Source: Escherichia phage EdH4. Taken from it: a stretch of DNA of 64,000 nucleotides. The notes under the pieces are model-generated. The model was given only the letters and a program-made list of their open reading frames with translations. It did not search any database and was not told the origin of the DNA. The DNA lies in the sequence record MK327930.1, one strand, 5' to 3'. Below, in pieces: positions 1 through 64,000 of this stretch; the first letter of the stretch is position 1, and every line of letters begins with the position of its first letter. A program made the translations under genes and the position numbers.

Positions 1-479
1 GGCGGACGGAATGGGAATACTTCTCATTCTTATAACAATTCTCAAATATCGAGGCAGTGAGGCAAATTAATAGGTGAGGCCGTTCACATAGTGGCACAAC
101 ATTTGCAATCTATTTTGTGTGGGGGAATGAGAATACCTATCATTGTGAGAACTGTTATCATTACGGGCAATTTAACATAATACCCATTATGCGCACCACT
201 GGCGATACATACAGGGATTGATAACATGGGTTACTGTTTACGCACATAACAATTATATTTCTTACTATTTGTGTGGGATATAGTTAGCAGCCGATAGATT
301 AGATATTAACCTGCAGACTTCTGACCGTCCAGACGTCTAAACGCCCACACACCAAGGATTATACATACACTCCTGAATGTAAACAGGGCCGCAAAAATGC
401 TACCATACAAGCTTGTAAATTTTTCATGCAGCACTTGACAAAGAGGAGAAAAACTTGTCTGACATAATGTGACCTAACT

Positions 480-590
480 GACACAACATGACACTTTTAC
501 ACACCTATTAGTTTACACACTGGATTGTTTACATTTCTGATTGTTCACATGCTAACCATTTATATGATTGACTGTTTACACACCGATAAT
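480..590. repeat. Five spaced copies of a (T)GTTTACACA-like motif
   Basis: ttttacacacc, gtttacacac, gtttacattt, gttcacatgc, gtttacacacc at 15-25 bp spacing; resembles DnaA-box or iteron arrays. Confidence 0.5.
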
Positions 591-592
591 CA

Positions 593-843
593 GCCATGCC
601 ATTCGTTTGCATGACAATAATTATACATGACAATAATCGCACTGATTATAATTAGCATGACATAATATAAAAGCAGGGCAACTATTAGCAGATCTATAGT
701 TGCCTTGCTTGTTATGTCATGATTAACTAAATACAAGGCAACTATGATCTGATTAATAGTTTGCAGACAAACTATCACGGGGGTGATGGTTACTGCTTTT
801 ATATTATGTCGCGACTCCGTCGCGCCATGCCATTCGTTTGCAT
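593..843. repeat. 20-bp direct repeat GCCATGCCATTCGTTTGCAT (593-612, 824-843) flanking CATGACA(A)TAAT repeats and GGCAACTAT/ATAGTTGCC palindromes
   Basis: Exact 20-mer twice; 9-bp inverted repeat ggcaactat-N10-atagttgcc at about 677-704 plus further copies; operator-like or origin-like. Confidence 0.55.
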
Positions 844-1460
844 AGTTGCCTTATTGTTACGAATAAAACAATTGCATTGTTAATGATTTCTTATCTTTCT
901 CTTAGTCATCTAATGATTCCAGTCAGTATAGTAATGTACAGTAAACATTAGACGACTAAAGATTTCTCTGTTTATTATAACTCACCGTTATAATTTCGAG
1001 CTGTTTACGAAAAATGTTGACATCCTAGCCGATTTATGTTATGCAGTTTACACGAATAATTATTTTATGCAGGTATTGACTATTCCGTTATTCTATGGTT
1101 GGAATAAATACTTAGCAGGCTATAGACTGGTGAGCGTACGTAAATTCTGAGATCTGGCGGCTATAGTTATACTCGATTTTTCACGTAGAACACGCTTTTG
1201 TGGTTATGTAAGTGCATGACTTATAAAGATTTTTAGTTGTTGACAAGATATTGGAGATGTGCATCAGGTTAAAATTTGTGCAATAGCGGCATTACGTGCA
1301 ATTTTGGAAGGTAAAACGGGTAAAAATGGCCTTGCTACCACACAATGAAAAATTATGCAATAGTTATTTTCCATGTATATTTGTACAGTGTGTGGGATTG
1401 ATGGCTCGTCAATTATTCCACTTGCCAGGTAGGGCCGTTTATGGTAGGAAAAGAGAAGAC

Positions 1461-1485
1461 AAAAAGAAAGGGGCTTTAAGCCCCT
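1461..1485 (-). terminator. Rho-independent terminator ending the minus-strand early gene cluster
   Basis: Hairpin aggggctttaagcccct preceded on plus by an A-run (T-run on minus), just downstream of the stop of CDS 1505..1768. Confidence 0.6.
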
Positions 1486-1504
1486 GACCGTTCATCTTGT
1501 TGTA

Positions 1505-1768
1505 TTATTTGTTGCTCATCCAGTTTTCCCAAGCTGCCTGATAATCTGCCTCACTACGGCGGATCTCTTCTTGTTCTTCAAGTCGGATCTCTTCTTCCAG
1601 GTACCCCAAGATGTCAGCCTTTTTGGTCTGGCGTAGCATCCAGTCATCTTTTTTGCGGGTAAAGATCTTATAAGCTTTCTCGCAAACCTCTTTTTTGCTA
1701 CCTTTCTGGACTTCCAGAACACGATAAGCCATATATTGAACTAGTTTGAGCTGGTCAAGACGTTTCAT
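1505..1768 (-). CDS. Hypothetical small early protein
   Basis: 87-aa ORF co-oriented with neighbours; followed by terminator. Confidence 0.6.
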   Translation of the reverse strand: MKRLDQLKLVQYMAYRVLEVQKGSKKEVCEKAYKIFTRKKDDWMLRQTKKADILGYLEEEIRLEEQEEIRRSEADYQAAWENWMSNK

Positions 1769-1830
1769 GATGTTTTTCCTCTTTATGTGGTTTTTGTTTA
1801 GTGGGCCTTTTGGCCCGTGTCATTATCTTA

Positions 1831-2103
1831 TTACTTACGGCGGCAGAATTCAAGAGTTTTTAATTGATAATCTTCCTCAGCCTGGAGTACAACCGCCTCG
1901 ATCATTTCGTTGGCATTGTTGAAGCCATACCCTTTAGCGAACTCATCCGCACCACCTTCGTGATCATGTTCTGCGTTCATCGCTTCCACGAAATGGAATT
2001 CAAGATTATTGAGATAAGGGCTTGATGTTCCGTCCTCTTTTTCGATGAGATCCCAAATAGCATTAAAACGTGATTCGACTTCTTGATTAATCCAGCTTGA
2101 CAT
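1831..2103 (-). CDS. Hypothetical small acidic protein
   Basis: 90-aa ORF; promoter and 5' hairpin upstream. Confidence 0.6.
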   Translation of the reverse strand: MSSWINQEVESRFNAIWDLIEKEDGTSSPYLNNLEFHFVEAMNAEHDHEGGADEFAKGYGFNNANEMIEAVVLQAEEDYQLKTLEFCRRK

Positions 2104-2157
2104 AATGTTTTCCTCTCTTCTGGTTGTTGTGTGGGCACTTTTGCCCCTTCAAGATAA

Positions 2158-2186
2158 ATGTTACCCCACCACCTGGCAGATGTCAA
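2158..2186 (-). promoter_or_regulatory. Sigma70-like promoter (TTGACA-N17-TAACAT) followed by 5' hairpin
   Basis: Minus-strand TTGACA at 2181-2186, -10 at 2158-2163; hairpin gggcacttttgcccc at about 2133-2147 precedes the RBS. Confidence 0.5.
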
Positions 2187-2211
2187 CGGTTTTTATAGTT
2201 CTTATATGACA

Positions 2212-2256
2212 GGCAGGCCCGGTGATTGTCTCCCCCCGTCGCCAGGTGCCTGCCGT
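2212..2256 (-). repeat. GC-rich repeated element, copy C (inverted relative to copies at 11401 and 11555)
   Basis: 2212-2234 is the exact reverse complement of 11555-11577 (23 nt); 2234-2256 is a near reverse complement of 11401-11422. Confidence 0.7.
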
Positions 2257-2270
2257 GTAATAAGTATAAC

Positions 2271-2300
2271 AAAAAACAGGACCATTGCAAGCCCTGTTTT
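2271..2300 (-). terminator. Putative hairpin terminator (bidirectional-looking)
   Basis: aacagg-N12-cctgtt flanked by an A-run and a T-run, downstream of CDS 2315..2506. Confidence 0.4.
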
Positions 2301-2314
2301 CTAGTTAATAAGGA

Positions 2315-2506
2315 TTATATTTTTTCGCCTATGTAGTCCGGTCGGTTTTTCTCTGTCATGCGCTTTAGCAATTCTTGCATGTTACTTATGGCTTGTAGTG
2401 TATCCTCTTCCAGACTTGAATCAACATAATCAGGATCGTCTATGACCTTTCTATGATTATGATAACGCAGTACCGCCAATACCTTTCTAACTTGTTCAAC
2501 ATTCAT
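2315..2506 (-). CDS. Hypothetical protein
   Basis: 63-aa ORF co-oriented with neighbours. Confidence 0.45.
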   Translation of the reverse strand: MNVEQVRKVLAVLRYHNHRKVIDDPDYVDSSLEEDTLQAISNMQELLKRMTEKNRPDYIGEKI

Positions 2507-2655
2507 TTTTATCGCTCTTTAAAACAAGGTGCCAACCGTTTCTAGTAGATCACTGACCACCAGGACAATACTGATCAGCACATATCTAACCATAAGGGGA
2601 AAGAGCGCCAGCGATCCCGCCACAATCCCCAAGGTAATGATTATCTTTTTCACGG

Positions 2656-2940
2656 TTAACGGTTAACGTAAGCTTTACCGTTCACGGTTATGGGTAGATC
2701 CTCCAGGTCTGGATCTTCCTTAAGGTCGCGAGCAAGCTCACCGCACCGGATACCCTCGAATCCGTAGTACTCTGTTGTACCGTCATTAAAAGTTTTAGCG
2801 GCAAGGCATAAGCGATAAGTAACCCCGATTTGATTGACGGCATGGATATCCGTTAGATCAACCTCTTTTGCCAGCTCTTTAGCCATTACAGGCGCATTAA
2901 GTCCAACAACCAGGGCAACTACTGCGATCATCTTTTTCAT
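2656..2940 (-). CDS. Small secreted protein with N-terminal signal peptide
   Basis: MKKMIAVVALVVGLNAPVMA then a polar mature region with 2 Cys; RBS gaaagagga upstream. Confidence 0.6.
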   Translation of the reverse strand: MKKMIAVVALVVGLNAPVMAKELAKEVDLTDIHAVNQIGVTYRLCLAAKTFNDGTTEYYGFEGIRCGELARDLKEDPDLEDLPITVNGKAYVNR

Positions 2941-3031
2941 TGTGTCTATCCTCTTTCTGCTACGTTTAAGGCGGCAGTAACCGCCTGTTTATGATTTATT
3001 GGTTAATTTTCAGGTATCGCTATAAATTAAA

Positions 3032-3256
3032 CTATGCTGTACGCTCAACTATAACAACGGTTTGAGGGATCTCACCTTCCACCACTATCAAGGCCTTTTT
3101 CTGCGTGATGGATATCTTTACCCGTTGCAGCGTGGCGGTGAAGTCTTTCATTTCGTCACGTGGTGTTTTAGTGCAATGCCAGATCTCAGGCTTACCTATT
3201 TGCAAGCCGCGTAAAAATTCTGTTTTACCTGTCTTATTCGTGATCATTTGATTCAC
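3032..3256 (-). CDS. Hypothetical protein
   Basis: 74-aa ORF; AAGGTGA RBS-like upstream. Confidence 0.45.
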   Translation of the reverse strand: MNQMITNKTGKTEFLRGLQIGKPEIWHCTKTPRDEMKDFTATLQRVKISITQKKALIVVEGEIPQTVVIVERTA

Positions 3257-3257
3257 C

Positions 3258-3461
3258 TTAACCGATACCGTGGGAAGATAGGATCATGTTAGCCATAGTT
3301 GCAACCACTCCAACCGATAATGCCAGGCCAACTACTACAACCGTGAAAATTTTCTCTAACATGATTCTACCCTCATTAATGGGCGTTGCCTTATTGCCCC
3401 GCCCTACGAAATACAGTCTATCAAGTAATAAACTATTGTCAAGATTTATTTTACTTCCCAA
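3258..3461 (-). CDS. Hypothetical small membrane protein (start uncertain)
   Basis: 67-aa ORF with hydrophobic C-terminal segment VVVVGLALSVGVVATMANMIL. Confidence 0.35.
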   Translation of the reverse strand: MGSKINLDNSLLLDRLYFVGRGNKATPINEGRIMLEKIFTVVVVGLALSVGVVATMANMILSSHGIG

Positions 3462-3582
3462 ACGGAAAATTCACTACCTGGCGGAATCATCTTTTTAATC
3501 TTGTTTGCTGCTGCTACCAGATCCACGGCTTGTACTGTAATAATATAACCAATTGTCGAGGCTGTTGCGTTGAAAGTTTTCA
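3446..3582 (-). CDS. Hypothetical 45-aa protein (below ORF-track cutoff)
   Basis: ATG preceded by a GAGG RBS and the ggcgggaa..ttcccgc hairpin; MKTFNATASTIGYIITVQ... Confidence 0.35.
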
Positions 3583-3663
3583 TTAAATTACCCTCATTAA
3601 TGGCGGGAAGTATTCCCGCGCTATGTAGTACACTTTACCAGATTGTTGACTGTTGTCAAACTA

Positions 3664-3846
3664 TTTTAACGATAATCATCATATGCTTTATTGACCTGGC
3701 GAATATAACATTCAAAAGCTAGATCAATAGATTTATATTCACGGATATATTCACCATAGGAAACCACATACATTTCTATAGCTTCCTCATATGCGAGGAG
3801 AATAGAATCTAAGCCTACGATCTCAGTCTTTGCAATAATAGCCATG
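3664..3846 (-). CDS. Hypothetical 59-aa protein (below ORF-track cutoff)
   Basis: ATG at about 3846 with an agagga RBS; MAIIAKTEIVGLDSILLAYEEAIEMYVVSYGEYIREYK... Confidence 0.45.
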
Positions 3847-3920
3847 ATTTTTATCCTCTTTGTGGTTGGTGGGGCTTGTTGCCCCCTTTGATTTATATTC
3901 TACAGTCTTATAAGGTCATG

Positions 3921-4154
3921 TCAACTGTTTTCAAAAAATTTTTCTGCTGTAATATTTTTCCCGGTAGGGTTCGCTACTTTCAAAATTTTATCATGCACCG
4001 GACGCCCGAAAGAATAAGATCCGTATACAGTAAACCAATAATTGCCGTCAGGCTGTACTATTACCGCCGCATATGGTACGCCTTTTTCGTTTTTGCTGAC
4101 AAAATAGATCACATTGCCATTAATAGCCTCGGCGCGTTTAATTTGTTCCATCAT
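3921..4154 (-). CDS. Hypothetical protein
   Basis: 77-aa ORF. Confidence 0.55.
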   Translation of the reverse strand: MMEQIKRAEAINGNVIYFVSKNEKGVPYAAVIVQPDGNYWFTVYGSYSFGRPVHDKILKVANPTGKNITAEKFFENS

Positions 4155-4217
4155 GATGATTCACCTATCTTTATTTTTTCATAGTTTCAGGAGGGGGCCT
4201 TTTCGGCCCCGCCAGGT

Positions 4218-4502
4218 TTATTTATTGATAGCGTGCAGCGGGAAAGGTACGCCAGGTTGATAGATAACCTTTACAACCTCATCAGGACAAAAGAAATTGC
4301 AGAACTCACCGCAATAGGCCTCATCCTCTTTCAACTCTTCATCAACATACTCAAAAAAGTAGTCGATGCTTGGATAATCTTGCCCTGGGTTATAGTCAAC
4401 CATTGTCAGGACTAGTTCAAGATCGTTGCGTAGGATATGCATACCCGCTTTTAAGTATTTTGCTTCCATTTCCACTACATCGCCAACGGTAACAATAGCC
4501 AT
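4218..4502 (-). CDS. Hypothetical acidic protein
   Basis: 94-aa ORF; promoter-like TTGCAT-N16-GATAAT upstream at about 4560-4590. Confidence 0.55.
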   Translation of the reverse strand: MAIVTVGDVVEMEAKYLKAGMHILRNDLELVLTMVDYNPGQDYPSIDYFFEYVDEELKEDEAYCGEFCNFFCPDEVVKVIYQPGVPFPLHAINK

Positions 4503-4708
4503 GGTTTTAACTCCTATCTATCCGGTTAATGATTGGAGGCCTCACCGCCCCCCGACACCCTTTATTATCCATATTGTAGGACTTGATGCAAGTACTTCTT
4601 TAAAAATTTTTTAAGCGCCTTGGGGGCCGCTGTAACGCCAAAATAATAAAGGCTATGCAACCGCATAGCCTTTATGTGATTATATCGCTGCAGGCCCTGC
4701 CAGGGGCC

Positions 4709-5059
4709 TTATTTTGCATTCTTTCCTATATTGCCGCTACGGTACCAGCGTTTACGGTGAAAATGGTAATAATCACCATCGGCATTAAACATCAGATGAT
4801 TTTCAATAACCAGCTTACGAAGGTGGGCCGGATCTTGTTCCATTCTTGCCAGATTCTGGCGGCTGTTACGTAAGCGGATAAATTCTATATTCAGGCCGTT
4901 GATTGCAGCATGGATGTCAAAGTAACCACCTTTGAGACGTTCACGCATGGCGTTAAGCTCAACACAATATACAGATTTCTCACAAATCAAGGTATTAGCC
5001 AGGGCGCGGACCTGGGCAAGGGGGTTAAGCTCATTAAGGTAATATAGTTTTACTTTCAT
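4709..5059 (-). CDS. Hypothetical protein
   Basis: 116-aa ORF. Confidence 0.6.
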   Translation of the reverse strand: MKVKLYYLNELNPLAQVRALANTLICEKSVYCVELNAMRERLKGGYFDIHAAINGLNIEFIRLRNSRQNLARMEQDPAHLRKLVIENHLMFNADGDYYHFHRKRWYRSGNIGKNAK

Positions 5060-5076
5060 AAAATCACCTGCTGAAA

Positions 5077-5376
5077 TTAGTTTGAGAAAACATCGTTCAC
5101 AATAGCGATCACAATGCCGCCCACCTTGTCACGGTCAACAATGCACAAATCACCATAGATCATGTGGTAGTCTGGATGATCTTTGACGGAATAGTCGATA
5201 AGTGTTTTCTTGTCATCCAGCTTACTAACTTCCATTCTCATAACGATATGAGAATCATCAAAGGCATTATTCCGAAAAGTCATAACCTGACCGCCAGGGC
5301 ACCCGGTGATTTCCACCTCCACGCCGTCTACGATCTGACCATCAAAGAAATAAAGATTATTAGCCTGGATAAACAT
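5077..5376 (-). CDS. Hypothetical protein (start trimmed to ATG with AAAGGAG RBS)
   Basis: Track start at 5397 is a GTG; the ATG at 5376 has a canonical RBS. Confidence 0.55.
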   Translation of the reverse strand: MFIQANNLYFFDGQIVDGVEVEITGCPGGQVMTFRNNAFDDSHIVMRMEVSKLDDKKTLIDYSVKDHPDYHMIYGDLCIVDRDKVGGIVIAIVNDVFSN

Positions 5377-5418
5377 GATCATTACTCCTTTTTGCACTGA
5401 TTATTTTAACAGGGTTTA

Positions 5419-5464
5419 AATTTACTTTATTGATGGCCCTAGAGTCAAGGCCATCTAAAAATAA
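5419..5464 (-). promoter_or_regulatory. Conserved 45-bp intergenic element, copy 1 (promoter TTGACT-N18-TAAATT with palindrome over the -35)
   Basis: tttactttattgatggccctagagtcaaggccatctaaaaataa; palindrome GATGGCC-N10-GGCCATC; near-identical to copies at 9135 and 9756. Confidence 0.5.
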
Positions 5465-5467
5465 ATT

Positions 5468-5668
5468 TTACAGGCCTACAATCTCTTTAATTCGTTTTAC
5501 TGCTGCCTCAGCGCCTTGAGGGTAAAAATTATGGTAACCAATCACGCGAGTGATACTAATCGCCGTTTGATGATCTTCATAATCACCTTTAAAGATTTCT
5601 TGACCGTCAATCAGCACGGCAATTTTTTCTTCTTTTTTGAAGTTAATAACGCGGATATTGTTGCTCAT
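5468..5668 (-). CDS. Hypothetical protein
   Basis: 66-aa ORF. Confidence 0.5.
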   Translation of the reverse strand: MSNNIRVINFKKEEKIAVLIDGQEIFKGDYEDHQTAISITRVIGYHNFYPQGAEAAVKRIKEIVGL

Positions 5669-5727
5669 TTTGTTTCTCCTTTTGGAACTTTGTCTATGCG
5701 GTGGGGAGTGTCTCCCCGTTGATTGTT

Positions 5728-5755
5728 ATTATCCATATTCTGGATCGGATTGCAA
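5728..5755 (-). promoter_or_regulatory. Sigma70-like promoter TTGCAA-N16-GATAAT followed by 5' hairpin
   Basis: Hairpin ggggagtgtctcccc at about 5703-5717 lies between the -10 and the RBS of CDS 5468..5668. Confidence 0.45.
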
Positions 5756-5912
5756 CACTCAGGGAGAAAAAAATTTGAAAAGTTAGGCCCCCATGATCGG
5801 GGGCCGTTCTTAGTTACTTACAGCGATAAAGTACATCCCTACGCCTAGCAATATTTCAAGGGCGATAATCTCAAGCCATACCATAACGCGGCGCACCTTA
5901 TCGGTGCATGGC

Positions 5913-6095
5913 TTATCCTTGGTTGTCATCGTCTCCCCCTTTCCTTCTGGTAGTAGTGACGCGATCTACAATGGCCCCCAGGAGTCCTATCACGACACAC
6001 ACCACAAGAAAAATTATCTCCGCTGTTGTTCGATCCATTGTTATAAAATTCCTCAAGATCAGGCCTGAAAATAAAGCGTTCGTTATTGAATCCAT
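5913..6095 (-). CDS. Hypothetical small membrane protein (frame choice uncertain)
   Basis: Hydrophobic stretch IIFLVVCVVIGLLGAIV; the overlapping 87-aa ORF in another frame is low-complexity and less plausible. Confidence 0.35.
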   Translation of the reverse strand: MDSITNALFSGLILRNFITMDRTTAEIIFLVVCVVIGLLGAIVDRVTTTRRKGGDDDNQG

Positions 6096-6148
6096 CCCGC
6101 CAGGCGGCTGGCTTCAAATCTTCACTAAAGGGGTTAATTAACGTGGCA

Positions 6149-6520
6149 TTATTTAAACGGCTGGTCCACATATTTTCTATTCCTCTCAAATAGGCGATCC
6201 GCCTCAGTTAAACAAATCTCATGGGCGTGATCTCTGGTTTTAGCTTCATCGAAAACCTGTTGTGCAAGGCTGCAACGTAGGGAGACTGGAAGATCACTAT
6301 AATAGGCGTTGACAAACGTTTGAGCGTCGTACAGGTCTGAAAATACTTTACCCTTTCTATTATTCCCCTTGTCAACAATTGCAAGGATAACCAATACAAT
6401 AGTTGCAACCACCCCCAGGAAAATAGATATAATAAACCATAAAAAGGCGGATCTTCCCATCTTGCCAGCGATCCAGGCGTTAAACAAGGCAACCAATACA
6501 GCCAAAATAATAAATTCCAT
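6149..6520 (-). CDS. Membrane protein (two predicted TM helices)
   Basis: Start trimmed to the ATG with an AAGAGG RBS; MEFIILAVLVALFNAWIAG...FLWFIISIFLGVVATIVLVILAIV. Confidence 0.6.
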   Translation of the reverse strand: MEFIILAVLVALFNAWIAGKMGRSAFLWFIISIFLGVVATIVLVILAIVDKGNNRKGKVFSDLYDAQTFVNAYYSDLPVSLRCSLAQQVFDEAKTRDHAHEICLTEADRLFERNRKYVDQPFK

Positions 6521-6584
6521 TCTATGTACCTCTTTTACAGTTCTGATTAACAATAAGGCGGCAAATATGCCGCCTGCTACCTGA

Positions 6585-6965
6585 TTAAAAATTATCGCCG
6601 TAAATCTTTCCGCTTTCTACCCATACCACCACGCGAGGCATACTATCCCACACGTCTTGTTTTAGATTGAGCGCGTGCAATTCTTCGGTGGTGCTCATAC
6701 CGGGCACGGGCTGATTGTATACTGCAAAACGACCGCCTGCATAATCATAGGCCAGGGTTAAATCACACTGGATCATCTTTTTGATCATGGCATTAAGCAT
6801 GGCGTTAGCCGCATATTGATCACGTTTTAAAGGCAACTCTTTGATTAGTTTGCGATAGTTTTCGATATGGTCGCACACTGTTTCACGAGGAAGATCTTTC
6901 ATATCTTCACGGAATGTAACCAGGTTAAACATAACGGTGTCAATAGCCTTGGTAGTGTTTTTCAT
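6585..6965 (-). CDS. Hypothetical protein
   Basis: 126-aa ORF; promoter and hairpin upstream. Confidence 0.6.
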   Translation of the reverse strand: MKNTTKAIDTVMFNLVTFREDMKDLPRETVCDHIENYRKLIKELPLKRDQYAANAMLNAMIKKMIQCDLTLAYDYAGGRFAVYNQPVPGMSTTEELHALNLKQDVWDSMPRVVVWVESGKIYGDNF

Positions 6966-7019
6966 GATGTTATCCTCTTTGTTTTGTGTTGGGGCAAACG
7001 TCTTGCCCCCTTGAGTTTT

Positions 7020-7047
7020 AATATAGCAGGTTTTTAGGTTATTGCAA
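7020..7047 (-). promoter_or_regulatory. Sigma70-like promoter TTGCAA-N16-TATATT followed by 5' hairpin
   Basis: Hairpin ggggcaaacgtcttgcccc at about 6991-7010 downstream of the -10. Confidence 0.45.
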
Positions 7048-7055
7048 CACTTTAT

Positions 7056-7679
7056 TTATGAAAAAGTCATCTCACCATATTCATCGACATCAAACCGCCA
7101 ATCATTGGCCTCGATAAGGCCGATCAGGTTTTCTGCGGTTAACTGTTCTAGATAGGCCTCCTCCAGGTCTACGTAAACCTTGCGGGATAGCTCCCGTACC
7201 GTCTCGGTGATCAGTTCTTCCAGGTCTTCCACTTTGTTTTCTTGTTTGGCGGTCAGATCTAGCCAAGTGGTATCAATGTACCCGCTTACAGTGTTTTCAT
7301 GGCTGTAATGGCTGTACTTGTCGCGTTCAACACTGGCTGATAACTCGCCATCGTGCATTGTGCCGAACAAGTGACGAATTGATCGGAACTTGGTCAGGGC
7401 CTTTACTTTACGCAAAAATTTTTCTAAATCCACGTTTTCAGCACTGATTGACGCGCCGTCACCCTGGCACCAAAAGCCTGACCAATGTACTTCGGTATCT
7501 TCAAGGCCATACTCTGGAAAAACATATTCTTTATAGTATTCAATTACACTTTCTGCAAAAAAGTTATCCCCGCTGTGTTCTTCTCTTTCGCGGACCATTT
7601 CAACGGCTTTTTCTTTTTGTTCGTCGGTCAGCACGTCGAAAGATAAATTGTAACCTGCGGTAATGTTAACGGTGGTCAT
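7056..7679 (-). CDS. Hypothetical acidic protein
   Basis: 207-aa ORF with AGGAG RBS; motif HWSGFWCQGDGASI; no family confidently recognised. Confidence 0.65.
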   Translation of the reverse strand: MTTVNITAGYNLSFDVLTDEQKEKAVEMVREREEHSGDNFFAESVIEYYKEYVFPEYGLEDTEVHWSGFWCQGDGASISAENVDLEKFLRKVKALTKFRSIRHLFGTMHDGELSASVERDKYSHYSHENTVSGYIDTTWLDLTAKQENKVEDLEELITETVRELSRKVYVDLEEAYLEQLTAENLIGLIEANDWRFDVDEYGEMTFS

Positions 7680-7736
7680 GATATTTTCTCCTATTTTCTT
7701 TGTTAGTGGCGGGAAGTTTTCCCGCCTGTGTGTTTA

Positions 7737-7764
7737 AGTATACTTATTGAGGCTTACTTGTCAA
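7737..7764 (-). promoter_or_regulatory. Sigma70-like promoter TTGACA-N16-TATACT followed by 5' hairpin
   Basis: Hairpin ggcgggaagttttcccgcc at 7708-7726 sits 10 nt after the -10. Confidence 0.55.
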
Positions 7765-8014
7765 CACTATTTTTTAAATTATTGTGGCGCAAAATGTTTA
7801 AAATCTCCTCAACGTCATCAACACGGCGGCAATTTTTAAACGCTACCAATTGCCCCATGATTTTAATCACTGGGCGGCCTTGCCAGTGCCCCTGAAGAAA
7901 GCGCGCCCTGACTTTATCGGTGGAACTATCACGCCACCAAATAGCCTTGTTGTTGCAGTAGTAAAAATTATTCAGGATAACATCAACTTTATCAAAATTT
8001 TTTAATTTACGCAT
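7754..8014 (-). CDS. Hypothetical protein
   Basis: 86-aa ORF. Confidence 0.6.
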   Translation of the reverse strand: MRKLKNFDKVDVILNNFYYCNNKAIWWRDSSTDKVRARFLQGHWQGRPVIKIMGQLVAFKNCRRVDDVEEILNILRHNNLKNSVDK

Positions 8015-8046
8015 GGCGTTTACTCCTTTCTCTCTTTGATGTGGTT

Positions 8047-8074
8047 AGTATAGCTAACCTGTTGACGATGTCAA
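8047..8074 (-). promoter_or_regulatory. Sigma70-like promoter TTGACA-N16-TATACT
   Basis: Upstream of CDS 7754..8014, followed by an aaggag RBS. Confidence 0.5.
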
Positions 8075-8231
8075 TGATATTTTTAACGCCATGAAACGGC
8101 CCTGGGCGATGTTTTCAGGTTAAAGGGGCGATTGCATAGGTGGGGGCCTTTTTGGCGCTTACAGGGCCAACCAGGGGCGCTATTCGTAGGATAGAAATAA
8201 AAAGCCCCGCACAATGGCGGGGCGCTGGTTG

Positions 8232-8429
8232 TTATTTGTCTTTATGGCGGTATCGTTCTGCCTGTCGTTCACGTTCCAAAAGTAGGCCGGGCAATTTACG
8301 ATCATAATGATTACGCCAGATCTTCCCAAACCTTTTTGGCTTATTCAGTTTATTGTTACGCTGGCGGCGTTCTGGCAGCTCTTCGGAATCATGAGGGCGC
8401 TTTACAATTTTCTCGAAATTAATTTTCAT
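8232..8429 (-). CDS. Small basic protein (possible nucleic-acid binding)
   Basis: Start trimmed to MKINFEK; rich in R/K (PERRQRNNKLNKPKRFGKIWRNHYDRK). Confidence 0.5.
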   Translation of the reverse strand: MKINFEKIVKRPHDSEELPERRQRNNKLNKPKRFGKIWRNHYDRKLPGLLLERERQAERYRHKDK

Positions 8430-8772
8430 ATATTCCCCCCTTGCTAACTTCAATATTGGCCTGAATAGCCCGGATACGGCGCTTTATAACTTCCTGATCT
8501 GTGTGGTCGTATCCCCAAAAGTCTACAATTTTTGCGCCACCCGCCTCCAGGCGGTATAGTGTTTCCTGCATTTTGTAAGCCGGGATCGGTCGCGGTGTTA
8601 CTTGGTCACCTTCTTTATTTTTATACTTTATAATATAATCTTCGTTATCGTTGAATGCCCAAAATGGATATTCTGCAAGGGCGGTACTTCCTCTTTCCTT
8701 TTTATCCTGGATCTTATTTACAATTAAAGCCGTAGCAATAGCGCCAATAATAAAACTTGCCCCGCTGATCAT
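8419..8772 (-). CDS. Membrane-anchored protein (N-terminal TM helix)
   Basis: MISGASFIIGAIATALIVNKIQ then a soluble domain. Confidence 0.6.
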   Translation of the reverse strand: MISGASFIIGAIATALIVNKIQDKKERGSTALAEYPFWAFNDNEDYIIKYKNKEGDQVTPRPIPAYKMQETLYRLEAGGAKIVDFWGYDHTDQEVIKRRIRAIQANIEVSKGGIYEN

Positions 8773-8846
8773 GTACTTTCTCCTTTCATGGTGTTAATAA
8801 ATTATCTTTATAGATGGCCCTGCAACCAGGACCACCGAAAAAATAA

Positions 8847-9092
8847 CTATTTCACAATGCCTACAAAACAGATCCCGCCTTCACCTATATAAGCAATATC
8901 GGTCACTTTATAACTTGTCAAGATCTGCTTATTTAGTTCATTAATAAAATCGGTCATTGCGTTGGTGTAGTTGTCTTCCGTGTCTAAGGCATAATCCCAG
9001 GTGTACACCTTTTTACGTCCGAAGCCTTTTACCATGATACGGGCGCTTTTGGTGTTGGTAGGGGCATAATATTTGGTGATTAGTGCTGCCAT
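8847..9092 (-). CDS. Hypothetical protein
   Basis: 81-aa ORF. Confidence 0.6.
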   Translation of the reverse strand: MAALITKYYAPTNTKSARIMVKGFGRKKVYTWDYALDTEDNYTNAMTDFINELNKQILTSYKVTDIAYIGEGGICFVGIVK

Positions 9093-9134
9093 GGTTTTAA
9101 CTCCTATGCATTAGTTCAGTGTTAACAGTATAAA

Positions 9135-9179
9135 GTTTACTTTATTGATGGCCCTGGTGTCAAGGCCATCTAAAAATAA
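9135..9179 (-). promoter_or_regulatory. Conserved 45-bp intergenic element, copy 2 (promoter TTGACA-N18-TAAACT with palindrome over the -35)
   Basis: gtttactttattgatggccctggtgtcaaggccatctaaaaataa; identical to the copy at 9756. Confidence 0.5.
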
Positions 9180-9181
9180 GC

Positions 9182-9523
9182 TTACTCGTTTTCTTCCAGC
9201 TCCGCAAGCTCTTCTTTTGCTTCTTCTAACTCTGTCTGTAATTCCTGGTATTCTTCATCGTCCTCAATATCCAGGCTGTCGATGTAGTCGCTAAATCCGC
9301 AGCGGTAAGCGATAGGATCTAGCTCCTTGAGGATACGCGACGGAAGAAAAGAAATGTTTCCGATCATAATTTCGCCGTAGATCTCGTCTAACCATTCATC
9401 ATAGTTTTCGTCGTACTTGTCCTCGTCGATTTCAAAGTTATCGATCTTATTCTCAAGGTCTGCGATCTGTTTTTTCAGTTCAGCGATCTGCATAGCTTTT
9501 TCTGAGGCGGTCATAGTAGTCAT
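9182..9523 (-). CDS. Acidic coiled-coil protein
   Basis: 113-aa ORF; heptad-like QIAELKKQIADLENKIDNFEID and an acidic C-terminus. Confidence 0.6.
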   Translation of the reverse strand: MTTMTASEKAMQIAELKKQIADLENKIDNFEIDEDKYDENYDEWLDEIYGEIMIGNISFLPSRILKELDPIAYRCGFSDYIDSLDIEDDEEYQELQTELEEAKEELAELEENE

Positions 9524-9574
9524 GGTGTTTTTCTCCTTTTGTGTGTTCTGGGAAGTTTTCCCGTTTATGTGCTT

Positions 9575-9602
9575 ATTATATCGATTTAAGTTAGCTTGTC
9601 AA
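9575..9602 (-). promoter_or_regulatory. Sigma70 consensus promoter TTGACA-N16-TATAAT followed by 5' hairpin
   Basis: Hairpin gggaagttttccc at about 9550-9563. Confidence 0.55.
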
Positions 9603-9722
9603 TTAAAAGTTTAAGAAAAATTTTGCGACACCGTTGGCGCTACCCATCAACATTTGCGCCAGGATGTACCCAATGATGCAAACGATGATGGTTACCTTTG
9701 TGTGCTGGCGTGTAGTGCTCAT
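9603..9722 (-). CDS. Small hydrophobic protein, 39 aa (below ORF-track cutoff)
   Basis: Strong RBS aaaggagg then ATG; MSTTRQHTKVTIIVCIIGYILAQMLMGSANGVAKFFLNF. Confidence 0.45.
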   Translation of the reverse strand: MSTTRQHTKVTIIVCIIGYILAQMLMGSANGVAKFFLNF

Positions 9723-9755
9723 CTTTAAGCCTCCTTTTCCGCTCAACTGTGGTTA

Positions 9756-9800
9756 GTTTACTTTATTGATGGCCCTGGTGTCAAGGCCATCTAAAAATAA
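9756..9800 (-). promoter_or_regulatory. Conserved 45-bp intergenic element, copy 3
   Basis: Identical to copy 2; upstream of the small CDS 9603..9722. Confidence 0.5.
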
Positions 9801-9802
9801 AC

Positions 9803-10198
9803 TCAATAAGTTTTTAGTACTTTCCCGTCCAATCTGTCAAGCTGGATCTCGATAGCTGCAGAAAACCTATTGTAAACCACATCGCCCAGGGAGTCCAGCC
9901 AATCTATGACGTTATATACCTGCTCTTTATTCTTGCAAGTCCGGATCCGTTTCATTACGTAAGACGGATCAATATTAGCGCTCTCGTTGTTGTGGTCCTG
10001 CGCCTGGCCTGCTGCGCTAGTTATAGATTTTACAACCACCTGAAAGGGCTTTAAGGTGCCTTTTGCGTTCATCTCACGCGCTTTTGCGGCGCGGTTGTTA
10101 TATGTTACACAACGGCGGCAAATGTTGACCAAATGCATATCAATAATTTTTTCATCGTTTGCCAGTTCGTTCATGATGCGGCGTACGTTCTTATTCAT
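9803..10198 (-). CDS. Hypothetical protein
   Basis: 131-aa ORF. Confidence 0.6.
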   Translation of the reverse strand: MNKNVRRIMNELANDEKIIDMHLVNICRRCVTYNNRAAKAREMNAKGTLKPFQVVVKSITSAAGQAQDHNNESANIDPSYVMKRIRTCKNKEQVYNVIDWLDSLGDVVYNRFSAAIEIQLDRLDGKVLKTY

Positions 10199-10246
10199 GA
10201 TCTTTTTCCTTTGTGCTGGCGGGAAACATTCCCGCCTTTTGTGTCT

Positions 10247-10274
10247 AGTTTACTTAAATTTTGCAGCGTGTCAA
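10247..10274 (-). promoter_or_regulatory. Sigma70-like promoter TTGACA-N16-TAAACT followed by 5' hairpin
   Basis: Hairpin ggcgggaaacattcccgcc at about 10219-10237. Confidence 0.55.
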
Positions 10275-10280
10275 TGATTT

Positions 10281-10679
10281 TTATTCGTGGGCGCATGTTA
10301 CAATGTGTTTTTTATAGCCCAGGTGGTCAGCAAGTGCCGACAAAAACTCTTCTTCGTAGATCCAGCCGTCGGCAGTGATCCCCATAGCATTTAATGCGCT
10401 CTCAAGTGCTGCGTTAGCTTTATCGTAACCGTGACCGCTCGCCTTGCCGCCAGTATAACCGTACTTATTGTTCTTGTTGTCGTGAATCCAAAACACGCAG
10501 TAGTGAGTGTTCCCGCTGGCGGCGGCATAATACCGGATCTCAGCTACTTCGTGCAAATTATTGTCATCGTCCAGGCCCACCAGATTATAAGCCTTGTAAA
10601 ATCCACGATCACGGCGGCAGTTCTTGACATCAGAAAAAGAAAAGTCTGCATTATCAAAATTAAAGGTAGTGGTTTTCAT
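10281..10679 (-). CDS. Hypothetical protein
   Basis: 132-aa ORF. Confidence 0.6.
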   Translation of the reverse strand: MKTTTFNFDNADFSFSDVKNCRRDRGFYKAYNLVGLDDDNNLHEVAEIRYYAAASGNTHYCVFWIHDNKNNKYGYTGGKASGHGYDKANAALESALNAMGITADGWIYEEEFLSALADHLGYKKHIVTCAHE

Positions 10680-10711
10680 GATTTTATCCTCTTAGTGTCT
10701 TTTGTGCTTTT

Positions 10712-10740
10712 AGTGTATTTGGTGTCGGACTGTATGTCAA
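10712..10740 (-). promoter_or_regulatory. Sigma70-like promoter TTGACA-N17-TACACT
   Basis: Upstream of CDS 10281..10679. Confidence 0.45.
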
Positions 10741-10743
10741 TAC

Positions 10744-11019
10744 TTATTTTTTATTAAACCAGTGGTTGATCTGACCTTTTGTCAGGGCGCAACGATTAAG
10801 CTGTTGCAGGGTATAGCTATGACCGCGACGAAATTTATAAAGGCCTTGCCCGTTGTTGATGGTTACATCCACCCGGCAAATCACTTGATTGGTGACCACC
10901 TGGCGAGTGTTGCGACGTACTTTGATCCCGTATGCGTTCATAAATTTATCCTCTTTACTGGTTAGTGCGGTGTTGTTCACCTTGTAGGGTAATAATACCA
11001 TGATTAACCTTGTTGTCAA
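10744..11019 (-). CDS. Hypothetical protein
   Basis: 91-aa ORF. Confidence 0.55.
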   Translation of the reverse strand: MTTRLIMVLLPYKVNNTALTSKEDKFMNAYGIKVRRNTRQVVTNQVICRVDVTINNGQGLYKFRRGHSYTLQQLNRCALTKGQINHWFNKK

Positions 11020-11022
11020 CGA

Positions 11023-11196
11023 CTATTTTAAATTATTTTTATGATAGAATCCACCTGCCGCCCCCCGCCAGGTTAACCACCATTTTTCGTACTCTTCTTT
11101 ATGTTCCAACGCTCCCGCCATAGCCTTTTCAACCAGGGCGATAGCCTCAGAGTCATTAATAGCTACATTTTCCAGGGGGATCATATTACCTTTCAT
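11023..11196 (-). CDS. Hypothetical 57-aa protein (below ORF-track cutoff)
   Basis: RBS gaggagg then ATG; MKGNMIPLENVAINDSEAIALVEKAMAGALEHKEEYEKWW... Confidence 0.45.
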   Translation of the reverse strand: MKGNMIPLENVAINDSEAIALVEKAMAGALEHKEEYEKWWLTWRGAAGGFYHKNNLK

Positions 11197-11354
11197 TTTT
11201 GTACCTCCTCTTCAATTGTTACCTATCCTGTAGCATAGGCCCACCAGGTTTACAAGCCTTCATTCTCCCCTACCTGGTCAGTTAGGTCCTGCCAGGCTGG
11301 CCCCGCCAGGTTGCAGCGGTTAGCGCATCAGGTTAGAAAAATTTTTTGAAAAGT

Positions 11355-11383
11355 GTTGACAGCGGCCCCGCCAGGTGGCACAA
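11355..11383 (+). promoter_or_regulatory. Plus-strand sigma70-like promoter TTGACA-N17-CACAAT pointing into a non-coding region
   Basis: No plus-strand ORF downstream; the GC-rich element begins about 18 nt after the -10. Confidence 0.45.
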
Positions 11384-11400
11384 TATACCTATCGAAAGGA

Positions 11401-11437
11401 CGGCAGGCACCGGTGACGGGGGAGACAACCACCGGGG
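11401..11437 (+). repeat. GC-rich repeated element, copy A
   Basis: cggcaggcaccggtgacgggggagacaaccaccgggg; related to copies at 11555 and 2212. Confidence 0.6.
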
Positions 11438-11500
11438 ATGGGCGCTGCATAAAATGAGAACGGTTATCATTATCATTTAAAAATTTATGCAAAAAAATCC

Positions 11501-11531
11501 TTGCTTTCTTTGTCCTGTGTGATACTATAAT
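11501..11531 (+). promoter_or_regulatory. Plus-strand promoter TTGCTT-N16-TACTATAAT
   Basis: Transcribes toward the AT-rich iteron region; no ORF downstream. Confidence 0.45.
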
Positions 11532-11554
11532 AACAAGCCGGGGCAACAGGGGCC

Positions 11555-11577
11555 GGGAGACAATCACCGGGCCTGCC
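11555..11577 (+). repeat. GC-rich repeated element, copy B
   Basis: gggagacaatcaccgggcctgcc; exact reverse complement of 2212-2234. Confidence 0.7.
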
Positions 11578-11699
11578 CGTTATTCTGCAAACGAGAATGA
11601 TTATCATTCAAAATTCTAAATGAGAACTCCTAGCATTTAATAAATTTAATTAGCACGCTAATTACCCTCCGTAACAATTTACTATAAAATAGTATCCAC

Positions 11700-12190
11700 T
11701 AAAATATTCCCATATAGAAATTTTAAAAATCCATTTCTGAAAACGAAAAATCGATTTCGTCCCCAAAAATTTCAGGTTGAGAGCCGGAACGATTTCCAGA
11801 AAATCCGATTCAGAAAACGAAAAACAGATCGAGTACTGAGAAATTTATCGAGAAAAATTTTCAGAAAATCCAAGCCCTGAAATGAAAAGTAGATCGAGTA
11901 CCTGGAAAGCTGCACCGCAACTTCAAGATAGCGGTTAGATTGTTACCATAGAAGGTCAAGGGTAAGTGGAGGAAGTTCTAGTAGAGAGAGGTTAGCATGT
12001 GTGGGAAATCTATAATGGTGGCCTGGAATATGGTGCAAACGATAGGATGAGTTATTCAGCTTGTCGCGCCTACTCTGAAAAATCCATTTTAGTTTTCGAT
12101 CCATTTTCTGATTTTCTAAGAATTTTAAAATATCCAGCCCGGTGAAATATCAAAAGGAGGAAATCCATTTTAGAAATCCCCCTTATACTT
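11700..12190. repeat. AT-rich non-coding region with iteron-like direct repeats (candidate replication origin)
   Basis: Three copies of a unit agaaaatcc-N-cagaaaacgaaaa-N-agatcgagtac at about 11720-11905, plus aaaatccatttt copies at about 12075-12180; no ORF on either strand. Confidence 0.5.
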
Positions 12191-12213
12191 GATATGCCAG
12201 GAATTTTCAAGTA

Positions 12214-12543
12214 TCAGTTGTCTTTGTTTTTAGGTTTGTACATGCGCAGAGGTATGGTCTTTGTAACATTCCATTTCCTCAACCCTTCCCAGCTCCAGTT
12301 GTGGGCGTGGTATCCGGTTATGCATGCACTACTGGAGTGATCGTAAGCATAAGAGAACGCTAAGCGCACCAGGTGGGGCCAGTCCTTCCATGGTTGTGGA
12401 CCGTAAGCTTTTCTCCAACACCGACACAAACTAAATGTCTCAAGGATAGGAAGGATAACAAACCCATACACTGTCACCAAAATAGCCAGTGCAATGATTG
12501 TCAGGAATACATACCCTGCAGTTGAAATGATGATCTCTGTCAT
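12214..12543 (-). CDS. Membrane protein
   Basis: 109-aa ORF with N-terminal TM helix IISTAGYVFLTIIALAILVTVYGFVILPIL. Confidence 0.55.
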   Translation of the reverse strand: MTEIIISTAGYVFLTIIALAILVTVYGFVILPILETFSLCRCWRKAYGPQPWKDWPHLVRLAFSYAYDHSSSACITGYHAHNWSWEGLRKWNVTKTIPLRMYKPKNKDN

Positions 12544-12737
12544 TTGTCCTCCCCTTTCTTACGAATATAGATGTGAGATCCTGCCTGTATATAAATTTCT
12601 CGACCATCTTCTGCAAAGATATGAAATACACGATCACCTTCGTACTCGATACGAGATATTTTCATAATGGTCTTTCCACCTGGGATACGGATCTCGTCCC
12701 CCACAGCGATGTTCCATGCAGATTTAAGCTTAAACAT
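12540..12737 (-). CDS. Hypothetical protein (start trimmed to an internal Met)
   Basis: The track ORF overlaps the upstream gene by 74 nt; the internal ATG removes the overlap. Confidence 0.45.
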   Translation of the reverse strand: MFKLKSAWNIAVGDEIRIPGGKTIMKISRIEYEGDRVFHIFAEDGREIYIQAGSHIYIRKKGEDK

Positions 12738-12975
12738 CTGCACCTTCCTTTGGGAGCTCGAACTCTGGCATAGCCATATACGCCACAACAGGGTTGTAAT
12801 CAAAGTAGAAATGACCGTTAATTATCCCAGTTTTGTGAGCATAGTCACCAGATCCTGCAAGAACAACCTCGCAAACTCCGAAATCAACCTTGCCATTCTC
12901 ATCTGCCATGGCTACAATATACTTTCCTAGAGGCATGTTTTTAACGCCGTCTACAAATGTCCACCCTTTGTTCAT
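12730..12975 (-). CDS. Hypothetical protein
   Basis: 81-aa ORF. Confidence 0.5.
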   Translation of the reverse strand: MNKGWTFVDGVKNMPLGKYIVAMADENGKVDFGVCEVVLAGSGDYAHKTGIINGHFYFDYNPVVAYMAMPEFELPKEGADV

Positions 12976-12996
12976 AACTTTATCTCCTGGACTTTC

Positions 12997-13329
12997 TTAA
13001 GGTAACCAGTAAACAATTTCGCCTTTCAGTTCCATGTCGTTACCGACATAGATTTTCCAGCCATCCATTTTAGCCACTGCAGGAGTGAAGTCCGAAGAAC
13101 CACTAACCTCTTTCCAAGTCCCGTAGTCAGGTTGCCAGATATAGAATCCACCTTCCTTGTCCCATGCTCCATATACCACATCGAGCAGGTTGCCCATTGC
13201 AACAATAGTAGGCCGTGGGAATAATACATCTACAGATGCACCACAATTTCTGGTAGATTTTAAATTACAATCCCAAAAGATGTCTGCCAGTGTGGCGGCA
13301 ATAGCTTTACGTCTTTCCAATGTTACCAT
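12997..13329 (-). CDS. Hypothetical protein
   Basis: 110-aa ORF. Confidence 0.55.
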   Translation of the reverse strand: MVTLERRKAIAATLADIFWDCNLKSTRNCGASVDVLFPRPTIVAMGNLLDVVYGAWDKEGGFYIWQPDYGTWKEVSGSSDFTPAVAKMDGWKIYVGNDMELKGEIVYWLP

Positions 13330-13339
13330 GGCACGATAC

Positions 13340-13531
13340 TCACTTGTTGTTAAGAAGTTCTAAAACTTTCTGTTTTACTTTGTCAAGGTCTGTGGATTCA
13401 AAAACTGTACGATATCCCCAACTTTGCCCATAGGAGTGACTGCAATCCCCGTAGCACCATTGCTCAATTTGATAGTATTCAAGGAACGGGTGCTGTCTAA
13501 CTATGATACCATCCCGGTTAAAAATTACCAT
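13340..13531 (-). CDS. Hypothetical protein
   Basis: 63-aa ORF. Confidence 0.5.
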   Translation of the reverse strand: MVIFNRDGIIVRQHPFLEYYQIEQWCYGDCSHSYGQSWGYRTVFESTDLDKVKQKVLELLNNK

Positions 13532-13594
13532 AATACATCACCCTCTGTTAGTTTATGCGTATATTATACACTGCAGTTTTCAGATGTCAACCTC

Positions 13595-13789
13595 TTACAG
13601 ATTGCTCCAATACAATCGGCATTTACATTTTGGGCAATGAGGTTCTTTTATGTAGTAACCGTCAGTCTTTGGAACACTTTTTGGTGCAGTTTTAAGATTG
13701 TACCTGGTAAAACATCGGAAGCAGGTTACCTCTCCCACCTGTTGATCGTTGATCCACTCACCGGAGTAAAGTTCTTTCTTGTTTCTCAT
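13595..13789 (-). CDS. Small zinc-ribbon protein (CxxC...CxxC)
   Basis: Start trimmed to ATG with a GGGAGAG RBS; CFRCF...CPKCKC. Confidence 0.45.
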   Translation of the reverse strand: MRNKKELYSGEWINDQQVGEVTCFRCFTRYNLKTAPKSVPKTDGYYIKEPHCPKCKCRLYWSNL

Positions 13790-14015
13790 AATTCTCTCCC
13801 AAATCCTCTGCAATCTTATACCAAAATCTCCAGCCAGAAAGCACATGGGAACACTTTGAGGATTGAATCTTTACTTGGCTCGGAAGTTCTTTTTCCGTAT
13901 GGTAGGTAGAAATACCCTCCTGCAGATTCGAATATAGCTCCTTCGGTTGTATCTACCACAGCAAGAATTAAGATTTTAGTCTCCACAGTGCTCTCCTCTC
14001 TTAGTTGTCGTGGAA

Positions 14016-14044
14016 ACTATATCACCTCAGAAGATGGTCGTCAA
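14016..14044 (-). promoter_or_regulatory. Sigma70-like promoter TTGACG-N17-TATAGT
   Basis: Immediately downstream of the macrodomain gene stop. Confidence 0.4.
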
Positions 14045-14499
14045 CACTTTTTGTACTCCACCACGACAATATCTATGTCGAAAGTGGCAAGGTTAATAAC
14101 GTCCTCTACGTGTTCCCACTTCAAACCGCCTATGCCGCACCCGATCTTAGGGATGTAGAATGGTAAAGTCGATCCGCTGAATACTTCATTGACTAGCTCA
14201 AAGCCTTTCAGGATTGAGAAATACTCAGCATTAGGTCCTGGGTAGAACTGGGTATATAGATTGATTCCGTAGACAATACCTATCGGAGATAAGTGCTCCC
14301 ATCGGGAGAACGCACCCAGTTTACTTAGGCAACCGTATCTAGTCTCTTTGTCGGCTGACAGTGCTTGAGGAAACTCACGGGCAATCTGTTTTGCTATACC
14401 CTTGCCCATTGTGTGGAAGCAGTTACAACCGTGGATCAGGTGACCAGCACCGCTCTTAAAAAGGGAGATTAAATCTCCCTCTACAGTATCAATAATCAC
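14041..14499 (-). CDS. Macrodomain protein, TARG1/OARD1-like (putative ADP-ribose hydrolase)
   Basis: GAGHLIHGCNCFHTMGKGIAKQIAREF and PKIGCGIGGLKWEHVEDVI match recalled TARG1 blocks (LAHCISEDCRMGAGIA; MPRIGCGLDRLQWENV); start trimmed to a GTG overlapping the upstream stop. Confidence 0.6.
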   Translation of the reverse strand: MIIDTVEGDLISLFKSGAGHLIHGCNCFHTMGKGIAKQIAREFPQALSADKETRYGCLSKLGAFSRWEHLSPIGIVYGINLYTQFYPGPNAEYFSILKGFELVNEVFSGSTLPFYIPKIGCGIGGLKWEHVEDVINLATFDIDIVVVEYKKC

Positions 14500-14914
14500 G
14501 GTAAGCCAGCTCCTCTTCCGCAATTTCAAAAAACTCAGTCCAGCACTGTGGCATATTGGAGTTACCGAAGTGGCTTTCATAGTAAAGGTTCTTACCGCTA
14601 GGAAGGTAGAAATCTGTTACCTCATAAAATCCACAATCGTCGCACTCACCTTCTTCAAACTTGGCCTTAACCTTAATACCGAGGAAGGTGAAAAGTTTAT
14701 GGACATCTTCAGTTTCGAACTCCCAGGGAATGTTGTTTTCCGCATCGGTGTAGAACTGGATCAGCAGACCATTGTCCAGTTTACCAAAATACTCTGTGAA
14801 GTAACTTCCTTCCCAGAAATCTTTATGACAAATAATATCCATGCGTTTGCCCATAATAATGGTGTGAGCGTTTTGGGCATCGTCACGAATCAGTTTTGGC
14901 ATTTCATAGATCAT
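14489..14914 (-). CDS. Hypothetical protein
   Basis: 141-aa ORF, translationally coupled to the macrodomain gene. Confidence 0.55.
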   Translation of the reverse strand: MIYEMPKLIRDDAQNAHTIIMGKRMDIICHKDFWEGSYFTEYFGKLDNGLLIQFYTDAENNIPWEFETEDVHKLFTFLGIKVKAKFEEGECDDCGFYEVTDFYLPSGKNLYYESHFGNSNMPQCWTEFFEIAEEELAYRDY

Positions 14915-14982
14915 CTTAGTTCTCCGGGTTCAACAGGTGGTGGTGCTACAGGAAGATCATAAAACATGGCTATCACAGTCTC

Positions 14983-15180
14983 TTACACAGGAATTGCTTC
15001 AAATAGACCGTTATCTATACCGTCCTTCAGATAGAGATTATATTCTATATCGGTATCTGTATAAAGGGCAGCATCCAGCATTCTATCTGTGAGTCCATCC
15101 ATCGGGTGGAGAAACCACCACCCACGCCAGTCAAAGTAACAGCCTGGTGCATCTTCTCTTACACGGATTCGATAAATCAT
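14983..15180 (-). CDS. Hypothetical protein
   Basis: 65-aa ORF. Confidence 0.45.
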   Translation of the reverse strand: MIYRIRVREDAPGCYFDWRGWWFLHPMDGLTDRMLDAALYTDTDIEYNLYLKDGIDNGLFEAIPV

Positions 15181-15276
15181 GGGCAGTGGCCTCCTGTTAG
15201 TTATACATCCCAGTTTTCTTCGTTCATCACGTCCTCCCGTTCTATGAAGTTATAATTGCACACCTTTCAATCCGTG

Positions 15277-15693
15277 TCAACAGAAAACTTCAACAAATTC
15301 TTCCACAGTTTTAATGTCGTGGGAAAAAGGTTTACGGCTATAACGGGCAATAGCACTATCAACCACCGCCCGGTACTCCAAATCTTCAGAATATTTCATG
15401 AAGCATTGTAGCGTCTCTGGGCAGATAGCTAAATAGCTCCACCACCCCTCTTCAGATTGGTAGTCGAATCCCATACTCTCCAACCATGAAGCATATACGT
15501 CTGCACCCTCAAGCCAGTGAGTGTTTTCATCCAGGAACTTGTTAACAGACATGTGGGCTTCCAAGCATTTATCCAACTCTTTTCCGTTAACCAGCCACGC
15601 ACTGACCGTGGCGCATCCAAGGTCTACAGATTGAGTTGACAGGTTGTATTGGTCATAGTTCTCAGGCTTAACAATGATATCTTCTAATGTCAT
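15277..15693 (-). CDS. Hypothetical protein
   Basis: 138-aa ORF with a GGAG RBS. Confidence 0.55.
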   Translation of the reverse strand: MTLEDIIVKPENYDQYNLSTQSVDLGCATVSAWLVNGKELDKCLEAHMSVNKFLDENTHWLEGADVYASWLESMGFDYQSEEGWWSYLAICPETLQCFMKYSEDLEYRAVVDSAIARYSRKPFSHDIKTVEEFVEVFC

Positions 15694-15712
15694 TTTTCAG
15701 ATCTCCTTATAC

Positions 15713-15740
15713 AAAAATGCCCCACCCTTTCGGGCAGGGC
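15713..15740 (-). terminator. Rho-independent terminator after the SSB-like gene
   Basis: Hairpin gccccaccctttcgggcagggc plus T-run on minus; the same 22-nt hairpin recurs at 25850-25871. Confidence 0.65.
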
Positions 15741-15755
15741 TATGTTAACTAAATG

Positions 15756-16982
15756 TTAAAATGGGATGTCATCATCAAAGACGTACTGTGCTGGATTCTG
15801 ATCCATCGGGTCATCTTCCTCATCATTTACAGGAGGGGCGTCTACAGTGTTTTGCTGTGGAGCGGCTTCCTGTTTGGCAGCTTGAGGTTCTTGATGGTCA
15901 GTGGACTCAGCACCGTTCTTGATCCAATCGTACAACGGCTCAGCCAGATTAGTCAAGACATCTTTTGCTTCTGCAGTAATTGCCACTGCAAAATCATCAA
16001 CTTTCGTTTTCTTGTCAATACGGCGACAAGCGTTCAACACCGCATTACCGACACTGGCACCTACTTCATCTTCAGTTCGGTTGGTGGCTTGAGCATACTC
16101 TTTCTTAAGCTCAATGGTGACTACGTGCAGTGTTTTAGCCACGCCCAGTGGGTCGTCTACCTTAAACCCGCGATCCAGGATGATCTGCAACGCATTGATG
16201 CTATGCCCCGTTTCCACACCGATAGGGTCGTAAGAGGATTTACGCTTGCCACCAGAGCCTTGAGTGCCGTTCTCTGCCTTAGGAGGATAGGCCTTGAAAC
16301 CACTGATAATGTTTCCGGTGTCTTTGTCAACAATGGCTGCAACACGACCACCTACCACCAGGTCTTTAAGCTGCTCATCAGTTACAACCATAGCACCTTC
16401 GCCAATCTTGTGGTCATTAACAGTAACCACGTTGCCAACAATCTGAGTCACATCACCATAGATGCGTAAAACGTCCTGATTGGCATTCTGCTGAGGTTTC
16501 TGCTTCTGGCCTTGTGATTGTGCACCTTGTTGCTGTTTTTGCTGCTGAGTCGCTGCTGGAGCCTCTCCTGCACCCAGCTTAACCATCTTAGCCAGTGAGC
16601 CCTTGTAATAGGTCTTACCGTTATGCTCGTTTGCCTTCAAAGGTATATTTACGATCCATCCTGGCGTTACGGTTTCCCACTTGTCATCAATCTTAACAGA
16701 GACAGAGTCTTGATGACCTGGTTTAAGCAGCTTATCACCCATGCTGATCCAGACTTCTTCACCACCTTGAAGCAGGTTATCAGAGGAATCCAGTTCAGAA
16801 ATCAGTAAAGAGATGGTGTGGCTGGATTCAATTTTCTTACCTTGCCACACAGTGGTTTTAATACCTGTTGTAGGATCAGCACCTTTGATAGGCTTGATGC
16901 TAACACGTTTAATCATGCCGTGAGCCAGTAAAACAGTTTCACGCGGATTCATTGGGTTAGCGAATTGTTGAATAACGCTCAT
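15756..16982 (-). CDS. Single-stranded DNA-binding-like protein with SSB-type acidic C-terminal tail
   Basis: C-terminus ...DDDIPF is identical to the E. coli SSB tip; Q-rich linker QQQKQQQGAQSQGQKQKPQQ; 408 aa. Confidence 0.6.
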   Translation of the reverse strand: MSVIQQFANPMNPRETVLLAHGMIKRVSIKPIKGADPTTGIKTTVWQGKKIESSHTISLLISELDSSDNLLQGGEEVWISMGDKLLKPGHQDSVSVKIDDKWETVTPGWIVNIPLKANEHNGKTYYKGSLAKMVKLGAGEAPAATQQQKQQQGAQSQGQKQKPQQNANQDVLRIYGDVTQIVGNVVTVNDHKIGEGAMVVTDEQLKDLVVGGRVAAIVDKDTGNIISGFKAYPPKAENGTQGSGGKRKSSYDPIGVETGHSINALQIILDRGFKVDDPLGVAKTLHVVTIELKKEYAQATNRTEDEVGASVGNAVLNACRRIDKKTKVDDFAVAITAEAKDVLTNLAEPLYDWIKNGAESTDHQEPQAAKQEAAPQQNTVDAPPVNDEEDDPMDQNPAQYVFDDDIPF

Positions 16983-17347
16983 TATTTGTCTCCTTGTTCT
17001 TCGTTAGTGCTTGCCGTGTGTGCGAACCCTGCTTGAATTAATTTGTCCTGAACTTGAGCCAACAGGCCCATTGCAAAACTTGTAGTCCCAGAGAGGGCCA
17101 TCAGCATATCTCGTTGTTGAGCTACCCAACCTAAGGCATAGTCCAAACGACGATATTTTTCTTCTTCACGCAAAGCTTGGAATAATTGTTCAGCCTCTGG
17201 CTGTTGTGTAAGCTCCTGAAGTCTTCCCATGAAAGAAGAAAGCACTAGCAGAAGAGACACTTGATCTTTACTTAACCCTAAGAAAAATTCTTGAGGTTGT
17301 TCTTGCTCGTTCATCGCAACCGACGTTTGATCGTTCATTTGTTCCAT
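16982..17347 (-). CDS. Hypothetical protein
   Basis: 121-aa ORF, start overlaps the upstream stop. Confidence 0.55.
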   Translation of the reverse strand: MEQMNDQTSVAMNEQEQPQEFFLGLSKDQVSLLLVLSSFMGRLQELTQQPEAEQLFQALREEEKYRRLDYALGWVAQQRDMLMALSGTTSFAMGLLAQVQDKLIQAGFAHTASTNEEQGDK

Positions 17348-17430
17348 TATGGAATCTCCGATTTTATTTGAACAACATAGAAGGAGACACTATTTTAGCA
17401 TCCCCTTCTGTAAATTACAATAGGTATTTG

Positions 17431-17676
17431 TTAGCCAATCACTTCGAAAGTTCCCCAATTCCCGTCCAGCAGGCAGGTGATCGGATCCCCATCGTCGTCA
17501 AAGATTTCAAAGTTTTCAGCATCCAGGATGTGGCCCTCGAACACAATACTTTCGTCGCCACCACCAGAAATAACAGCGTATTCCTTACCTTGAGTCAAGT
17601 TTTGACACCCTTTGCCACCAAAACCTACTTCAACACAACGTACTTTCTGTCCTGCGCGAGCAACTACTTCAGTCAT
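17431..17676 (-). CDS. Hypothetical protein
   Basis: 81-aa ORF. Confidence 0.5.
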   Translation of the reverse strand: MTEVVARAGQKVRCVEVGFGGKGCQNLTQGKEYAVISGGGDESIVFEGHILDAENFEIFDDDGDPITCLLDGNWGTFEVIG

Positions 17677-17693
17677 CTTAAGGTCTCCTGATA

Positions 17694-18014
17694 TTAATCG
17701 TCAAGTTCAAAATAGATTTTAACAGCTTCATCAAAGATTGGAATCCCGATGTTGTTGATAAGCTGCCAAACTACCATATCTTTACCTGGGTCTGGGAGAA
17801 TGTCAACCTTTCTCCATGCGCTGTATATCCAGTTTGGACCACCTTCTGCACTAACTGGCAGATTTTCACCAGCCTCCTGCAGATACTTATACAGCAAAAG
17901 ATATTCTGGATACTCTAGAACACTGTCCTCTGTAGTATATAGCAGTTCACGGTATACTTTTAAGAACCCTGCTGGGGTGATGTTTTCAGTCTTCATTTGC
18001 TGCTTCTCCTGCAT
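17694..18014 (-). CDS. Hypothetical protein
   Basis: 106-aa ORF. Confidence 0.5.
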   Translation of the reverse strand: MQEKQQMKTENITPAGFLKVYRELLYTTEDSVLEYPEYLLLYKYLQEAGENLPVSAEGGPNWIYSAWRKVDILPDPGKDMVVWQLINNIGIPIFDEAVKIYFELDD

Positions 18015-18375
18015 TCATCAGATCTGCCATAGCGTCACCCACGAAGAGAACAACCACATCGTTGACCGCGTCAGCATCATCTTTGTTGACGTTGCTGAAT
18101 TTAGGACACACAGCAATAATCATATAGACACCGTTACCAACCTGAACTGTCCGTGTGGTGCACATCATGGCGGTATTTGTGCCATCTTTGAAGGCGAAGC
18201 CTTGAAGACGCTCCTCTAAAGTGTTACCGGTAGATTTCAGAAGCGCCAGCTCGTCCAAGGCATAGATGATATCTCCGGAAGTTAGTGTTGCCTTGCCATC
18301 AGACACCATAATCACTCCATCAGCACCGTCAAGCTTAGAGGCTTCAAAGATATCGATATCCCAAATATTTTTCAT
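17986..18375 (-). CDS. Hypothetical protein
   Basis: 129-aa ORF. Confidence 0.55.
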   Translation of the reverse strand: MKNIWDIDIFEASKLDGADGVIMVSDGKATLTSGDIIYALDELALLKSTGNTLEERLQGFAFKDGTNTAMMCTTRTVQVGNGVYMIIAVCPKFSNVNKDDADAVNDVVVLFVGDAMADLMNAGEAANED

Positions 18376-18692
18376 TACTCTTCCTCGTCTAAGGAGTTGA
18401 AGATTTCACCGAAGTATTCTAAGACTTCTAGCTCCCGTGTGGTGCAGAAAACACAGTCACCGTTGTCATCCTCGATAACGGCCTCTTTACCCAGTACATC
18501 TACTTCAAGTTTATCGTTCAACAGGACGGCCCCTGTGTAAACTTTGTCAGCTGTGCAGTCCCGAAAAGCAGAGTCCTTCTCTAGATAGTCTGGCTTAACC
18601 TTGGCTTTAATTCGTTGATATTGTTTGGTCATTGCTGTGGTCCCCTTTCGTTTTGATAGGACCATTGTATTAGGTCCTATCGCTGTTGTCAA
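18375..18692 (-). CDS. Small Cys-containing protein, paralogue family 1 (member a)
   Basis: Shares AF(R/K)DCT...D(N/E)GD(C/S)V(F/W)CT with the adjacent gene. Confidence 0.55.
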   Translation of the reverse strand: MTTAIGPNTMVLSKRKGTTAMTKQYQRIKAKVKPDYLEKDSAFRDCTADKVYTGAVLLNDKLEVDVLGKEAVIEDDNGDCVFCTTRELEVLEYFGEIFNSLDEEE

Positions 18693-18695
18693 GTA

Positions 18696-18950
18696 TTAAT
18701 GTTCAGTTTTTACAAAAACTACTTCGTTAACAGTGCACCAGACAGAGTCTCCTTCATCATCTTTAAAGGTAAGGCACTGTGCTGAGTTTTCCAGCTCATC
18801 AAGCTCTTCTTGTGATAGAGGGGCCCCTTCTTCCAAAAGGGCTTTTACCAAAGGGTTCTCACAAAACTCTGCTTCATAAGTAGCGCCAAGTGTGCAATCT
18901 TTAAAAGCTCGGTCGTTTGCAACGCATTCTGGTTTCAACATGATTTTCAT
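18696..18950 (-). CDS. Small Cys-containing protein, paralogue family 1 (member b)
   Basis: Paralogue of CDS 18375..18692. Confidence 0.55.
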   Translation of the reverse strand: MKIMLKPECVANDRAFKDCTLGATYEAEFCENPLVKALLEEGAPLSQEELDELENSAQCLTFKDDEGDSVWCTVNEVVFVKTEH

Positions 18951-19026
18951 CTTAGAGGTCTCCTTAATTATTTAACAATCAATACTCTGTTTGTGAGGAG
19001 TATCTTACATCTAACCTTACTTCTTG

Positions 19027-19425
19027 TCAACGACTATTTTCAATCATCCACCAAGGATCAAGGTAGGTTTGTTGACTTTTTGCCCACTGGCAAACATCTT
19101 CGTACATCTGAACTTCGTTTTCAGTCAGTTCACGAATAGGCTCATCTATACCCTCATTTTTGTGGTAATCCCAGTCGGCATCGATTTCCCACAACCATGA
19201 CTTGTTGTCACCACGCTTACGCACACAGAAGTCACCGGGACGGCCTGCCAATGCATTTAAGAACTCATTCTCCGCTCGCTCCTGAAGAATACTAAGGAGC
19301 AAAACGTTGGAGCATGACCGTAAAATATGCTTCAGCTCACAATCATCAATCTCAACTTCAATACGTTGTTTGACTGTGTGGGTACCTTTTACTAACATCC
19401 TACCTCCTCTAAACGAACTCTGCAA
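19027..19425 (-). CDS. Hypothetical protein
   Basis: 132-aa ORF. Confidence 0.5.
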   Translation of the reverse strand: MQSSFRGGRMLVKGTHTVKQRIEVEIDDCELKHILRSCSNVLLLSILQERAENEFLNALAGRPGDFCVRKRGDNKSWLWEIDADWDYHKNEGIDEPIRELTENEVQMYEDVCQWAKSQQTYLDPWWMIENSR

Positions 19426-19603
19426 GAGTTGTGTTGTTCACTGCACCGCAGTAAATGGAGTATCCCAGCCCATTAGAGTGCAGAAACCACGGCGTGCCGA
19501 AATTATCTTTCACGTAGACATCACCGTTGCTTGTAAAGGGCCAATATTCTTCACCAAGGGTGAAATACCTACTCATACCCTCAGCCAGATACTTTACTTT
19601 CAT
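19409..19603 (-). CDS. Small protein, paralogue family 2 (member a)
   Basis: Motif G-x-(P/I)-W-F-(L/I)-(S)-H shared with the next two genes. Confidence 0.5.
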   Translation of the reverse strand: MKVKYLAEGMSRYFTLGEEYWPFTSNGDVYVKDNFGTPWFLHSNGLGYSIYCGAVNNTTLAEFV

Positions 19604-19827
19604 AGGTCCTCTTCAACAGCTACAAACTTGGCAAGCAGGGTGGTTCCGTAGATATGATACTCACCGTTTGCCAGATGGGAGATAAACCAGGCAATCCCCT
19701 CCTCGTCTTTAATCATCTTGTTTGCACGATCTTTATCGTAATAAACCTCGTAGGTCTTTCCTTCTTTAAAGAAGGACAGGTCTGTCATCTTTTCTTCTAC
19801 AAAAGTAGCTTTAACCAAAGTTGTCAT
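19600..19827 (-). CDS. Small protein, paralogue family 2 (member b)
   Basis: EEGIAWFISHLANGEYHIYG; overlapping stop/start with its neighbours. Confidence 0.5.
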   Translation of the reverse strand: MTTLVKATFVEEKMTDLSFFKEGKTYEVYYDKDRANKMIKDEEGIAWFISHLANGEYHIYGTTLLAKFVAVEEDL

Positions 19828-20198
19828 TGATCGGTCTCCTTCTTGTTAAGTCTGAATACTGCAATAATAGCATTCCCAAGGTGCAGTGTCAAATCATTTC
19901 CAAGATACCACAACATTCCACGGTCATCTTTAATGAAAGGGTAACAATCCGGTGCCTTCCAGACATTGTACACCTTGCCAACCTGAAAGAAATCAGGCCC
20001 TGTTGGGATTTTGGTGCCAGGCCACACTTGAGATACCTGAACACACTCCACCTGCATAATAACAGGGATAGTCATGGATGTAAATGTTTTTGTTGGTTCT
20101 ACTACCATAAAAGTCTCCTCTTTACTCAACAACACTTCCATGTGTTGATAGTTTACATTAGTGACAATCACCCCAATTACGACCACACAAGTATTCAC
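19824..20198 (-). CDS. Small protein, paralogue family 2 (member c, longer)
   Basis: C-terminal DDRGMLWYLGNDLTLHLGN resembles the two preceding genes. Confidence 0.5.
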   Translation of the reverse strand: MNTCVVVIGVIVTNVNYQHMEVLLSKEETFMVVEPTKTFTSMTIPVIMQVECVQVSQVWPGTKIPTGPDFFQVGKVYNVWKAPDCYPFIKDDRGMLWYLGNDLTLHLGNAIIAVFRLNKKETDQ

Positions 20199-22935
20199 CT
20201 GTGATCTGGAACGGGACTCCCATCATTTTAGAAGCTTGCCAGAAGCAATGCACCACCATTTCACCCACAGGGCTCCAGATAAGTTCAAGCTTTCCGTCAT
20301 CGTTCAGGATAGGATCGTACACCGTGTTTCCGTCTCTGTCAACCACTTCGTTTCCGTCCTCATCCTTGCGTGCCTTTTTGTACTTATGACCGTCGAACAC
20401 ATGAAGTTTGGCTTCCTGCTCTGCCTTAAATGCTTCCAGTTCTTCAATTGTGTCGAAGGTGTACACAGTCTTATACTTCGGTGTGTCAGGCACTTGAAGC
20501 TGATATTCGTCATGGTAATAGATAATACGGCGAACACCTTCATCGTACCACCCACGCTTCACCATTTGGTGGTGCATGAGTATCCCAACTAAGTCACACA
20601 ACGATGCACCACCATTTTGTTGGTATGCATTAAGTAAAGAGTGTTTAGATCGGGTCCAGATGGCATGACCATCAAAAGAGTAGATAAACTTCTTACCCGT
20701 TGCTTCCCAGAATTTCTCCAGATCTTCTTTACGCCCCTTAAGACCGGGGTTGGCATCCCAAAGTGCATCGATTACCCTTTGTCCCAACTCTGGAGAGATA
20801 TCCAGCATGTCTGCAACTTTATCTTTTTGTGCCCCGTACATAACCCCATACGTGATAGGTTTACCGTCGTTACGAGACACCTCTCTACCTGCTACTTTTG
20901 TATATGCCTCAGCATTGTTTTGGTGTGCGTCCCCGTTACTTACAACATCGTAATACAGGCCGTTGTCGAACTCAAAGGCACCCCAAGCCCCGATAAGCTG
21001 CTCTAAGTTGGACCCGTCAATACCGATCTCAAAGTATCCTGGAGGAACACCCCACAGACTACGCATCTCTTTACCCATAACCACTTTAGGAGATGGTTTA
21101 GGCATGTTTGCACAAATACTGTGTTTCTGTCGGGAAGTGTTTGTTAATCCAGAACTTTTAGCAGGAAGCTTATGGTCAATCTTCAAACGTGGGTGATTAA
21201 GAAGACCAGTATCAACCTTATCCTCCTTGATTGGATCAAGGACCGATCTGCGGTTTCGCAATGATAACCACAAGACGATATCTTTAGCCATCTCTCCGTT
21301 CAATTTTTCAAGATTTGGGCATAGGTGTCCAAACGTATCTTTCAGTTGCGGAGAAGTAATAAGTGCCCTGGCTTTTCTACGTATTTTCCCGAACACTTCC
21401 TTTTTAATCCTTTCGGAGTTAGGAAAGCTTCGGAACTTGTGCACGGTTGTCTGAAACTTAGCATCAGTTTTGTTCCAGAAGTTGATAATCAGGTCACAAT
21501 ACTCTGACTCTAAAAGCTCGTCCATGTATGCATATACTCGTGCATCAACATCTGCATCAGGTAGAGCTTTCTTCTTGCTGTCTTTAGTTACATCCTTAGT
21601 TCTCCACATTGTCGGAAGCCAACCAGCACTGATCAGGTATCGCTTAATGTCGTCCTGATTGCTGATTTTCATAGGTATCTTGCAGTCAGGCATTCGCTTC
21701 TGCTGTAGATCACTTATTGCCTGATCCATCAGCTCTTTAGGTAAAGGTTGTGGTGTGGAAGTGCCCTTAATATAGCCTCTCAAGAAAGCAGCCATCTTAT
21801 CAGGGTCTTTGCAGCCCATCTCTTCACACCATTTTATCCCCATCTTACTGACATCTCCTGTGGAGGTAAATGCTCGCTTAGGTGGGGCTTTGAAATCTAA
21901 AGCGCTCATGTCCACAGGATAGCCAAGCTTATCTTTTAACCATTTCCAACCATTATTGGAGATTGTCCCATCTTGGTTAAACGGCTTTTCAGGGAACTTG
22001 GGCCGCTGAGATATTGACAACTCTTTTAAAGGGAGTTGAGGTTCAACACGATCAGCGATCTCTTTCATCCACGCATCGCAACGGTCACGTAAAGCAATAG
22101 CCCCATCTATGTCGAAATACACACCCTGACGGGCCTGCAGCTCCATCAGGAAGTGCTGCAGCATGCCTCGGCGTAATGCGTTCTTCCAGGTGATCTTCTT
22201 GAACCCTTTCGGCTTCTCTTTGGCAGGATCGTACATAAAGTTCTGCATGTCAGATTTGCCGTAGAATACACCTTTTGATTCCGCTACCAGCTCTTTCCAG
22301 AGCAGCTCCTGGATGATAACGTCCTCGAATACACGATCCACATACTTCCACAACGGAAGATCGCGCCAGTCATCAATTTGAACTTTCTGGTTACCAAGTG
22401 CGTAGCCCCATGCCATAAGGCCGTGAGGACCAACAGGCTGCATTTTCTTAGTAACCGGGTTGAATACGGAGTCAGGACAACCTTTTGGTAAAGGGCGATC
22501 AGGCCATAAGATTCGGCTCATCGCCAACGTATCAAACAGGTTAACCTGGTGGTCGTTGATAGTCCCCATGCATTTAGGATCACGGAACATATCAAAATGA
22601 ATACCGGATAATCTTTCCATCAGCATAAAGTCATAACTGTAGCAGTTATGGCAGTTCAAAGCTGTTGGTGACCAGTCGGAATTGCCTGTGAGCCAACCTT
22701 CCAACTCCGAAAAATCTGCTATGCGAACTTCAAAATCTTTATAAAGAGTTTTCTTTGCCAGAATGAAGTTCTTAGCCTTTTCTATATCCTCCTCGGAGTA
22801 GTGTGTGCGGTCATTTAGAGGAAGGAACAGCATAAAACGGTTCTTATTCAGCTCTTTAAACAGACCGCAGTGATAATAAAGATCTGGGTCTTCCAGCAAA
22901 CCGGATGACTCAAAATCGAAAGACCACATGCTCAT
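20158..22935 (-). CDS. DNA polymerase, family A, with 3'-5' exonuclease domain
   Basis: Exo I FDFESSG; motif A DGSNLEQLI; motif B RNDGKPITYGVMYGAQ; motif C YYHDEYQL; 925 aa. Confidence 0.9.
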   Translation of the reverse strand: MSMWSFDFESSGLLEDPDLYYHCGLFKELNKNRFMLFLPLNDRTHYSEEDIEKAKNFILAKKTLYKDFEVRIADFSELEGWLTGNSDWSPTALNCHNCYSYDFMLMERLSGIHFDMFRDPKCMGTINDHQVNLFDTLAMSRILWPDRPLPKGCPDSVFNPVTKKMQPVGPHGLMAWGYALGNQKVQIDDWRDLPLWKYVDRVFEDVIIQELLWKELVAESKGVFYGKSDMQNFMYDPAKEKPKGFKKITWKNALRRGMLQHFLMELQARQGVYFDIDGAIALRDRCDAWMKEIADRVEPQLPLKELSISQRPKFPEKPFNQDGTISNNGWKWLKDKLGYPVDMSALDFKAPPKRAFTSTGDVSKMGIKWCEEMGCKDPDKMAAFLRGYIKGTSTPQPLPKELMDQAISDLQQKRMPDCKIPMKISNQDDIKRYLISAGWLPTMWRTKDVTKDSKKKALPDADVDARVYAYMDELLESEYCDLIINFWNKTDAKFQTTVHKFRSFPNSERIKKEVFGKIRRKARALITSPQLKDTFGHLCPNLEKLNGEMAKDIVLWLSLRNRRSVLDPIKEDKVDTGLLNHPRLKIDHKLPAKSSGLTNTSRQKHSICANMPKPSPKVVMGKEMRSLWGVPPGYFEIGIDGSNLEQLIGAWGAFEFDNGLYYDVVSNGDAHQNNAEAYTKVAGREVSRNDGKPITYGVMYGAQKDKVADMLDISPELGQRVIDALWDANPGLKGRKEDLEKFWEATGKKFIYSFDGHAIWTRSKHSLLNAYQQNGGASLCDLVGILMHHQMVKRGWYDEGVRRIIYYHDEYQLQVPDTPKYKTVYTFDTIEELEAFKAEQEAKLHVFDGHKYKKARKDEDGNEVVDRDGNTVYDPILNDDGKLELIWSPVGEMVVHCFWQASKMMGVPFQITGEYLCGRNWGDCH

Positions 22936-22993
22936 ATACAGTTCTCCTTAAAGGGGAGGCGGTTGTACTACCCCTCCCACTCTTGGTTAAACA

Positions 22994-25072
22994 TTAAAAA
23001 GGCGTTTCATCGTCCTCAAAACCAGGGACAGGGTCAGAGGATGGATCATCGTACTGTAGGTCTTCTTGTGTGTCAACAGGCTTAACAGTAGGAGTTACAA
23101 CCTTATCAGCCACAACCTTGCCCATAGGTGTTTCTACAACTGCATGCTCCTGATCCTCAAACATAGCCTGGGGTCTCCAAACAACCTCCCCACCTTCTCC
23201 GTCTGTAAACATCTGCATTTCTTTGTCCCAGTACCAATTACTGGCATCATGGAACTTACCTGTATGCGGATCCATAACTAAAGTGTCAGCAATACCTAAA
23301 GTTTTTGCTGGACGGTTTTTAAGACCTACCAGACGGACACGTCCACGAGAACGATCCACCATTTCTTCGGCCTCGACACCTATGACTACCCAACTCAACT
23401 GTTCAAGCCCAGCCGATCCTCGCAAATTCTCTTTTCGCACAGGATACCAGAAAGGTAATGGGTTACCATCCTTGTCCTTAGGGGGCACAATCTCTGTACG
23501 TTTGAGGTGAGCGATCACCAAGATAAACACGTTAAACTGCTTACAAAACGCAGCCAGTTGGGTCATAGCCATGTCCAGTTCTTTTCGCTCATCCTTAACA
23601 TTAAGCCCTGAAATTACCATGGACAGGTGATCCAGCACAATATAACGACAATGGTACAGGCAAACCATTTGCTTAAGCTTGGTAATCAACTCGTCCACTG
23701 GAATAGACCCGAAATGTTTGAACACTTTGATTTTTCCAGCTTTTGCCCATGATTGGTGAATCTCTGCGTGTTCTTGATCAGTTAAAAACTGGCTAGGATC
23801 TTCAACAAACTCTTTAACATCAAACCCTAACTGGTTTGCATACAAGGAGTTAATTGCTTCCTCTGGGTCCTCCTCAAGATGAATCATGCATAGACGATCA
23901 TCCTCTTCGTAATCATCAGCCTTTGGACATGTCGGGTCCATTAGGTATCTTGCAATACAGTGTTCCAGTTTTTTAGCTACAGTTGTTTTACCGCCCCCTG
24001 ATGGACCTGTAAGCATTACGAGTGTCCCTTTGTGCAAGCCTTTTAGCATTTTTTGCAGTTTTGGGAACTCTGCGCTGATATCTACCCCGTTGGAAGTCTT
24101 TTTCCGCAAAGATTCGATAGAGAAGTCTTCTAAATCCGATACAGCATCCGGTACATACTTAACAGGATGCCGGAACATGTTTACAATATCTTCCAGCTTT
24201 TTAGCCTTCAGCATGTCACGGATATCTTTTACACCGTCAGGATCGTTTACTTCACCAGGGTACTCTACGTGGTAAACGTTATCAGCCATCAAAAATGCTG
24301 CGATATTGTGCGTAGCCTCAACACCTTTAATGACGTGTTTTTGCTTCTCTACCTCGTTAGCTGCATCGTTATCCATTGCCAGCACAACTGTTCCATAGCT
24401 ACGGATAAACTTCTCATTGTTTGCAAAAGTATCTACTGCGTTTGCACATCCACAGTTAATTCCAACAAAAGGTAGGCAGGGTTTTCCTGCCAGATCACCA
24501 CCGTTGATAACTGCATCGATCCCGTCCTGTACCTCTTTAGCCCACTGCTTCACCTTTGCCGGGGCTTTAGCGTTGGTGAGAATCCCTTTTACTTGTATCT
24601 GATATGCAGCCTGCCATGCTGCAATAACATCACCTTCTCCCTCGCAAACGTTAATCTGCTTACGGTTGTTGGAAGATGCACACAGCTTTTGCCCAAACAT
24701 CTGGGAGTTAGCCTTTACTATGCCAACAACGGAGAAATGGCCCCTTTGCTCTTTAGGAATCGTCCAGTCACGCTTTTTGAAACCTGACAGATTTCCGTAG
24801 CGGTCGTAATATGGGAAATATGTTGCAGTGACTGTCACACCGTCTTCTTGGGACAATGCTGATCGCACACCAAAATATTGTGCAGCCATCAGACCGATAT
24901 TTTGTTGTGGGACAGGGACAATTTTAGTATTTTCTAAAACAGTCTCTACAGTTTCAACTTCTTTTTCATCACGATAGTCTCGTTTCACACTCCCCCCACT
25001 TTTATACTTAGTTGCTTTCGGGTTTGGCTCACCGAAACGGTTGTATGCAGATGCCATAAATTTACTTCCCAT
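22994..25072 (-). CDS. Bifunctional primase-helicase (TOPRIM plus DnaB-like helicase)
   Basis: TOPRIM CEGEGD and VLAMDNDAAN; Walker A GPSGGGKT; acidic C-terminal tail ...FEDDETPF. Confidence 0.85.
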   Translation of the reverse strand: MGSKFMASAYNRFGEPNPKATKYKSGGSVKRDYRDEKEVETVETVLENTKIVPVPQQNIGLMAAQYFGVRSALSQEDGVTVTATYFPYYDRYGNLSGFKKRDWTIPKEQRGHFSVVGIVKANSQMFGQKLCASSNNRKQINVCEGEGDVIAAWQAAYQIQVKGILTNAKAPAKVKQWAKEVQDGIDAVINGGDLAGKPCLPFVGINCGCANAVDTFANNEKFIRSYGTVVLAMDNDAANEVEKQKHVIKGVEATHNIAAFLMADNVYHVEYPGEVNDPDGVKDIRDMLKAKKLEDIVNMFRHPVKYVPDAVSDLEDFSIESLRKKTSNGVDISAEFPKLQKMLKGLHKGTLVMLTGPSGGGKTTVAKKLEHCIARYLMDPTCPKADDYEEDDRLCMIHLEEDPEEAINSLYANQLGFDVKEFVEDPSQFLTDQEHAEIHQSWAKAGKIKVFKHFGSIPVDELITKLKQMVCLYHCRYIVLDHLSMVISGLNVKDERKELDMAMTQLAAFCKQFNVFILVIAHLKRTEIVPPKDKDGNPLPFWYPVRKENLRGSAGLEQLSWVVIGVEAEEMVDRSRGRVRLVGLKNRPAKTLGIADTLVMDPHTGKFHDASNWYWDKEMQMFTDGEGGEVVWRPQAMFEDQEHAVVETPMGKVVADKVVTPTVKPVDTQEDLQYDDPSSDPVPGFEDDETPF

Positions 25073-25826
25073 TAATTCTGCTCCTTACTACAGGCTCGTT
25101 TGCTAAGAATACGGCTTTTGCCCAGCCACGTGGTGTGAGACTTCGAATCATCTTCGTTCTTGCACTCTTTCCACCCAGCTTGGCGTGTTGCATAGAATAC
25201 CCGCTAACCGCGTCAACTATTTGCGGGACAGGTTTTGTGGGCGGGATTATAAATCCATTACCTATCCAGCCGCAAGTTATTTTTGGATAGGCATCACGTG
25301 GAGCTATAAATTCAGGAAACCAAGGGTTTACATCATCCTCCGGTAAATACCCACCATAGTCAGAAGGATGAAAACGGTAATCAGGTTTGCGCCACAGTGT
25401 GGACATAACACCCACAGGATTCTCTACATGCCACGGGCAATCGTAAATCTCTCCCAGCTCTTCCGCAACCCGAGCATCCTTTACGGCATTAATTTGGATC
25501 AGAGGGTCCTTAGCCAGCTTTTTCTTAAAATGTGCAGCACCTGATACCGCTAAATGCGTGCACGGAGGAAATGCAAGAATAAAGTCTGGAGCTGGGTACA
25601 TGCAAAAAGTTTCCTGAGGGAACCATGGGTCAATCCAATAATCCACATAGTGAATGTTGGGATGATCGGTTATAACCTCTGCATAACTGCCGTGATCAGC
25701 GCCTTCTGCATTAAAGCACAGGCACAGGTACCCAGCTTTTGCCCAGTCAATGACTGCACCACCAGACCCGTCAAATAGACTCCACACAACACCTTTGTGG
25801 TAGTGTTCTTTGTAGATAAATTTCAA
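25062..25826 (-). CDS. Putative DNA (cytosine-5)-methyltransferase-like protein
   Basis: Motif I SLFDGSGG; motif IV FPPCTHLAVSG; motif VI HVENPVG; start trimmed to a TTG with an AGGAG RBS because the track start lies inside the terminator hairpin. Confidence 0.5.
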   Translation of the reverse strand: MKFIYKEHYHKGVVWSLFDGSGGAVIDWAKAGYLCLCFNAEGADHGSYAEVITDHPNIHYVDYWIDPWFPQETFCMYPAPDFILAFPPCTHLAVSGAAHFKKKLAKDPLIQINAVKDARVAEELGEIYDCPWHVENPVGVMSTLWRKPDYRFHPSDYGGYLPEDDVNPWFPEFIAPRDAYPKITCGWIGNGFIIPPTKPVPQIVDAVSGYSMQHAKLGGKSARTKMIRSLTPRGWAKAVFLANEPVVRSRINGK

Positions 25827-25844
25827 TTTGCTGTCTCCTAATGC

Positions 25845-25871
25845 AAAAAGCCCCACCCTTTCGGGCAGGGC
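25845..25871 (-). terminator. Rho-independent terminator (same hairpin as 15719-15740)
   Basis: gccccaccctttcgggcagggc plus T-run on minus. Confidence 0.65.
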
Positions 25872-25877
25872 CTAGTG

Positions 25878-26360
25878 TTAAACCCGGATACCTATTGTAT
25901 ACTCGGTGGATACCAATGTCAAATCTAAATTTAAAATTTCTTGCATCTCATAATATGCGTCCAGGGTGAGATACATTTCCCCATCCTTTTCTACATACTT
26001 GTCAAGGTGTTTGAGGCACTTTGGATAACTATTAAGGGCAGCCTTTAGGCACTCAAACTCTGTGCTGTTGATGAATCCTTCCATCTTGGCTACCCGTTCT
26101 GGGGTAACGATAGCACTGTAGTGAGATTTAGCTTCCTGAATGCAATGGGTCCAAGCATCAACTTTCTCTTCGAAAAGTCCGAAGAACTTCTTTTTGGTGA
26201 GCTTCAGATTCTTTAAGTGCTTAAGCACTCGGTTGCCGATCACAGATACATCACGAAACTTAAAGATCACTTTGTCAATATCCTCGCGGCCTATTTTTAC
26301 AAAGCAAGCCTCGCACATTTCAGGAGAGGCATATCCTACTTTCCACATAAAATCTGACAT
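25878..26360 (-). CDS. Hypothetical protein
   Basis: 160-aa ORF. Confidence 0.55.
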   Translation of the reverse strand: MSDFMWKVGYASPEMCEACFVKIGREDIDKVIFKFRDVSVIGNRVLKHLKNLKLTKKKFFGLFEEKVDAWTHCIQEAKSHYSAIVTPERVAKMEGFINSTEFECLKAALNSYPKCLKHLDKYVEKDGEMYLTLDAYYEMQEILNLDLTLVSTEYTIGIRV

Positions 26361-26372
26361 AACACTCTCTCC

Positions 26373-26768
26373 TTATTCCTGAAAAGCAACGATATCATAT
26401 GCACTTACCAATGATTCCGGTGAAGAATGACTCCAGTCCAGGTTATCAGAGTATCCAGCGTGCTGTGCACCGCTACGTAGTTTGTATTTTACCCACTTAC
26501 CTGGTGCAGGGTTTTCACCACCTTCCCATGCTTCCCAGTCTTCTGACAGGCCGTCCTGAGAGCAGTCATCCACTTCACTGATAATCTTAGGGTTTGGCAC
26601 CAAGATCCCTGCAGGCTCCTCCTTCCGGATAAGTGTCCACACAGCGTAGGTGTCTGAGCAGGCGCATGATAGCAAAGTATATCCACTATTTAGAACTTCT
26701 GCAAGCTCTTTTTCAGCATCTTCCAATTTGGTTAAGTGGTATTGGATAATCTTCACACCTGTAATCAT
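26373..26768 (-). CDS. Hypothetical protein
   Basis: 131-aa ORF. Confidence 0.55.
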   Translation of the reverse strand: MITGVKIIQYHLTKLEDAEKELAEVLNSGYTLLSCACSDTYAVWTLIRKEEPAGILVPNPKIISEVDDCSQDGLSEDWEAWEGGENPAPGKWVKYKLRSGAQHAGYSDNLDWSHSSPESLVSAYDIVAFQE

Positions 26769-27112
26769 CAGAAACCTCCCACTTCTTCAGCAAATGCAGC
26801 TGCTGTCGTCGCTGCATCCAGATAGGACTCTAGTTCACGGACTGCACGTTTGTAAATTGAGTGGCGCATATCGTTTGGCAATTGGTGGAAGTCCACCTCT
26901 TCACCGTTGTGGTAAACATGCACATCGGTAATTTGTCTAAATCCGTAATAGTCAACATCAGAATCACGGCACTCTGGGTCTGGCAACTGGACAACTGCCT
27001 GAGCTTCCACAGTGAACATATCGTCAAGTTCGAAATCGATTTCAAAAGTGTATGGTTTATAACGTTTCATCATTTGATTGTACTCTTTATTGGTCAGACT
27101 TATCTTTCGCAA
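26768..27112 (-). CDS. Hypothetical protein
   Basis: 114-aa ORF. Confidence 0.55.
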   Translation of the reverse strand: MRKISLTNKEYNQMMKRYKPYTFEIDFELDDMFTVEAQAVVQLPDPECRDSDVDYYGFRQITDVHVYHNGEEVDFHQLPNDMRHSIYKRAVRELESYLDAATTAAAFAEEVGGF

Positions 27113-28412
27113 TTAAGGTCGGGGTAAGTTTGTAATAGCGGAAGCCACCACCACCTTCCCAGTTTACAGACTTAGAAATACCACCTTGATCTTCACCATC
27201 GATCACTTTTTCCAAGCGCGGAATAATATGGGTATGACAATGATCACCTATCTCGATTGAGATCCAACGTCTTTTCATCTTGTGAGCTACAGCAGCAGTA
27301 GTTCCCGAACCACCGAATGAATCCAATACCAAATCGCCTTCTCGCGTACACATTTCGAAAATTCGCTTCAAAAGCGCTTCTGGTTTTTTCCCATTTTTGA
27401 AACTAACGCCACCTTCATTTGCTATTCCATTCCAACTAATGTCTGTCCAAACATCAGTTATTAGTTCCGCAGGTTGCATATCACCGTCAATTTCCAAAAG
27501 CCTGTTGGAGTAAAAGACCATTTGCCTACCATTTACGATATAAAATCCTTCAACATCTTCATTTGGATGTACATAAACCTTATCCCTATCTTTCTTTGAC
27601 TTCTCGATAGTTTCTTTTCTCTTTACTTTAGCACCACCGCCGATTGCAACAGATTGAAATACACGTTCTGCATTATCAATTGCGAATTGTGCTAATTCAT
27701 CATCGAATGTATCAGGCAGTTTTTTCTTGGCCTCTTTTGCATCTTTATAGCCATTGGCCTTTGCAAACGCATCGGCAATACCGCACCACGTCCAATTTTT
27801 ATAATGGTCATCCGGGTTTAATAGGTATTTGTTATATCCTGTATCATACCCTTTAGGTATATAGATTTTGTTAAGCGGTTTCTGGGTGCGATCTTTTGCA
27901 TATACAAGCAAAAAGTTTGCTGTGGAGAAAACTGTGGCTCCTGTTGCCTTAAATCCCGAAGGGGAATTTGTGGTCATCGATATGGTATTTAACTGATTTG
28001 CACGACCAAAAATCTCGTCCATCAAAACTTTTAAATACGCCATTTCGCAATCATCTAAGTGAACGAATATTACCCCATCATCACTTAGAAGATTACGAAT
28101 TATTTCTAACCTATCCCTCATTAAGCCCAGCCAAATGGAATGCTCAAGGCTATCATCGTAGTGCTCAAAAGCCCTTCCAGTATTGAATGGTGGGTCTATG
28201 TAAACACACTTCACTTTGCCTGCATACTCTTGCTCTAGCGCCTTCAATGCTAATAAGTTATCTCCAAAAATCAGTTTATTATCAAAAATATCGTTTTCGG
28301 TCACTTTCTGGCTGTGGTAAGACTTGCTAGAATCTTCTAACAAAATGTGCGGCTCTAACTTTTTGCGCTCGTTTTTACCTATCCAGGTTAGTTCTAATTT
28401 GGTTTTACTCAT
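27087..28412 (-). CDS. DNA methyltransferase, beta-class (N6-adenine or N4-cytosine), Mod-like, apparently orphan
   Basis: Motif IV VYIDPPFNTG precedes motif I DSFGGSGTTAAVA (beta-class order); no restriction subunit nearby. Confidence 0.8.
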   Translation of the reverse strand: MSKTKLELTWIGKNERKKLEPHILLEDSSKSYHSQKVTENDIFDNKLIFGDNLLALKALEQEYAGKVKCVYIDPPFNTGRAFEHYDDSLEHSIWLGLMRDRLEIIRNLLSDDGVIFVHLDDCEMAYLKVLMDEIFGRANQLNTISMTTNSPSGFKATGATVFSTANFLLVYAKDRTQKPLNKIYIPKGYDTGYNKYLLNPDDHYKNWTWCGIADAFAKANGYKDAKEAKKKLPDTFDDELAQFAIDNAERVFQSVAIGGGAKVKRKETIEKSKKDRDKVYVHPNEDVEGFYIVNGRQMVFYSNRLLEIDGDMQPAELITDVWTDISWNGIANEGGVSFKNGKKPEALLKRIFEMCTREGDLVLDSFGGSGTTAAVAHKMKRRWISIEIGDHCHTHIIPRLEKVIDGEDQGGISKSVNWEGGGGFRYYKLTPTLIAKDKSDQ

Positions 28413-28473
28413 CGTTTGGTGCTCTCCTTAGTTTTTGTGGGGAGGAGTGCCTCCCCTTTATACTCACATCTTA

Positions 28474-28815
28474 CTACTCAAGGTCTTCAGAGTCAAGCTC
28501 AAAAAGAATCAAACTGTGCATACCTGCAGAGAGATTAACACACCCTGCAACAATAAGGGTTTGATAGTAAGGTTCAGCACCCTCAATGTCTTCGTTAAAA
28601 TCCACAACAAGGTAGTCACCTTTGTTAAAGGTGTATTTGTCCGATGTAAACGCAAAACCTGCCCAGTCCCCTACTGCAGGATCTTTATCAGTCACCTTTG
28701 TCAGCAGTAGATCTTTTTCACGAGATCTTTTAGTAAAATCGTGAATCACAACATCCTTCTCTTCAGGAGTTGGATTGCCACACACGTAGTTAACTATATT
28801 TCTCCACAAACTCAT
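28474..28815 (-). CDS. Hypothetical protein
   Basis: 113-aa ORF. Confidence 0.55.
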   Translation of the reverse strand: MSLWRNIVNYVCGNPTPEEKDVVIHDFTKRSREKDLLLTKVTDKDPAVGDWAGFAFTSDKYTFNKGDYLVVDFNEDIEGAEPYYQTLIVAGCVNLSAGMHSLILFELDSEDLE

Positions 28816-30182
28816 ACGTCCCCCTCTTCTGCTCTGGTTTCAAAATCTTTCCTGACAATTTTGTCTAAGTCAGGAAAGGTTGTATTGTAAAACTCTACTA
28901 CTCGCGGGTCAACAATAATGTCAACTTCTCTTAGTGGACGCAACAAGTTTATTCCTTGTATTGTCTTAACTCGACTCAAAGCAACATACGTCATCCCAGG
29001 AGAGAAAGCTCCGTTCTTTCCAAGGTCCAGGTTGTAACAATCTAGCGTAAGTCCTTGACTTTTATGAGATGTTACGGCGTACCCAGATTTCAGAGGGAGT
29101 TGCTTGTATGATCCAATCACTACCCTCTCTATAAACTTCTCCATCTTCCTTTCTGCAATGTTGTATCTTTGAGATGGCTTATACTCGTTATTCTCCCACA
29201 ACCTTTGTTCTATGTCAACCTGTGTTCCATCTTCAAGCTCCACCACCACCGCCTTGTTCTTAAATTTAACAATTGTGGCACGTGTTCCGTTAACATAATA
29301 AGGTACTTTGTGCGTCGGGTCAACATCGTTGGCGGTTATCATAACTTTCATGCCAATTTTCAACTTCATCTCCTGCTCAACTGGCAAGGTGGAGGGAAAC
29401 TTACCCTTCATTTCACCAGTGTATACCTTCTCTGGGGCGTTGATGGCATCATAGAACCTTCTGTTCACTTCCTCTGCTTGTTTGTTGGTGGCGCAAATTG
29501 TGATAGCGTCTGTTGGTACACCTCCTTTGTAACAGCGAGCATTAAGTTCTGCTACAACCTCTTTTATACGACGACCCTCACGAACACAGTTGAGCATTGT
29601 AGCAAATCGAATAGACTCCTGTCGGAACTGATCTATTAGGGCTATGTTGTGGAGGTCAAGCTCTTTCCAAGATTCGGTATAGCAACACAAGTCCGTATGG
29701 TAGAAGTTGAAGTAGGCTTCCTTCTCCATAGAAGAGACAACAGGAGGTGCCTGGTAAAAATCGCCAAACAATATGACCTGTATGCCTCCGAAAGGTTTGT
29801 CATTTTTTCGAAGGAAGCGGAGTTTCCTATCCATCTCTATAAACTTATCAGCACGGATCATAGAGATTTCATCGATAATTAGGATGGTAAATGCCTTGCT
29901 CTTCAAAGGCTTTGCTGTTTTTGCCCTTATTGCGGTCCAGTCTGACTCCATGCTCACACCTGCTGCAAGATCGAAGGTTCGGTGTGCTGTTGCTCCATTA
30001 ACGTTTAAAGCGGCTACCCCTGTCGGGGCAACCGTTATGCAAGAGTCTCCATACATTGACTGGATCATGTTGATGAGGTACGTCTTCCCACAACCTGCGG
30101 GTCCTGAAACGAAGACATTCTCACCGCTCATGATTGCAACGAGGGCAGCATCTGTGCCTACATCATACTGCCCTTTTTCCAT
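28812..30182 (-). CDS. Dda/RecD/Pif1-like superfamily 1 DNA helicase
   Basis: Walker A VSGPAGCGKT; IIDEISMI; AVTSHKSQGLTLD. Confidence 0.8.
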   Translation of the reverse strand: MEKGQYDVGTDAALVAIMSGENVFVSGPAGCGKTYLINMIQSMYGDSCITVAPTGVAALNVNGATAHRTFDLAAGVSMESDWTAIRAKTAKPLKSKAFTILIIDEISMIRADKFIEMDRKLRFLRKNDKPFGGIQVILFGDFYQAPPVVSSMEKEAYFNFYHTDLCCYTESWKELDLHNIALIDQFRQESIRFATMLNCVREGRRIKEVVAELNARCYKGGVPTDAITICATNKQAEEVNRRFYDAINAPEKVYTGEMKGKFPSTLPVEQEMKLKIGMKVMITANDVDPTHKVPYYVNGTRATIVKFKNKAVVVELEDGTQVDIEQRLWENNEYKPSQRYNIAERKMEKFIERVVIGSYKQLPLKSGYAVTSHKSQGLTLDCYNLDLGKNGAFSPGMTYVALSRVKTIQGINLLRPLREVDIIVDPRVVEFYNTTFPDLDKIVRKDFETRAEEGDV

Positions 30183-31387
30183 TACGCCTCCTCGTAAAGA
30201 ATGTCGATAGTGTTACCATCACGGTCAACCACGTATTCAATCGGATCGCCATCTTTGCGTGATTCCGGTGCTGCTACGATTTCGTAGCGGCATGCACGGC
30301 ACTTAGCACTGTTGTGTTGGTATGGCACACTAACCACATCCGCAGGGTCAACCATAACCATCATTACGGTGCCATAGCCCGCTGCATACTCTTTGCTGGC
30401 GCAGTGCAGGCCATAAGAACACGCAGCTTCCGGATCATCTTCTACAAAGTTACGAGGCATGGATACAAAAGCACCCTGGTATTGTGGAACTTTACCGCTG
30501 TGCCAATCCACCCACTTGCTTCCGTTAAACTGAACCCCCTTATAGCAAATGATTCGACCATCTTCTGCAACCTGGATGTCATTAGCCTGCATGAAATCGT
30601 AGAGCATGTTCACAGATTTTGCAGACGGGTTGCGTAGCAGACGGACAAGGAATTTAACATATCGGTCGTCCAGTGTTCCATCTATATAATCTTCCTCAAT
30701 TTTCTTTGCAATGGTAGATTGCATCTCTACACCGTAGTAATAGAGCTTACCATCTTTCATAATCAGGTTGTCTGCAAGTGTAGTGAACTCATTCTTGCGT
30801 TCCAACCAGACAAGGATTTCACCAATTGCCTCGTCATATTCCTGAACAGAGATATGGTCGAAGACTTTCTGGTAAACTTCCTCACTTTCGCTGCGGCGAA
30901 TTTCAAAAATGCCTTCGTTGCAGGTGATCTGGAGGAGTTCCCCACAAATAACCACCAAAGGCTCGATGTTTCGAGTCTGTTGCTGAGACACACTGCTCAC
31001 CACCTCCAGCACCGGATCTTTGACTTCTACTAAAGGTTCTTCTGACTTGATTGCCACCCCAGTGAACCCCACACCGTGAACAACACACAGTGGGTATACC
31101 ACGCCCCAACGTTTAACGGAACCTTCACCTAAATCTAAGATCATAGCGTACTTACCGTTATCTTCCAGACCGTATCGAAATAAACGGGCCTCTTCGCGGG
31201 TTTCAAAATCCTCACGGGTGTAGCAGACGCTGTCACGGTCAGGATCGAACAACTCTGGGGCACCAACTGCCAGTGTCCAGGTTGTGTCGCCTTTCTCAAT
31301 GGCACATGTGAAACCCTTCTTCTCAAGTTCTGCACGGCGGTCTCGTGCTTCTTTACGGGTTTTGAAATGTTCGTAGATGAAAATCAT
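30182..31387 (-). CDS. rIIB: rIIB-like protein
   Basis: C-terminal half matches recalled T4 rIIB blocks (NPSAKSVNMLYDFMQANDIQVAEDG; SYGLHCASKEY; VDPADVVSVPYQHNSAKCRACRYE); about 100-aa N-terminal extension. Confidence 0.7.
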   Translation of the reverse strand: MIFIYEHFKTRKEARDRRAELEKKGFTCAIEKGDTTWTLAVGAPELFDPDRDSVCYTREDFETREEARLFRYGLEDNGKYAMILDLGEGSVKRWGVVYPLCVVHGVGFTGVAIKSEEPLVEVKDPVLEVVSSVSQQQTRNIEPLVVICGELLQITCNEGIFEIRRSESEEVYQKVFDHISVQEYDEAIGEILVWLERKNEFTTLADNLIMKDGKLYYYGVEMQSTIAKKIEEDYIDGTLDDRYVKFLVRLLRNPSAKSVNMLYDFMQANDIQVAEDGRIICYKGVQFNGSKWVDWHSGKVPQYQGAFVSMPRNFVEDDPEAACSYGLHCASKEYAAGYGTVMMVMVDPADVVSVPYQHNSAKCRACRYEIVAAPESRKDGDPIEYVVDRDGNTIDILYEEA

Positions 31388-31397
31388 CTTGGTCTCC

Positions 31398-33380
31398 TTA
31401 TTTGATGTTATTCTTTGTATCGATCAGCTCACGGTATTCAATCATAGCAGGGGTGTCCCAATATTTCAAGCCCACATGCTTCAAAAGTGGATATTTCTTT
31501 TCCAATCTTGCAATATAGGCCTTCCCGCACTTAACCCGGTTGGCGATTAAGATTTTGGCACGATGATTTAGCTCACTGTGCTTCCACGCGGTGTTACCTT
31601 CCCACTTGTGGAAATGTGGCCGATAATTTCCAAAATCCTGCATGGGGATAATTTTCCCTAATTGTCTATACAAGCTGTCATATGAAGTTTCATTTGCTGC
31701 GCGAGTCAGTAAGAATTTCCAAGCATCCTCTTTCAACAAATGTTCCACATTCTTCTCTGTAACATACTGGCAATCAGGATCAGTCCAAAGCAGACGAGAT
31801 TCTGATACCAAGTACAGATCTTCACCTTCAGGAATCTGGAGTGCAGCACGCACACGGTCATAATTTTGCTGGTAGATGTTACTCAGCTGTCCCAGCCAAC
31901 AACTTCCACGTTGGATATCACCCTCATAAGGAATGCAGTGCTTAATCTTCTTGAACTCTGCCTTAGTAATACGTTCACGACGGAAGTAACCATCCTTCTC
32001 AAGCTTTTTAACCCAATAACCTGGCTCGTAATGAGTTTTTGTTTCACCTTTCTTCGCAGGTCGGCGAGGGAGCTCTGATAACAATTTGACAGTATCTGCA
32101 AAGAACGGATGGTGTGCCGCCTCTTTAAACTCTTTCACCAGATCCGTGTTCCGGCAATAGAAAACGTTGCGTCCGGTGATTTCGCTTAAGTAGTTACACT
32201 TATTTCGGTTATATTTACCATCTCCGTCGTTAAATACAAGGTATACACCTCGTAAGAACTCCGACTTTCCGTAACGAGCATAGCCTATGCGGCCTTTATT
32301 TAAGCCGCCAGCGAAAATTTCACAATCGCCTAAGTCGCCAAGCCCTGTTTCTTCCCAACGGTTCCACATAAAGTTTTTGCCGAAGATGTGTCCGAACACT
32401 CCACTATTCTTCATCATTTCACGTGCTTCTGCGGAGGTTTTTGCCGTCTCCAGTTCTGCAATAACTTCTGCCCCGCGAAGACGTATACCTTCTTTGACAA
32501 AGGCCTCCAGGCGATCCTGGAATCCACCGTCGTCATGGCCCTCTATGGTCCATTCACGCCCAGGGTTAATATTGCAATCCCCAATAGGAATTTCCACGCA
32601 GATTGCAGGGTAATCGGTCAATGTCTCCAGGAACTTGGAGCGGTAAGGTTGGTGACCCATCACAACACGGCTCTCATCAGAACTGGTATAACCTTTCAGG
32701 ATGGTCATTTTCCAGCCATCCTTCTCGTAATGATACTGTGCCTCAACCTTGTCACCTTCTAACATCTTACTGGTCATAGGATCGGTGACGATGAACGGAA
32801 ACTTCGCATAGCGTAAGCACGATGCAATAGCAGTGCGATATTTCAGGACATGCTCTTTCTTAACATGGAACTGAACTTTTACCCCGTTGTGCTCTTCAGT
32901 CTTCCGCTCACGGATCTTGGTAACGTTTGGGATACCCTGATCCAAGAACAATAGATATGTGCTTTCAACACCATTGTGCACACTGATAACATCGAAAGTG
33001 TCCACCATACTGAACGGAGCCTTTGAACCAACACCTTTATTACCTACCAGAGCGTTGCTGTTGCGCTTGGTTGACTCCCCGAGATTCATGAAAGTGTTGC
33101 GGACCATCTCTTCTGACATGCCCAATCCAACGTCCTGCACAAAGAAGTATGGTTCAAGGTCTGTAGGAGAGTGAATGATGATCGGTACATCACCCCGTCC
33201 AGACTCAACATGGGAGTCCACAGCATTGAAGATTGGTTCACGGCAGCTTGCCAGCACCTTATCTTCGTAAATCCCTTTAATGATTAGCCCAAAAGTCTCT
33301 TTGTTCAGAGAAATTGAGCCCCTGGTGACCTCCATATTTCCGGTCAGCACTGCTTTAGTTTCATTACTGTTTACAATCAT
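31398..33380 (-). CDS. rIIA: rIIA-like protein (GHKL-type ATPase fold)
   Basis: Bergerat motifs REPIFNAVDSH, VQDVGLGMS, GNKGVGSKAPFSMVDTF parallel the T4 rIIA N-terminus. Confidence 0.75.
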   Translation of the reverse strand: MIVNSNETKAVLTGNMEVTRGSISLNKETFGLIIKGIYEDKVLASCREPIFNAVDSHVESGRGDVPIIIHSPTDLEPYFFVQDVGLGMSEEMVRNTFMNLGESTKRNSNALVGNKGVGSKAPFSMVDTFDVISVHNGVESTYLLFLDQGIPNVTKIRERKTEEHNGVKVQFHVKKEHVLKYRTAIASCLRYAKFPFIVTDPMTSKMLEGDKVEAQYHYEKDGWKMTILKGYTSSDESRVVMGHQPYRSKFLETLTDYPAICVEIPIGDCNINPGREWTIEGHDDGGFQDRLEAFVKEGIRLRGAEVIAELETAKTSAEAREMMKNSGVFGHIFGKNFMWNRWEETGLGDLGDCEIFAGGLNKGRIGYARYGKSEFLRGVYLVFNDGDGKYNRNKCNYLSEITGRNVFYCRNTDLVKEFKEAAHHPFFADTVKLLSELPRRPAKKGETKTHYEPGYWVKKLEKDGYFRRERITKAEFKKIKHCIPYEGDIQRGSCWLGQLSNIYQQNYDRVRAALQIPEGEDLYLVSESRLLWTDPDCQYVTEKNVEHLLKEDAWKFLLTRAANETSYDSLYRQLGKIIPMQDFGNYRPHFHKWEGNTAWKHSELNHRAKILIANRVKCGKAYIARLEKKYPLLKHVGLKYWDTPAMIEYRELIDTKNNIK

Positions 33381-33877
33381 TTATTGCGCTCCTTGTAGTA
33401 GATATGGCTCCCGAATTGAGCTGTCCTCTGCATCTTTTTTGCCCATTTCGGTCGTACTTTGGTTGTATGGTAGTGTGTTGCTCCACCTGTTATGTCCATA
33501 GCCATGTATGCAACATGGTTGTTATTATAGACCTTTAGAAGCATCTTTGCAAGACTTTTAGCGTGATCCCATGAATCTTTTTCTGTCACCTTAAAAGTTT
33601 TGCCGTGGTTTGTCCACGAAAACTGGTTAGGTTGGTAGACAATCTTTCTTATAGTGTCTGGGTATTTAGGGTGGGATTTCCTGTTTAGTGTGGCAAACCC
33701 AGATGCCAGCATACCCATCGTGCCATCTCCTCTAGCTTCCCTGTAGATATTGCATGCCAGAATGTTTTCCTTAGTATCTGATGGCTTGCAAGTATGATAT
33801 ACTTTTTGTTTTGGTGCTGCAACAACAGGCAGCGATAAAAGTGCGCTCAAAATAATAGCAAAGATCTTAATTTTCAC
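33377..33877 (-). CDS. Cell-wall hydrolase, SleB-like, with N-terminal signal peptide
   Basis: MKIKIFAIILSALLSLPVVAAPKQ then the YREARGDG hydrolase motif. Confidence 0.7.
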   Translation of the reverse strand: MKIKIFAIILSALLSLPVVAAPKQKVYHTCKPSDTKENILACNIYREARGDGTMGMLASGFATLNRKSHPKYPDTIRKIVYQPNQFSWTNHGKTFKVTEKDSWDHAKSLAKMLLKVYNNNHVAYMAMDITGGATHYHTTKVRPKWAKKMQRTAQFGSHIYYKERNK

Positions 33878-33891
33878 AATGACTCCAAATA

Positions 33892-33914
33892 GAAAATCCC
33901 CGCCGAAGCGGGGG
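33892..33914 (-). terminator. Rho-independent terminator
   Basis: Hairpin ccccgccgaagcggggg plus T-run on minus; the same hairpin type recurs at 60333. Confidence 0.6.
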
Positions 33915-33926
33915 AGGTCTTAGAAA

Positions 33927-34307
33927 TTAATCGTAGTGTGCCAAAATCTCTCCATCGTTGCAAGTTCCCTCTACAAAGTTATGAAGATTCATGCACTCAT
34001 CTTGATAGAAGAATTTACCGCTTTTCAGCCGTAGGCCAAACAACTCCGCATCTCCACGATGGCAAGCCTCTACAAGTTCATAGATTTCATACGGCAACTC
34101 TCCGTCGTCATGGAAGAATCCAGCCTTATCGTTGACATAAATGAAGAAATAATCACTGCTATCGCAAGCGTCCAATATTTTAAACCAGACTTCATCTACA
34201 TCTTTTTCTCGGATATCGATCACGCAAGTGGAGCTGCATTCGTACTCCTTCTCCGGCTCCTCGGTCAATACCACCAGGTAGTTTCCCCGCTTACCTACTT
34301 TAGCCAT
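33927..34307 (-). CDS. Hypothetical acidic protein
   Basis: 126-aa ORF. Confidence 0.55.
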   Translation of the reverse strand: MAKVGKRGNYLVVLTEEPEKEYECSSTCVIDIREKDVDEVWFKILDACDSSDYFFIYVNDKAGFFHDDGELPYEIYELVEACHRGDAELFGLRLKSGKFFYQDECMNLHNFVEGTCNDGEILAHYD

Positions 34308-34318
34308 ACAACCCCCCC

Positions 34319-35503
34319 TTAAGCTTTAGCCAAAATGGCGCTAAACTCTTCACCAAACTCTTTTACAATCTTCATCAGGTTTGGGTATGCTTTGATCAGC
34401 TGAGCAACAATCTTGTCACGCCCTTTACCGATAAGCAAGGCATTTCCTAAGGCATTAGGTTTCATCATCGCCATAAAGACTGAGAATACAAAATCTCGGT
34501 TCTCGTCCTTGAAGTTTTCCCAAAGGAAATCGAGGAAGTTTGCCACGCAGCTGACAAGATCTTCGTCTGAGATACTTGCATTTTCCATCATATTGCGAAT
34601 AGCGATACAACCTTCAGATCCAAGAATCCACAAAATGTCTGGCTGCTTAGGACCTACGTATTCTTTGCAGCCACCTGCCATAATCCGACCGATTTCCGGT
34701 AAATTACGTTTCTTGGTGTGGTAAGTCCAGATCTCTACCGCTGCAGTGTGACCAATAGCACCTTGTAGAAGAACACGGGCCATAGCGTCAGAAATAATAC
34801 CGCTGTCAAAATCGTGCAAGATGTCAGATGCAGCAACCCAAGATCGTGGTGTGGCAAAAGATGGACAATTAATCTCAGCCATAGCCTCATAATTATCAAT
34901 AGCTGATGGAACTCTTTTCAGATACCCAATTACAGAGGAGTGAACCCCGTTGAGGAATGCGTAGTCCTCAATAAACACCTCTGCATTGCTTGTAACCTCT
35001 ACAATGATAAAACGGTTAGCCAGAGGGGCTTCGAGCGCCGAAAGAACCGCACCATCTGTAGAACGGTTACCCGCAGCCACAAAAACAGAACCCTTAGGGA
35101 ATGCATAGGTGCCGCACTTGTGGTCAAGCATAATTTGCATTGCAACCTTTTGCAGGTAGTTATCTGCATGAGTGAGCTCATCCAGAAAGATAATTCCGCT
35201 CCAGTCAGGATCCGCAGGCCAAAATTCTGGAATTGCAAACACTGTACGTGTAGTTCCATCCGCTTCTACAGGGATAGGTAGCCCAGATAAGTCGGCAGGA
35301 TCTTTATCTGACAGTCGCACGTCAACAAGGTTGTCATCTCGCTCACCGAACATATTATCAGCGATCTGCTTCATCACCTGGCTTTTACCCACACCCATTG
35401 GTCCCAAAATTAGGACAGATCGGCTATGACGTTGGGCAAACTGAATAATAGCTGGCAACTCACGGACAGTGATTTGACCACTTTCGAATACGTTTCTTGA
35501 CAT
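34319..35503 (-). CDS. MoxR-like AAA+ ATPase
   Basis: Walker A GPMGVGKS; Walker B IIFLDELTHA. Confidence 0.75.
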   Translation of the reverse strand: MSRNVFESGQITVRELPAIIQFAQRHSRSVLILGPMGVGKSQVMKQIADNMFGERDDNLVDVRLSDKDPADLSGLPIPVEADGTTRTVFAIPEFWPADPDWSGIIFLDELTHADNYLQKVAMQIMLDHKCGTYAFPKGSVFVAAGNRSTDGAVLSALEAPLANRFIIVEVTSNAEVFIEDYAFLNGVHSSVIGYLKRVPSAIDNYEAMAEINCPSFATPRSWVAASDILHDFDSGIISDAMARVLLQGAIGHTAAVEIWTYHTKKRNLPEIGRIMAGGCKEYVGPKQPDILWILGSEGCIAIRNMMENASISDEDLVSCVANFLDFLWENFKDENRDFVFSVFMAMMKPNALGNALLIGKGRDKIVAQLIKAYPNLMKIVKEFGEEFSAILAKA

Positions 35504-35772
35504 TAGTAAAAGTCCTCTACTTGTGTGTAAGTGTTTTCAAAGTTTTCCAAAACAGATATCACATCGAATCTGTCAATATCATACGTGACTCTCCAGTTGT
35601 ACGCAACCCTTTCTGCTGTTGCCTCTTCTGGCGCTAGTCGTCTGCTGGCATAAAAGAGTGTTGGAGTACACTTTCTTGCTTGCCCTCTAACTTTCCCATA
35701 ATAATATCTGTGAATATCTTTGTCAAAATTTAACTCTTTTTCTGCACGAAGTTCATATTGCTGGTATAACAT
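35503..35772 (-). CDS. Hypothetical protein
   Basis: 89-aa ORF. Confidence 0.5.
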   Translation of the reverse strand: MLYQQYELRAEKELNFDKDIHRYYYGKVRGQARKCTPTLFYASRRLAPEEATAERVAYNWRVTYDIDRFDVISVLENFENTYTQVEDFY

Positions 35773-35816
35773 CTCTACTACTCCTTAAGCGGCATCCTTG
35801 CCGCCATTCCTGCCCA

Positions 35817-36197
35817 CTAAAATGCAGTCCGAATCCAGACAAGGTTCTTATCTGCCCAATCATAGAGGCAAGTCATTGCACTATTGAATTGCTCACACGG
35901 AGGATAATCTTCTTCCATCTGGCGCATAGCAGAGCCTTGTGGGTAAAGCTCCCGTGCTGCAAACCACGCATCGTAGTCATCCACGGTATCGAAGTAGTAT
36001 ACAACATCCTCCAACTCAGGATCGAACTTTGAACTATCAGGATCCAGTTGTTCAGGGAACTTGGAGCGTAACTTGCCAGCCACAATACTTGCCAACTCGC
36101 TAACATGCTTATTGTCCCACTCCACTAGCTTCCCGTCTTCAGTGATGCGTCCTAACCACTGATCATGAAGGTCAACTGTTGTCTTCCACTGAGCCAT
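35817..36197 (-). CDS. Hypothetical protein
   Basis: 126-aa ORF. Confidence 0.55.
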   Translation of the reverse strand: MAQWKTTVDLHDQWLGRITEDGKLVEWDNKHVSELASIVAGKLRSKFPEQLDPDSSKFDPELEDVVYYFDTVDDYDAWFAARELYPQGSAMRQMEEDYPPCEQFNSAMTCLYDWADKNLVWIRTAF

Positions 36198-36199
36198 TA

Positions 36200-36457
36200 T
36201 CAGTCCACCTCTTCTTCTCGTTGTAGTTCAAGATACCCGTAGGTCTGGACATCTTGAAGGGTGTGGAACTCCCCCTCTGCCGCTAAGGCACGAACAACTT
36301 GGCACAAAACCTTATGAGGAACTTCATCCAAACCTAGATTCAGTGCAGGAAACACCTTATCTAAGTCAACAAAATAAACGAACTGTAGCTCACCAGCTTC
36401 AAAAGGTGTATCTTCAATAAACATCTTCTCGGCATTAGTCAAGATCTGCACTTTCAT
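36200..36457 (-). CDS. Hypothetical protein
   Basis: 85-aa ORF. Confidence 0.5.
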   Translation of the reverse strand: MKVQILTNAEKMFIEDTPFEAGELQFVYFVDLDKVFPALNLGLDEVPHKVLCQVVRALAAEGEFHTLQDVQTYGYLELQREEEVD

Positions 36458-36813
36458 TATTCTACCTCCTCTTCTTTTTCTTCGGCATTAGTTTCATGGC
36501 TACTCCACTCGGGAGTTTCCACCTCGATAGTAAACTCACGCACTACACGGTAATTGCCCATGAAGCGCTCTACTTCGTCAAGGCTTATGGAGAGGCCATT
36601 GGCAACCAGGTCTGCAGCACCCTCTTCTACCAGGTAGTCCAGATTGGCTTCCAGAGCCTCAGGTTCAAACCCTGTCAATGCAATAAGATAACCTTCCCCT
36701 TCATCAGGGAGGACAATACAGCCCAATTGATTTTCTTTAAAAAGGCAGTGACCATCATTATTGATTGGGTGTTCATTGCAGTAAATAGCTGCACGATAAG
36801 TAACTTTAGACAT
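36457..36813 (-). CDS. Hypothetical acidic protein (start trimmed to MSKVTYRA...)
   Basis: RBS TAAGGAGA 8 nt before the ATG; the track's first 7 codons translate the RBS. Confidence 0.55.
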   Translation of the reverse strand: MSKVTYRAAIYCNEHPINNDGHCLFKENQLGCIVLPDEGEGYLIALTGFEPEALEANLDYLVEEGAADLVANGLSISLDEVERFMGNYRVVREFTIEVETPEWSSHETNAEEKEEEVE

Positions 36814-36819
36814 CGGTAA
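36790..36819 (-). repeat. 29-bp inverted repeat, copy 1 (covers start codon and first 7 codons)
   Basis: taccgatgtctaaagttacttatcgtgca; exact copy on the plus strand at 38651-38680. Confidence 0.8.
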
Positions 36820-36826
36820 GGTCTCC

Positions 36827-37105
36827 TTAGGCAATTGTCATTTTACATTCTTGAAATTTTAACACAAGACGGTGATTGTGTCTAGTGTCTAAAAATATTT
36901 TTTCAACCATCAGGCACACGGTATAACCGTCCATCTTGTTGACAACAAAATCTCCAGGATGAGGGAGGATGTCTCCCGGATTGGGGAAACATAGTCCACT
37001 CAGAAAGGCATCGTCAGTGGTGGACTTAATAGATTTCCACACACTGTCTGCCTGAACATGTTCACCGACGTAATATACATTACCACACGCCTTCATCATA
37101 GTCAA
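36827..37105 (-). CDS. Hypothetical protein
   Basis: 92-aa ORF. Confidence 0.5.
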   Translation of the reverse strand: MTMMKACGNVYYVGEHVQADSVWKSIKSTTDDAFLSGLCFPNPGDILPHPGDFVVNKMDGYTVCLMVEKIFLDTRHNHRLVLKFQECKMTIA

Positions 37106-38001
37106 ACCCTCGCATAAATTAAACTTGTATCAGTATACTTCTTTAATGGGTAAATATCCTGTCCATAGATGCAATCATTAAACACCTCATCTACCCAAAG
37201 GCTACACTTATATCCCATCATTTCTAAAACACCCATCTCTTCTTCGGTAAACTTATCACCGCTCTTGCAAGATGTCAATACCTCATTCTGAACTCTTGCT
37301 ACCTCGAAGCGGTTATTGGCAATATCGCTATTGGCGATCAAATACTCACCTAGAGGGTGTGCGGCATTAAAGATGCACAGTGGACGGCTGACGTAATAGT
37401 CTCCAGGTGTATAAAAATTGTTGAGGTCTTTCACTAGAACATTCTTATCAGTCACTTCATTTATAACATCATGCATATCGCACATCTTTATATGTTTGAG
37501 GATTCCATCCCCCATCACAAAATAAAAACTTGCTGAGACACTTTCGGCATAGATCCTACTAGATCCGTTGTAGTTGTATTTTACTCGGATGCTAACGGGG
37601 GTTTTTCCTGTCGCGTTAGCCATCATCCAAAGAAATGGCAGCTCATACTTCTCCTCTGAGGAAACAAAAGGTGAGGTAGCCAGAGATCGAAAACCTCCAG
37701 AGAAGTTGAAAGTTACAGAACCGCTCCGGCGGTATGATACCGCGTATTCTACTTTTATATCGACATACCCATTGGAATAGGTGTGTCCTTCATTATCTAA
37801 ATATGTCCACTTATCAGACCCAGATACCAATCTACGCTCAATAACCTTCATCACTATAGGAATTAATGGGTTGGTACAAACCGCTTTTGAAGTAGCTTTA
37901 TCATCTAAAGCCTCGTAAATTGCAGAAAGGATGTCCCCAGCTGAAAGATTGGTTGTTATGTCCTGTTTCCACCGCGTACTAAAACTGTTAAGATTTGCCA
38001 T
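37102..38001 (-). CDS. Hypothetical protein
   Basis: 299-aa ORF, first gene of the minus-strand operon. Confidence 0.6.
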   Translation of the reverse strand: MANLNSFSTRWKQDITTNLSAGDILSAIYEALDDKATSKAVCTNPLIPIVMKVIERRLVSGSDKWTYLDNEGHTYSNGYVDIKVEYAVSYRRSGSVTFNFSGGFRSLATSPFVSSEEKYELPFLWMMANATGKTPVSIRVKYNYNGSSRIYAESVSASFYFVMGDGILKHIKMCDMHDVINEVTDKNVLVKDLNNFYTPGDYYVSRPLCIFNAAHPLGEYLIANSDIANNRFEVARVQNEVLTSCKSGDKFTEEEMGVLEMMGYKCSLWVDEVFNDCIYGQDIYPLKKYTDTSLIYARV

Positions 38002-38083
38002 AAGTAAGTGCTCCTATGTTAGTTTTCTTTCGAATGGGTGCACTATATTGTGGAGTTAGAGTAAAGTCAACACGTTTTTGATG

Positions 38084-38112
38084 TTGACATCTGTTGAGAC
38101 AATTGATACGAT
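38084..38112 (+). promoter_or_regulatory. Sigma70-like promoter TTGACA-N17-TACGAT for the plus-strand cluster
   Basis: The track's TTG/ATG start at 38078 lies inside this promoter. Confidence 0.5.
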
Positions 38113-38143
38113 TTCTTCACTTACAGAGCACGAGAGACGACTC

Positions 38144-39121
38144 ATGAATCTTGAAAAATATTATACACCAGAAGAGTTAGAGCGCTTGCTCAAAAAATAT
38201 AGACGCAAACAGAATAACGCACGGAAACGAGATATAGAGTTCGACCTGTCATGGGAAGAATACCTCCTATTTGGTAAAAAACTTTTAGGAGATGGAGTAT
38301 GCGACTATACCCTTATACCTTTTGACATGCACACAGATGAAAACGGGCTGGGGAATCCTTTCTACCCATCTCTGGAGCGGATAGATGATGAAGGTCCTTA
38401 TGCGGTTGATAACTGTTGTGTGGTGGGATTGAGATGCAACTCTCTAAAGGACTGTCTGGTAGATAAAAAGACTGCAGTCTTGATTAAAGACGAAACTGAT
38501 CGAAAAATTGTCCAGCAGATGATGCTCCACCTGAGCGAAGAGCGTATGGAGAAATTGAAAGGTGATTATACTTTTGAAGATTTCATCTTGCAATATGGAA
38601 CGGAAGAGGATAAACTAGCACTCTTTGACGAAGAAGAGGAGGAAGATATGCTACCGATGTCTAAAGTTACTTATCGTGCACCCAAGAAGCACATTTCCGA
38701 CATTGTAAACGAGCCTATCACAGAAGAGATTGAAGAAATGACGCAACAGGTGCATGAAGAGGAAAAAGAGACTCAGGAGGTCGAAGAGGAGCTTACAGAA
38801 GAGGTTCCTCCACTACCTGATGATGTTGAGATTGCCAAAGCTTACACTTTCTATTGTCAAACGTTCTACGATGTAGGTATGAAAGTTGATCTGTCGTTCA
38901 GCCAATTTAAGAGTTCGTATATTCGCAAATGCTGTGCTTTAACTGGTGAACGTCTTGGAGCTGGACTTAAACCCCTGTTGGTGACCGACTGGAATAAAGG
39001 TTTCACTAAAGGAAACTTTATGGTAGTATCTCCAATTATGGAGAAAGCTATGACAGATCTTATGAAGACCACCCGCATGACAATGACCGAGTTGGCAGGT
39101 ATTTTCAAACACGTTAAATAA
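38144..39121 (+). CDS. Hypothetical protein with Cys-rich N-terminal half and acidic C-terminal half
   Basis: Start trimmed to the ATG downstream of the promoter; contains in-frame copy 2 of the 29-bp repeat. Confidence 0.55.
   Translation: MNLEKYYTPEELERLLKKYRRKQNNARKRDIEFDLSWEEYLLFGKKLLGDGVCDYTLIPFDMHTDENGLGNPFYPSLERIDDEGPYAVDNCCVVGLRCNSLKDCLVDKKTAVLIKDETDRKIVQQMMLHLSEERMEKLKGDYTFEDFILQYGTEEDKLALFDEEEEEDMLPMSKVTYRAPKKHISDIVNEPITEEIEEMTQQVHEEEKETQEVEEELTEEVPPLPDDVEIAKAYTFYCQTFYDVGMKVDLSFSQFKSSYIRKCCALTGERLGAGLKPLLVTDWNKGFTKGNFMVVSPIMEKAMTDLMKTTRMTMTELAGIFKHVK
38651..38680 (+). repeat. 29-bp inverted repeat, copy 2 (in-frame LPMSKVTYRA inside CDS 38144..39121)
   Basis: Exact match to the reverse complement of 36790-36819. 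Confidence 0.8.
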
Positions 39122-39154
39122 TGACAGGGGCCAATGGCCCATTCTGGAGTTTTA

Positions 39155-40615
39155 ATGGATAGCAGAAGTTCAGAAATCATTGCCTCACAGAAAGATGATG
39201 CCCTGAGAATGTTGCAGGCTGCACGTATGTATCTCCTTGAAAAGCTGCCGTTTTATGGCACACTACTGTCAGGGTTGCAGTTCGTAGAAAACCACACATG
39301 GTGCTCCACCATGGCAACCGACCATAAACGCATCTACTACAGCCCTGAGTTCATTATGGGGTTGGCGGATGAGCGTAAAACCATTCTTAAAGCATCTCTG
39401 ACTGACAAGCAGTTTGAGATGGCTGAGGTTTTCTATTCCCCAAAATCTGTGAAAGAGGTGGCCTTTCTTCTGTCACATGAGGTGGGGCATATTATCTGTG
39501 ATCATCTGGTCCGTGGTAAAAGCTTTGAGCCGGAACTGTTCAATATTGCTTGTGATCACGTTATCAACACAGGTCTTGTGGTTGACTTTAGCAAGCCTCC
39601 TTGTGTTTTCTTCCCAAAGGGGAAAAGCACTGAGTTCGTAAAAGGTAAGCCTTTTGGCTTCTTAGCTAGTTGCTACTGCGACATGAAGTTTCATGGATGG
39701 ATTGCTGAGAACGTCTATGCAGTTCTTGATAAGCAAAGAGATCAGAATAACGGTAAAAGTAAGAGCGGCAAAGGTGAGAATTCTCAAGGAGATAAGCGAC
39801 AAACCGATGATCACATGAGCGGCAACGGTGGCACCAGCGATGATCTTGGAAAGGCTATGGGGTATGATCAGCCACAACCTGTAATCAGCCAATCTGATAA
39901 AGATCAGGCCATGCAGGACTCTGGTGATATGCTGGAGGCAGCAATGCAAGCGTCCGGAGGCCGTTGCCCTGAGGCGGTGCGTGAGTTTGTCAAGAACAGA
40001 GGTAAGCCTGTAATCAACTATATAGACATCATTAAGCAACGTATGTTGTCTAAAAGAAAGGCCGAACTGACCTACAGAAAACCTGGTCGCCGATCTGGGT
40101 CTTTGACCAGCACAATGCGAAAAGTTGGGGCTATAAACAAGAACCAGCACGTTATTGTTCCTGGTCGTAATCCGGAAAACACTATAGATATTGTGGTGGC
40201 TTTAGACGTTTCTGGCTCGATCTCTCAAAGAACTTTAAAGAAAATGTTCAATGAAATCACCGGATTGTGCAATCTGTATAAAGAGTTTAAGGTTACAATG
40301 TTCTGTTGGTCAACTGAGGTTGGAGAGGTTAAAGTATACACTCGCGGCAACATAGACGAGATGGTCAACTATGAGGTCCACTCAACATGGGGCACAACAG
40401 CTGCTTGCGTGTTCGAGTATCTGGATGCCAACATACCTAATGCAAAAGATGTCATCGTCCTGACCGACCTATACTTTGAGCATAACTTTGAACAAAAGGT
40501 TGTTGACAACAAGTGGAAAAAGTACGATACTCTATGGGTCCTCACTGAGGGGTATAATAAAAATTATATCCCGAGCTTTGGGAAAACTGTGGAATTAATC
40601 GAGTACGCTAAGTAA
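39155..40615 (+). CDS. Zinc metallopeptidase-like plus von Willebrand factor A domain protein
   Basis: HExxH in LLSHEVGHIICDH; VWA MIDAS motif VVALDVSGS; start trimmed to the ATG with a GGAG RBS. Confidence 0.7.
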   Translation: MDSRSSEIIASQKDDALRMLQAARMYLLEKLPFYGTLLSGLQFVENHTWCSTMATDHKRIYYSPEFIMGLADERKTILKASLTDKQFEMAEVFYSPKSVKEVAFLLSHEVGHIICDHLVRGKSFEPELFNIACDHVINTGLVVDFSKPPCVFFPKGKSTEFVKGKPFGFLASCYCDMKFHGWIAENVYAVLDKQRDQNNGKSKSGKGENSQGDKRQTDDHMSGNGGTSDDLGKAMGYDQPQPVISQSDKDQAMQDSGDMLEAAMQASGGRCPEAVREFVKNRGKPVINYIDIIKQRMLSKRKAELTYRKPGRRSGSLTSTMRKVGAINKNQHVIVPGRNPENTIDIVVALDVSGSISQRTLKKMFNEITGLCNLYKEFKVTMFCWSTEVGEVKVYTRGNIDEMVNYEVHSTWGTTAACVFEYLDANIPNAKDVIVLTDLYFEHNFEQKVVDNKWKKYDTLWVLTEGYNKNYIPSFGKTVELIEYAK

Positions 40616-40630
40616 GAGAGGAGGTTATTT

Positions 40631-40894
40631 ATGGCAACAGAGTTAAAATTTGCATCAAACCGTAAAACTAAGAAGTATCTGTCCTCAGTAGCTCCAGGCA
40701 CTGTGGTGATGTTTGTTGATGAACTTGGGGATGTGAATACAGCACTTGTTGTAAAATCACATCCTGCAAACATATATGTTGGGGTATTTGACCTGTTCAG
40801 AAAGGTGTTTGTAGAACTGCCTCACAGTTTGGTTGTTACAGAAATGGATGCCTGCATAGAAATTCTTGGCGAAGTTATGGTGGAGGAACAATAA
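40631..40894 (+). CDS. Small protein, tandem paralogue family 3 (member 1 of 4)
   Basis: 87 aa; shares the pattern K..F..G.VV...D...V.K.....VF.L..........VTE.D..I.ILGE with the next three genes. Confidence 0.6.
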   Translation: MATELKFASNRKTKKYLSSVAPGTVVMFVDELGDVNTALVVKSHPANIYVGVFDLFRKVFVELPHSLVVTEMDACIEILGEVMVEEQ

Positions 40895-41157
40895 TGGCTA
40901 CCAGCATTGTATTCAATTCTAAGGTGAAGAACAAAAAGCGTGCAGACAGTTTTCCGTGTGGGACCGTGGTAAGTTGCGACGGAGACGGCATTCAAAACAT
41001 AGTTATGATTGTCAAAACAGGAGAACATTGTGTGTGGGGGTTCGATTTAGAAAATAATGAGTTGTACGATCTGCCGCCAAACATGAAAGTTACAGAGCTT
41101 GACACCAAAATTACCATCCTTGGAGAGACAAGCTATTCAAAAGAAGGAGGAGAATAA
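40894..41157 (+). CDS. Small protein, tandem paralogue family 3 (member 2)
   Basis: 87 aa; TAATG overlap with the previous gene. Confidence 0.6.
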   Translation: MATSIVFNSKVKNKKRADSFPCGTVVSCDGDGIQNIVMIVKTGEHCVWGFDLENNELYDLPPNMKVTELDTKITILGETSYSKEGGE

Positions 41158-41420
41158 TGACCACAAAAATCACTATCGCAGAACCGAAAGCTAACACTCA
41201 GCCTATCGAAAAGTTTAAGTGCGGTGAGGTGGTAACATTCACACCAGATAATGAAGATGCTAAGATTTTCGCAATGGTCACAGCTGAGTGGATGTGTGAC
41301 AACACCACACAGGTTCTGCGTTTTGACACCTACCTTACAGATGAAATCAGGAACGATAAGATCGTGACTGGTGTAGATACTGAAATTATTTTCTACAAGA
41401 GCTTTTTAGAGGGTTTCTAA
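41157..41420 (+). CDS. Small protein, tandem paralogue family 3 (member 3)
   Basis: 87 aa; TAATG overlap with the previous gene. Confidence 0.6.
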   Translation: MTTKITIAEPKANTQPIEKFKCGEVVTFTPDNEDAKIFAMVTAEWMCDNTTQVLRFDTYLTDEIRNDKIVTGVDTEIIFYKSFLEGF

Positions 41421-41421
41421 T

Positions 41422-41658
41422 ATGGCGAAAATTCGTAAATTATCCAACAATCAGGTTGTTAAAGATTTTGAACCCGGGGAGATTCTGTATGTTCGTGATG
41501 CAGATGACGAAGGAGAAGATCTTGTTATGCTGCTAGGACACGCTGCTGAGGACGGATGCATCCAGGCTGTTTTTCTTGAAACAGCTATGGTGCACTGGAT
41601 AGAGCTGGACATGAAAGCACGAAAACCTAAAGCAGAAATCCTGATTTACGAAGATTAA
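41422..41658 (+). CDS. Small protein, tandem paralogue family 3 (member 4, divergent)
   Basis: 78 aa; conserved FEPGEILYV...VFLETAMVHWIELD. Confidence 0.55.
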   Translation: MAKIRKLSNNQVVKDFEPGEILYVRDADDEGEDLVMLLGHAAEDGCIQAVFLETAMVHWIELDMKARKPKAEILIYED

Positions 41659-41674
41659 CAAAAAGGAGAGAGCC

Positions 41675-42124
41675 GTGTTGAGCAAACGTGAATGCGACAG
41701 CATTAGCCTGAATTCTTATAAGAAACAATGGTTTGGGGTAGAAGTTTGCCGACTGCGGCTAGGCTCCTACCTGAACTTCGTTTATTACGAGAGCGACAGT
41801 CGTATCGTTTCTTATGAAGTGTTCTACACTAAGAACACATTCGAACTGCGCCGTAAAGTAGAGGGAGGGAGAACTACCACCCAGAATAATTGGGAAACTA
41901 TTCTGCCTCCAGATGTTATAGGAAGTCCCCTGAATGTATCTGAAGATGAAAATCTTATGGTTCATGCTATGATGGGACTTGACAGCTTAGAGCTGGCGAT
42001 CTATGATATGTCCATCGAAGCAGTTAAGCTGGACTACATCGAAAACACTTTAGAGGAAGGTATCAAGAAGTTTCTCAGTGAGAAATTAAAAGATCACTTT
42101 CATAAGGAGCTATACCTGTTATGA
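41675..42124 (+). CDS. Hypothetical protein
   Basis: GTG start with an AGGAGAG RBS; 149 aa. Confidence 0.55.
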   Translation: MLSKRECDSISLNSYKKQWFGVEVCRLRLGSYLNFVYYESDSRIVSYEVFYTKNTFELRRKVEGGRTTTQNNWETILPPDVIGSPLNVSEDENLMVHAMMGLDSLELAIYDMSIEAVKLDYIENTLEEGIKKFLSEKLKDHFHKELYLL

Positions 42125-42366
42125 AGACCCGTAAAGAACGTAACAAAATTTTACCTGGAGCTCTCGAACACCTGATGAAGTGCAGATCTATTTGGCACTC
42201 TGCCAAGGAAGGGCAGAAGGTGGTTGTGGTTAGTGACAATACCAACCCGTTTGGAGATTATACCACCATGATGGCCCCATATGTCCGTGATGGCGTTGTA
42301 GAAGTGGTCCCTTACAACGGTTTGCATGAACGGCACTTTGAAAGCACTTTGCTAGTGGAGCTATAG
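42121..42366 (+). CDS. Hypothetical protein
   Basis: 81-aa ORF, overlapping stop/start. Confidence 0.5.
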   Translation: MKTRKERNKILPGALEHLMKCRSIWHSAKEGQKVVVVSDNTNPFGDYTTMMAPYVRDGVVEVVPYNGLHERHFESTLLVEL

Positions 42367-42368
42367 TC

Positions 42369-42935
42369 ATGGCGGTCAATGTGGCTTACAACACAGGAAA
42401 GCTTGACAGAGACATTGGGTGTCTTGTCCTTTCAGATACAGAAGAGTATTGGGGTTATGGGTTGCTGTCAGACCCACACCCGAGCAACCTTGTATCAACA
42501 GTGCTATACCGCTACGACCCTGTGCCAACGGTACACGACAAAGACATTCACGACCTTCGGATCAAGTGTCTGGAAGATCTGCTGAACAATGGTTGCAACG
42601 ATCTGCGGGTAGCCAAGGAGAAGCTTACAAACATTCACAAAGAGGAAGTGATGAGTACCCTCAGTAAAAGATCAGTGCACAAAAAGATGATGCTGATCTT
42701 TGCAATGGGTATCTACATGGATGGGTATAAGGGAGGGGATCCGATCCTCAAGCTTCGCTGCCCGACACTGTGGGAAAGAGTGGTTGACAGTAAGGACGGG
42801 ACTGCCCTGCTCGAACTCCACACTGCAGGTTGGATTTGGCGGTATGTAGACGGATACCCTCTGTGGGCATGTGGACCTGGGGAATTTGTTGACAGACCTA
42901 GCGCGGTGGTGGACTTACTATTGCAGTTTGAATAA
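42369..42935 (+). CDS. Hypothetical protein
   Basis: 188-aa ORF. Confidence 0.55.
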   Translation: MAVNVAYNTGKLDRDIGCLVLSDTEEYWGYGLLSDPHPSNLVSTVLYRYDPVPTVHDKDIHDLRIKCLEDLLNNGCNDLRVAKEKLTNIHKEEVMSTLSKRSVHKKMMLIFAMGIYMDGYKGGDPILKLRCPTLWERVVDSKDGTALLELHTAGWIWRYVDGYPLWACGPGEFVDRPSAVVDLLLQFE

Positions 42936-42992
42936 AAAGGTGAGTTATAAGGTATTCATACACCTACCAACAATACAACAGGAGAGACTAAG

Positions 42993-43268
42993 ATGACGAA
43001 AGAAGAGGCCGACGTATTAGATTTTGCACTAGAGGCTACGCAGGAGGCTTTGGTGTTAGCTTGGAAAATGAACCAGCGTGCTGCAGAATGCAACCGCCGC
43101 ATCAATGAGATCTTGGGCATGTCTATGTATGATTTCACCATGCATGCAGGAGAGATTCCTGAATTAACTGCCGAGATGAATGATCTTGACGATAAAATTA
43201 ATATCATTCTGAAGACAGCAGAAACAACTCACCAAACCGCCCGTAAATTTATCAACGAGAAGGTGTGA
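42993..43268 (+). CDS. Hypothetical protein
   Basis: 91-aa ORF. Confidence 0.5.
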   Translation: MTKEEADVLDFALEATQEALVLAWKMNQRAAECNRRINEILGMSMYDFTMHAGEIPELTAEMNDLDDKINIILKTAETTHQTARKFINEKV

Positions 43269-43735
43269 ATATGGACTACAGCTACTGCGGGGAAGAAGTC
43301 CCTTTTAATTACAGCAATCTTACCACGAGCAATCCATATGAGACTCGCCACGGCACGCACATCATTGCCATCGACTTTGATGGAACGTTTAATGCGAGCC
43401 CTTTCATCTTCTCCAGCCTGATCAGGGATCTGAAGAAGGAGGGGTGGACAGTCTACCTTGTGACTTTCCGATTCATTACTCAAGACAATGTAGACATTGA
43501 GTATTGGCGCAAGGAGCTCGATGTTGGTGTGTTCTACACAGGTGGTGTTCAGAAGGCAGCCTACCTGGCGCAGTTTGATATCTACCCAGATATCTGGGTT
43601 GATGATTCTCCGGCATGTATTCCGGCTAAGAATCAGTTAGAGTTTGCAATGAAGGAGATTGAGTATAAGTCTGAGGCTAAGCGGAACGGATGGCCCTTTA
43701 TTATTGAAGATTACCCAGATCCTGAACCGGAGTAA
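43265..43735 (+). CDS. HAD-superfamily phosphatase (5'-nucleotidase-like)
   Basis: HAD motif I IIAIDFDGTF; motif IV-like VDDSP. Confidence 0.6.
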   Translation: MNMDYSYCGEEVPFNYSNLTTSNPYETRHGTHIIAIDFDGTFNASPFIFSSLIRDLKKEGWTVYLVTFRFITQDNVDIEYWRKELDVGVFYTGGVQKAAYLAQFDIYPDIWVDDSPACIPAKNQLEFAMKEIEYKSEAKRNGWPFIIEDYPDPEPE

Positions 43736-43740
43736 GAGCC

Positions 43741-43911
43741 ATGAGGCGAAGATATCATTACCTGATGTGGAAGTTATATCAAAATGCTGCCAAAGCCTAT
43801 CATATCATGTTTGGCAATGACGATCACTACATCATGTTACATCTCACCGCTATTGAGCATCACAATGAGTGGATTCATGCAATCGTGGCAGGTGATAAAG
43901 ACTTTAAGTAA
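43741..43911 (+). CDS. Hypothetical 56-aa protein (below ORF-track cutoff)
   Basis: GGAG RBS then ATG; MRRRYHYLMWKLYQNAAKAYHIMFG... Confidence 0.35.
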   Translation: MRRRYHYLMWKLYQNAAKAYHIMFGNDDHYIMLHLTAIEHHNEWIHAIVAGDKDFK

Positions 43912-43961
43912 AGTATACCTCAAAAACGTATAGTGCGGCTTTCTAGACGGAGACTGATTAA

Positions 43962-44342
43962 ATGTGCAAGTGTAAATCCTATAATTGGAAAGTGAAAGGT
44001 GCCAAGCATCCAAATGTTATCGTTGATGTGCCTAAAAATCTTCGTGACGGCAAAAAACGTGTGTGCCTTGATAAGTGTATGGCTAAGCCTATCATGAGTT
44101 TGTGGGCAGCAGGTTTGAAAACGCTAAACTGCTGCTGTGGTCATAACAAAGATATTCCAAGCATCATTATCCCAGAAGATGCAGATCCTAAAGCTTATGC
44201 CAAAATACTGACCCGCTATCCCAGCACCTTCCTGATCGGAAAATGGTGTCACGATGAACTCCAATGGTGGATAGCCTATGGTAGTATAGGCACTACTTTT
44301 GGCTTCCCAGCTTTGTCAGAGCGCTATGTCAAAGTGTCATAA
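43962..44342 (+). CDS. Cys-rich protein
   Basis: 126 aa; CKCK...CLDKC...CCCGH; followed by hairpin aggcctcaaacgaggcct. Confidence 0.55.
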   Translation: MCKCKSYNWKVKGAKHPNVIVDVPKNLRDGKKRVCLDKCMAKPIMSLWAAGLKTLNCCCGHNKDIPSIIIPEDADPKAYAKILTRYPSTFLIGKWCHDELQWWIAYGSIGTTFGFPALSERYVKVS

Positions 44343-44446
44343 TAGAATTTAAGGCCTCAAACGAGGCCTGTGCCTTCATAAATTTCTCCACCCTGTGCGA
44401 TTGCCTTCCTGAATAAAATACCCTCTCAGATCTCTTAAAATTAAGC

Positions 44447-44475
44447 TTGACACCACCACCAGATCTATATATAAT
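44447..44475 (+). promoter_or_regulatory. Sigma70 consensus promoter TTGACA-N17-TATAAT
   Basis: Perfect -35 and -10; the track's TTG start at 44447 is the -35 hexamer. Confidence 0.6.
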
Positions 44476-44503
44476 TCTCACCAACCAAACAGAGGAGATC
44501 GTC

Positions 44504-44911
44504 ATGGATAATCTTGCAGATGTAAATGTCGAAATTGTTAAACTAAAGTTCTTGGGCTTTCGAGACCCTTATTCTTTAACAGCCATACTAATGGATACTC
44601 ACTTCACACCAGGTAAAGAGTACACTGCCTTCCGTTATATTTGCGGAGATCACGAATCAGCTTACAGTGTGAATACAAACCTCGGCGAGGGATATTTCAT
44701 CAGAGATATCACAGATCACTTGTGGGGTATGTGGGAGTTGGTGGAGGAAGAGAATAAATCCCTTCCTAAAGAGATTTGGGTGCACACCTTCCACACAGGT
44801 AAGTTTGGAGGTACGGAACATAAGTCTATCCACTATGATGAAGAAAGTGCCATCAAACAACAAGCTGTGCTTGGTGGATCTATAGAAAAATTTGTTAAAT
44901 GCGAGGACTGA
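44504..44911 (+). CDS. Hypothetical protein (start moved to the ATG with an AGAGGAG RBS)
   Basis: MDNLADVNVEIVKLKF...; 135 aa. Confidence 0.55.
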   Translation: MDNLADVNVEIVKLKFLGFRDPYSLTAILMDTHFTPGKEYTAFRYICGDHESAYSVNTNLGEGYFIRDITDHLWGMWELVEEENKSLPKEIWVHTFHTGKFGGTEHKSIHYDEESAIKQQAVLGGSIEKFVKCED

Positions 44912-44914
44912 GAA

Positions 44915-45115
44915 ATGGCTGATTTTTGTAAAGATTGCTCTGAAGAGTTGTTTGGCTTTGACTGCAAAGATTTGGAAGGTCTGATCACTGAGGATCAGTG
45001 GAAGGAAGGCTATGCAGCACCTGTTATTTGTGAAGGTTGTGGCTATACCTATGTTGACCATAAAGGTAAGCGCGTCAAGCCGTCTGAAGATGGGGCATGT
45101 TGGGAGTATTACTAA
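44915..45115 (+). CDS. Small zinc-ribbon protein
   Basis: CKDC...CEGCG...C; 66 aa. Confidence 0.5.
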   Translation: MADFCKDCSEELFGFDCKDLEGLITEDQWKEGYAAPVICEGCGYTYVDHKGKRVKPSEDGACWEYY

Positions 45116-45117
45116 CT

Positions 45118-45150
45118 ATAAAAAGAAAGGGGCCGTTTGGCCCCTTTTTA
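45118..45150. terminator. Bidirectional rho-independent terminator between convergent gene blocks
   Basis: aaaagaaaggggccgtttggcccctttttattt: hairpin flanked by an A-run and a T-run. Confidence 0.75.
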
Positions 45151-45162
45151 TTTACCCCCTTG

Positions 45163-48100
45163 TTAACGAGAAAAGGTTGCGTAGGCTTCTAGACGATACT
45201 GCTGGTCACCAGGGAACATAACACCTATAGAGGCTGTCCCTAGAATCCTGCCTTCCTTTCCAGACTCCATTCTGAACCCTACCCATCCTGAACTCCTTGC
45301 AGCCTCGATGTTGTCGCTATACCCGAAAGTGGCAAGATCGTCAACACCAGCCCCAAACAGCAACTGAAGCTGACTTCTCGGAAGCCCTATAATTTCAGGA
45401 ATATACGCACCAAAGTACACCATCTGCCCTACCTTAGGACCGCTGCCGTACTCCATCGGTTTGCTTGTAGAGAAAGTCTTCATACCAGAAGTACCTGCCG
45501 GATTAGGGTATGCCCCGTTTGTTGCTGTACCTATCCACATTCTCCACTGTGGTGCCATCTGTTTGACAGTAAAAGATGTTGAAGACGTTTTGCGCCCTGC
45601 ATCATCAGTAACTACAAACTTTATGGTGACATTCCCAGTAGCTTTAAATGTTACCAGCCCTGTGGCAGCATCCACTGTTGCAATGTTGGTATTACTACTT
45701 TCCCAAGTCTTTCTAATACCGGATACGTTGGAAGGGGTAATAGAAGGTTCCTGCATCTGCAGTTTACCACCCACAATCCCTATGCCGTTACCTGGATTAT
45801 ACAGCACACCAACCTCGTCTACAATGTTCCCTGCTTTGAGACTATACTTCCTTGAGAAGTTGTAGGTTCCGTTATAAGTGTGTGTCCCTGAGAAGGTGAC
45901 ATCTGCCTTCCCGTAAGAGATGCAAACCAAAGCATACTTCCTGTCAGGCAACGTTTCTCCAGTCTCTGGGTGAGTTTTACCTACCTGGAACACACTCGGG
46001 TCAGTAGAGTCGTGACTATCACTAACGGCGCTTGGACCGCCCATCAACTGTGACAAACAATTCCTTACCCATGTCCAGTTATTATCGCTGGAGAAGTCCA
46101 CAGTCAAATCAAACACAACCCACTCATTTGGCTTCCACACAGGTGTTGTAATGGACTTGCCTACACCACCTCCTTGGAGTGTTGCCGACTGTTCAGTGAT
46201 CAGGGCCGCATAGGCCAGAGTTCCTAAACTCAGAGTCTGGCTTGCTGTCCTCACTACCTTAGAATCAGCATCTGTGAAGTTGTTGATGATTTGGAATGTG
46301 CCATAAGTGTTTTTACAGGTAATTCTGGCGTTCAGTGTGTCAATCTTCCTCACATCTGCCATAGCAGTGTTAGACACAGAGAAGTCAGAAGCTTTAGCTG
46401 AGTTTGCCGCAACAGCAGGATCAACGTTAAGAGTTGCGTTGAACTGACAGGCAGGGGTAACCAGCAGCTTGTTATCACCTATTTGCTTCCATGAAATACT
46501 TTGGACAGGTAGATTCCATTTAATACCTGAGAAAACTTTAGCAACCCTTGGCCCCAAAGCTCCAGTCCTGTTGTCTTTACAGCACATAGACATAGTGATC
46601 GTTGACGGAGTTGCCTGACCGAACAATTCCTGTGCTTTTGCAGAGGACATAGTGTAGAAATTGTCCTTAACAAACTCATCAGCGGCTAAAGATCCGTCAG
46701 CCCTCCACCACTGCACCTGGTACCCGGTCTTATCCCAGCCACCGACCTGCTTCAGGTCTTCCCAGGAGATTTCCAGATCCCCAGTGGTAGGGTTGATTGC
46801 AGCAGCTCCTGGTGTTCCAGAGGACCATAATGGGATATCGAACCACGCTGGTTTAGCAGACTGCACTGCACTAGGCCCTATTGCAGCAGCAAGTTGCTGG
46901 CCCATCAATACACGAGCATCTTTCACCAGACCCCACTCGATCATGGACCCGGAGTAACCTTCTTTCTTGTAGGCTGAGGATCCGTTCAAATGGATGAGTC
47001 GGCTTGTGCCAAAGTTATATGCTCCACCACCGTTGTCGTCTGCAAAATTGTATATAACCCTATCTCTGATATCTTTCCATGCTCTACCGCCAATCTCGTA
47101 GTCATGGTCATAACATCTTTGCAATGTTGTCCAGCAAATGATCGCCATCCTTCTGCCGTCACTAAAGCCAAAGGCCTGATCGTTAAGCTCTCTCCACAAG
47201 TAGCAGTTAGTGGTCCACATAGCTCTGTGAATGTTGAACCAATTTATAGACCTGGCTGCATTGTTGTAGGCGGTGCCTTCTAGCGTAGGCCACACTGCAT
47301 TAACCAGCATATCCTCTGTCCCTGCGTCTATCAGGAATCCTCTCACTTTCTTACCCATTCCTATCCTATCCTTGGCAATCCATGAGCCGAACAATTTCAG
47401 TTTAGGACCGATTACGGCATCCTCTGGATGCTCAAGAGAGACATACTTCAAGTATACTGTAGGATCACCGTAGGTGCCATCACAAACAGCTTTGTGCATG
47501 TTTTCACCAAGGTCCAGACGGATACCTGTGAGAGTTTTGGTATCATCTGTGAACTTATCTGTCAAATCAAACTCGTACCACCACCACCCGGCTCCAAGTA
47601 AAACTTTCTTACAGCGCTTGGAGTCTGTGTCGGAGATTCTTTTATCCCCTGCATATGGTGAGTCTGCAAACTGGTAGTGCAGAGCAACTTCAAAAGGATG
47701 TGTGGATGTTCCGTTTTCTGCAAGAACTTGCTTCCCGATCAGATCGCATTTAATAATCATCACGACACGTCTGTATCCATTGGCAACTGGAACGTCGAAC
47801 GGATACCTCGCACCATCCATATTCGCATGCAAAGCTGCGAAATTTATGTATGGGTCAACAGCGTTACCTAAAGTTTCAGGCCCTGGGATCATCTTGTACT
47901 TCTTGACCTGTCCCATAATATAGTCGCTGCCGTAGGTTGCAGCCTCGAAGCAAGAGCCGCTGTCAGGCAGTTCAGCAGGCCCCCAAAAGTATGCTCCGTA
48001 ACAATTATAGAACCATTTGTTAGGGTCGTAGTTATTCTTGAAGGTCTGAACCTCGTTGGCCTGTTTTGTCAAGAAAACCTGCGTATCTGTAAAGATTGCA

Positions 48101-50799
48101 GGATTTACCCTTGCCTGACGCGGAGGGTAACCTGTAGTTTGGTTAAACCACAAATTACAAGAGTAATCCCTCATATAGTCATAATCAGAGTATTTGTTTG
48201 CATCCTCGTTCCAACACATGTTCAGGTTGGTACCGCCCATGCATACAATATATTCTGCGACATACTTATCACTTCTGGTAGGAATACCTATGAACCATCT
48301 GTTAACAGGTTCATCCCAAGCTGTGCGCTCATCTTTAACGCAGATAGCAATCCAGTCATGTGTTCCTGTTTTCTTGCACACATCCCGCTTCATACCATAG
48401 TAGAACTCTTTAGTATTCGGCTCAGGTGCATTTATCAGGTAACTCCATGCCTGATTTGCATAAGTTCCATTGGTGCGTGGATCATGATCAAAGGCATACA
48501 TGATGATCCTTTCCCCACCAAGATGTTCGCCAAGAGTAACTTTGACATTCACATCGCCGTAACCATTGCGAACAACATCCATATTGTCAATAGATATACC
48601 TCTGGGAGTGTAGGCAATCTTCAGTGAGTTATCCTCACTAGTGCCACCAAGTGTAATCCCTATGTTGTTTGTTGTCCCATCGGCATATCTTACTGTAGCT
48701 TCCCAGCGTATTCCGAAATATCCTACATCATGGCTGACAATTTTCAGTGTACGAGCGCCAGGGTGAGGTTTTCCAGGATCAGGCCAAGGGTCTGGGTGTT
48801 CGTGGACAGTCAACGACGTTCCGTTTTGCTCGTTAACCTGCAACATTTTACCACCTCTGCCGTTAGGGTTGAACTCCCATACGGCCTGTGTCTGCACCAA
48901 GTTGTTGTAGGTATTTCGTCTCTGATCATAAATCTCTTGGGTAACATCATAAGTGACTGATCCAGCATCCATTCTGTGGAGTCGGACCATATACGATGTA
49001 TCCCCTTCTACTGCAGGCTGAGTCCCATTCAGTCCGAAGTATACAGTATCGTTAACATGGAACTGCTTGTTTCTACCAACGGTATGCCACTTGCCGTTGG
49101 ACGGATACGCAGGAACTATGGTGTTCCAGTTCAAAGTCCTTGTTGTGTGAGTTCTGCCTGTGCCATGCTTGTCATGATAGGTTATTTTTACAGAGTACAG
49201 GCCACGTCTGTTAACATTTCTGTTATACTGGGTAACAACAACTTCATTGGCCCCGCCGTGGTTCCAGTTGGTGGAGAATTGGTAATTTGCATCTGTAACA
49301 ACCGTACCTGCAGCATTCACCAGTTCAATCTTGTCAATGATGAACGTAGCTCCCTCTGGCTGAGGCTTCAATTTCATCTTGACCGTGTCACCAATGTAGA
49401 TATTGCTAACACTGCTAACACCATTAACGTCGAAAATATCATCAACGCCCCAACTGTCTACTGGGACATTTTTATACCAATTCTCAGGAACCTCTGTGAA
49501 CCCCTGACTATTAAGTCTGCCGCCAAACAGGTTATTAGAGCCTGTAAAACTTCCCCTTGGGATACCTGACCACCAAAGTTTACCATTAACAACAGTAAAG
49601 GTCCCTAAGAAACCTTCTCTGTGGATGCCTTGGAAATAAACACTCTCTGTCCAGCTGACTGGCAGGCGTTGCTCAACATATTTAGCTGTAGCAAGAGCTT
49701 GATAGTGGATAAAATCGGCCCTAGGACTATTGTTTGCAGATTGTGCACCAATATCATTACATAAGTTGCGAGAGAACCCACGATACTGCTTAGTGCCATT
49801 ATTGAAGAAAATGCCACTTGTGCCGTACCCACGAGCCATCATTACCTCATGGGTGTAGGTGATATTCAGTTCCCGCCATGTATCATCTCCCCAAATGTTT
49901 TGACCATAAAATACGTTAACAAGCTGCTGGTCATCGGGTCTATGCATCCTCTGTGTAGCAATTACTGCCCCGTTAGGACCACACATAAACCCTTTCCACT
50001 CCTCATCTGCAGGAATGCCCCTCAAATCGTTACGAGTAATCTGCACAGGAGGCCAAACAAGGTCGTTTCTACTGTTATTTCTCAGAAAGTCGTATCCAGC
50101 AATCCAGAAACCCCTAGGACCACCGAAAATAACAGAGTTGTCATGCACCTCACAGTTGATGCTTGGGTTTTTCCAAGGGCCTGTTTCAGGATCTTCCGAT
50201 GTCTCACCAATCTTTACAGGGGTTGCATGCTGATTTTTATCTACATGCAAAGATCCGTAGGTGTTGTTACCAGATCCATACAGGTTAAGTATGCCAGCAC
50301 CTTCTGCCTCTGCAATAACCCAGACAGTGTTGTTAATACCGCCCATCACCTCAATAAGGCGTTCTGGGTGGGTGTCAAGGTGCAATCCTTTAACAATCTG
50401 CTCTGGGAGTGGTGTCCACTCGTTTACGCAAACATCATTACCGCCTGCCGCAGTGGATCCGATAAGACCTGCAGTGCAGCCGATGTAGAAAAACTGGTTA
50501 TCAAAAGTCCGGATCACAAACGCGCGGTCTGCTCTCCACACATGATCAACATTCCAGGCTGTTTCGCTCGGATAGTTTATAGGGCTACGATCCCCAGTGC
50601 GGCACTCTCCGAACTTGTTATAGCCAGTAATATTAAGCTGACCATCATCAAAAAGTATAGCTAAGCTATTTACATAGGATACTGTGTTGCTTGTACCATC
50701 ACTGTTGTCTATTGGGTATGACAGAACAGCAAGTTCCTTAATTCCACCCCTCTTATCGAGGAAATGACGACCAAGTTTTAGCAAAGGGATTGGAAGCAT
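45163..50799 (-). CDS. Very large tail fibre or host-range protein with C-terminal Ig-like (BIG2-type) domain
   Basis: 1878 aa; C-terminal NVSGIRKTWESSNTNIATVDAATGLVTFKATGNVTIKFVVTDDAGRKTSSTSFTV resembles a bacterial Ig-like fold; last gene of the tail module. Confidence 0.6.
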   Translation of the reverse strand: MLPIPLLKLGRHFLDKRGGIKELAVLSYPIDNSDGTSNTVSYVNSLAILFDDGQLNITGYNKFGECRTGDRSPINYPSETAWNVDHVWRADRAFVIRTFDNQFFYIGCTAGLIGSTAAGGNDVCVNEWTPLPEQIVKGLHLDTHPERLIEVMGGINNTVWVIAEAEGAGILNLYGSGNNTYGSLHVDKNQHATPVKIGETSEDPETGPWKNPSINCEVHDNSVIFGGPRGFWIAGYDFLRNNSRNDLVWPPVQITRNDLRGIPADEEWKGFMCGPNGAVIATQRMHRPDDQQLVNVFYGQNIWGDDTWRELNITYTHEVMMARGYGTSGIFFNNGTKQYRGFSRNLCNDIGAQSANNSPRADFIHYQALATAKYVEQRLPVSWTESVYFQGIHREGFLGTFTVVNGKLWWSGIPRGSFTGSNNLFGGRLNSQGFTEVPENWYKNVPVDSWGVDDIFDVNGVSSVSNIYIGDTVKMKLKPQPEGATFIIDKIELVNAAGTVVTDANYQFSTNWNHGGANEVVVTQYNRNVNRRGLYSVKITYHDKHGTGRTHTTRTLNWNTIVPAYPSNGKWHTVGRNKQFHVNDTVYFGLNGTQPAVEGDTSYMVRLHRMDAGSVTYDVTQEIYDQRRNTYNNLVQTQAVWEFNPNGRGGKMLQVNEQNGTSLTVHEHPDPWPDPGKPHPGARTLKIVSHDVGYFGIRWEATVRYADGTTNNIGITLGGTSEDNSLKIAYTPRGISIDNMDVVRNGYGDVNVKVTLGEHLGGERIIMYAFDHDPRTNGTYANQAWSYLINAPEPNTKEFYYGMKRDVCKKTGTHDWIAICVKDERTAWDEPVNRWFIGIPTRSDKYVAEYIVCMGGTNLNMCWNEDANKYSDYDYMRDYSCNLWFNQTTGYPPRQARVNPAIFTDTQVFLTKQANEVQTFKNNYDPNKWFYNCYGAYFWGPAELPDSGSCFEAATYGSDYIMGQVKKYKMIPGPETLGNAVDPYINFAALHANMDGARYPFDVPVANGYRRVVMIIKCDLIGKQVLAENGTSTHPFEVALHYQFADSPYAGDKRISDTDSKRCKKVLLGAGWWWYEFDLTDKFTDDTKTLTGIRLDLGENMHKAVCDGTYGDPTVYLKYVSLEHPEDAVIGPKLKLFGSWIAKDRIGMGKKVRGFLIDAGTEDMLVNAVWPTLEGTAYNNAARSINWFNIHRAMWTTNCYLWRELNDQAFGFSDGRRMAIICWTTLQRCYDHDYEIGGRAWKDIRDRVIYNFADDNGGGAYNFGTSRLIHLNGSSAYKKEGYSGSMIEWGLVKDARVLMGQQLAAAIGPSAVQSAKPAWFDIPLWSSGTPGAAAINPTTGDLEISWEDLKQVGGWDKTGYQVQWWRADGSLAADEFVKDNFYTMSSAKAQELFGQATPSTITMSMCCKDNRTGALGPRVAKVFSGIKWNLPVQSISWKQIGDNKLLVTPACQFNATLNVDPAVAANSAKASDFSVSNTAMADVRKIDTLNARITCKNTYGTFQIINNFTDADSKVVRTASQTLSLGTLAYAALITEQSATLQGGGVGKSITTPVWKPNEWVVFDLTVDFSSDNNWTWVRNCLSQLMGGPSAVSDSHDSTDPSVFQVGKTHPETGETLPDRKYALVCISYGKADVTFSGTHTYNGTYNFSRKYSLKAGNIVDEVGVLYNPGNGIGIVGGKLQMQEPSITPSNVSGIRKTWESSNTNIATVDAATGLVTFKATGNVTIKFVVTDDAGRKTSSTSFTVKQMAPQWRMWIGTATNGAYPNPAGTSGMKTFSTSKPMEYGSGPKVGQMVYFGAYIPEIIGLPRSQLQLLFGAGVDDLATFGYSDNIEAARSSGWVGFRMESGKEGRILGTASIGVMFPGDQQYRLEAYATFSR

Positions 50800-50810
50800 T
50801 GTGTTCTCCA

Positions 50811-50840
50811 GATAAGAAAACCGCCCCGTCAGGAGCGGTT
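50811..50840 (-). terminator. Putative terminator between the 581-aa fibre gene and the 1878-aa gene
   Basis: aaccgc-N10-gcggtt hairpin followed by T-rich sequence on minus. Confidence 0.45.
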
Positions 50841-50847
50841 AGATATA

Positions 50848-52593
50848 TTAACGTTGTGCAATTACTACGTCTACGATATCACCAACACCACAATACGTTA
50901 ATTGCAGCAAGGTAACACTGTTAGCCTTGTTGTTAATAACAGGTGTTGCCGACAGGATAGCATACTTATCGTGCAAAGTCACGTTGTGACCTACAGCATC
51001 CTGAATTACATAGATAACCGCAGTGAATGGATAAGGTTTATCTTCCGCTGATGTCCCAGGCCACTGCCCTATTGTAAAATCCCCTTTAGCGTGGACAACA
51101 TACATACTGGCCTGCCCGTTAGGTGTCCATGTCCCACTGGACGCGTCAACCTCCTCTAAATCGAAATCTACCTTCCCTGCGTGGAAAGTAGGGGCAGTGA
51201 TGGTTTTACCAGCCTCAATTTCTTGAGAGGTGGTTATCTTACCACTGGAGTTAATGCCATTACAAACAAAGTTGACATTAGAGAAGTCTGGCAGCCACCC
51301 GGTCACTGTGCCGGATATTTCAAGATTGTGAAGGTGGGTGGTGCCAGTCCCTGCGGCGTTTAAACTAACATCTCCATTTACCTGCAAGTTTCTGGTAATG
51401 TTGCAGTTTTCAGAGTTTGCAGTTGTTGCAGTTAAAGTGGTGGTGGTCAGCTCGGTAATTGTACCTCTATTGGCTGTAAGCCCTTCTCCTTCAAAAGTTG
51501 CACGCTCATTGACTCTTAGAGTATTCAGAGCTATATTTTGGATAGAGGCTGTACCTCGAATAACTACAGACCCGCCAACCTCCAAATCGCCATTTATCAA
51601 TGCATCACCCGTGCTTTCAATATAGCTAGGGTAGATCATGGTGCCATCGACAGAGTATGTTATCCCTGTAACGGTACCTGTCACCTCAAGGTTCTTAACC
51701 CTGGTGGTCCCATCGACCTGCAATGTCGGTTCGGTTGCTGCCTTCATGGCATTACCACGAATGTACACGTAGTCAAAAAAGTTATTACCTAGACCATCAA
51801 AATGCACATCGTTATTATTAGCCACTGGTTTCCCAGAAGTTATAGTGTCAGCTATAATCCTGTGGGTGGACACTTCATGAGGTTGCAGCTCTGTGCTTCT
51901 CCAGTCTGCATGCTTAGGATCGCTCCACGCAAAAGTAAGTGTAGAAGTATTTGCCGTGAGGATTAGATTCCTGAAGCGTGCAGTAGAATCTGCTCCATTA
52001 ACAGGCCCATGTAAGGTGAGGGTGCCACCGACTATGGTGTTAGCGAGTTCTGTAAGACCTTTTACCACCAAAGACCCTACAGTAACTTTCATCCCCTCCA
52101 TGGCTTTAAATATACTATCAACATAGTCAACAACAAACTCTGTGTTTGCTATGGACTCTGACTTATCGTCCATTGGAGGTGTAGGTACTCGCGGGTCACC
52201 TTCGAACCTCGGGCTGTTAAGTTTTGCGTAGTATTTTGCCATTACTGCAGAGTCGGTATATAATCTCCAGTTTGGAGATTGTGAAGGATCTGCTGGCATT
52301 CTAACCGGGTTAGATTTTGATGCTGCGGGAGCGTACCACCACTGAGGACCTGTATCCCCCTTAAACTCATACAGCTGGTTAAAAACTGTTGTGGATGCAC
52401 CATACGCCCAAGGGATCGGTGGCGTTTTAAAATAAAGGGTGTCAAGCATGGCTTTTCGTACCGTAGGGATGGTGGTCCCATCCTCTACGACAACTTCATC
52501 CACAGCGTTACCGTTGACAATCAGGTGCAAACGTTCAGAATCAACAATTACTTGATCTACCGCCTGCTCAAAGCTTGTCATGTCTTGCGCCAT
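50848..52593 (-). CDS. Tail fibre protein with beta-helix-like repeats
   Basis: 581 aa; Thr/Gly/Asn-rich repeats (TLQVDGTTRVKNLEVTGTVTGITYSVDG...). Confidence 0.6.
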   Translation of the reverse strand: MAQDMTSFEQAVDQVIVDSERLHLIVNGNAVDEVVVEDGTTIPTVRKAMLDTLYFKTPPIPWAYGASTTVFNQLYEFKGDTGPQWWYAPAASKSNPVRMPADPSQSPNWRLYTDSAVMAKYYAKLNSPRFEGDPRVPTPPMDDKSESIANTEFVVDYVDSIFKAMEGMKVTVGSLVVKGLTELANTIVGGTLTLHGPVNGADSTARFRNLILTANTSTLTFAWSDPKHADWRSTELQPHEVSTHRIIADTITSGKPVANNNDVHFDGLGNNFFDYVYIRGNAMKAATEPTLQVDGTTRVKNLEVTGTVTGITYSVDGTMIYPSYIESTGDALINGDLEVGGSVVIRGTASIQNIALNTLRVNERATFEGEGLTANRGTITELTTTTLTATTANSENCNITRNLQVNGDVSLNAAGTGTTHLHNLEISGTVTGWLPDFSNVNFVCNGINSSGKITTSQEIEAGKTITAPTFHAGKVDFDLEEVDASSGTWTPNGQASMYVVHAKGDFTIGQWPGTSAEDKPYPFTAVIYVIQDAVGHNVTLHDKYAILSATPVINNKANSVTLLQLTYCGVGDIVDVVIAQR

Positions 52594-52602
52594 GATTTCT
52601 CC

Positions 52603-52869
52603 TTAAGCTTTTTGCTCTTCGTTTTTAACGTGGTCAGGGTGCTGGCAACCCCACCGGAGCGAGATGAATTTGCTAATAAGCTGGGGGCAAGCTACTGAAG
52701 GCGCGTATATCCACGCATACCATTCAGGAAGCGTATCATTATACCCCATATGAATAAACACCCCAGTCATCACCGCCATGCCTATGTTCGACCATAGCTT
52801 AGATTGGGACACTTTCGTAGGGTCATCAGATGCCGCAACCAGTCCCCATAAAAACTGAGTTAGTTTCAT
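52603..52869 (-). CDS. Small membrane protein embedded in the tail-fibre module
   Basis: 88 aa; hydrophobic segments LWGLVAA and IGMAVMTGVFIHM. Confidence 0.5.
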   Translation of the reverse strand: MKLTQFLWGLVAASDDPTKVSQSKLWSNIGMAVMTGVFIHMGYNDTLPEWYAWIYAPSVACPQLISKFISLRWGCQHPDHVKNEEQKA

Positions 52870-52880
52870 TTACCCTCTTT

Positions 52881-53927
52881 TTAAGCATAAGATATAGTGA
52901 TCCATTGACCATTTACAAGTTTTTGGATAGCACCTGTCCAGTAATCACCTTGATAAGGGTGTTTATAAGCGTAGTTGCCAGAGCACATCACATGTCCAGG
53001 GTAGACTCTTGACTCTCTGTAGGTGGTTTTGAAACGGTTTGCTATCCTTACATCGTCAACCCCTCTGCTGGGCATAGGGATAGTAAGGTTACCACTACTG
53101 TCTGCGCTGTTACCGTTTACCCTGCGGACCACGTTTCTTCCACCAACGGTTGCATATTGGCCTCTAACGGTTTCATCGTTACAATCAACTCTTCCACCTA
53201 TTTGAGCGCTTCCGCAGGATTGTTGTCCGTTAACAGTGGCTCTTGGTATCGTGACCGCATTGGCATTTGCAGAGGAACTTTTTGCATCGTTGCATTCAAG
53301 ATTTCCTTGGATAGCTAGTCTTGCACGGTTGGCAGTTATAGCATTGAGCTTCATAGCCGAAAACACAGGCTGCCCACCAGAAGGTTGAAATCTCCAACGG
53401 AACCCGTCTATTTGGTGAGAAGGATCATCAAGGTCTGTGCCGTCAGCACCACCGATGTTGTCCATAATCCAGAAATCCATCGTCGTCTTGTCTGGCGTTA
53501 TGGTGGTATATATTGCCGCACTGTCTGTTGACGCAGATGCAAACTCGATTCTTTGAAGACCTAAAGTTTGAGTCTGAGTCATTATGTCTCCGGACTTGTC
53601 AATATATAGATCGTCCATTTCTTCAGGCGAGTATACATTGAGAACTTGACGTGCAGCAGCTTTGTCTGGAACGTCTGCTAGATTATTAGTGACCCTTAAG
53701 AATCTATTATCCCATCCTGGGACAACATCTTCTGTTAAATGCTTTAACCACGCAGAAAGCATGTGAAGTTCAAAGTTAACAACTTCACATGCCACTCTTT
53801 GTGTCATATCCCAACCTTTCAATCTCTCTTCTTTTTTTGGTTGAGACTTATTCAACTCTCCCGTATTTTCAAGCACAACATCCTGATTGGCCCAAATATC
53901 AAGAGGGATAACTGGTTTAGTCATCAC
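52881..53927 (-). CDS. Receptor-binding tail fibre protein, paralogue B
   Basis: 348 aa; conserved N-terminus (KPVIPLDIWANQD) and C-terminus (QKLVNGQWITISYA) shared with CDS 54939..55979; centre divergent. Confidence 0.65.
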   Translation of the reverse strand: MMTKPVIPLDIWANQDVVLENTGELNKSQPKKEERLKGWDMTQRVACEVVNFELHMLSAWLKHLTEDVVPGWDNRFLRVTNNLADVPDKAAARQVLNVYSPEEMDDLYIDKSGDIMTQTQTLGLQRIEFASASTDSAAIYTTITPDKTTMDFWIMDNIGGADGTDLDDPSHQIDGFRWRFQPSGGQPVFSAMKLNAITANRARLAIQGNLECNDAKSSSANANAVTIPRATVNGQQSCGSAQIGGRVDCNDETVRGQYATVGGRNVVRRVNGNSADSSGNLTIPMPSRGVDDVRIANRFKTTYRESRVYPGHVMCSGNYAYKHPYQGDYWTGAIQKLVNGQWITISYA

Positions 53928-54013
53928 GTTCTCCTGAGAAAATTCCTTAGGACTATTTTAACACTTTAGGGAACAAAATGCAAGAACGGAGTCCTTTCCG
54001 TTCTGACCTTTGT

Positions 54014-54328
54014 TTACCTTTTACTATGCTCTACGAGCATGTGCAAAATCTTTTGTACATCGGCTCTGATGCCGGAGACATCTGTCCTGACATCCTGCTT
54101 AAGGTCGTTAATATCGGCCTCTAGCTTGCTTAACCGGGTCTCTATAACGGAATCAAGTTTATCTTTTGTAACCATACTGTTTTTCACTAAGATGAGGTCT
54201 TTCTCCAGCTCATCCAACCTCTTGGAAATGCCTTTCCATTTGGTGTGCCACTGGTTGAAAGCCCATACACAGATCGGGACAACGGTACCCATGCAGATAC
54301 CGTACAATGCCGCCAAATCCAACTCCAC
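54014..54328 (-). CDS. Small membrane-anchored coiled-coil protein
   Basis: 104 aa; TM helix LAALYGICMGTVVPICVWAF then coiled coil. Confidence 0.5.
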   Translation of the reverse strand: MELDLAALYGICMGTVVPICVWAFNQWHTKWKGISKRLDELEKDLILVKNSMVTKDKLDSVIETRLSKLEADINDLKQDVRTDVSGIRADVQKILHMLVEHSKR

Positions 54329-54339
54329 AACACCTCCTC

Positions 54340-54924
54340 TTAGAGGGTAGGTCGCTCCGGGAAGAAAATGTCAGGGGCTTTAGATGTATCTATTTCAAGA
54401 AGTTTTACCCTGTACATTTTCAAATCTCTGATGTTACGTTTCTGGTCATCAGTAAGATCATATTCAAGGTCAATCATGTCTTGATAGGCACCAATTCTAG
54501 CAGTAGCCCAAGCAAGTTCTGTCTCTATGACACCCTCTGCCTGTTGAACAAAGAATTCATTGTCTGTGACAAATTCATCACCAACTAAACGCAAAGCGTC
54601 GTGGTGAAGCATAATGTTTTCTGGTACCTCTTCTTTTTTGGCGATAACCACACGAAGACCTGGAGCAGGCCATAAGGCATCAGGTTCTTCTGTAGATGTC
54701 TTAAGAATTCCCTTCTCGTCAACAAGTAGGAAGATACACCCTGGATTTTCTTGTCGTAATGTTCGTGACTGCACATACCAATCACCATCATCATTACGTA
54801 AAAAATACCCAGTGTATGCGGTGTAATCCTCGACCTCTTGAGGGGTCAGCTCCTTGGTTTCCTTATTGGAGTGGTATTCGCCAGATCCCGGTTGGTAAAG
54901 TTTAAACTCTTGAAGTATTTTCAT
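54340..54924 (-). CDS. Tail fibre assembly chaperone (Tfa-like)
   Basis: 194 aa; C-terminus YRVKLLEIDTSKAPDIFFPERP matches the lambda Tfa / P2 gpG C-terminal signature. Confidence 0.7.
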   Translation of the reverse strand: MKILQEFKLYQPGSGEYHSNKETKELTPQEVEDYTAYTGYFLRNDDGDWYVQSRTLRQENPGCIFLLVDEKGILKTSTEEPDALWPAPGLRVVIAKKEEVPENIMLHHDALRLVGDEFVTDNEFFVQQAEGVIETELAWATARIGAYQDMIDLEYDLTDDQKRNIRDLKMYRVKLLEIDTSKAPDIFFPERPTL

Positions 54925-54938
54925 GCTAGTCCTCCGAT

Positions 54939-55979
54939 CTATGCATAATTAACAGTGATCCATTGACCATTTACAAGTTTTTGTAAAGGTCCTGCCCAGT
55001 AGGTTGAACCACGCATCTCTTTTTTGTCACCGAAATGCCAGCCTGTGACAACGTATCCGTTGCGGATTGGGGATTCAGAAACGCCGTCCACAAGTCTTGC
55101 ACCGATTCTGATGTCTTGCACACCTGTCTGCGGGATAGTGATCGTTACATCACCGTTACCGTTAGCCGTCACTCCATTCACGGAGCGCACCACATTTCTG
55201 TTACCGACAACACAGTGCTGGCTTCTTACAACCATACTGTCACAACTTGCACCACCATTAACATATACTGACCCAGCCGTCAACTGACTGGCCACATTAC
55301 AGTTGGTGAATGTTGCTGTATTGCTGATAGTAAGGTTATTGCACCTCATGTTATCGACAACTTCAACATTGCCTACCACTTTCAACAGCGCACGATTAGC
55401 CGTGATCGCGTTAAGGTACATCAAAGTGAACTCTGGATTAATATCCGGCTGAGTTGGCTGGAATCTCCAACGAAACGCATCTACTGTAGATGTACCACCA
55501 TCATCAAACGACCCGGTATTATCACTTAGCCCAAAGTCGAGGGTTGTCTTATCTGGGCCAATAGTTGTCTCTATCCAAGCCTTATCTGTCTCGGCAGCTT
55601 TAAAGTTGATACGTTGCAACCCCAAGGGGCCTGTCATTGTATCACCTGTAACTTTTACATACCTGGCGTCTGCCTCTTCCTTAGTGATAATCCCAAGGTT
55701 TCTACGGGCAACAGGAATGTTCAAAAGATCGCTCAAGTTATTATCACGTACCAGATAACGGCCTTCTTGAGCTGGGATCTGCTCGTCAGCAATGTATTTT
55801 GCCCAAGTCCCGAGCATATTGAAAATATAGTTAAGTTCTTCACATGAGGGCTTTTGACCAAGATCCCAACCTTTTCTCCACAAATCATCAATCGGGCGTA
55901 GCCTGTTCTGTCTGTGGGTGTTAGGCAGAACCTGATCCTCCTCTGCCCAAATCTCTAATGGAAAACTAGGTTTTGACAT
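54939..55979 (-). CDS. Receptor-binding tail fibre protein, paralogue A
   Basis: 346 aa; C-terminus PLQKLVNGQWITVNYA resembles the P2 gpH tip; followed by Tfa. Confidence 0.65.
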   Translation of the reverse strand: MSKPSFPLEIWAEEDQVLPNTHRQNRLRPIDDLWRKGWDLGQKPSCEELNYIFNMLGTWAKYIADEQIPAQEGRYLVRDNNLSDLLNIPVARRNLGIITKEEADARYVKVTGDTMTGPLGLQRINFKAAETDKAWIETTIGPDKTTLDFGLSDNTGSFDDGGTSTVDAFRWRFQPTQPDINPEFTLMYLNAITANRALLKVVGNVEVVDNMRCNNLTISNTATFTNCNVASQLTAGSVYVNGGASCDSMVVRSQHCVVGNRNVVRSVNGVTANGNGDVTITIPQTGVQDIRIGARLVDGVSESPIRNGYVVTGWHFGDKKEMRGSTYWAGPLQKLVNGQWITVNYA

Positions 55980-55991
55980 TTTATCTCCTGA

Positions 55992-58064
55992 TTATGAGAA
56001 GTCTGGCGGGACAACATCTTCTACATACCCTTTCAGAGCAACCTGCCCCATATGAAGCACGGTAGAATCTCTAGCGGTAACAGTGATGCTGTCAGACATT
56101 ACTTGCGGGTATGCCCACACATACTGTTTTACCTCAGGATATCTATACTCTATAGTTGCCATGTTTCCGCAAATACATCTCCATAAAAATTCTTGGTAAT
56201 TCCTGGTTGGGTCGTAACCATATACCGGAGCAAGCTCTTTACTAGGAACGAACCCTGCAAGGTATTGTATTTCAGACGGTTGCCAACCTAACTTAACGAT
56301 AGGTATGTTTACAGACTCTTTTGCCTTTTCAATACCTCCCTGCATCACCCAATCGTAGCACTCGGTGCAGAAGAAATCAAGAGCACCTGCTTCCTTTTTA
56401 TATTGGTCAGCAAGGTTAAGCTTTTGCGTAAGCTCGGTTTCCATAATGGTTGGGAAAAACAGCAGAGCTGTCATCTGAGCTGATGCAGCGTGTGCCTTTA
56501 TTGCCTTTGAAATAGCCGCAATACGAGCGCCAAGCTTACCACGACAAAATGCTACATACTTATCGTAAACACCGCCAGTTTTAGGATCGTCAATAGTCCC
56601 AATATCTAATGCATACTCGCCTGTCTCATCATAAAACGCCTGTTTTGTAGGGTAATCATAAATACAAGGTCTACGAGTATCGGTATTGTACCACCACCAC
56701 GGTTCACCAACCTGCATAATCACTGGCAGGTTGTTTCTCATAGCGGCTGATGCAAAATTCTTAAATACTGCAGTAAGGAAATTCATACCCTCTTCAATGG
56801 TTGGAGACAGGAGGTAGCTACAAGGTGTATACCCTGTTTTAGCGTAGTTATCGTTCCAGTCTCTTTGGGTCCATTCCAACGGGCAGGCATCGCTGAAAAG
56901 CTCAAAACTTACAGATTGCATAACGTCGAAGTTATGTCGTTTGGCATTGTACATAAAATCATCATGCCATTTATAAGCTGCAGCGTTTAGCGCTCCTGTT
57001 CTGTTTATAGACCATTGGGTTCCTGACCATGTGTAGTCATAATAATGACTCATACCAACATAATGGTTTATGGTTCCGGTATAGCCCAGACGCTTGATAT
57101 TGTTCAACACCCTTAAAGGAGACACGTTCCACATATCGTCATATGCGGTGCAGATCCCAACATCGTGCTCTCTCACCTGGATATTGTTAAGTTGCATCAT
57201 TTTCCAGCCTGTGTCTGGCTGAAGCAGATCTAGGCGCAACTCACACTCTACATTTTCCGTTCTCGGGTCTGTGCTATTACTTACCCAGTCTTTAGGCATA
57301 AGCGGTATTAAAATCCTTCTCACCTGCCGAGGATCAACACCCATCATGTTGTTGTTCTGATCCATCCCGACGCAGTCCTCAAAATCAATATGAATTTCTG
57401 CAACATTCTTATCCTCTGAGATGCTGACAGCATATTGAGCTAAAGGAACATAGATGATTGTGCCATCAACAAGGTCTACAGTCATAATCATCTTTTCAGG
57501 AGTGGAGAAGTTGCTGGCGTTGGTTATTGACATTCTGAACCAAAGCTTGGTGTTTCTCATCTCATAGTGATCATCAAACCCAATACCGAAATGGTCATAC
57601 TTGTCAACTGTTTCCCAAATGCACCCAGCCATACCTCCATATGTTCTTGACACTAAACGGTTAATACAACAGTTGTTATCTGCAACAATACAGGTACTTT
57701 CAGTCTGCTGAGTGGTTGTAACCCAATATCTTGGGTGAAACATTCTCTCCTCAACAGTATCCCAAGATATCCTGTCAAGATTCTCATCTGAAACTATTGT
57801 ACATTTCGCCCTTTGTGTTCCAATCATCACCCCTTGAGATTTTGATGAAAACTCCATAAAGAAGCTTCTTGGCAACCTGTTGGGTAATTTGTCAACAATT
57901 TCCACGGGGATCTCAATACTGGTTGCCCCAACTGGGATAGTTACATCGCCCTCAACATGATCATAATCCCTACCAGGAACGGCAGTATCCTGAACTGTTC
58001 GGTAATGAAACCGTGCAGCCATTGTAGAGTAATCACGGTAAGGTTTAAAAACAGCTGTTGCCAT
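55992..58064 (-). CDS. Tail-associated structural protein (possible carbohydrate-active domain)
   Basis: 690 aa; N-terminal beta-sandwich-like segment then a large Trp/Tyr-rich domain; no confident family. Confidence 0.55.
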   Translation of the reverse strand: MATAVFKPYRDYSTMAARFHYRTVQDTAVPGRDYDHVEGDVTIPVGATSIEIPVEIVDKLPNRLPRSFFMEFSSKSQGVMIGTQRAKCTIVSDENLDRISWDTVEERMFHPRYWVTTTQQTESTCIVADNNCCINRLVSRTYGGMAGCIWETVDKYDHFGIGFDDHYEMRNTKLWFRMSITNASNFSTPEKMIMTVDLVDGTIIYVPLAQYAVSISEDKNVAEIHIDFEDCVGMDQNNNMMGVDPRQVRRILIPLMPKDWVSNSTDPRTENVECELRLDLLQPDTGWKMMQLNNIQVREHDVGICTAYDDMWNVSPLRVLNNIKRLGYTGTINHYVGMSHYYDYTWSGTQWSINRTGALNAAAYKWHDDFMYNAKRHNFDVMQSVSFELFSDACPLEWTQRDWNDNYAKTGYTPCSYLLSPTIEEGMNFLTAVFKNFASAAMRNNLPVIMQVGEPWWWYNTDTRRPCIYDYPTKQAFYDETGEYALDIGTIDDPKTGGVYDKYVAFCRGKLGARIAAISKAIKAHAASAQMTALLFFPTIMETELTQKLNLADQYKKEAGALDFFCTECYDWVMQGGIEKAKESVNIPIVKLGWQPSEIQYLAGFVPSKELAPVYGYDPTRNYQEFLWRCICGNMATIEYRYPEVKQYVWAYPQVMSDSITVTARDSTVLHMGQVALKGYVEDVVPPDFS

Positions 58065-58750
58065 TAACCCTCCTGTCTAGTTGCGTTTACTGTAATACTT
58101 TCACAATAAATGGTTGTGGTGTCCCAATCAGGTCTTACGTCAGGAACATACAGCAAAGTAGCCAGCCCACCAACTCCAAACTGGTTTTCTTCCCATACTG
58201 ATCCGAAGCCAAGAGCTGTAGAGTCCCCTTCAAAACCAAAAGCTTGCCCTTGCGATTCTGTAAGACGCAAATGACAAGGCAATGGTAGCATATCTAAGAT
58301 CTGATCGATAGACTGCAATATGTCAAAGCAAGTTTTTCTAATATTTATGTCAAACCTGAAGTTGTCTCCTTTCCACGTATCGAAATTGTCTCTTCCGAAC
58401 AATTGTCGCAAGGTGGAGATGACATCTTCGCGAGTCCCGCCCCTTGATGCTGCGGCCTGCTGAATAATTAGTGTGGCACGAAAATCAGCATCTGAAAGTC
58501 CATTCCTAAGAATACCAAGTTGATTACCAACTTCGTCAAGGTATCTTCCGCTGGCATTGTTAAGCAATCTTCCTTCAGCCAAACCTACCAGCATCTTATC
58601 AACATCCTCCAACCTTTTAAGGTATACGGTTAAGAATGTGACTAAATTAACCTTCTCAGCCAGAAAATCTCCAGGCAGGTAGTCAAGACCTCCCTGAACA
58701 AAATCTGGCAGAGTGTGGATGTGGTTAACATCCGACTTAATCTCTGCCAT
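58064..58750 (-). CDS. Putative baseplate or tail-fibre-associated protein
   Basis: 228 aa; position equivalent to P2 gpI after a baseplate-J-like gene; sequence similarity not confirmed. Confidence 0.5.
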   Translation of the reverse strand: MAEIKSDVNHIHTLPDFVQGGLDYLPGDFLAEKVNLVTFLTVYLKRLEDVDKMLVGLAEGRLLNNASGRYLDEVGNQLGILRNGLSDADFRATLIIQQAAASRGGTREDVISTLRQLFGRDNFDTWKGDNFRFDINIRKTCFDILQSIDQILDMLPLPCHLRLTESQGQAFGFEGDSTALGFGSVWEENQFGVGGLATLLYVPDVRPDWDTTTIYCESITVNATRQEG

Positions 58751-58761
58751 ATCTCGCCGCC

Positions 58762-60252
58762 TTAAATAGTTTGTTGGAAAGTTATATTACTTTCGTCGAG
58801 GTCAAACACCTCAGTCATGTTCGCAACAATATCGTTTGTAGTGTAAGCTTCATCAGAAGCTCCTACGGATTTAACTTGAATTACCAGTCTATTAAATCTG
58901 CCTATTGACACAGCAGCAGATGCAGCACCTACCAATTGGATATTATACAACGTATCTGCAACATCCAGTCCGTTAACAACCTGCAAAAGAGCCTCTATAA
59001 TGGCATCTTTTTCGGTTGTGGAAAGCGCAGCACCGGAGTAGGTAATTCTCATATCCAGGCGGTAGGTATTTGCCTTGGAGTAATAAATTCTTTCAGTCTG
59101 ACCGTCAGATGTAGTGACATCGTAGAAAATATTACCATAAGTCCTGTTCGTACAGGCTATAGTTTGGTAAAGTGCCTGGCAGATATCCTCTGTTGCACCA
59201 CCAAACACCACCACTTGAAACTTATAAGGTGGTATACCTTTCGCATCCGTTTTATCGGTGTTGTTAGAGAACACTCTTACTTTCTCAACACCTTTCACCT
59301 CGCTTACAGCGCTAAGAATTGCAGGACGGGTAGCCTTAGATGTTAACTGTTTTGTGCTGGAAGCTCTTAAGCGATACTCTGAGTCTTTCTCAACATCCCT
59401 GCCCTCATTGAATCTTTCTCTGTTGGTAAGCTTGATAAATCCACTGGGAGTAGGTGACATTGTTGTCACGGTTTCTGCCTCTCTTGACAGCTCACCAGCC
59501 TCGTTAGCGATAACATCCAAGGTGATAGTTCTTTCCCCTACAATCGGGGATACTCTGAAATCTACCCTGCTATTAAGTCCAACTTGATCAAGATTTGAAT
59601 TGTACCCTATCCACAACGTTCCTGTCAACATATCGATCTGAATCAAATCGTCGTTCAACAGAGTTGTATTATCGACAATGAATTGCTTAATCTCTCCGTA
59701 AAAGCTTGGCAGATCAGAAGAGTCCAGAGCCTTATCTGTTAAAACCAGACTTTTTGTTTTGATACTTCCATCTGTCTGGTTGGTAATTTGAAAGTTGTAT
59801 TTACCAATCCTTAGGTCTGGAGCATTTATTCTGTGAGCAATAAGATTCCCTGCTACTTGCACATCATTGCTAAGAACAAAGTTGCCACTATCCAACGTAT
59901 AAGTTTTGGAATCGTAAATCATATTGTACGGCACAGTTGTGTTGATCGTCAACTGGCAGGTACCTGATGATTTAGAACGGCCTCTTCGGTAAATACCTCG
60001 TCTTCCAAGAAGTTCGTCTAGGTAAATACCTTCTGCCCCATACAGCGTTTGTGATGCGTACACAGATGCTGCCATAAGAATAAGTTGATACTCTCGCTCG
60101 TTGAAAATAGTGGTCAGCTTATCTGCAACGGAGTTACTTTGTACGTTGAAGTTTTCGCCAAAAGCACGGATCAGGCTTTGCTTAGTTTCAACGATTAGGT
60201 CATTTAGGGTTGGTATAACGAAACCAGCCTCTGTCAATCCATACTTAGCCAC
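58762..60252 (-). CDS. Baseplate J-like protein
   Basis: 496 aa; block VEKDSEYRLRASSTKQLTSKATRPAILSAVSEVKGVEKVRV parallels recalled P2 gpJ ESDTDYRLRIQQAF...GRVADISV. Confidence 0.55.
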   Translation of the reverse strand: MAKYGLTEAGFVIPTLNDLIVETKQSLIRAFGENFNVQSNSVADKLTTIFNEREYQLILMAASVYASQTLYGAEGIYLDELLGRRGIYRRGRSKSSGTCQLTINTTVPYNMIYDSKTYTLDSGNFVLSNDVQVAGNLIAHRINAPDLRIGKYNFQITNQTDGSIKTKSLVLTDKALDSSDLPSFYGEIKQFIVDNTTLLNDDLIQIDMLTGTLWIGYNSNLDQVGLNSRVDFRVSPIVGERTITLDVIANEAGELSREAETVTTMSPTPSGFIKLTNRERFNEGRDVEKDSEYRLRASSTKQLTSKATRPAILSAVSEVKGVEKVRVFSNNTDKTDAKGIPPYKFQVVVFGGATEDICQALYQTIACTNRTYGNIFYDVTTSDGQTERIYYSKANTYRLDMRITYSGAALSTTEKDAIIEALLQVVNGLDVADTLYNIQLVGAASAAVSIGRFNRLVIQVKSVGASDEAYTTNDIVANMTEVFDLDESNITFQQTI

Positions 60253-60322
60253 GTCACTCCTCCGGTATGAAAATCTCTACAAGGTATTTTACCAAATTTT
60301 GTAACAATAGTCAATCTGAGCA

Positions 60323-60348
60323 TAAAAATAAACCCCGCCGAAGCGGGG
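60323..60348 (-). terminator. Rho-independent terminator after the J-like gene
   Basis: Hairpin ccccgccgaagcgggg with T-run on minus. Confidence 0.6.
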
Positions 60349-60357
60349 CTTTAAAGA

Positions 60358-63300
60358 TTAGTCGTGAGACTCGTTCCAAGGTCCCTGGAAGCTTGAGTTA
60401 GAACGACTAACGATCACAGTGGGACAGGAGATTGTGACACCTGTCACGCTCGACGTTGACCACGGTGTGTAAATCTCGATAACAATGTCTATAGTTTGTT
60501 CACCCAGACCTGTTATCCCTACCGCACACATGCCGTTGTTGTCGTTAAAATACTTCTTGCCAGCAAGGATCTGATGACCAGCTATCCATGCATTCAGTTG
60601 GGAGCTGGCAAGAGTACCATTCAGTTTAAAGAAGAATGTTACGTTCTTACCCTGACCTGAAACGTTATCTACGTATCTCCACCTCCAACGGCAAACCCTT
60701 TGCTGGGAGTTATATACTGGAGCACAATCTCCGTAAGTCCTGTGTGCAACAATCGCACCTTCGAACTGGTTAGCACGGATAACAGAAGCTTCTACACGAC
60801 CACGGAAGGTACCTCCGGTTGCATCTATGGTGCCTCTAAAGCTACCATTATTGGCATAAACATCACCACGGAAGGTACCACTGGTGGCGTTAACTGCCCC
60901 TGTGAAGTTACCAGAACTGGCGTTGATGTTGCCTTTCACCCACACATCCATAAATTGGGCGTGCCCGTTCTTGTTAATATACCAACCGTATTTATGGTAC
61001 CCGTTGCCATCGTAGTTGTTTGACGAAATTTCTTGTGCGATCTTGGCAGAGGAGATCGTGCCATTCTCTATAAAAGCGTCTTTCAAGAACGCTTGGTTGT
61101 TCTTGATTGCGAAAGCAAGGGTTGCTGTTCCATTTCCAGGGTTGTATACCGCAAAATTGTTTGCACTAACCATGAAGTAGGATTGAACTTGTCCTCCAGA
61201 CCCCTCCATGCCCAGCTGGATACCTGCAACATACTTATTCCCTGCAGAGTCTACCTGAATCTTAGCTCCCCACTGAGCATCTATTTTACCCTCAAGTGTT
61301 GTTACAGCTTTAGAGGTATTAGATACTGTAGCCCTGAGCTCATCAATATTACCCATTTCGTCAACAATTTCTTGTTTTGCAGAGGTAAGTTCTTGACGGA
61401 TCGCTGCGGCTGTATTATTAACAAGATCAACTGTTGTACTATTAGTTTCTTGAATAGATGCTTGCAGATTGGCAACCTCTTTCTGCACATCATCTTCCAG
61501 CTTGGTGATCTTCCCTGTAGCTGCCACCAGATCCTGCTTAATAGCTTCCGTTGTCTTATTTAGCAGATCGGTTGTTGCCTTGTTGGTTTCTTGAATAGAG
61601 GAGTTAAGTTTGCTCTCAGTATTCTTCAACTCTTCCCGCAGAGTACCTTGAGTTGCAGTTATTTGCTCACTCAATGCTTGAGTTTTACGATTAACAAGAT
61701 CAACGGTTGATCTATTTGTTGTCTCGATTAGTGACCCAAGCCTACCAGACTCTGCTGCAAGTTTATCGTCAAAGGATTGCTGAGCTGCTACCAGCTTACT
61801 GTTAAGGGCAGAAATTTCTCCATTAACCCCTGTAAATTTTTCTGTCGTCTCTCTGACAACACCCTCTATTGTATCCCCAAGCTCTTCAAAAATGCTAGTA
61901 ACACGGTCATTGACTGCACCAACATTTTTATCCATTTCCTTGACTGCATTATCAAGATTGGCGGTAAGCTCTTTATAAGTCTCTGTCTTTTTGAACTCAG
62001 CATCAATCTGTGGCATAAGATCTTCTATGGATGTGTAACAGCGGGCTGCACACTCCACAAAAGCAGATGAACCAAAAGCATTTGTTGTCCTGATATACCA
62101 GTAATAAATCTTATCGTTCTGCAGACCTTCAGATGTCCAAGTTGAACCAACACCCATACGAGTGGCTTTTGAAGTAACGGTTGCATCACTGGTATCTGGC
62201 AATCTTGTCATCCCAGATGTCCAAAAGTCGTACTGGGTGCTTACACTTGCTAAATCCCTACTATGCGGAATCAAGGTGATAGCAAAGTATCCTTGCTTAA
62301 CCTCTACAGAAACCGGAGCTTCAGGTGCCTGAATGTTAAACTCACAGTACGCTTCTGGAGATACACCACCTTTATAAGATGTTGCAACCACGGTTGCTGT
62401 GTATGACCCTTTGGTCAAACCTTCTACTCTGACAAACTGCTCAACTGTCTGTGCTGTCCAAACAATCTCTCCGTTCTTTCTTACCTGCACAATATTTTGA
62501 GCGTAAGTCCCAACGTTGTCCCAAGCCAAAACACCGTGAGTTACTTCCCCAGCTTGGAGAACGGAGTATCTGAAGTTTTGCGGCTGAGCTACACCGGACG
62601 GGGATATCGGAATATCTACATCACCGGAATCCGGAAGTTGCCCTGTGGCATCATTCCACTCTTTAGCATCTTGACGAAGTTTTACCTTGACACCGCCCTT
62701 TTTGGTGAACTCCCATTCAAGAACCCTCATTTCTTGGCCCACTATACCAATACTTGGGAGGTCCATTGTAACGTAACGACCAGGTTTAAATTTGAAACCT
62801 CGCATATTGCAGGTGACTTCAATAATCCTGCCAGCTCTGGCACGTCTTAGGAAGATTGCAGAAACACGCTGAGCTTGATAAGGACTGGTAACAAAGCGAT
62901 AGTCTATATCGATTATCTTTCTTTCTCCATCCTTCTCTATCCACTCTGGGACAAACACTGATGGGAAATCTGTTTCAGAATACCCTTTGGTAGGACTGGT
63001 GAATCTGCCAGTTATTGTGTTGGATCTTTTGTCAAATGAGGCTTCCGGATAGATCTTGACCTCACCACAGACACAATCCTCACTCAGTGTCATTGTTGCC
63101 GGGCCATAGTATGCACCAACCAGCAAACCATACTTACCAGCTACATAGCTGAGATCTGCACCACAAGCTTTCAGCATTTCTGCCATAATGCTTGCTGGGG
63201 CCTCATCCATGTCAAACTCACCGTTAATGGTGTAACGTCGCTCACTGGTTCCGTCAGCGTTTTTTACCGCCTCGTCGCATATGTTGGCAGCCTCCTTGAA

Positions 63301-63957
63301 GGACTCCCAGTTAATGGTTTCGTCAGGACATTTAAGGTACGTTCTTAAATAGTCTAGGATCACCAAGGCCGCGTTATTGGTATACACCTCTTTACTGATA
63401 CGAGGATCATAGCATTTTTTACCAACCTTGACAAGTGTAACGTTTGGCAACCCAAAAGGAAACTTGTTAGGGTCAAACCTGAAGCTGGCACGTAGCCAAC
63501 TGATCCCTCTACCTATCATGTCGGGTGACCATGATGGGCAGTGTGCACCCATGAAAGGATCAGATGTTTTTCTGTCGTTATGTAGCTCCCACGATACCAG
63601 ATCTCCATACGAGGAAATAGGATTACCGTCGATAAGTATATCTTCTATACCTTCCAGAGGGTGATTGGCAAGAACAATAGCACAATGGAGGGTTCTGTCG
63701 CTATCCTGCTCCAAAAACGCAAGCAATCCGGATGTGCGTGTCTTCCCATACACTACAGAGCAGGGTGCAGCAGAAGATCTGAGAAGCTTTTGTCTATCTT
63801 GCTGACTTCTGTAAGATTTGTTGCCCTCAAAAATCTTATCCAGAGTTCTGGTGGTAACAGTGTTCAGGCTGTCAGCCAGAGCTGCCTTGGATGCGTTCCA
63901 GTCATAACTTGAAGATCTTGCAGAAGCAACGATGTTATCAATCATTGCAATTGGCAT
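60358..63957 (-). CDS. Central tail fibre / host-specificity protein, lambda gpJ-like
   Basis: 1199 aa; VEVKQGYFAITLIPH, IYYWYIRTTNAFGSSAFVE, NKYVAGIQLGMEGS and C-terminal fibre repeats align to recalled lambda J blocks. Confidence 0.85.
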   Translation of the reverse strand: MPIAMIDNIVASARSSSYDWNASKAALADSLNTVTTRTLDKIFEGNKSYRSQQDRQKLLRSSAAPCSVVYGKTRTSGLLAFLEQDSDRTLHCAIVLANHPLEGIEDILIDGNPISSYGDLVSWELHNDRKTSDPFMGAHCPSWSPDMIGRGISWLRASFRFDPNKFPFGLPNVTLVKVGKKCYDPRISKEVYTNNAALVILDYLRTYLKCPDETINWESFKEAANICDEAVKNADGTSERRYTINGEFDMDEAPASIMAEMLKACGADLSYVAGKYGLLVGAYYGPATMTLSEDCVCGEVKIYPEASFDKRSNTITGRFTSPTKGYSETDFPSVFVPEWIEKDGERKIIDIDYRFVTSPYQAQRVSAIFLRRARAGRIIEVTCNMRGFKFKPGRYVTMDLPSIGIVGQEMRVLEWEFTKKGGVKVKLRQDAKEWNDATGQLPDSGDVDIPISPSGVAQPQNFRYSVLQAGEVTHGVLAWDNVGTYAQNIVQVRKNGEIVWTAQTVEQFVRVEGLTKGSYTATVVATSYKGGVSPEAYCEFNIQAPEAPVSVEVKQGYFAITLIPHSRDLASVSTQYDFWTSGMTRLPDTSDATVTSKATRMGVGSTWTSEGLQNDKIYYWYIRTTNAFGSSAFVECAARCYTSIEDLMPQIDAEFKKTETYKELTANLDNAVKEMDKNVGAVNDRVTSIFEELGDTIEGVVRETTEKFTGVNGEISALNSKLVAAQQSFDDKLAAESGRLGSLIETTNRSTVDLVNRKTQALSEQITATQGTLREELKNTESKLNSSIQETNKATTDLLNKTTEAIKQDLVAATGKITKLEDDVQKEVANLQASIQETNSTTVDLVNNTAAAIRQELTSAKQEIVDEMGNIDELRATVSNTSKAVTTLEGKIDAQWGAKIQVDSAGNKYVAGIQLGMEGSGGQVQSYFMVSANNFAVYNPGNGTATLAFAIKNNQAFLKDAFIENGTISSAKIAQEISSNNYDGNGYHKYGWYINKNGHAQFMDVWVKGNINASSGNFTGAVNATSGTFRGDVYANNGSFRGTIDATGGTFRGRVEASVIRANQFEGAIVAHRTYGDCAPVYNSQQRVCRWRWRYVDNVSGQGKNVTFFFKLNGTLASSQLNAWIAGHQILAGKKYFNDNNGMCAVGITGLGEQTIDIVIEIYTPWSTSSVTGVTISCPTVIVSRSNSSFQGPWNESHD
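61320..62010 (-). repeat. Internal tandem repeats encoding a coiled-coil stalk inside the J-like gene
   Basis: Repeated peptide IQETN(K/S)(A/T)TTDL(L/V)N(K/N)T(T/A)(E/A)AI(K/R)Q(D/E)L and repeated nucleotide blocks (ttggtttcttgaatag...). Confidence 0.55.
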
Positions 63958-64000
63958 TAATACCTCCAGACATCAACAACTATAGAATCTTTCATGTCGA
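63957..64000 (-). CDS. 3' end of the upstream tail gene (partial, truncated by the window edge)
   Basis: Open frame ending ...DMKDSIVVDVWRY with TAATG overlap onto the J start. Confidence 0.4.
   Translation of the reverse strand, partial: DMKDSIVVDVWRY

What the first reader, a model, noticed from the sequence alone, without database searches (positions are those of the whole stretch)
5419..9800. Conserved 45-bp intergenic element in three copies: promoter with a palindrome over the -35
Near-identical elements at 5421-5464, 9135-9179 and 9756-9800 (gtttactttattgatggccctggtgtcaaggccatctaaaaataa) contain, on the minus strand, TTGACA-N18-TAAACT with the -35 hexamer inside the loop of a perfect 7-bp palindrome (GATGGCC-N10-GGCCATC). 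The flanking runs do not fit a terminator on either strand. A palindrome over the -35 suggests a dimeric repressor or activator co-regulating at least three early genes.
Basis: seen in the sequence. Interest (0 to 1): 0.55.

Follow-up and report, generated by a model that had tools for sequence, protein, structure and literature searches.

The report
Promoter-plus-RNA-hairpin cassette repeated between phage early genes
The repeat is real and lies in the early-gene region of an rV5-like E. coli phage, but it is best read as an intergenic cassette of a long RNA hairpin with a host-type promoter inside it, of the kind known from T4-like phages, whose copies also recombine to delete the genes between them.

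Summary
The window is an rV5-like phage (genus Vequintavirus). The element has four copies per genome, not three; the fourth, diverged copy is at 8796-8851. All copies lie on the gene-sense (minus) strand, starting at a stop codon and ending 27-42 nt before the next start codon.

The 7-bp palindrome is the core of a longer two-part hairpin: a 10-bp A/U lower stem, a small internal loop, a 10-bp upper stem and a tetraloop. In 31 distinct copies from a dozen phages, 97% of pair positions stay paired on the sense strand against 86% on the antisense strand. The upper stem changes only through G-U wobbles. The fourth copy keeps the hairpin but has no -35.

This points to an RNA structure in read-through transcripts, not a protein operator. 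TTGAC-N19-TAAAYT is invariant in copies 1-3, so a moderate sigma-70 promoter there is plausible but untested.

Natural isolates have lost the gene cassettes between copies and carry chimeric elements at the junction. The closest known kind is the PeSL (promoter-early stem-loop) of RB49-type phages. I file it as a new member of that kind in another phage lineage. What the hairpin does (RNase III-type processing or 3'-end protection, versus attenuation) is inferred, not shown.

The parts
9751..9806 (-). Copy 3 of the element. Lower stem 9803-9794 with 9764-9755; upper stem-loop 9791-9768; candidate -35 9784-9779; candidate -10 9760-9755. It follows the TGA stop (9805-9803) of the 131-aa gene and precedes the ATG at 9722 of a 39-aa gene.
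   Evidence: fold -25.1 kcal/mol, z -5.95; 77.6 bits.
9130..9185 (-). Copy 2. Lower stem 9182-9173 with 9143-9134; upper stem-loop 9170-9147; candidate -35 9163-9158; candidate -10 9139-9134. It follows the TAA stop (9184-9182) of the 113-aa gene and precedes the ATG at 9092 of the 81-aa gene.
   Evidence: -22.3 kcal/mol, z -5.2; 77.2 bits. In a 201-nt context the upper stem persists but the lower stem is replaced by other pairings.
8796..8851 (-). Same two-part hairpin (upper stem-loop 8836-8813; lower stem 8848-8839 with 8809-8800). The upper stem is GGUGGUCCUG/CAGGGCCAUC with two G-U pairs. CTGGTT replaces TTGACA, so there is no usable -35. It follows the TAG stop (8849-8847) of the 81-aa gene and precedes the ATG at 8772 of the 117-aa gene.
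   Evidence: sense -24.4 kcal/mol, z -4.5; antisense -10.4, z -1.1; 70.3 bits; full hairpin kept in a 201-nt context.
5415..5470 (-). Copy 1. Upper stem-loop 5455-5432; lower stem 5467-5458 with 5428-5419; candidate -35 TTGACT 5448-5443; candidate -10 TAAATT 5424-5419. It follows the TAA stop (5470-5468) of the 66-aa gene and precedes the ATG at 5376 of the 99-aa gene.
   Evidence: -21.5 kcal/mol, z -5.3; 77.3 bits.
9186..9750 (-). Cassette between copies 3 and 2: the 39-aa gene (9603-9722), a consensus promoter TTGACA-16-TATAAT (9602-9575; P192 in the rV5 annotation), a 5' hairpin and the 113-aa gene (9182-9523). It is absent from phages magaca and ECP26 and from one IMG/VR contig. Those carry one chimeric element with the upstream flank of copy 3 and the downstream flank of copy 2.
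   Evidence: The cassette is present in 114 of about 120 related records.
8852..9129 (-). Cassette between copies 2 and 4: the 81-aa gene (8847-9092). It is absent from phage 241Ecol014PP. The single element there has the 5' part of copy 2 and the 3' part and downstream flank of copy 4, so the crossover lies inside the element.
   Evidence: The cassette is present in 116 records.

Best explanation
This is a composite intergenic cassette of the PeSL type (promoter-early stem-loop) in the early, ORFan-rich region of an rV5-like phage. About 50 bp do three things. (1) In RNA: transcripts that read through from the upstream gene fold the element, right after the stop codon, into a two-part hairpin of about two helical turns (10-bp A/U lower stem, 2x3-nt internal loop, 10-bp G/C-rich upper stem, tetraloop). 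With no U-tract behind it, I infer that it works as a processing and 3'-end-protecting signal. [quoted passage not shown] I do not think it is an intrinsic terminator. (2) In DNA: in copies 1-3 the same sequence carries a sigma-70-type promoter. The T-rich 5' arm acts as an UP-like tract, TTGAC lies at the top of the upper stem, and TAAAYT lies in the 3' arm. This promoter would restart transcription for the downstream gene on a transcript that lacks the hairpin. Copy 4 has only the hairpin. (3) As repeated identical DNA, the copies are substrates for homologous recombination that deletes or shuffles the small genes of unknown function between them. Shown here: the copies, their placement, the strand-specific conservation of pairing, and the recombinant genomes. 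Inferred: promoter activity and what the hairpin does in RNA.
For: Identity and placement: four copies, all on the sense strand, each running from a stop codon to 27-42 nt before the next start. Hairpin: -21 to -25 kcal/mol, z about -5, for all four copies on the sense strand; for copy 4 only -10.4 kcal/mol (z -1.1) on the antisense strand. Pair conservation in 31 distinct copies: 97.3% of cells paired on the sense strand (upper helix 99.7%) against 85.8% (87.1%) on the antisense strand. Five upper-stem pairs vary on one side only, and 25 of 26 variant cells stay paired through G-U. Four lower-stem pairs have changes on both sides. Slid controls give 35-57% paired. Copy 4 is more variable in sequence (mean pairwise identity 90%) than its downstream flank (97%) yet keeps the pairing. 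Copies 1-3 are 96-99% identical while their flanks are 86-93%. Promoter: 10/12, 10/12 and 9/12 consensus matches. TTGAC and the T, A and final T of the -10 are invariant in copies 1-3, while the sixth -35 base and the next loop base take 4 and 2 states. The chimeric element of 241Ecol014PP reads TTGACA-17-GATAAT. Against a terminator role: canonical terminators with U-tracts occur in the same region (8223-8204, 5805-5786, 6575-6556), and the element has none. Recombination: two independent deletions bounded by copies, each with a chimeric element. Loop variants are shared by copies 2 and 3 within a genome but differ between genomes, which indicates gene conversion. Published parallels: PeSLs run from a stop codon in an AT-rich tract through a sigma-70 promoter to the SD and ATG. 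They carry a stem-loop with G-T pairs that may overlap the -35 or -10, and recombination between them excises ORFans (PMC2839356). E. coli RNase III substrates typically span two helical turns, and internal loops restrict cleavage to one strand, leaving a protective 3' hairpin (PMC1540722). All flanking genes have unknown function.
Against: No transcript data exist for this phage group in the library searched, so promoter activity and RNA processing are untested. The 18-nt spacer and the TAAACT -10 are suboptimal; the strong promoters nearby use 16. The rV5 authors did not list these sites among their 33 promoters. The covariation rests on few independent events: about four informative transitions in the upper stem and two or three compensated pairs in the lower stem. 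The sequences are closely related and exchange by conversion. G-T pairs also form in single-stranded DNA. The A/U lower stem is outcompeted by other pairings when copy 2 is folded in a 201-nt context. RNase III antideterminant positions were not evaluated. In the PeSL paper the stem-loop tested behaved as a terminator, a role I consider less likely here only because the U-tract is missing.
Confidence: 0.55

Rival explanations
1. RNA hairpin only. The element is a structured RNA signal in polycistronic early transcripts (processing, stability, or binding of an RNA-binding protein). The TTGACA-N18-TAAACT match is inactive or incidental, and the downstream genes are expressed by read-through from the strong 16-spacer promoters upstream.
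For: Copy 4 keeps the hairpin without a -35. Pairing is conserved on one strand only. The spacer of 18 differs from the 16 of every strong promoter in the region. The sites are not annotated as promoters in rV5.
Against: In copies 1-3 the loop bases A and C that complete TTGAC never vary, while the two other loop bases do. In copy 4 three of the four loop positions vary. Copies 1-3 are far more conserved in sequence than pairing alone requires, although gene conversion could also explain that.
Confidence: 0.2
2. The element is a sigma-70 promoter whose -35 is covered by a palindromic operator (GATGGCC-N10-GGCCATC) bound by a dimeric phage or host regulator that co-regulates three early genes.
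For: A perfect 7-bp inverted repeat is centred on the -35 and is invariant in copies 1-3 of all the phages examined.
Against: The inverted repeat is only the core of a 20-bp interrupted hairpin that also includes the flanking A/T runs. Changes keep pairing through G-U on the sense strand and would be A-C mismatches on the other strand. In copy 4 one half-site differs at two positions while complementarity in RNA is kept and the promoter is gone. No regulator was identified.
Confidence: 0.1
3. Terminator or attenuator, as proposed for PeSL stem-loops. The hairpin stops or reduces transcription arriving from upstream, and the embedded promoter restarts it, insulating each small cassette.
For: The hairpin sits directly after a stop codon. 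One PeSL stem-loop cloned before lacZ reduced expression as strongly as rrnB T1 (PMC2839356).
Against: The hairpin is followed by AAUAAAG..., and after the full hairpin by UUAUACUG, AACCACAG, UAAACCCU or UAUUAACA, so there is no U-tract. The consensus scan does not call it. The same region uses canonical terminators with U-tracts. Copy 4 has no promoter to restart transcription of the 117-aa gene.
Confidence: 0.1
4. A repeat without regulatory function. It is a selfish or merely duplicated intergenic sequence kept alike by gene conversion, and its only effect is to promote rearrangements.
For: Deletions bounded by copies and shared loop variants within genomes show ongoing recombination and conversion.
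Against: Copy 4 has diverged to about 70% identity yet keeps every pair of the upper stem, and compensated pairs in the lower stem. All copies keep the same strand and the same position relative to stop and start codons.
Confidence: 0.05

Closest known systems
PeSL (promoter-early stem-loop) cassettes of the T4-like phages RB49/phi1, and of PST and nt-1 (Arbiol et al. 2010, PMC2839356; Comeau et al. 2014, PMC4122927)
   Same: Both are intergenic repeats in a region of small genes of unknown function. Both start at the upstream stop codon in an AT-rich tract and contain a sigma-70-like -35/-10. Both carry a stable stem-loop with G-T (G-U) pairs that may overlap the -35 or the -10, and both end at the SD and start codon of the next gene. 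Recombination between copies removes the flanked genes and leaves a chimeric element.
   Different: The host lineage is Vequintavirinae, not T4-like. Here one sub-family of four nearly identical copies has a two-part hairpin of about 20 bp that spans from the UP-like tract to the -10. The PeSL stem-loops are shorter and rich in G and C runs. The promoter has an 18-nt spacer and a non-consensus -10, whereas PeSL promoters match the consensus. One copy has no promoter. Promoter and terminator activity were measured for PeSLs but not here.
RNase III processing sites between phage T7 genes (R0.3, R1.1 and others) and E. coli RNase III substrates in general (Pertzev and Nicholson 2006, PMC1540722; the T7 details are from my own knowledge)
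   Same: Both are intergenic hairpins of about two helical turns interrupted by a small asymmetric internal loop, lying between cistrons of early polycistronic RNA. Such substrates are cut on one strand and leave a 3' hairpin that protects the upstream message.
   Different: No sequence similarity was tested or expected. Cleavage has not been shown. The proximal-box and distal-box antideterminants were not evaluated. The lower stem is pure A/U and marginal in a long context. T7 sites do not overlap a host-type promoter.
Intrinsic (Rho-independent) terminators
   Same: A G/C-rich hairpin immediately after a stop codon.
   Different: There is no U-tract 3' of the stem on either strand. The T-run lies 5' of the stem and pairs with the A-rich 3' flank.

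Membership tests
PeSL (promoter-early stem-loop) cassette | Intergenic; begins at the stop codon of the upstream gene within an AT-rich tract and ends at the SD and start codon of the downstream gene | tested here: met
   All four copies. The stop codons overlap the base of the lower stem, and AGGAG-type ribosome-binding sites and ATG follow 27-42 nt after the element.
PeSL (promoter-early stem-loop) cassette | Contains a sigma-70-like -35 and -10 | tested here: inconclusive
   Copies 2 and 3: TTGACA-18-TAAACT (10/12). Copy 1: TTGACT-18-TAAATT (9/12). Copy 4: no -35. These are consensus matches only; activity was not measurable here.
PeSL (promoter-early stem-loop) cassette | Stable stem-loop, often with G-T pairs, placed within or next to the promoter (five subclasses, including overlap with the -35 or -10) | tested here: met
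   Hairpin of -21 to -25 kcal/mol, z about -5, spanning the -35 and -10, with conserved U-G pairs.
PeSL (promoter-early stem-loop) cassette | Repeated and concentrated in a plastic region of small genes without known function | tested here: met
   Four copies within 4.4 kb and none elsewhere in about 137 kb. Flanking proteins have no Pfam family at its cut-off and only PHROGs of unknown function.
PeSL (promoter-early stem-loop) cassette | Recombination between copies creates insertions or deletions of the flanked genes, with chimeric elements | tested here: met
   Copy 3 x copy 2 deletion in magaca, ECP26 and an IMG/VR contig; copy 2 x copy 4 deletion in 241Ecol014PP.
PeSL (promoter-early stem-loop) cassette | The stem-loop acts as a transcription terminator or attenuator, and the promoter is strong in vivo | not testable with these tools
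   Needs reporter or transcript mapping. The lack of a U-tract argues against efficient intrinsic termination.
PeSL (promoter-early stem-loop) cassette | Described so far in T4-like myoviruses | tested here: not met
   The window is 99.7% identical to Vequintavirus phages. This is a matter of host range of the concept, not of mechanism. The searched library holds PeSL papers only on T4-like phages and cyanophages.
E. coli RNase III processing site (T7 R-site type) | Double-helical length of about two turns, possibly by coaxial stacking | tested here: met
   10 + 10 bp separated by a 2x3-nt internal loop. Criterion from PMC1540722.
E. coli RNase III processing site (T7 R-site type) | Internal loop or bulge that restricts cleavage to one strand | tested here: met
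   An asymmetric internal loop (UA/AAU, UC/UAU) is present in every copy, and its bases vary.
E. coli RNase III processing site (T7 R-site type) | No inhibitory base pairs in the proximal and distal boxes | not tested
   The cleavage site is unknown, so the boxes cannot be placed.
E. coli RNase III processing site (T7 R-site type) | rnc-dependent cleavage in vivo or in vitro | not testable with these tools
   Needs experiment.
Intrinsic terminator | U-rich tract directly 3' of a G/C-rich hairpin | tested here: not met
   The 3' flank is AAUAAAG (sense) or UAAAAAU (antisense). The element is not called by the terminator scan and is not among the annotated terminators of Alma or HdK5.
Promoter with a palindromic operator for a dimeric regulator | Two half-sites conserved as sequence (not merely as complementarity) wherever the element is kept | tested here: not met
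   In copy 4 the half-sites are GGTGGTC and GGCCATC. The two changes are transitions that keep G-U pairing in sense RNA.
Promoter with a palindromic operator for a dimeric regulator | A cognate DNA-binding protein | not tested
   No candidate was examined; this needs pull-down or EMSA.
Rfam families | Match to a curated covariance model | tested here: not met
   No relevant hit in 3000-12000 at E <= 1.

The most novel reading that the evidence does not exclude
One 50-bp sequence is read twice. As DNA it is an early promoter whose UP-like tract and -10 box are the two arms of a helix. As RNA on read-through transcripts, those same arms plus the G/C stem over the -35 form an RNase III-type substrate that cuts and caps the upstream message. 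Ending one message and starting the next would then be encoded in the same bases, and the unit would move genes in and out of the phage genome by recombination. This would be a processing-coupled variant of the PeSL idea in a phage lineage where it has not been described.
Probability: 0.25. Interest if true: 0.55.

Novelty: new member of a known kind. Interest (0 to 1): 0.4.

Why it matters
It extends the PeSL principle from T4-like phages to the rV5-like Vequintavirus group, which is widely used in therapy and biocontrol cocktails. In that principle, small promoter and stem-loop cassettes both organise early transcription and serve as recombination points for swapping accessory genes. It also gives concrete, testable sites. 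Three candidate early promoters and four RNA hairpins are missing from all the annotations I inspected. Two cassettes are already seen to be dispensable in nature: the 81-aa gene, and the pair of 39-aa and 113-aa genes. For genome engineering, the copies are natural landing and excision points. If the hairpin proves to be an RNase III site overlapping a promoter, it would be a compact example of one sequence carrying both a DNA signal and an RNA signal.

Tried and rejected
(1) Terminator. Rejected because there is no U-tract on either strand, and the terminators annotated in Alma and HdK5 are at other positions.

(2) Known RNA family. Rfam at E <= 1 gave only a chance-level sRNA hit elsewhere.

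(3) More copies. A covariance model run without filters found none beyond the four in the window or in the rest of the Alma genome. The antisense hits at the same loci score 31-42 bits against 70-78 for the sense strand.

(4) Relatives outside the genus. A scan of IMG/VR with GGGCCATCNATAAAG (14 specified bases) returned mostly single chance matches; only three loci (L070, L122, L123) were rV5-like. tblastn with the 113-aa and 117-aa flanking proteins found either no homologues outside Vequintavirus or only distant ones in unrelated contexts. The family therefore appears genus-specific, and no deep covariation could be obtained.

(5) A first degenerate pattern was mis-spaced and found nothing. 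A fuzzy-regex scan timed out. One structure string was unbalanced. One literature query was malformed.

(6) Transcript data. Literature searches for transcriptome or promoter work on these elements in rV5-like phages found none. The rV5 paper lists 33 promoters and 20 terminators found by consensus search, and the GenBank record has none at the elements.

(7) Function of neighbouring genes. There are no Pfam families above cut-off, and all PHROGs are of unknown function.

(8) A promoter on the plus strand within the element. TTGATG and TAAAAAT are 20 nt apart, so this was rejected by inspection.

Full report
WHAT THE WINDOW IS. Bases 5000-10000 are 99.7% identical to Escherichia phage vB_Eco_Alma. 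They are 94-96% identical to many other members of the genus Vequintavirus (rV5-like myoviruses); 113 records cover at least 80% of the query. In the first 14 kb of the window all annotated genes lie on the minus strand. They are small and of unknown function. This is the early transcription unit that the rV5 paper proposes from the gene layout (PMC3606486).

THE OBSERVATION. GATGGCC-N10-GGCCATC with up to two mismatches occurs four times, against 0.2 expected. The repeat finder groups 5419-5467, 9134-9182 and 9755-9803 with a fourth, diverged copy at 8800-8848. On the minus strand the consensus scan gives TTGACA-18-TAAACT for copies 2 and 3 and TTGACT-18-TAAATT for copy 1. A covariance model built from 31 distinct copies finds exactly these four sites in the window (70-78 bits). 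It finds nothing in the other 74 kb of the Alma genome. The family is therefore four copies within 4.4 kb. By blastn it is present in about 120 phage records, all Vequintavirus or records labelled otherwise but nearly identical to them.

ANATOMY.
- Every copy is on the sense strand of the genes.
- Each begins at the stop codon of the upstream gene and ends 27-42 nt before the start codon of the next gene, which has a good ribosome-binding site.
- Folded as sense RNA, each copy forms the same two-part hairpin: ten A/U-rich pairs between the 5' T-run and the 3' AAAGUAAACU, a 2x3-nt internal loop, ten pairs GAUGGCCUUG/CAGGGCCAUC, and a tetraloop.
- The fold energies are -21.5 to -25.1 kcal/mol, with z-scores of -4.5 to -6.
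- TTG of the -35 is paired, AC(N) is in the loop, and the -10 is the end of the lower stem.
- The T-run before the stem and the A-run after it, which rule out a terminator, are the two arms of the lower stem.

WHICH STRAND, AND DNA OR RNA. Copy 4 is the informative one. Its 5' arm differs from the others at three positions (A to G, C to U, U to C). All three changes keep pairing in sense RNA through G-U or by turning U-G into C-G. It folds at -24.4 kcal/mol on the sense strand but only -10.4 (z -1.1) on the antisense strand.
- Across the 31 distinct copies, 97.3% of cells are standard pairs on the sense strand, with the upper helix at 99.7%.
- On the antisense strand the figures are 85.8% and 87.1%.
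- Five upper-stem pairs vary on one side only, and 25 of the 26 variant cells remain paired through wobble.
- Four lower-stem pairs show changes on both sides. For example, U-A becomes C-G and A-U becomes G-U between the two types of copy 4.
- Partners slid by 1-3 columns give 35-57% paired.
- Copy 4 varies more in sequence than its own downstream flank (90% against 97% mean pairwise identity) while keeping the pairs.
- Copies 1-3 are 96-99% identical, with flanks at 86-93%.

Three caveats apply. The phages are close relatives and the copies exchange sequence, so the number of independent events is small: about four informative transitions in the upper stem and two or three compensated pairs in the lower stem. 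G-T pairs also exist in single-stranded DNA. And in a 201-nt context the A/U lower stem of copy 2 is replaced by other pairings, although that of copy 4 is not. With these limits, the pattern is what a structure in the sense transcript predicts. It is not what a symmetric protein operator predicts.

THE PROMOTER.
Evidence for a promoter in copies 1-3:
- The consensus match is good.
- The distance to the downstream start is right.
- There is an A/T tract upstream.
- TTGAC and the T, A and last T of the -10 never change in 23 distinct copies, whereas the sixth -35 base (A/T/C/G) and the next base (C/T) do. In copy 4 three of the four loop positions vary.

Evidence against:
- The spacer is 18, whereas eleven strong sites in the same region have 16 or 17 (nine of them 16). 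Seven of those are followed by a G/C hairpin at the transcript start.
- The rV5 record annotates P192, P186 and other promoters but nothing at the elements.
- No transcriptome for this group was found.

I put promoter activity of copies 1-3 at roughly two in three. Copy 4 has CTGGTT in place of TTGACA and no alternative -35, so it is a hairpin without a promoter.

RECOMBINATION. In phages magaca and ECP26 and in one IMG/VR contig, the 39-aa and 113-aa genes and the promoter between copies 3 and 2 are missing. A single element remains, with the upstream flank of copy 3 and the downstream flank of copy 2. In 241Ecol014PP the 81-aa gene between copies 2 and 4 is missing. The remaining element is copy 2 up to GGGCCATCAATAAAG and copy 4 from there on. 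The two cassettes are present in 114 and 116 of about 120 records. Copies 2 and 3 carry the same loop variant within a genome (ACAC in the window, HdK5 and 241Ecol014PP; ACTC in FV3 and phiWec193) although the variant differs between genomes. That indicates gene conversion.

WHAT THE HAIRPIN DOES. A transcript started at the element's own promoter would not contain the hairpin. Only transcripts arriving from upstream do. The same region contains canonical terminators with U-tracts, so the phage has terminators where it needs them, and this hairpin lacks the defining tract. [quoted passage not shown] Such loops limit cleavage to one strand and leave a 3' hairpin that protects the upstream RNA (PMC1540722). 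From my own knowledge, the intergenic sites of T7 early RNA have this form. I therefore favour processing and 3'-end protection over attenuation, but this step is inference from shape alone.

COMPARISON WITH WHAT IS KNOWN. The PeSLs of RB49 and phi1 are described as follows. The stop codon lies in an AT-rich tract. A sigma-70 promoter follows. A stem-loop with G-T pairs lies upstream of, between, over or after the -35 and -10 boxes. The SD and ATG come last. PeSLs are concentrated among ORFans, and recombination between them excises the flanked gene and leaves a chimeric element (PMC2839356; PMC4122927). Five of the features listed in the membership test are met here. The promoter feature is inconclusive and the stem-loop's terminator or attenuator function could not be tested. 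The one feature not met is that the phage is not T4-like. The rV5 record notes that several genes of this early region resemble RB49 proteins, so the two lineages share part of this gene pool. I found no paper describing PeSL-like elements in rV5-like phages.

VERDICT. The operator reading is not supported. The best description is a PeSL-type cassette whose conserved core is an RNA hairpin and whose copies drive gain and loss of gene cassettes. It is a new member of a known kind and of moderate interest.

Noticed in passing
window minus strand: 10236-10218, 7726-7708, 9563-9549, about 3612-3594; also 3856-3885, 3370-3395 and 2100-2130 after other promoters: A second hairpin family (GGCGGGAA-N3/4-TTCCCGCC and variants) lies 10-15 nt after the -10 of the strong TTGACA-16-TAnnnT promoters, that is, at the very 5' end of the predicted transcripts. 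Seven of eleven strong promoters in 1-14 kb have such a hairpin. This matches another PeSL subclass (stem-loop just after the -10) and could act as a 5' stabiliser.
   Followed up: partly
window 11200-12200, repeats at 11726-11772, 11800-11846 and 11865-11911: A stretch poor in ORFs holds three dispersed 47-nt direct repeats (AAAATCC...GAAAACGAAAA...) spaced 65-74 nt apart, plus a short tandem repeat at 11841-11868. It may correspond to the 'non-coding' box of the rV5 map. Its function is unknown; an origin or iterons were not examined.
   Followed up: no
window 15714-15740 and 25845-25871; 33886-33913 and 60321-60348: Two pairs of nearly identical G/C-rich hairpin sequences (AAAAAGCCCCACCCTTTCGGGCAGGGC; CCCCGCCGAAGCGGGG) are reused at distant sites. 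They look like shared terminator modules.
   Followed up: no
database records MG0656xx ('Campylobacter phage C12, C14, A112b ...'): Seventeen records labelled as Campylobacter phages are up to 99.7% identical to E. coli rV5-like phages over this region. The host labels look doubtful.
   Followed up: no
L003 (rV5, NC_011041) features at locus 76-1829: The rV5 annotation notes that several early-region proteins (gp200, gp201, gp204/Tk.4, gp205) resemble hypothetical proteins of phage RB49, the phage in which PeSLs were defined. This suggests a shared accessory-gene pool.
   Followed up: no
L005 (241Ecol014PP) 6012-6057: The chimeric copy 2/4 element created by the deletion reads TTGACA-17-GATAAT. 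That is a better sigma-70 match than either parent, so recombination between copies can retune the promoter in front of the 117-aa gene.
   Followed up: partly

What the first reader, a model, noticed from the sequence alone, without database searches (positions are those of the whole stretch)
11340..12200. ORF-free region with two plus-strand promoters firing into iteron-like repeats: candidate transcription-activated replication origin
Within a block of minus-strand genes lies about 900 bp with no credible ORF. It has two rightward promoters (TTGACA-N17-CACAAT at 11355; TTGCTT-N16-TACTATAAT at 11501) followed by an AT-rich stretch carrying three direct repeats of about 40 bp (agaaaatcc..cagaaaacgaaaa..agatcgagtac) plus aaaatccatttt copies. 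A promoter upstream of an AT-rich repeat region is the arrangement seen at transcription-primed phage origins (T7 primary origin, T4 oriF/oriG). Alternatively the promoters could drive small non-coding RNAs.
Basis: partly seen in the sequence, partly recalled or inferred. Interest (0 to 1): 0.65.

Follow-up and report, generated by a model that had tools for sequence, protein, structure and literature searches.

The report
Fur-box-gated non-coding locus in phage
A 1-kb gene-free stretch of an rV5-like E. coli phage holds two outward-facing promoters, each followed by a conserved RNA hairpin and by binding sites of the type used by the host iron regulator Fur, which lead into AT-rich repeats; it may be a replication origin switched by transcription, but that is unproven.

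Summary
Window 11197-12213 has no credible gene. It carries two plus-strand sigma-70 promoters, an AT-rich trough and three long direct repeats.

The same layout is kept across Vequintavirinae genera, Phapecoctavirus and an Aeromonas phage. Within Vequintavirus, 11301-11900 is better conserved than the flanking genes.

- Each promoter opens directly onto a roughly 50-nt hairpin with an invariant GAGACAAnCACC loop. It is absent from Rfam and from bacterial genomes. A third copy lies at 2204-2258 (minus strand).
- Each hairpin is followed at fixed distance by 19-bp palindromes, AATGAKAATnATTMTCATT. They match published Fur-box consensuses and score higher than E. coli's own enterobactin operators on the same scale. 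No phage Fur homologue was found, so host Fur is the inferred binder.

Other findings:
- The window starts at the genome's physical left end, a 459-bp terminal repeat that also holds Fur-type boxes. The gap therefore lies at about 8% of the genome and is not the packaging terminus.
- I found no DnaA boxes, no neighbouring initiator gene and no classical iteron spacing.

Origin function remains plausible (about 0.4) but untested. Rivals are a Fur-gated non-coding RNA locus, a T5 iss-like DNA-entry element and a Fur decoy.

The parts
11197..12213 (.). Conserved ORF-free gap inside a block of minus-strand early genes
   Evidence: an equivalent gap in relatives; 11301-11900 is 93-98% identical among Vequintavirus relatives, flanking genes 77-92%
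11356..11384 (+). Promoter P1: TTGACA-N17-(TG)CACAAT, with a GC-rich spacer containing GCCAGGTGG
   Evidence: orthologous GC-spacer promoters in relatives
11403..11448 (+). Leader hairpin U1: outer stem GCAGGC/GCGCUGC, apical GAGACAACCACC
   Evidence: fold; partial covariance-model hit at 11415-11440, 18.7 bits; 16-mer match with 1 mismatch
11453..11477 (.). Two overlapping Fur-type boxes, AATGAGAACGGTTATCATT (16/18) and AACGGTTATCATTATCATT (15/18)
   Evidence: consensus identity to published Fur boxes
11501..11531 (+). Promoter P2: TTGCTT-N16-TGaTACTAT (overlapping TATAAT)
   Evidence: read directly; orthologous promoters at a fixed distance from the hairpin in all relatives
11533..11585 (+). 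Leader hairpin U2, the best copy of the GAGACAAnCACC motif
   Evidence: covariance-model hit of 54.8 bits, E 8e-14; fold z-score -2.55; the piece found by blastn in the most distant genera
11590..11637 (.). Fur-type boxes AACGAGAATGATTATCATT (17/18, 11590-11608) and AATGAGAACTCCTAGCATT (14/18, 11619-11637), 29 bp apart
   Evidence: the same +33/+62 register in all relatives
11600..11750 (.). AT-rich trough (27% GC) just downstream of the hairpin and boxes
   Evidence: present in most relatives
11713..11908 (+). Three direct repeats of about 57 nt (11713-11769, 11787-11843, 11852-11908) ending in GATCGAGTAC
   Evidence: three homologous units in each Vequintavirinae genus
11950..12049 (+). Strongly G-skewed segment (GC skew +0.64) on the non-template strand of P1/P2 transcripts; the least conserved part of the gap
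12070..12200 (+). Right-hand repeat cluster (AAATCCATTTT, GATCCATTTT, AAATATC copies), 91-95% conserved
2204..2258 (-). Third copy of the leader hairpin, just after a TTGCAA-N17-TATACT promoter whose -35 sits in a terminator loop, upstream of a 90-aa gene
   Evidence: (32.7 bits)
10..162 (.). Three more Fur-type boxes (10-28, 126-144, 144-162) inside the 459-bp direct terminal repeat
   Evidence: a similar cluster in the KPP-1 terminal region

Best explanation
The gap is a conserved, non-coding, cis-acting control locus, not a gene.

Proposed mechanism:
1. Two host-RNA-polymerase (sigma-70) early promoters point rightward, against all neighbouring genes.
2. Each transcript begins with a roughly 50-nt GC-rich, G-cluster-rich hairpin presenting an invariant GAGACAAnCACC loop.
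3. About 10 nt after the hairpin, RNA polymerase meets a phased array of Fur-type operators (19-bp palindromes at 29-bp intervals).
4. I infer that Fe-loaded host Fur bound there acts as a roadblock, so only the short leader is made. When Fur is unloaded or titrated, transcription reads into the AT-rich trough and the three lineage-specific repeats of about 57-67 nt.
5. The most likely purpose of that read-through is to open or prime this DNA as a transcription-activated replication origin, as at the T7 primary origin. The repeats would be sites for a phage protein.

Shown: the anatomy, its conservation, and the match of the boxes to Fur-family consensus.
Inferred: Fur binding, roadblocking, and origin function.
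For: Conservation:
- Layout kept across five genera, an Aeromonas phage and metagenomic contigs.
- The non-coding stretch 11301-11900 is 93-98% identical, against 77-92% for flanking genes.
- Flanking genes differ between genera, including HNH, T5orf172 and NADAR insertions, while the gap persists.

Promoters:
- P1 is the only plus-strand promoter with a perfect TTGACA in the first 20 kb.

Hairpin:
- Covariance-model hits in the window at 11533-11585, 2204-2258 and 11415-11440.
- Outer stem 83-88% paired, with A-U to G-C exchanges.
- In every instance I inspected by eye it follows a promoter-like -35/-10 pair.

Boxes:
- 5 hits at 15/18 or better in 64 kb against 0.2 expected, all in non-coding DNA.
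- Consensus identical to the Xanthomonas Fur box, and the core identical to E. faecalis Fur boxes.
- Genuine E. coli ent-fep operators score only 14-15/18 on the same scale.
- Fixed register of +33, +62, +91 and +128/129 in all genera.
- Half-site asymmetry (GAGAAT/ATTATC) would give a G.A mismatch in an RNA stem, which argues for a DNA site (direct reading).
- No Fur homologue in the window or in any Vequintavirinae record.

Origin-like features:
- AT trough of 27% GC.
- The long repeats differ between lineages while the Fur boxes stay constant, as expected if a phage protein and a host protein bind them respectively.
- The origin of rV5 is undefined and its helicase-primase resembles podovirus ones (PMC3606486).
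Against: - No experiment of any kind bears on transcription, Fur binding or replication here, and I found no transcriptome for this subfamily.
- The repeats are long and widely spaced (65-78 nt), unlike 17-22-bp phased iterons.
- No initiator-like gene lies next to the gap. There are no DnaA boxes and GATC is not enriched.
- The hairpin also precedes ordinary mRNAs at 2204-2258 and at second loci in CR3-like phages, so it is not origin-specific.
- Covariation support for the hairpin is only moderate. On the unbiased MAFFT alignment it is not significant, and a +3 slide scores as high on the model-fitted one.
- Fur operators normally overlap promoters. Here they lie about +60 to +180 downstream.
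- A larger repeat-rich non-coding region at the genome terminus (window 1-1500) is an equally good place for an origin.
- GC skew only follows transcription direction (PMC3606486).
Confidence: 0.4

Rival explanations
1. Non-coding RNA locus. P1 and P2 exist to make RNA products. These could be short hairpin leader RNAs of about 55-60 nt released at the Fur roadblock and acting in trans or as protein decoys, or a 0.7-0.85-kb long non-coding RNA made when Fur is off. The downstream DNA matters only as the RNA template.
For: - Both promoters open directly onto the most widely conserved piece of the locus, the hairpin plus first box.
- The hairpin has compensatory changes and is phage-restricted.
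- Other genera place a different conserved, possibly structured transcript between P1 and P2.
- The Fur-repressed small RNAs RyhB and PrrF are a precedent for iron-gated riboregulators (my own knowledge).
Against: - No intrinsic terminator follows the hairpin. The candidate at 12182-12232 folds weakly (-8.1 kcal/mol, z +0.8).
- The hairpin is also a leader of ordinary mRNAs, which suggests a cis role.
- The downstream 600 bp is AT-rich with A5T6 tracts and lineage-specific repeats, which looks like protein-binding DNA rather than structured RNA.
- No Rfam family matches.
Confidence: 0.25
2. DNA-entry or domain-boundary element analogous to the T5 injection stop signal. A conserved untranslated repeat region at about 8% of the genome binds an abundant host DNA-binding protein (here Fur, in T5 proposedly DnaA) to pause or organise genome entry. 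It would separate a first-entering block of small early genes from the rest. The rightward promoters might restart or pull in the remaining DNA.
For: - Window position 1 is the physical left end (459-bp terminal repeat), so the gap lies at 8.0-8.8% of a genome of about 139 kb. In KPP-1 it lies about 8.3 kb (5.8%) from the mapped repeat.
- Fur-type boxes occur both in the terminal repeat region and in the gap, in two genera.
- The T5 iss is a conserved untranslated repeat region at 7.9% with precisely arranged host-protein boxes, better conserved than neighbouring genes (10.1101/866236).
- Vequintavirinae share daunorubicin sensitivity with T5-like phages (PMC13250531).
Against: - No evidence that these myoviruses inject DNA in two steps, or that the left end enters first.
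- The T5 model for host-protein involvement is itself a hypothesis.
- The terminal repeat here is 0.46 kb, not about 10 kb as in T5-like phages.
- No sequence relationship to T5.
Confidence: 0.12
3. Fur decoy. The box arrays serve to titrate host Fur as phage DNA amplifies. This would derepress host iron uptake and iron-dependent nucleotide metabolism for the phage's benefit. The promoters and repeats would be unrelated neighbours.
For: - High-scoring boxes are numerous per genome, two clusters plus a second copy of the terminal repeat.
- They match the consensus better than host operators do.
- Multicopy Fur boxes are known to derepress the regulon, which is the principle of the Fur titration assay (my own knowledge).
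Against: - It does not explain the fixed +33 register to the hairpin, the 29-bp phasing, or the promoter orientation.
- It does not explain the conservation of the remaining 600 bp.
- Only about 5-8 boxes per genome.
Confidence: 0.08

Closest known systems
T7 primary replication origin (promoters 1.1A/1.1B followed by an AT-rich region); T4 oriF/oriG and oriE (my own knowledge)
   Same: Tandem promoters fire into an AT-rich, non-coding stretch. The transcript is not needed as a message. This phage family has a podovirus-like helicase-primase (PMC3606486).
   Different: The promoters are host sigma-70 type. A conserved leader hairpin and a Fur-type operator array lie between promoter and AT-rich DNA. 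The repeats are long and lineage-specific. No replication data exist.
Fur operators (E. coli 19-bp Fur box; Xanthomonas AATGAgAATcATTctCATT, PMC1790865; E. faecalis TGAGAATGATTCTCA, PMC6056675)
   Same: 9-1-9 palindrome identical to or within 1-2 positions of these consensuses. Overlapping 6-bp-shifted sites occur at 11453/11459. The boxes come in arrays of adjacent sites.
   Different: They lie in a virulent phage, in non-coding DNA, about 60-180 bp downstream of the predicted start site rather than over the -35/-10. They prefer GAGAAT to the enterobacterial GATAAT. Spacing is a regular 29 bp.
T5 injection stop signal region (10.1101/866236)
   Same: A conserved untranslated region rich in repeats and palindromes, at about 8% from the left end, with ordered boxes for a host DNA-binding protein. 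It is more conserved than the adjacent genes, and HNH genes insert nearby.
   Different: Different host protein (DnaA in T5, Fur-type here). The region lies within a 10-kb terminal repeat in T5. T5 is a siphovirus with proven two-step transfer. T5 has no promoter-plus-hairpin units described there.
Promoter-proximal leader RNA elements of phage early transcripts: lambda nut/boxB, HK022 put, the T7 R0.3 RNase III site (my own knowledge)
   Same: A conserved stem-loop placed just after early promoters, in several copies per genome.
   Different: No sequence or Rfam relationship. No N-like or other partner protein was identified. Two of the three copies head transcripts with no gene.

Membership tests
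Fur-family operator (Fur box) | 19-bp 9-1-9 (7-1-7 core) inverted repeat matching the AATGAtAATnATTaTCATT-type consensus | tested here: met
   Window boxes score 16, 15, 17 and 14 of 18. Relatives reach 18/18. The consensus equals published Fur boxes. E. coli ent-fep operators score 14-15/18 on the same scale.
Fur-family operator (Fur box) | More frequent than chance and confined to regulatory DNA | tested here: met
   5 hits at 15/18 or better against 0.2 expected in 64 kb. All lie in the two ORF-free regions. The same holds in KPP-1.
Fur-family operator (Fur box) | Overlaps the -35/-10 of the regulated promoter | tested here: not met
   The boxes start 33 nt after the hairpin loop, about +60 from the predicted start site. 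The U1 boxes lie about 24-48 bp upstream of the P2 -35.
Fur-family operator (Fur box) | Bound by Fur-Fe2+; iron-dependent regulation | not testable with these tools
   Needs EMSA or footprinting, ChIP, or a fur deletion host.
Iteron-type origin (lambda, P1, plasmid Rep origins) | Several 17-22-bp direct repeats in helical phase | tested here: not met
   The repeats are about 57 nt at 74 and 65 nt spacing, 63-74% identical; 39-67 nt at 63-78 nt spacing in relatives.
Iteron-type origin (lambda, P1, plasmid Rep origins) | Initiator gene adjacent to or containing the repeats | tested here: not met
   Neighbouring proteins have no Pfam match or belong to PHROGs of unknown function. They differ between genera.
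Iteron-type origin (lambda, P1, plasmid Rep origins) | AT-rich unwinding region; DnaA boxes | tested here: inconclusive
   The AT trough is present (27% GC). There are no DnaA boxes in the gap.
Transcription-primed phage origin (T7 primary, T4 oriF/G) | Promoter immediately upstream of an AT-rich or unwinding element, with the transcript not used as mRNA | tested here: met
   P1 and P2 are followed by the AT trough, with no ORF downstream.
Transcription-primed phage origin (T7 primary, T4 oriF/G) | Replication initiates there (R-loop or primer use) | not testable with these tools
   Needs marker-frequency analysis, 2D gels or origin cloning.
Any described RNA family (Rfam 15) | Match at or near the family's gathering score | tested here: not met
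   No gathering-level hit in the window. Only chance-level hits in the gap. None in six relatives. No tRNA or tmRNA.
Genome terminus / packaging site (terminal repeat) | Coincides with the physical ends of virion DNA | tested here: not met
   The HdK5 record repeats its first 459 bp at its end, and window position 1 aligns with its position 1. The KPP-1 terminal repeat was mapped 8 kb from the homologous gap.
T5 iss-like entry-stop region | Conserved untranslated repeat region at about 8% from the left end, with ordered host-protein boxes | tested here: met
   The gap lies at 8.0-8.8%. For the box array and conservation. T5 description.
T5 iss-like entry-stop region | Two-step DNA transfer halting at the site | not testable with these tools
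   Needs shear or marker-entry experiments.

The most novel reading that the evidence does not exclude
A virulent phage family uses the host iron sensor Fur as a switch. Phased Fur operators sit just behind a dedicated leader hairpin at about 8% of the genome, and again in the terminal repeat. They would gate non-coding transcription into the phage's origin or DNA-entry control region, so that genome replication or entry is tuned to the host's iron status. The GAGACAAnCACC hairpin would be a new phage-specific class of promoter-proximal RNA element.
Probability: 0.2. Interest if true: 0.85.

Novelty: new variant of a known kind. Interest (0 to 1): 0.66.

Why it matters
- rV5-like and related phages are widely isolated and used as therapeutic and biocontrol candidates. 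Their replication origin and early regulation are unknown. The rV5 genome paper could not define an origin.
- This locus is the best-conserved non-coding element I examined in this window, and it gives concrete, testable parts.
- If host Fur really binds here and in the terminal repeat, it would be a rare case of a strictly lytic phage wiring a core host metal sensor into its own cis-acting DNA. That would bear on how such phages behave in iron-poor environments such as the gut or infected tissue.
- The leader hairpin is a candidate new RNA family, restricted to phages in the collections I searched.

Tried and rejected
- Rfam at gathering and permissive thresholds, and tRNA/tmRNA search: nothing.
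- Protein-coding reading of gap ORFs, including FFH2's annotated ORF179-181: rejected by frameshifts and lack of protein-like constraint. A conserved mini-ORF MRMI(I/L)IQ over box 1 was rejected too. It has no conserved SD, and the 'codons' vary as palindrome half-sites.
- RNA-hairpin reading of the palindromic boxes: rejected because the recurrent GAGAAT/ATTATC pairing gives an uncompensated G.A mismatch.
- Packaging site or terminus: rejected.
- CRISPR-like mini-array: rejected, because the repeats are only 63-74% identical and unlike known repeats.
- GATC/Dam cluster: not enriched, 3 per kb against 5 per kb.
- DnaA boxes: none.
- Plus-strand intrinsic terminator at 12182-12232: weak.
- Adjacent initiator gene: none.
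- Phage-encoded Fur: none.
- RNAalifold on a plain MAFFT alignment found no structure because the 5' halves misalign. A covariance model was used instead.
- Bacterial genomes: only chance coding-region matches to the hairpin pattern.
- Literature: no transcriptome for this subfamily and no report of Fur boxes in a lytic phage locus.

Full report
**Identity and setting**

The window is a Vequintavirus (rV5-like myovirus of E. coli). The gap region is 98% identical to phage FFH2, and 114 phage records cover at least 80% of it.

The first 459 bp of the HdK5 record are repeated exactly at its end. Window position 1 aligns with HdK5 position 1. The window therefore starts at the physical left end, a direct terminal repeat, and the finding lies 11.2-12.2 kb from it, at 8.0-8.8% of a genome of about 139 kb.

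The first 38 kb are almost all minus-strand genes. Promoter-like sites scoring at least 10/12 in the first 20 kb are 21 on the minus strand and 2 on the plus strand.

**Checking the observation**

- Real genes end at 11196 and start again at 12214.
- The ORFs inside the gap that some records annotate are not genes. The 79-aa minus-strand ORF is broken in all six relatives. The 48-aa plus-strand ORF is broken in one relative and varies in a way no protein would.
- P1 is TTGACA-N17-CACAAT with an upstream TG.
- P2 is TTGCTT-N16-TGaTACTAT, overlapping TATAAT. Its weak -35 makes the generic scan miss it, but an equivalent promoter sits at the same place in every relative.
- GC falls to 27% at 11600-11750.
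- The direct repeats are three units of about 57 nt at 11713, 11787 and 11852, 63-74% identical.
- AAAATCCATTTT-like copies are over-represented, 5 against 1.07 expected, with three in the gap.

**Conservation**

Among six Vequintavirus relatives, the non-coding stretch 11301-11900 is 93-98% identical and 12081-12200 is 91-95% identical. The flanking genes are 77-92% identical, and 11900-12080 is 78%.

At longer range, blastn finds only one short piece, window 11553-11644. It turns up in Mydovirus, Seunavirus, Certrevirus, Phapecoctavirus and an Aeromonas phage, nearly always in unannotated DNA.

Reading those loci shows the same architecture each time. An ORF-free gap of 0.4-1 kb sits in a minus-strand block, with rightward promoters, the conserved piece, then AT-rich repeats. 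The genes beside the gap differ between genera: HNH or T5orf172 endonucleases, a NADAR protein, and unknowns. The gap is therefore the conserved entity, not its neighbours.

**New feature 1: a promoter-proximal hairpin**

Within about 12 nt of each predicted start site begins a GC-rich hairpin of about 50 nt. It has an outer stem, an inner short stem around CCGG/CCGG, and an apical GAGACAAnCACC.

A covariance model built from ten orthologues finds these copies in the window:
- 11533-11585, plus strand, 54.8 bits.
- 2204-2258, minus strand, 32.7 bits.
- 11415-11440, plus strand, partial, 18.7 bits.

The 16-mer GGGAGACAATCACCGG occurs three times against 0.33 expected.

The outer stem is 83-88% paired and shows A-U to G-C exchanges. 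Paralogous copies use quite different stem sequences that still pair, such as GGCAGGC/GCCUGCC, AUAGCGGG/CCCGCUAU and GGGG/CCCC. The statistics are only moderate. On the unbiased alignment the shuffles often match the observed score, and on the model-fitted alignment one slid control scores as high.

Every instance I inspected by eye, in IMG/VR and metagenomes, follows a sigma-70-like promoter. Often the -35 is embedded in the loop of the upstream terminator.

The motif has no Rfam match. It is absent from 185,579 bacterial and archaeal genomes apart from chance coding hits.

The copy at 2204-2258 and second loci in CR3-like phages head ordinary mRNAs. The hairpin is therefore a general leader element of a subset of early promoters. 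Its function is unknown. Antitermination, 5' stabilisation, a processing site or R-loop seeding are all possible.

**New feature 2: Fur-type operators**

Starting exactly 33 nt after the GAGACAA in every genus comes a 19-bp palindrome, AATGAKAATnATTMTCATT. Further copies follow at +62, +91 and +128/129, a 29-bp phasing.

In the window the boxes are:
- 11453 (16/18) and an overlapping one at 11459 (15/18), after U1.
- 11590 (17/18) and 11619 (14/18), after U2.

Over the whole 64 kb there are 5 sites at 15/18 or better against 0.2 expected. The other two lie in the terminal repeat at 10 and 126.

A literature string search showed that this sequence is the published Fur-box consensus of Xanthomonas campestris. 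Its 15-bp core is the Fur box of E. faecalis iron transporters. That paper also reports 84% identity to the Shewanella and B. subtilis Fur boxes.

As a positive control, I applied the same scoring to 24 kb of the E. coli K-12 enterobactin cluster. Seven of the eight hits at 14/18 or better fall in the fepA-fes, fepD-entS and fepB-entC control regions, at 14-15/18. The phage boxes are therefore better Fur-family palindromes than the host's own.

The recurrent asymmetric half-sites (GAGAAT with ATTATC) would put an uncompensated G.A in an RNA stem. This points to a DNA-protein site.

Neither the window nor any Vequintavirinae record encodes a Fur homologue, so host Fur is the inferred ligand. 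All known hosts share its specificity, which would explain why the boxes stay constant while the rest diverges.

KPP-1, a Mydovirus, shows the same two clusters, one in the terminal-repeat region and one in the gap. I found no paper describing Fur boxes in a lytic phage non-coding locus.

**The downstream DNA**

After the boxes comes the AT trough, then three long direct repeats. In Seunavirus and Mydovirus each unit starts with an A5T6 tract and ends in GATCGAG(W)ACC. Certrevirus units share the GATCGAG core without the tract. Phapecoctavirus has two unrelated 62-nt repeats instead.

Then come a G-skewed, poorly conserved segment (11950-12049, skew +0.64) and a well-conserved cluster of short repeats.

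Lineage-specific repeats next to invariant host-factor sites are what one expects if a phage protein binds the repeats. They are not classical iterons, however. There are no DnaA boxes, GATC is not enriched, and no initiator-like gene is adjacent.

**What it is not**

It is not the packaging terminus. The terminal repeat is at window 1-459. In KPP-1 the mapped 514-bp repeat lies 8 kb from the homologous gap.

**Interpretation**

The best-supported statement is anatomical. This is a conserved non-coding control locus in which early promoters, a leader hairpin and a phased Fur-type operator array lead into AT-rich, repeat-bearing DNA.

For mechanism, I favour Fur-gated read-through that activates a replication origin (0.4). 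The reasons are:
- The promoters are oriented so that they serve no gene.
- The AT-rich repeats are under strong constraint.
- The family's origin is unknown, and GC-skew analysis failed to reveal it (PMC3606486).
- Its helicase-primase resembles those of podoviruses, and in T7 (my own knowledge) origins are promoter-driven.

The rivals are:
- A Fur-gated non-coding RNA locus (0.25).
- An element controlling DNA entry or domain organisation, like the T5 injection stop signal (0.12). That signal is also a conserved untranslated repeat region at 7.9% with ordered host-protein boxes.
- A Fur decoy (0.08).

None of these can be separated without experiments.

**Verdict**

I rate the locus a new variant of a known kind (a promoter-driven non-coding cis element of a phage). 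It has an unusual and testable link to host iron regulation.

Noticed in passing
window 1-459: The window starts at the physical left end. The HdK5 record repeats its first 459 bp exactly at its right end, and its position 1 aligns with window position 1. Fur-type boxes lie at 10-28 (10 nt from the DNA end), 126-144 and 144-162 inside this terminal repeat.
   Followed up: partly
window 1-1500 (continues about 1 kb leftwards in circular-permuted records; L108 2900-5340): A second, larger ORF-poor region full of short repeats (gtgtgtaaac, caaacgaatggcatggc, ggcaactata, ttattgtcatg). It corresponds in position to the 'no observable ORFs' region that the rV5 paper reports at rV5 coordinates 104013-106618, at the convergence of two transcription units. 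It is an alternative place for an origin or packaging signals.
   Followed up: partly
window 2150-2310 (minus strand): Compact early-promoter cassette. A terminator hairpin has the -35 (TTGCAA) in its loop and its T-run as spacer. Then come TATACT, the GAGACAA hairpin, a second promoter TTGACA-N17-TAACAT with a GCCAGGTGG spacer, another small leader hairpin and the gene. The same terminator-embedded promoter design recurs in CR3-like phages and in a 215-kb metagenomic contig (L034).
   Followed up: partly
window 3598-3660 (minus strand): Another early promoter (TTGACA-N16-TAAAGT) whose transcript starts ACAUAGCGCGGGAAUACUUCCCGC. It has the same 5' start as the hairpin family but a plain stem-loop without the GAGACAA loop (weak model hit, 17.6 bits).
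   Followed up: no
window 11236-11380, also 11061-11077 and 12361-12382: Repeated GGCCCCGCCAGGT / CCAGGT motif. There are five to six copies upstream of and inside the P1 spacer, and it also occurs in the spacer of the promoter at about 2170. It contains Dcm (CCWGG) sites and may be an operator for a phage regulator. The promoter of the 57-aa gene (11023-11196) was not identified.
   Followed up: no
L004 1305-1410, L006 1318-1425, L002 1380-1485, L005 about 1330-1430: In Mydovirus, Seunavirus, Certrevirus CR3 and Phapecoctavirus, P1 drives a different, highly conserved transcript of about 90 nt (…GCCACCCCACGGCGAAAAGGCGGGGCUAAC…GGAAGGUGGAUCGC…) in place of the first hairpin unit. It has no Rfam or tRNA match. 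PcCB7V has lost it by a deletion between the two 'tacacatag' repeats.
   Followed up: partly
L004 1420-1450, L005, L006, L002, L055 about 4980: A direct repeat TGTAAAGA-N2-3-GTAAAGA lies just upstream of the P2 -35 in the other genera and upstream of another promoter in a CR3-like contig. It may be an activator or UP-like site. It is absent from the window.
   Followed up: no
L004 1072-1257, L005 about 1097-1287, L002 1076-1342, L007 1208-1402: Other genera carry a small plus-strand ORF (61-88 aa) just upstream of P1, in the same orientation as P1 and P2. There the locus is a small rightward unit of ORF, P1, RNA, P2, hairpin, boxes and repeats. The window has no equivalent ORF.
   Followed up: no
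whole window: DnaA-box consensus TTWTNCACA occurs only twice in 64 kb, against 8.7 +/- 2.8 expected from shuffles.
   Followed up: no
L034 (215-kb metagenomic contig) 776-5132: At least five copies of the ACGGGGGAGACAAnCACC leader occur in 5 kb, on both strands, each after a terminator plus an extended -10 promoter. One pair forms a 16-bp inverted repeat about 55 bp apart. The motif is therefore widespread in an unrelated large phage.
   Followed up: no

What the first reader, a model, noticed from the sequence alone, without database searches (positions are those of the whole stretch)
12214..15693. Accessory gene block between the origin-like region and the SSB terminator
About ten small genes here (membrane protein, zinc-ribbon protein, macrodomain, several unknowns) are bounded by the non-coding iteron region on one side and a strong terminator at 15713-15740 on the other. 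There is an internal promoter at 14016-14044, and some annotated ORFs in the track overlap on both strands. This is the layout expected for a variable anti-defence or host-takeover island.
Basis: inference. Interest (0 to 1): 0.5.

Follow-up and report, generated by a model that had tools for sequence, protein, structure and literature searches.

The report
Conserved accessory early-gene block of rV5-like phages
This stretch is a set of eleven small, real but dispensable genes that every rV5-like E. coli phage carries in the same order; one of them is a relative of the T4 enzyme that counters the DarTG2 bacterial defence, so the block is ordinary and already in public genomes rather than a variable island.

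Summary
The window is a Vequintavirus (rV5-like coliphage), 98-99% identical to phages Alma, HdK5 and APECc02. Positions 12214-15693 hold eleven minus-strand genes of 56-152 aa. They lie downstream of a strong terminator (15740-15719) that ends the SSB-like gene. Three conserved sigma-70-type promoters lie between the genes, not one; the one at 13590-13563 matches the consensus perfectly.

The genes are real: dN/dS is 0.02-0.30. The block is not variable. It is present in the same order in 115 of about 118 Vequintavirus records. Its composition matches the rest of the window in GC, tetranucleotides and codon usage.

The block is genus-specific. Sister genera end the replication module at the SSB-like gene and lack the block. 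Several of its genes are shared patchily with unrelated coliphages, and the macro, zinc-ribbon and g7 genes are closest to Krischvirus.

Published transposon sequencing of the orthologous block in phage Bas54 scores ten genes non-essential and one as reduced fitness.

The macrodomain gene (14041-14499) is a Tk.4/AdfM homologue (39% identity to T4 Tk.4, the anti-DarTG2 factor; DarG-like). The other ten genes have no assigned function.

Verdict: an already known, accessory, probably early, partly counter-defence block. Low interest.

The parts
15719..15740 (-). Intrinsic terminator ending the SSB-like operon, immediately upstream of g1
   Evidence: 9-bp stem (7 G-C), 4-nt loop, T run. Invariant in 9 Vequintavirus loci. 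Annotated at -17.8 kcal/mol in HdK5.
15277..15693 (-). g1, 138 aa, acidic (net -15), function unknown
   Evidence: phrog_8967. dN/dS 0.039. A 64%-identical homologue sits in lambdoid prophage early-left operons beside Rad52/Erf-HNH-SSB-Abc2 genes. The AF2 model is unusable, pLDDT 44. An AAGGAG ribosome-binding site follows the terminator directly, with no promoter in between.
15252..15280 (-). Promoter-like site P_g2 (TTGACA-17-AATTAT, extended -10 TG); the g1 stop codon lies inside the -35 hexamer
   Evidence: 10/12 match. Both hexamers are conserved in all but the most divergent of the 9 relatives, Aya, which has one -10 change. Sequence read.
15201..15227 (-). Eight-codon mini-ORF (MNEENWDV) with its own GGAGG, between P_g2 and g2
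   Evidence: Read directly. The region is nearly invariant in relatives. Function untested.
14983..15180 (-). g2, 65 aa, function unknown
   Evidence: phrog_9903. dN/dS 0.023. 54-58% identical homologues in Justusliebigvirus (phi92-like) coliphages.
14489..14914 (-). g3, 141 aa, acidic (net -16), function unknown
14041..14499 (-). g4, 152-aa stand-alone macrodomain of the Tk.4/AdfM type (DarG-like); GTG start overlapping the end of g3
   Evidence: PF01661. phrog_335. 38.6% identity, E 1.6e-39, to T4 Tk.4 and 69% to JSE Tk.4. PADLOC DarG E 2.9e-13 and NCBIfam DarG 46.8 bits. Best PDB hit is the M. tuberculosis DarG macrodomain 5m3i.
14016..14044 (-). Promoter-like site P_g5 (TTGACG-17-TATAGT, extended -10 TG); the g4 stop codon lies inside the -35 hexamer.
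   Evidence: 10/12 match. Hexamers conserved in 9 relatives.
13816..13986 (-). g5, 56 aa, genus-restricted ORF in the only variable slot of the block
   Evidence: phrog_15268. dN/dS 0.077. Absent between tk.4 and the zinc-ribbon gene in Krischvirus. rV5 has an extra 70-aa ORF207 beside it.
13595..13789 (-). g6, 64-aa zinc-ribbon protein (PF23903)
   Evidence: Pfam E 8e-23. 78% identical to the JSE gene that overlaps tk.4. Neighbourhoods in 22 viral contigs examined. Missing in phage Aya.
13563..13590 (-). Promoter-like site P_g7, a perfect sigma-70 consensus (TTGACA-16-TATAAT)
   Evidence: 12/12 match. Annotated as P205 in rV5. The -35 hexamer is invariant and the -10 is conserved in 7 of 9 relatives.
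13340..13531 (-). g7, 63 aa, function unknown; the only block gene with a fitness cost when disrupted in Bas54
   Evidence: phrog_6957. 84-88% amino-acid identity to Krischvirus proteins. bas54_0095 scored 'Reduced fitness', 11 of 15 TA sites hit.
12997..13329 (-). g8, 110 aa, genus-restricted, two allele classes
   Evidence: phrog_11918. 85-87% or 96-100% nucleotide identity among relatives; dN/dS 0.10.
12730..12975 (-). g9, 81 aa, function unknown
   Evidence: phrog_7252. 42-54% identical homologues in Phapecoctavirus, Justusliebigvirus and Klebsiella phages, and 40% in Av-05 at another locus. Highest dN/dS of the block, 0.30.
12540..12737 (-). g10, 65 aa, genus-restricted
   Evidence: phrog_14110. 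dN/dS 0.035. Start taken from the HdK5 and Bas54 annotations.
12214..12543 (-). g11, 109 aa, single-pass membrane protein; last gene before the non-coding repeat region
   Evidence: Kyte-Doolittle 2.77 over residues 16-34. phrog_2531. Two allele classes; dN/dS 0.10.

Best explanation
The block is a conserved, genus-specific cluster of eleven small accessory genes of Vequintavirus.

Position. It lies between the end of the replication module (the essential SSB-like gene and its terminator) and an essential non-coding repeat region.

Expression. It is most likely transcribed leftwards by host sigma-70 RNA polymerase early in infection. Three promoters lie between the genes, in front of g2, g5 and g7. 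g1 has no promoter of its own and is probably reached by read-through of the SSB terminator. This step is inferred from consensus matches and their conservation, not shown.

Function. The products are dispensable in a laboratory host but are kept by purifying selection, so they probably act on the host under particular conditions. The one gene with a supported role is g4, a stand-alone DarG-like macrodomain of the Tk.4/AdfM family. It is predicted to remove the ADP-ribose that the DarT2 toxin places on thymidines of single-stranded phage DNA, and so to protect replication from DarTG2 defence. This is inferred from homology to T4 Tk.4. The other ten genes remain unassigned: a zinc-ribbon protein, a membrane protein, two strongly acidic proteins of about 140 aa, and six small proteins.

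Origin. The block appears to have been assembled after Vequintavirus split from its sister genera, partly by gene exchange with other large coliphages. The macro and zinc-ribbon genes and g7 are closest to Krischvirus versions.
For: Real genes under selection:
- dN/dS is 0.02-0.30 for all eleven, against 0.047 for the essential SSB-like gene.

Conserved content and order:
- 115 of about 118 Vequintavirus records cover at least 80% of the block at 90-99% identity. All eleven genes were found in seven of the nine loci examined in detail; Aya lacks the zinc-ribbon gene g6 and V18 has truncated g4 and g5.

No foreign composition.

Genus-specific position:
- In SSE121, Av-05 and Mydo the SSB-like gene is the last gene before a terminator and convergent tail-fibre genes.
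- The replication module is collinear with those phages, but no block gene is found there.
- The PVP-SE1 macro gene sits in a different module.

Patchy sharing with unrelated coliphages:
- about 70% nucleotide identity of the macro and zinc-ribbon genes with Krischvirus;
- g7 is 84-88% identical at protein level.

Dispensability:
- Bas54 transposon sequencing scores 10 of 11 orthologues as non-essential and 1 as reduced fitness, with protein identities to the window of 83-100%.

Promoters and terminator are conserved across the genus.

g4 assignment:
- Tk.4 family membership.
- DarG profile and structure matches.
- Knockout of T4 tk.4 sensitises T4 to DarTG2 (bioRxiv 10.1101/2025.11.20.689424).
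- A separate phage macrodomain, PhiKZ gp104, removes DarT2 ADP-ribose from DNA in vitro (PMC13309987).
Against: - No expression data were found, so early timing and read-through at the terminator are inferred from consensus matches only.
- g4 is only 39% identical to T4 Tk.4, and the T4 evidence is genetic and from a preprint.
- The residue aligned with the catalytic lysine of DarG (K80 in T. aquaticus) is glutamine in g4, as in T4 and JSE Tk.4. The chemistry may therefore differ from DarG and from PhiKZ AdfM, which keep the lysine.
- None of the eleven Bas54 orthologues became conditionally essential in the one clinical isolate with held data. DarTG2 was not tested on a Vequintavirus.
- Ten of the eleven genes have no functional evidence at all.
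Confidence: 0.72

Rival explanations
1. One reading: a variable, horizontally exchanged anti-defence or host-takeover island whose content differs between related phages.
For: - The block is lineage-specific at subfamily level.
- Several genes are shared patchily with unrelated coliphages.
- g4, g8 and g11 each occur as two allele classes (78-87% or 96-100% nucleotide identity).
- There is small-scale variation around the macro and zinc-ribbon genes.
- The block contains an AdfM-like gene.
Against: - Content and order are the same in 115 of about 118 genus members.
- There is no compositional signal.
- There is no conditional essentiality in the one clinical isolate with data.
- The anti-defence genes that the Bas54 paper validated (bas54_0063 and bas54_0140), and the screen's other hits (0106, 0123-0134, 0150-0152), all lie outside the block.
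Confidence: 0.15
2. The macrodomain acts in nucleotide or RNA-end housekeeping rather than counter-defence. It would be a Poa1p-like ADP-ribose-1''-phosphate phosphatase that clears by-products of phage tRNA repair or NAD+ turnover, and the block would be a metabolic accessory cluster.
For: - Depositors annotate it as a 'phosphatase' or 'Poa1p-like' protein.
- The N-terminal 43 residues match yeast Poa1p structures (6lfu, E 5.5e-6).
- The catalytic lysine of DarG is not conserved.
- rV5-like phages carry Sir2, tRNA-ligase and NAD-salvage genes (PMC9503650).
Against: - The full-length best structural and profile matches are to DarG, not Poa1p.
- The T4 orthologue has a DarTG2-specific phenotype.
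- No RNA-repair genes lie in or beside the block.
Confidence: 0.15
3. The block genes are auxiliary replication or recombination factors tied to the neighbouring SSB-like gene and the origin-like region.
For: - The block lies between an essential SSB-like gene and a non-coding region that is essential in Bas54.
- The g1 homologue in lambdoid prophages lies directly upstream of Rad52/Erf, HNH, SSB and Abc2 genes.
Against: - All eleven orthologues tolerate transposon insertion in Bas54.
- Sister genera replicate with the same module and lack the block.
- No DNA-metabolism domains were detected.
Confidence: 0.08

Closest known systems
T4 Tk.4 / AdfM (anti-DarT factor macrodomain; HIDEN-SEQ preprint 10.1101/2025.11.20.689424)
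   Same: - g4 aligns over its full length: 38.6% identity, E 1.6e-39.
- It shares the motifs HGCNCFHTMG, NLYTQFxPGPN and P[KR]IGxGIG.
- It is a stand-alone protein of about 150 aa.
- It has Gln at the position of the DarG catalytic Lys.
   Different: - It lies in another genomic context, not between vs and tk.
- Its activity against DarTG2 has not been tested for any Vequintavirus.
- It is closer to Krischvirus Tk.4 (69%) than to T4.
DarG antitoxin macrodomain (T. aquaticus and M. tuberculosis DarG, PDB 5m31/5m3e/5m3i) and PhiKZ gp104 AdfM (PMC13309987)
   Same: - It has the same macrodomain clade as its best profile and PDB matches.
- The Asn that corresponds to DarG N22 is kept, as N26.
   Different: - It has no C-terminal DarT-binding domain and no adjacent darT gene.
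- It scores far below the NCBIfam DarG cut-off (46.8 against 250 bits).
- The catalytic Lys (K80; K78 in PhiKZ) is replaced by Gln84.
Orthologous block bas54_0089-0099 of Escherichia phage MaxBurger (Bas54)
   Same: - Same eleven genes, same lengths and same order.
- 83-100% protein identity.
- Same flanks, with an SSB-like gene upstream and a repeat region downstream.
   Different: - Bas54 has a homing endonuclease between the SSB-like gene and the terminator.
- It carries the other allele class of g4 and g11.
T-even 'hyperplastic' regions of small non-essential early genes (for example T4 tk to vs)
   Same: - Arrays of small, dispensable, promoter-rich genes.
- Includes tk.4, and in Krischvirus the same macro and zinc-ribbon gene pair.
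   Different: In T-even phages these regions vary between close relatives. Here the content is fixed across the genus.

Membership tests
Tk.4/AdfM-type phage macrodomain | Full-length sequence similarity to T4 Tk.4 | tested here: met
   38.6% identity over 153 columns, E 1.6e-39. 68.9% identity to JSE Tk.4.
Tk.4/AdfM-type phage macrodomain | Macro domain above the curated threshold | tested here: met
   PF01661 28 bits against a cut-off of 22. phrog_335 E 2e-59.
Tk.4/AdfM-type phage macrodomain | Protects the phage from DarTG2 / removes ADP-ribose from DarT2-modified DNA | not testable with these tools
   Shown genetically only for T4 tk.4. Needs a knockout and an enzyme assay.
DarG antitoxin (type II toxin-antitoxin DarTG2) | Macrodomain similar to DarG | tested here: met
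   PADLOC DarG E 2.9e-13 over profile positions 4-142 of 329. PDB 5m3i E 1e-6.
DarG antitoxin (type II toxin-antitoxin DarTG2) | Reaches the curated equivalog score; has the C-terminal DarT-binding domain | tested here: not met
   46.8 bits against a cut-off of 250. Only the N-terminal 141 of 338 profile positions are matched, and the protein is 152 aa.
DarG antitoxin (type II toxin-antitoxin DarTG2) | Catalytic Lys (K80 in T. aquaticus) and Asn (N22) | tested here: not met
   The Asn is kept (N26), but Gln84 aligns with the Lys in both the HMMER and the MAFFT alignments, with identical spacing of 58 residues.
DarG antitoxin (type II toxin-antitoxin DarTG2) | Adjacent darT toxin gene | tested here: not met
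   The neighbours are g3 and g5, and no PADLOC hit was found for any other block protein tested (g10 was not scanned).
Variable anti-defence / accessory island | Gene content differs between closely related genomes | tested here: not met
   115 of about 118 records cover at least 80% of the block. All eleven genes were found in 7 of the 9 loci examined, and the differences are minor.
Variable anti-defence / accessory island | Composition or codon usage differs from the rest of the genome | tested here: not met
   GC 43.4% against 43.9%. Tetranucleotide distance at the 33rd percentile. Codon-usage p = 0.27.
Variable anti-defence / accessory island | Genes dispensable in a permissive laboratory host | tested here: met
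   Taken from the literature for the Bas54 orthologues: 10 non-essential and 1 reduced fitness.
Variable anti-defence / accessory island | Genes become essential on hosts that carry the matching defence | tested here: inconclusive
   No depletion was seen in one clinical isolate: log2 fold change -0.03 to +0.64, q at least 0.9. No other hosts or DarTG2 data are held.
PF23903 phage zinc-binding domain (g6) | Profile match above the curated threshold, with the Cys-x2-Cys ... Cys-x2-Cys-x-Cys pattern | tested here: met
   80.5 bits against a cut-off of 27. The cysteines are invariant across five divergent homologues.

The most novel reading that the evidence does not exclude
The 64-aa zinc-ribbon protein g6 (PF23903) may be an uncharacterised counter-defence factor, or a partner or regulator of enzymes that destroy nucleotide-derived immune molecules or modifications.

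In 22 viral contigs that encode a relative:
- 13 have a Tk.4/DarG-like macro gene within 4 kb on the same strand. It directly abuts the zinc-ribbon gene in Krischvirus and is one gene away here.
- 5 jumbo-phage contigs have it immediately after an Acb1-type anti-CBASS 2H phosphodiesterase and before Sir2 and Nudix genes.
- Contigs resembling the sister genera have it immediately after an HD phosphohydrolase.

Many of these contigs are related to one another, so the number of independent observations is about four lineages.
Probability: 0.25. Interest if true: 0.5.

Novelty: already known. Interest (0 to 1): 0.2.

Why it matters
It matters little as a discovery. The same block is present and annotated in more than a hundred public rV5-like genomes, and its dispensability has been measured in Bas54.

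Practical value:
1. It gives a cleaner annotation: eleven genes, three promoters, one upstream terminator, and the opposite-strand ORFs dismissed.
2. It identifies the macro gene as a candidate AdfM, which predicts that Vequintavirus phages, which are used in therapy cocktails, resist DarTG2.
3. It offers a testable lead that the small zinc-ribbon protein travels with counter-defence enzymes in several phage groups.

Tried and rejected
- Word-indexed protein searches for g6, g3 and g1 returned only 2-4 clusters each, too few for deep alignments. The g1 search did reveal prophage homologues.
- Pfam, NCBIfam and PADLOC gave nothing for any block protein scanned other than g4 and g6; g10 was scanned only against Pfam and PHROGs.
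- Rfam and tRNA scans of the block and the neighbouring repeat region found nothing.
- T4 Tk.3 and rV5 ORF207 were considered as zinc-ribbon homologues because of their position and length. BLASTP found no similarity, so this was rejected.
- The SSB identity of the 408-aa neighbour has no Pfam or PDB support. It rests on depositor names, essentiality in Bas54, and a C-terminal DDDIPF.
- I looked for Bas54 data on a second clinical isolate. The two resampling tables held in the supplement are identical, and the console line names CFE311 while the sheet label says CFE303. Only one comparison is therefore usable.
- I found no paper testing DarTG2 on Vequintavirinae.
- The exhaustive HMMER search of protein representatives was not used, because its hits cannot be fed to structure prediction and would not change the verdict.

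Full report
**Identity of the window.** Positions 11000-17500 match 124 phage records by megablast. Of these, 111 cover at least 80% of the query at 90-99% identity. The best are Escherichia phages vB_Eco_Alma, APECc02 and HdK5, at 98-99%. All are Vequintavirus, the rV5-like myophages of E. coli. Coordinates in HdK5 run parallel to the window, offset by about 17-21 bases.

**Anatomy.** All coding in 12214-15693 is on the minus strand. In the direction of transcription:

| Gene | Coordinates | Length | Notes |
|---|---|---|---|
| g1 | 15693-15277 | 138 aa | |
| g2 | 15180-14983 | 65 aa | |
| g3 | 14914-14489 | 141 aa | |
| g4 | 14499-14041 | 152 aa | GTG start confirmed by homology to JSE Tk.4, |
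| g5 | 13986-13816 | 56 aa | |
| g6 | 13789-13595 | 64 aa | |
| g7 | 13531-13340 | 63 aa | |
| g8 | 13329-12997 | 110 aa | |
| g9 | 12975-12730 | 81 aa | |
| g10 | 12737-12540 | 65 aa | |
| g11 | 12543-12214 | 109 aa | |

- The SSB-like gene (16982-15756) ends 16 bases before a strong terminator at 15740-15719. An AAGGAG ribosome-binding site and the g1 start follow directly, with no promoter between them.
- Three sigma-70-like sites lie in intergenic gaps:
  - TTGACA-17-AATTAT at 15280-15252, before g2;
  - a perfect TTGACA-16-TATAAT at 13590-13563, before g7, annotated as P205 in rV5.
- The terminator is invariant, all three -35 hexamers are invariant, and the -10 hexamers are nearly so, in nine Vequintavirus loci.
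- The stop codons of g1 and g4 lie inside the -35 hexamers, as tgTTGAC.

**Are the genes real?** Pairwise comparison with nine relatives gives dN/dS of 0.02-0.30 for all eleven. The essential SSB-like neighbour gives 0.047. Three of the four opposite-strand ORFs tested carry stop codons in most of the nine relatives. Only 14570-14962(+) stays open, in 8 of 9, and it lies opposite g3, which is itself under purifying selection. The 'overlap on both strands' is therefore mechanical.

**Is it variable, and is its composition different?**
- The block alone matches 177 records by blastn. About 118 are Vequintavirus, and 115 of them cover at least 80% of the block at 90-99% identity. The other 59 are Krischvirus and similar phages that match only the macro and zinc-ribbon segment.
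- In the nine loci examined in detail, every gene is present in order, with these exceptions:
  - phage Aya lacks g6;
  - V18 has a truncated g4 and a partial g5;
  - rV5 and, judging by an insertion of the same size, rV5_ev156 and Phage 203 carry one extra 70-aa ORF between g6 and g5;
  - g10 is frameshifted in the original rV5 record.
- g4, g8 and g11 each occur as two allele classes: 78-87% or 96-100% nucleotide identity.
- Composition is unremarkable. GC is 43.4% against 43.9%, at the 38th percentile of equal-sized windows. Tetranucleotide distance is at the 33rd percentile. GC3 is 44.5% against 44.2%. Codon-usage distance is no larger than for random gene sets (p = 0.27).

**Wider comparison.**
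- In the sister genera (SSE121, Av-05, Mydo) the SSB-like gene is 38-39% identical. It is the last gene of its unit, followed by a terminator and convergent tail-fibre genes.
- A local tblastn of all window ORFs shows the replication module, from DNA polymerase to the SSB-like gene, to be collinear with those phages. Nothing from the block is found there.
- The PVP-SE1 macro gene (34% identity) lies in a MoxR to RNA-ligase module elsewhere in the genome.
- Genes beyond the non-coding region (window 1-10.7 kb) have scattered homologues in the small-gene regions of Av-05 and PVP-SE1.
- The block therefore sits at a module junction and is specific to Vequintavirus.

**Distribution of individual genes outside the genus.**
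- g5, g8, g10 and g11 gave no listed hit outside the genus in the phage collection.
- g1 has 64-68% identical homologues in Escherichia prophages.
- g2 is 54-58% identical in phi92-like phages.
- g3 is 38% identical in Krischvirus.
- g6 is 78% identical in Krischvirus, about 60% in jumbo Yersinia and Erwinia phages, and about 40% in Klebsiella T4-like phages.
- g7 is 84-88% identical in Krischvirus.
- g9 is 42-54% identical in Phapecoctavirus, Justusliebigvirus and Klebsiella phages.
- g4 matches 2,771 phage records.
- The macro and zinc-ribbon segment is about 70% identical at DNA level to the Krischvirus tk.4 region. There the two genes overlap, with no g5 between them.

**Experimental data from the literature.** A 2025 preprint (10.1101/2025.11.20.689424) reports transposon-insertion sequencing of the Vequintavirus Bas54 (MaxBurger, MZ501093).
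- Its genes bas54_0089-0099 have the same lengths and order as g1-g11 and are 83-100% identical in protein.
- Ten are scored non-essential, with 86-100% of TA sites hit. bas54_0095 (g7) is scored 'reduced fitness', with 11 of 15 sites hit.
- The SSB-like gene bas54_0087 is essential (8 of 57 sites). The homing endonuclease bas54_0088 is not.
- In the one comparison with a clinical isolate that is held, none of the eleven is depleted: log2 fold change -0.03 to +0.64, q at least 0.9. Significant hits lie elsewhere in the genome.
- The small ORFs annotated in the adjacent non-coding region tolerate almost no insertions: bas54_0101 0 of 11 sites, bas54_0102 5 of 15. These map to window 11662-11766 and 11342-11607.

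**The macrodomain.**
- g4 is 38.6% identical to T4 Tk.4 over its full length (E 1.6e-39) and shares its motifs.
- The same preprint shows that tk.4 insertions are depleted specifically on DarTG2, and that a clean knockout sensitises T4. It names the gene adfM.
- The best matches for g4 among solved structures and defence-system profiles are DarG macrodomains: 5m3i at E 1e-6, PADLOC DarG at E 2.9e-13, and NCBIfam DarG at 46.8 bits covering only the macrodomain part.
- An independently named AdfM, PhiKZ gp104, removes DarT2 ADP-ribose from DNA in vitro. It keeps the DarG active-site Asn and Lys (PMC13309987).
- g4 keeps the Asn (N26). It has Gln84 where DarG has the Lys, as do T4 and JSE Tk.4, with identical spacing of 58 residues.
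- I therefore file g4 as a Tk.4/AdfM family member, not as a DarG. I rate the anti-DarT2 role at about 0.55-0.6. The older 'Appr-1''-p phosphatase' reading remains a live rival.

**The zinc-ribbon protein.** I searched IMG/VR with a profile of five homologues of g6 (PF23903) and recovered 22 loci. Local searches of their flanks show the following:
- 13 loci have a macro gene within 4 kb on the same strand.
- Five jumbo-phage loci have a 148-aa 2H enzyme directly upstream. It scores as Pfam Acb1, the anti-CBASS family (PF23474, E 1e-15, 58 bits against a cut-off of 27). Sir2 and Nudix genes lie directly downstream, inside a cluster that also holds a nicotinamide phosphoribosyltransferase.
- Contigs that resemble the sister genera have an HD phosphohydrolase directly upstream.
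- Many of these loci are related by descent, and the Vequintavirus pair was probably acquired together. This is a lead, not a demonstration.

**Other genes.**
- g11 has a single strong transmembrane segment.
- g1 and g3 are strongly acidic, with net charges of -15 and -16. This is typical of some DNA-mimic inhibitors but proves nothing.
- The prophage homologue of g1 lies at the head of an operon with Rad52/Erf, HNH, SSB, Abc2 and Ead genes.
- Structure prediction did not help.

**Verdict.** The block is accessory, is driven by host-type promoters, and contains a likely counter-defence gene. It is not variable and not compositionally distinct. It is a fixed, genus-specific feature already present in public genomes, and its dispensability has already been measured. 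Interest is low. The most novel reading left open concerns the zinc-ribbon protein.

Noticed in passing
window 11342-11916 (repeats at 11713-11908; 18-mers at 11725, 11799, 12159): The non-coding repeat region just downstream of the block corresponds to the Bas54 ORFs bas54_0100-0102, which tolerate almost no transposon insertions (0 of 11 and 5 of 15 TA sites). The 105-nt core at 11662-11766 is 99% identical to Bas54, while its flanks are 87-93% identical. No Rfam family or tRNA was found. It is an essential element of unknown nature: an origin, an RNA or a small protein.
   Followed up: partly
window 15201-15227 (-): An eight-codon mini-ORF (MNEENWDV) with its own GGAGG lies between promoter P_g2 and the g2 ribosome-binding site. 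The stretch is almost invariant across nine relatives. It may be a leader peptide.
   Followed up: partly
window 15277-15282 and 14041-14046 (-): The stop codons of g1 and g4 are embedded in the -35 hexamers of the next promoters (tgTTGAC). The end of each gene therefore overlaps the start signal of the next unit.
   Followed up: no
window 15741-15755; L002, L006, L007, L008: Many relatives (rV5, Bas54, Bas58 and others) carry an endonuclease VII / HNH homing-endonuclease gene of about 600-650 bp between the SSB-like gene and the terminator. It overlaps a lengthened 3' end of the SSB gene. The window lacks it. It is non-essential in Bas54.
   Followed up: partly
window 15756-16982 (-): The 408-aa 'SSB' has no Pfam or PDB sequence match. 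Its last six residues are DDDIPF, which from my own knowledge is the C-terminal tip of E. coli SSB that recruits partner proteins. It is essential in Bas54.
   Followed up: partly
L017 2495-2941 and L018 2514-2960 (jumbo phages CBB and fHe-Yen9-04): The gene annotated as 'structural protein' or 'RNA ligase' directly upstream of the zinc-ribbon homologue scores as Pfam Acb1, the anti-CBASS family (E 1e-15). It sits in a cluster of NAMPT, Acb1, zinc-ribbon, Sir2, Nudix and PhoH genes that looks like a counter-defence island.
   Followed up: partly
L020 8001-8417 (Escherichia chromosome CP099344.1): A 64%-identical homologue of g1 (cluster of 251 sequences) heads a prophage operon with Rad52/Erf, HNH, SSB, anti-RecBCD (Abc2), DUF5405, DUF2737 and Ead/Ea22 genes, next to an integrase.
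   Followed up: partly
window 13340-13531 (-): g7 is 84-88% identical in protein to a Krischvirus (RB49-like) gene located far from tk.4 in those genomes. This points to recent exchange between unrelated coliphages. It is also the only block gene with a fitness cost in Bas54.
   Followed up: partly
window 14570-14962 (+): A 130-aa ORF antisense to g3 stays open in 8 of 9 relatives, unlike the other antisense ORFs. This is probably a by-product of g3 codon structure, but it was not tested.
   Followed up: no
window 34319-35503 (-) and 35817-36197 (-): The window also encodes the MoxR ATPase orthologue (50% identical to PVP-SE1 gene 225). The Bas54 counterpart, bas54_0063, is reported as required to overcome the predicted defence system DS-28. 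In sister genera the macro, zinc-ribbon and HD-hydrolase genes cluster near this MoxR gene instead.
   Followed up: no
Supplement 9 of 10.1101/2025.11.20.689424: The two Bas54 resampling tables held as text are identical. The sheet label reads K-12 vs CFE303, while the logged command uses the CFE311 file, so only one host comparison can be used.
   Followed up: yes
(records MG0656xx): About 16-20 records named 'Campylobacter phage' with host C. jejuni are 93-95% identical to this E. coli phage block. They are rV5-like genomes and the host label looks doubtful.
   Followed up: no
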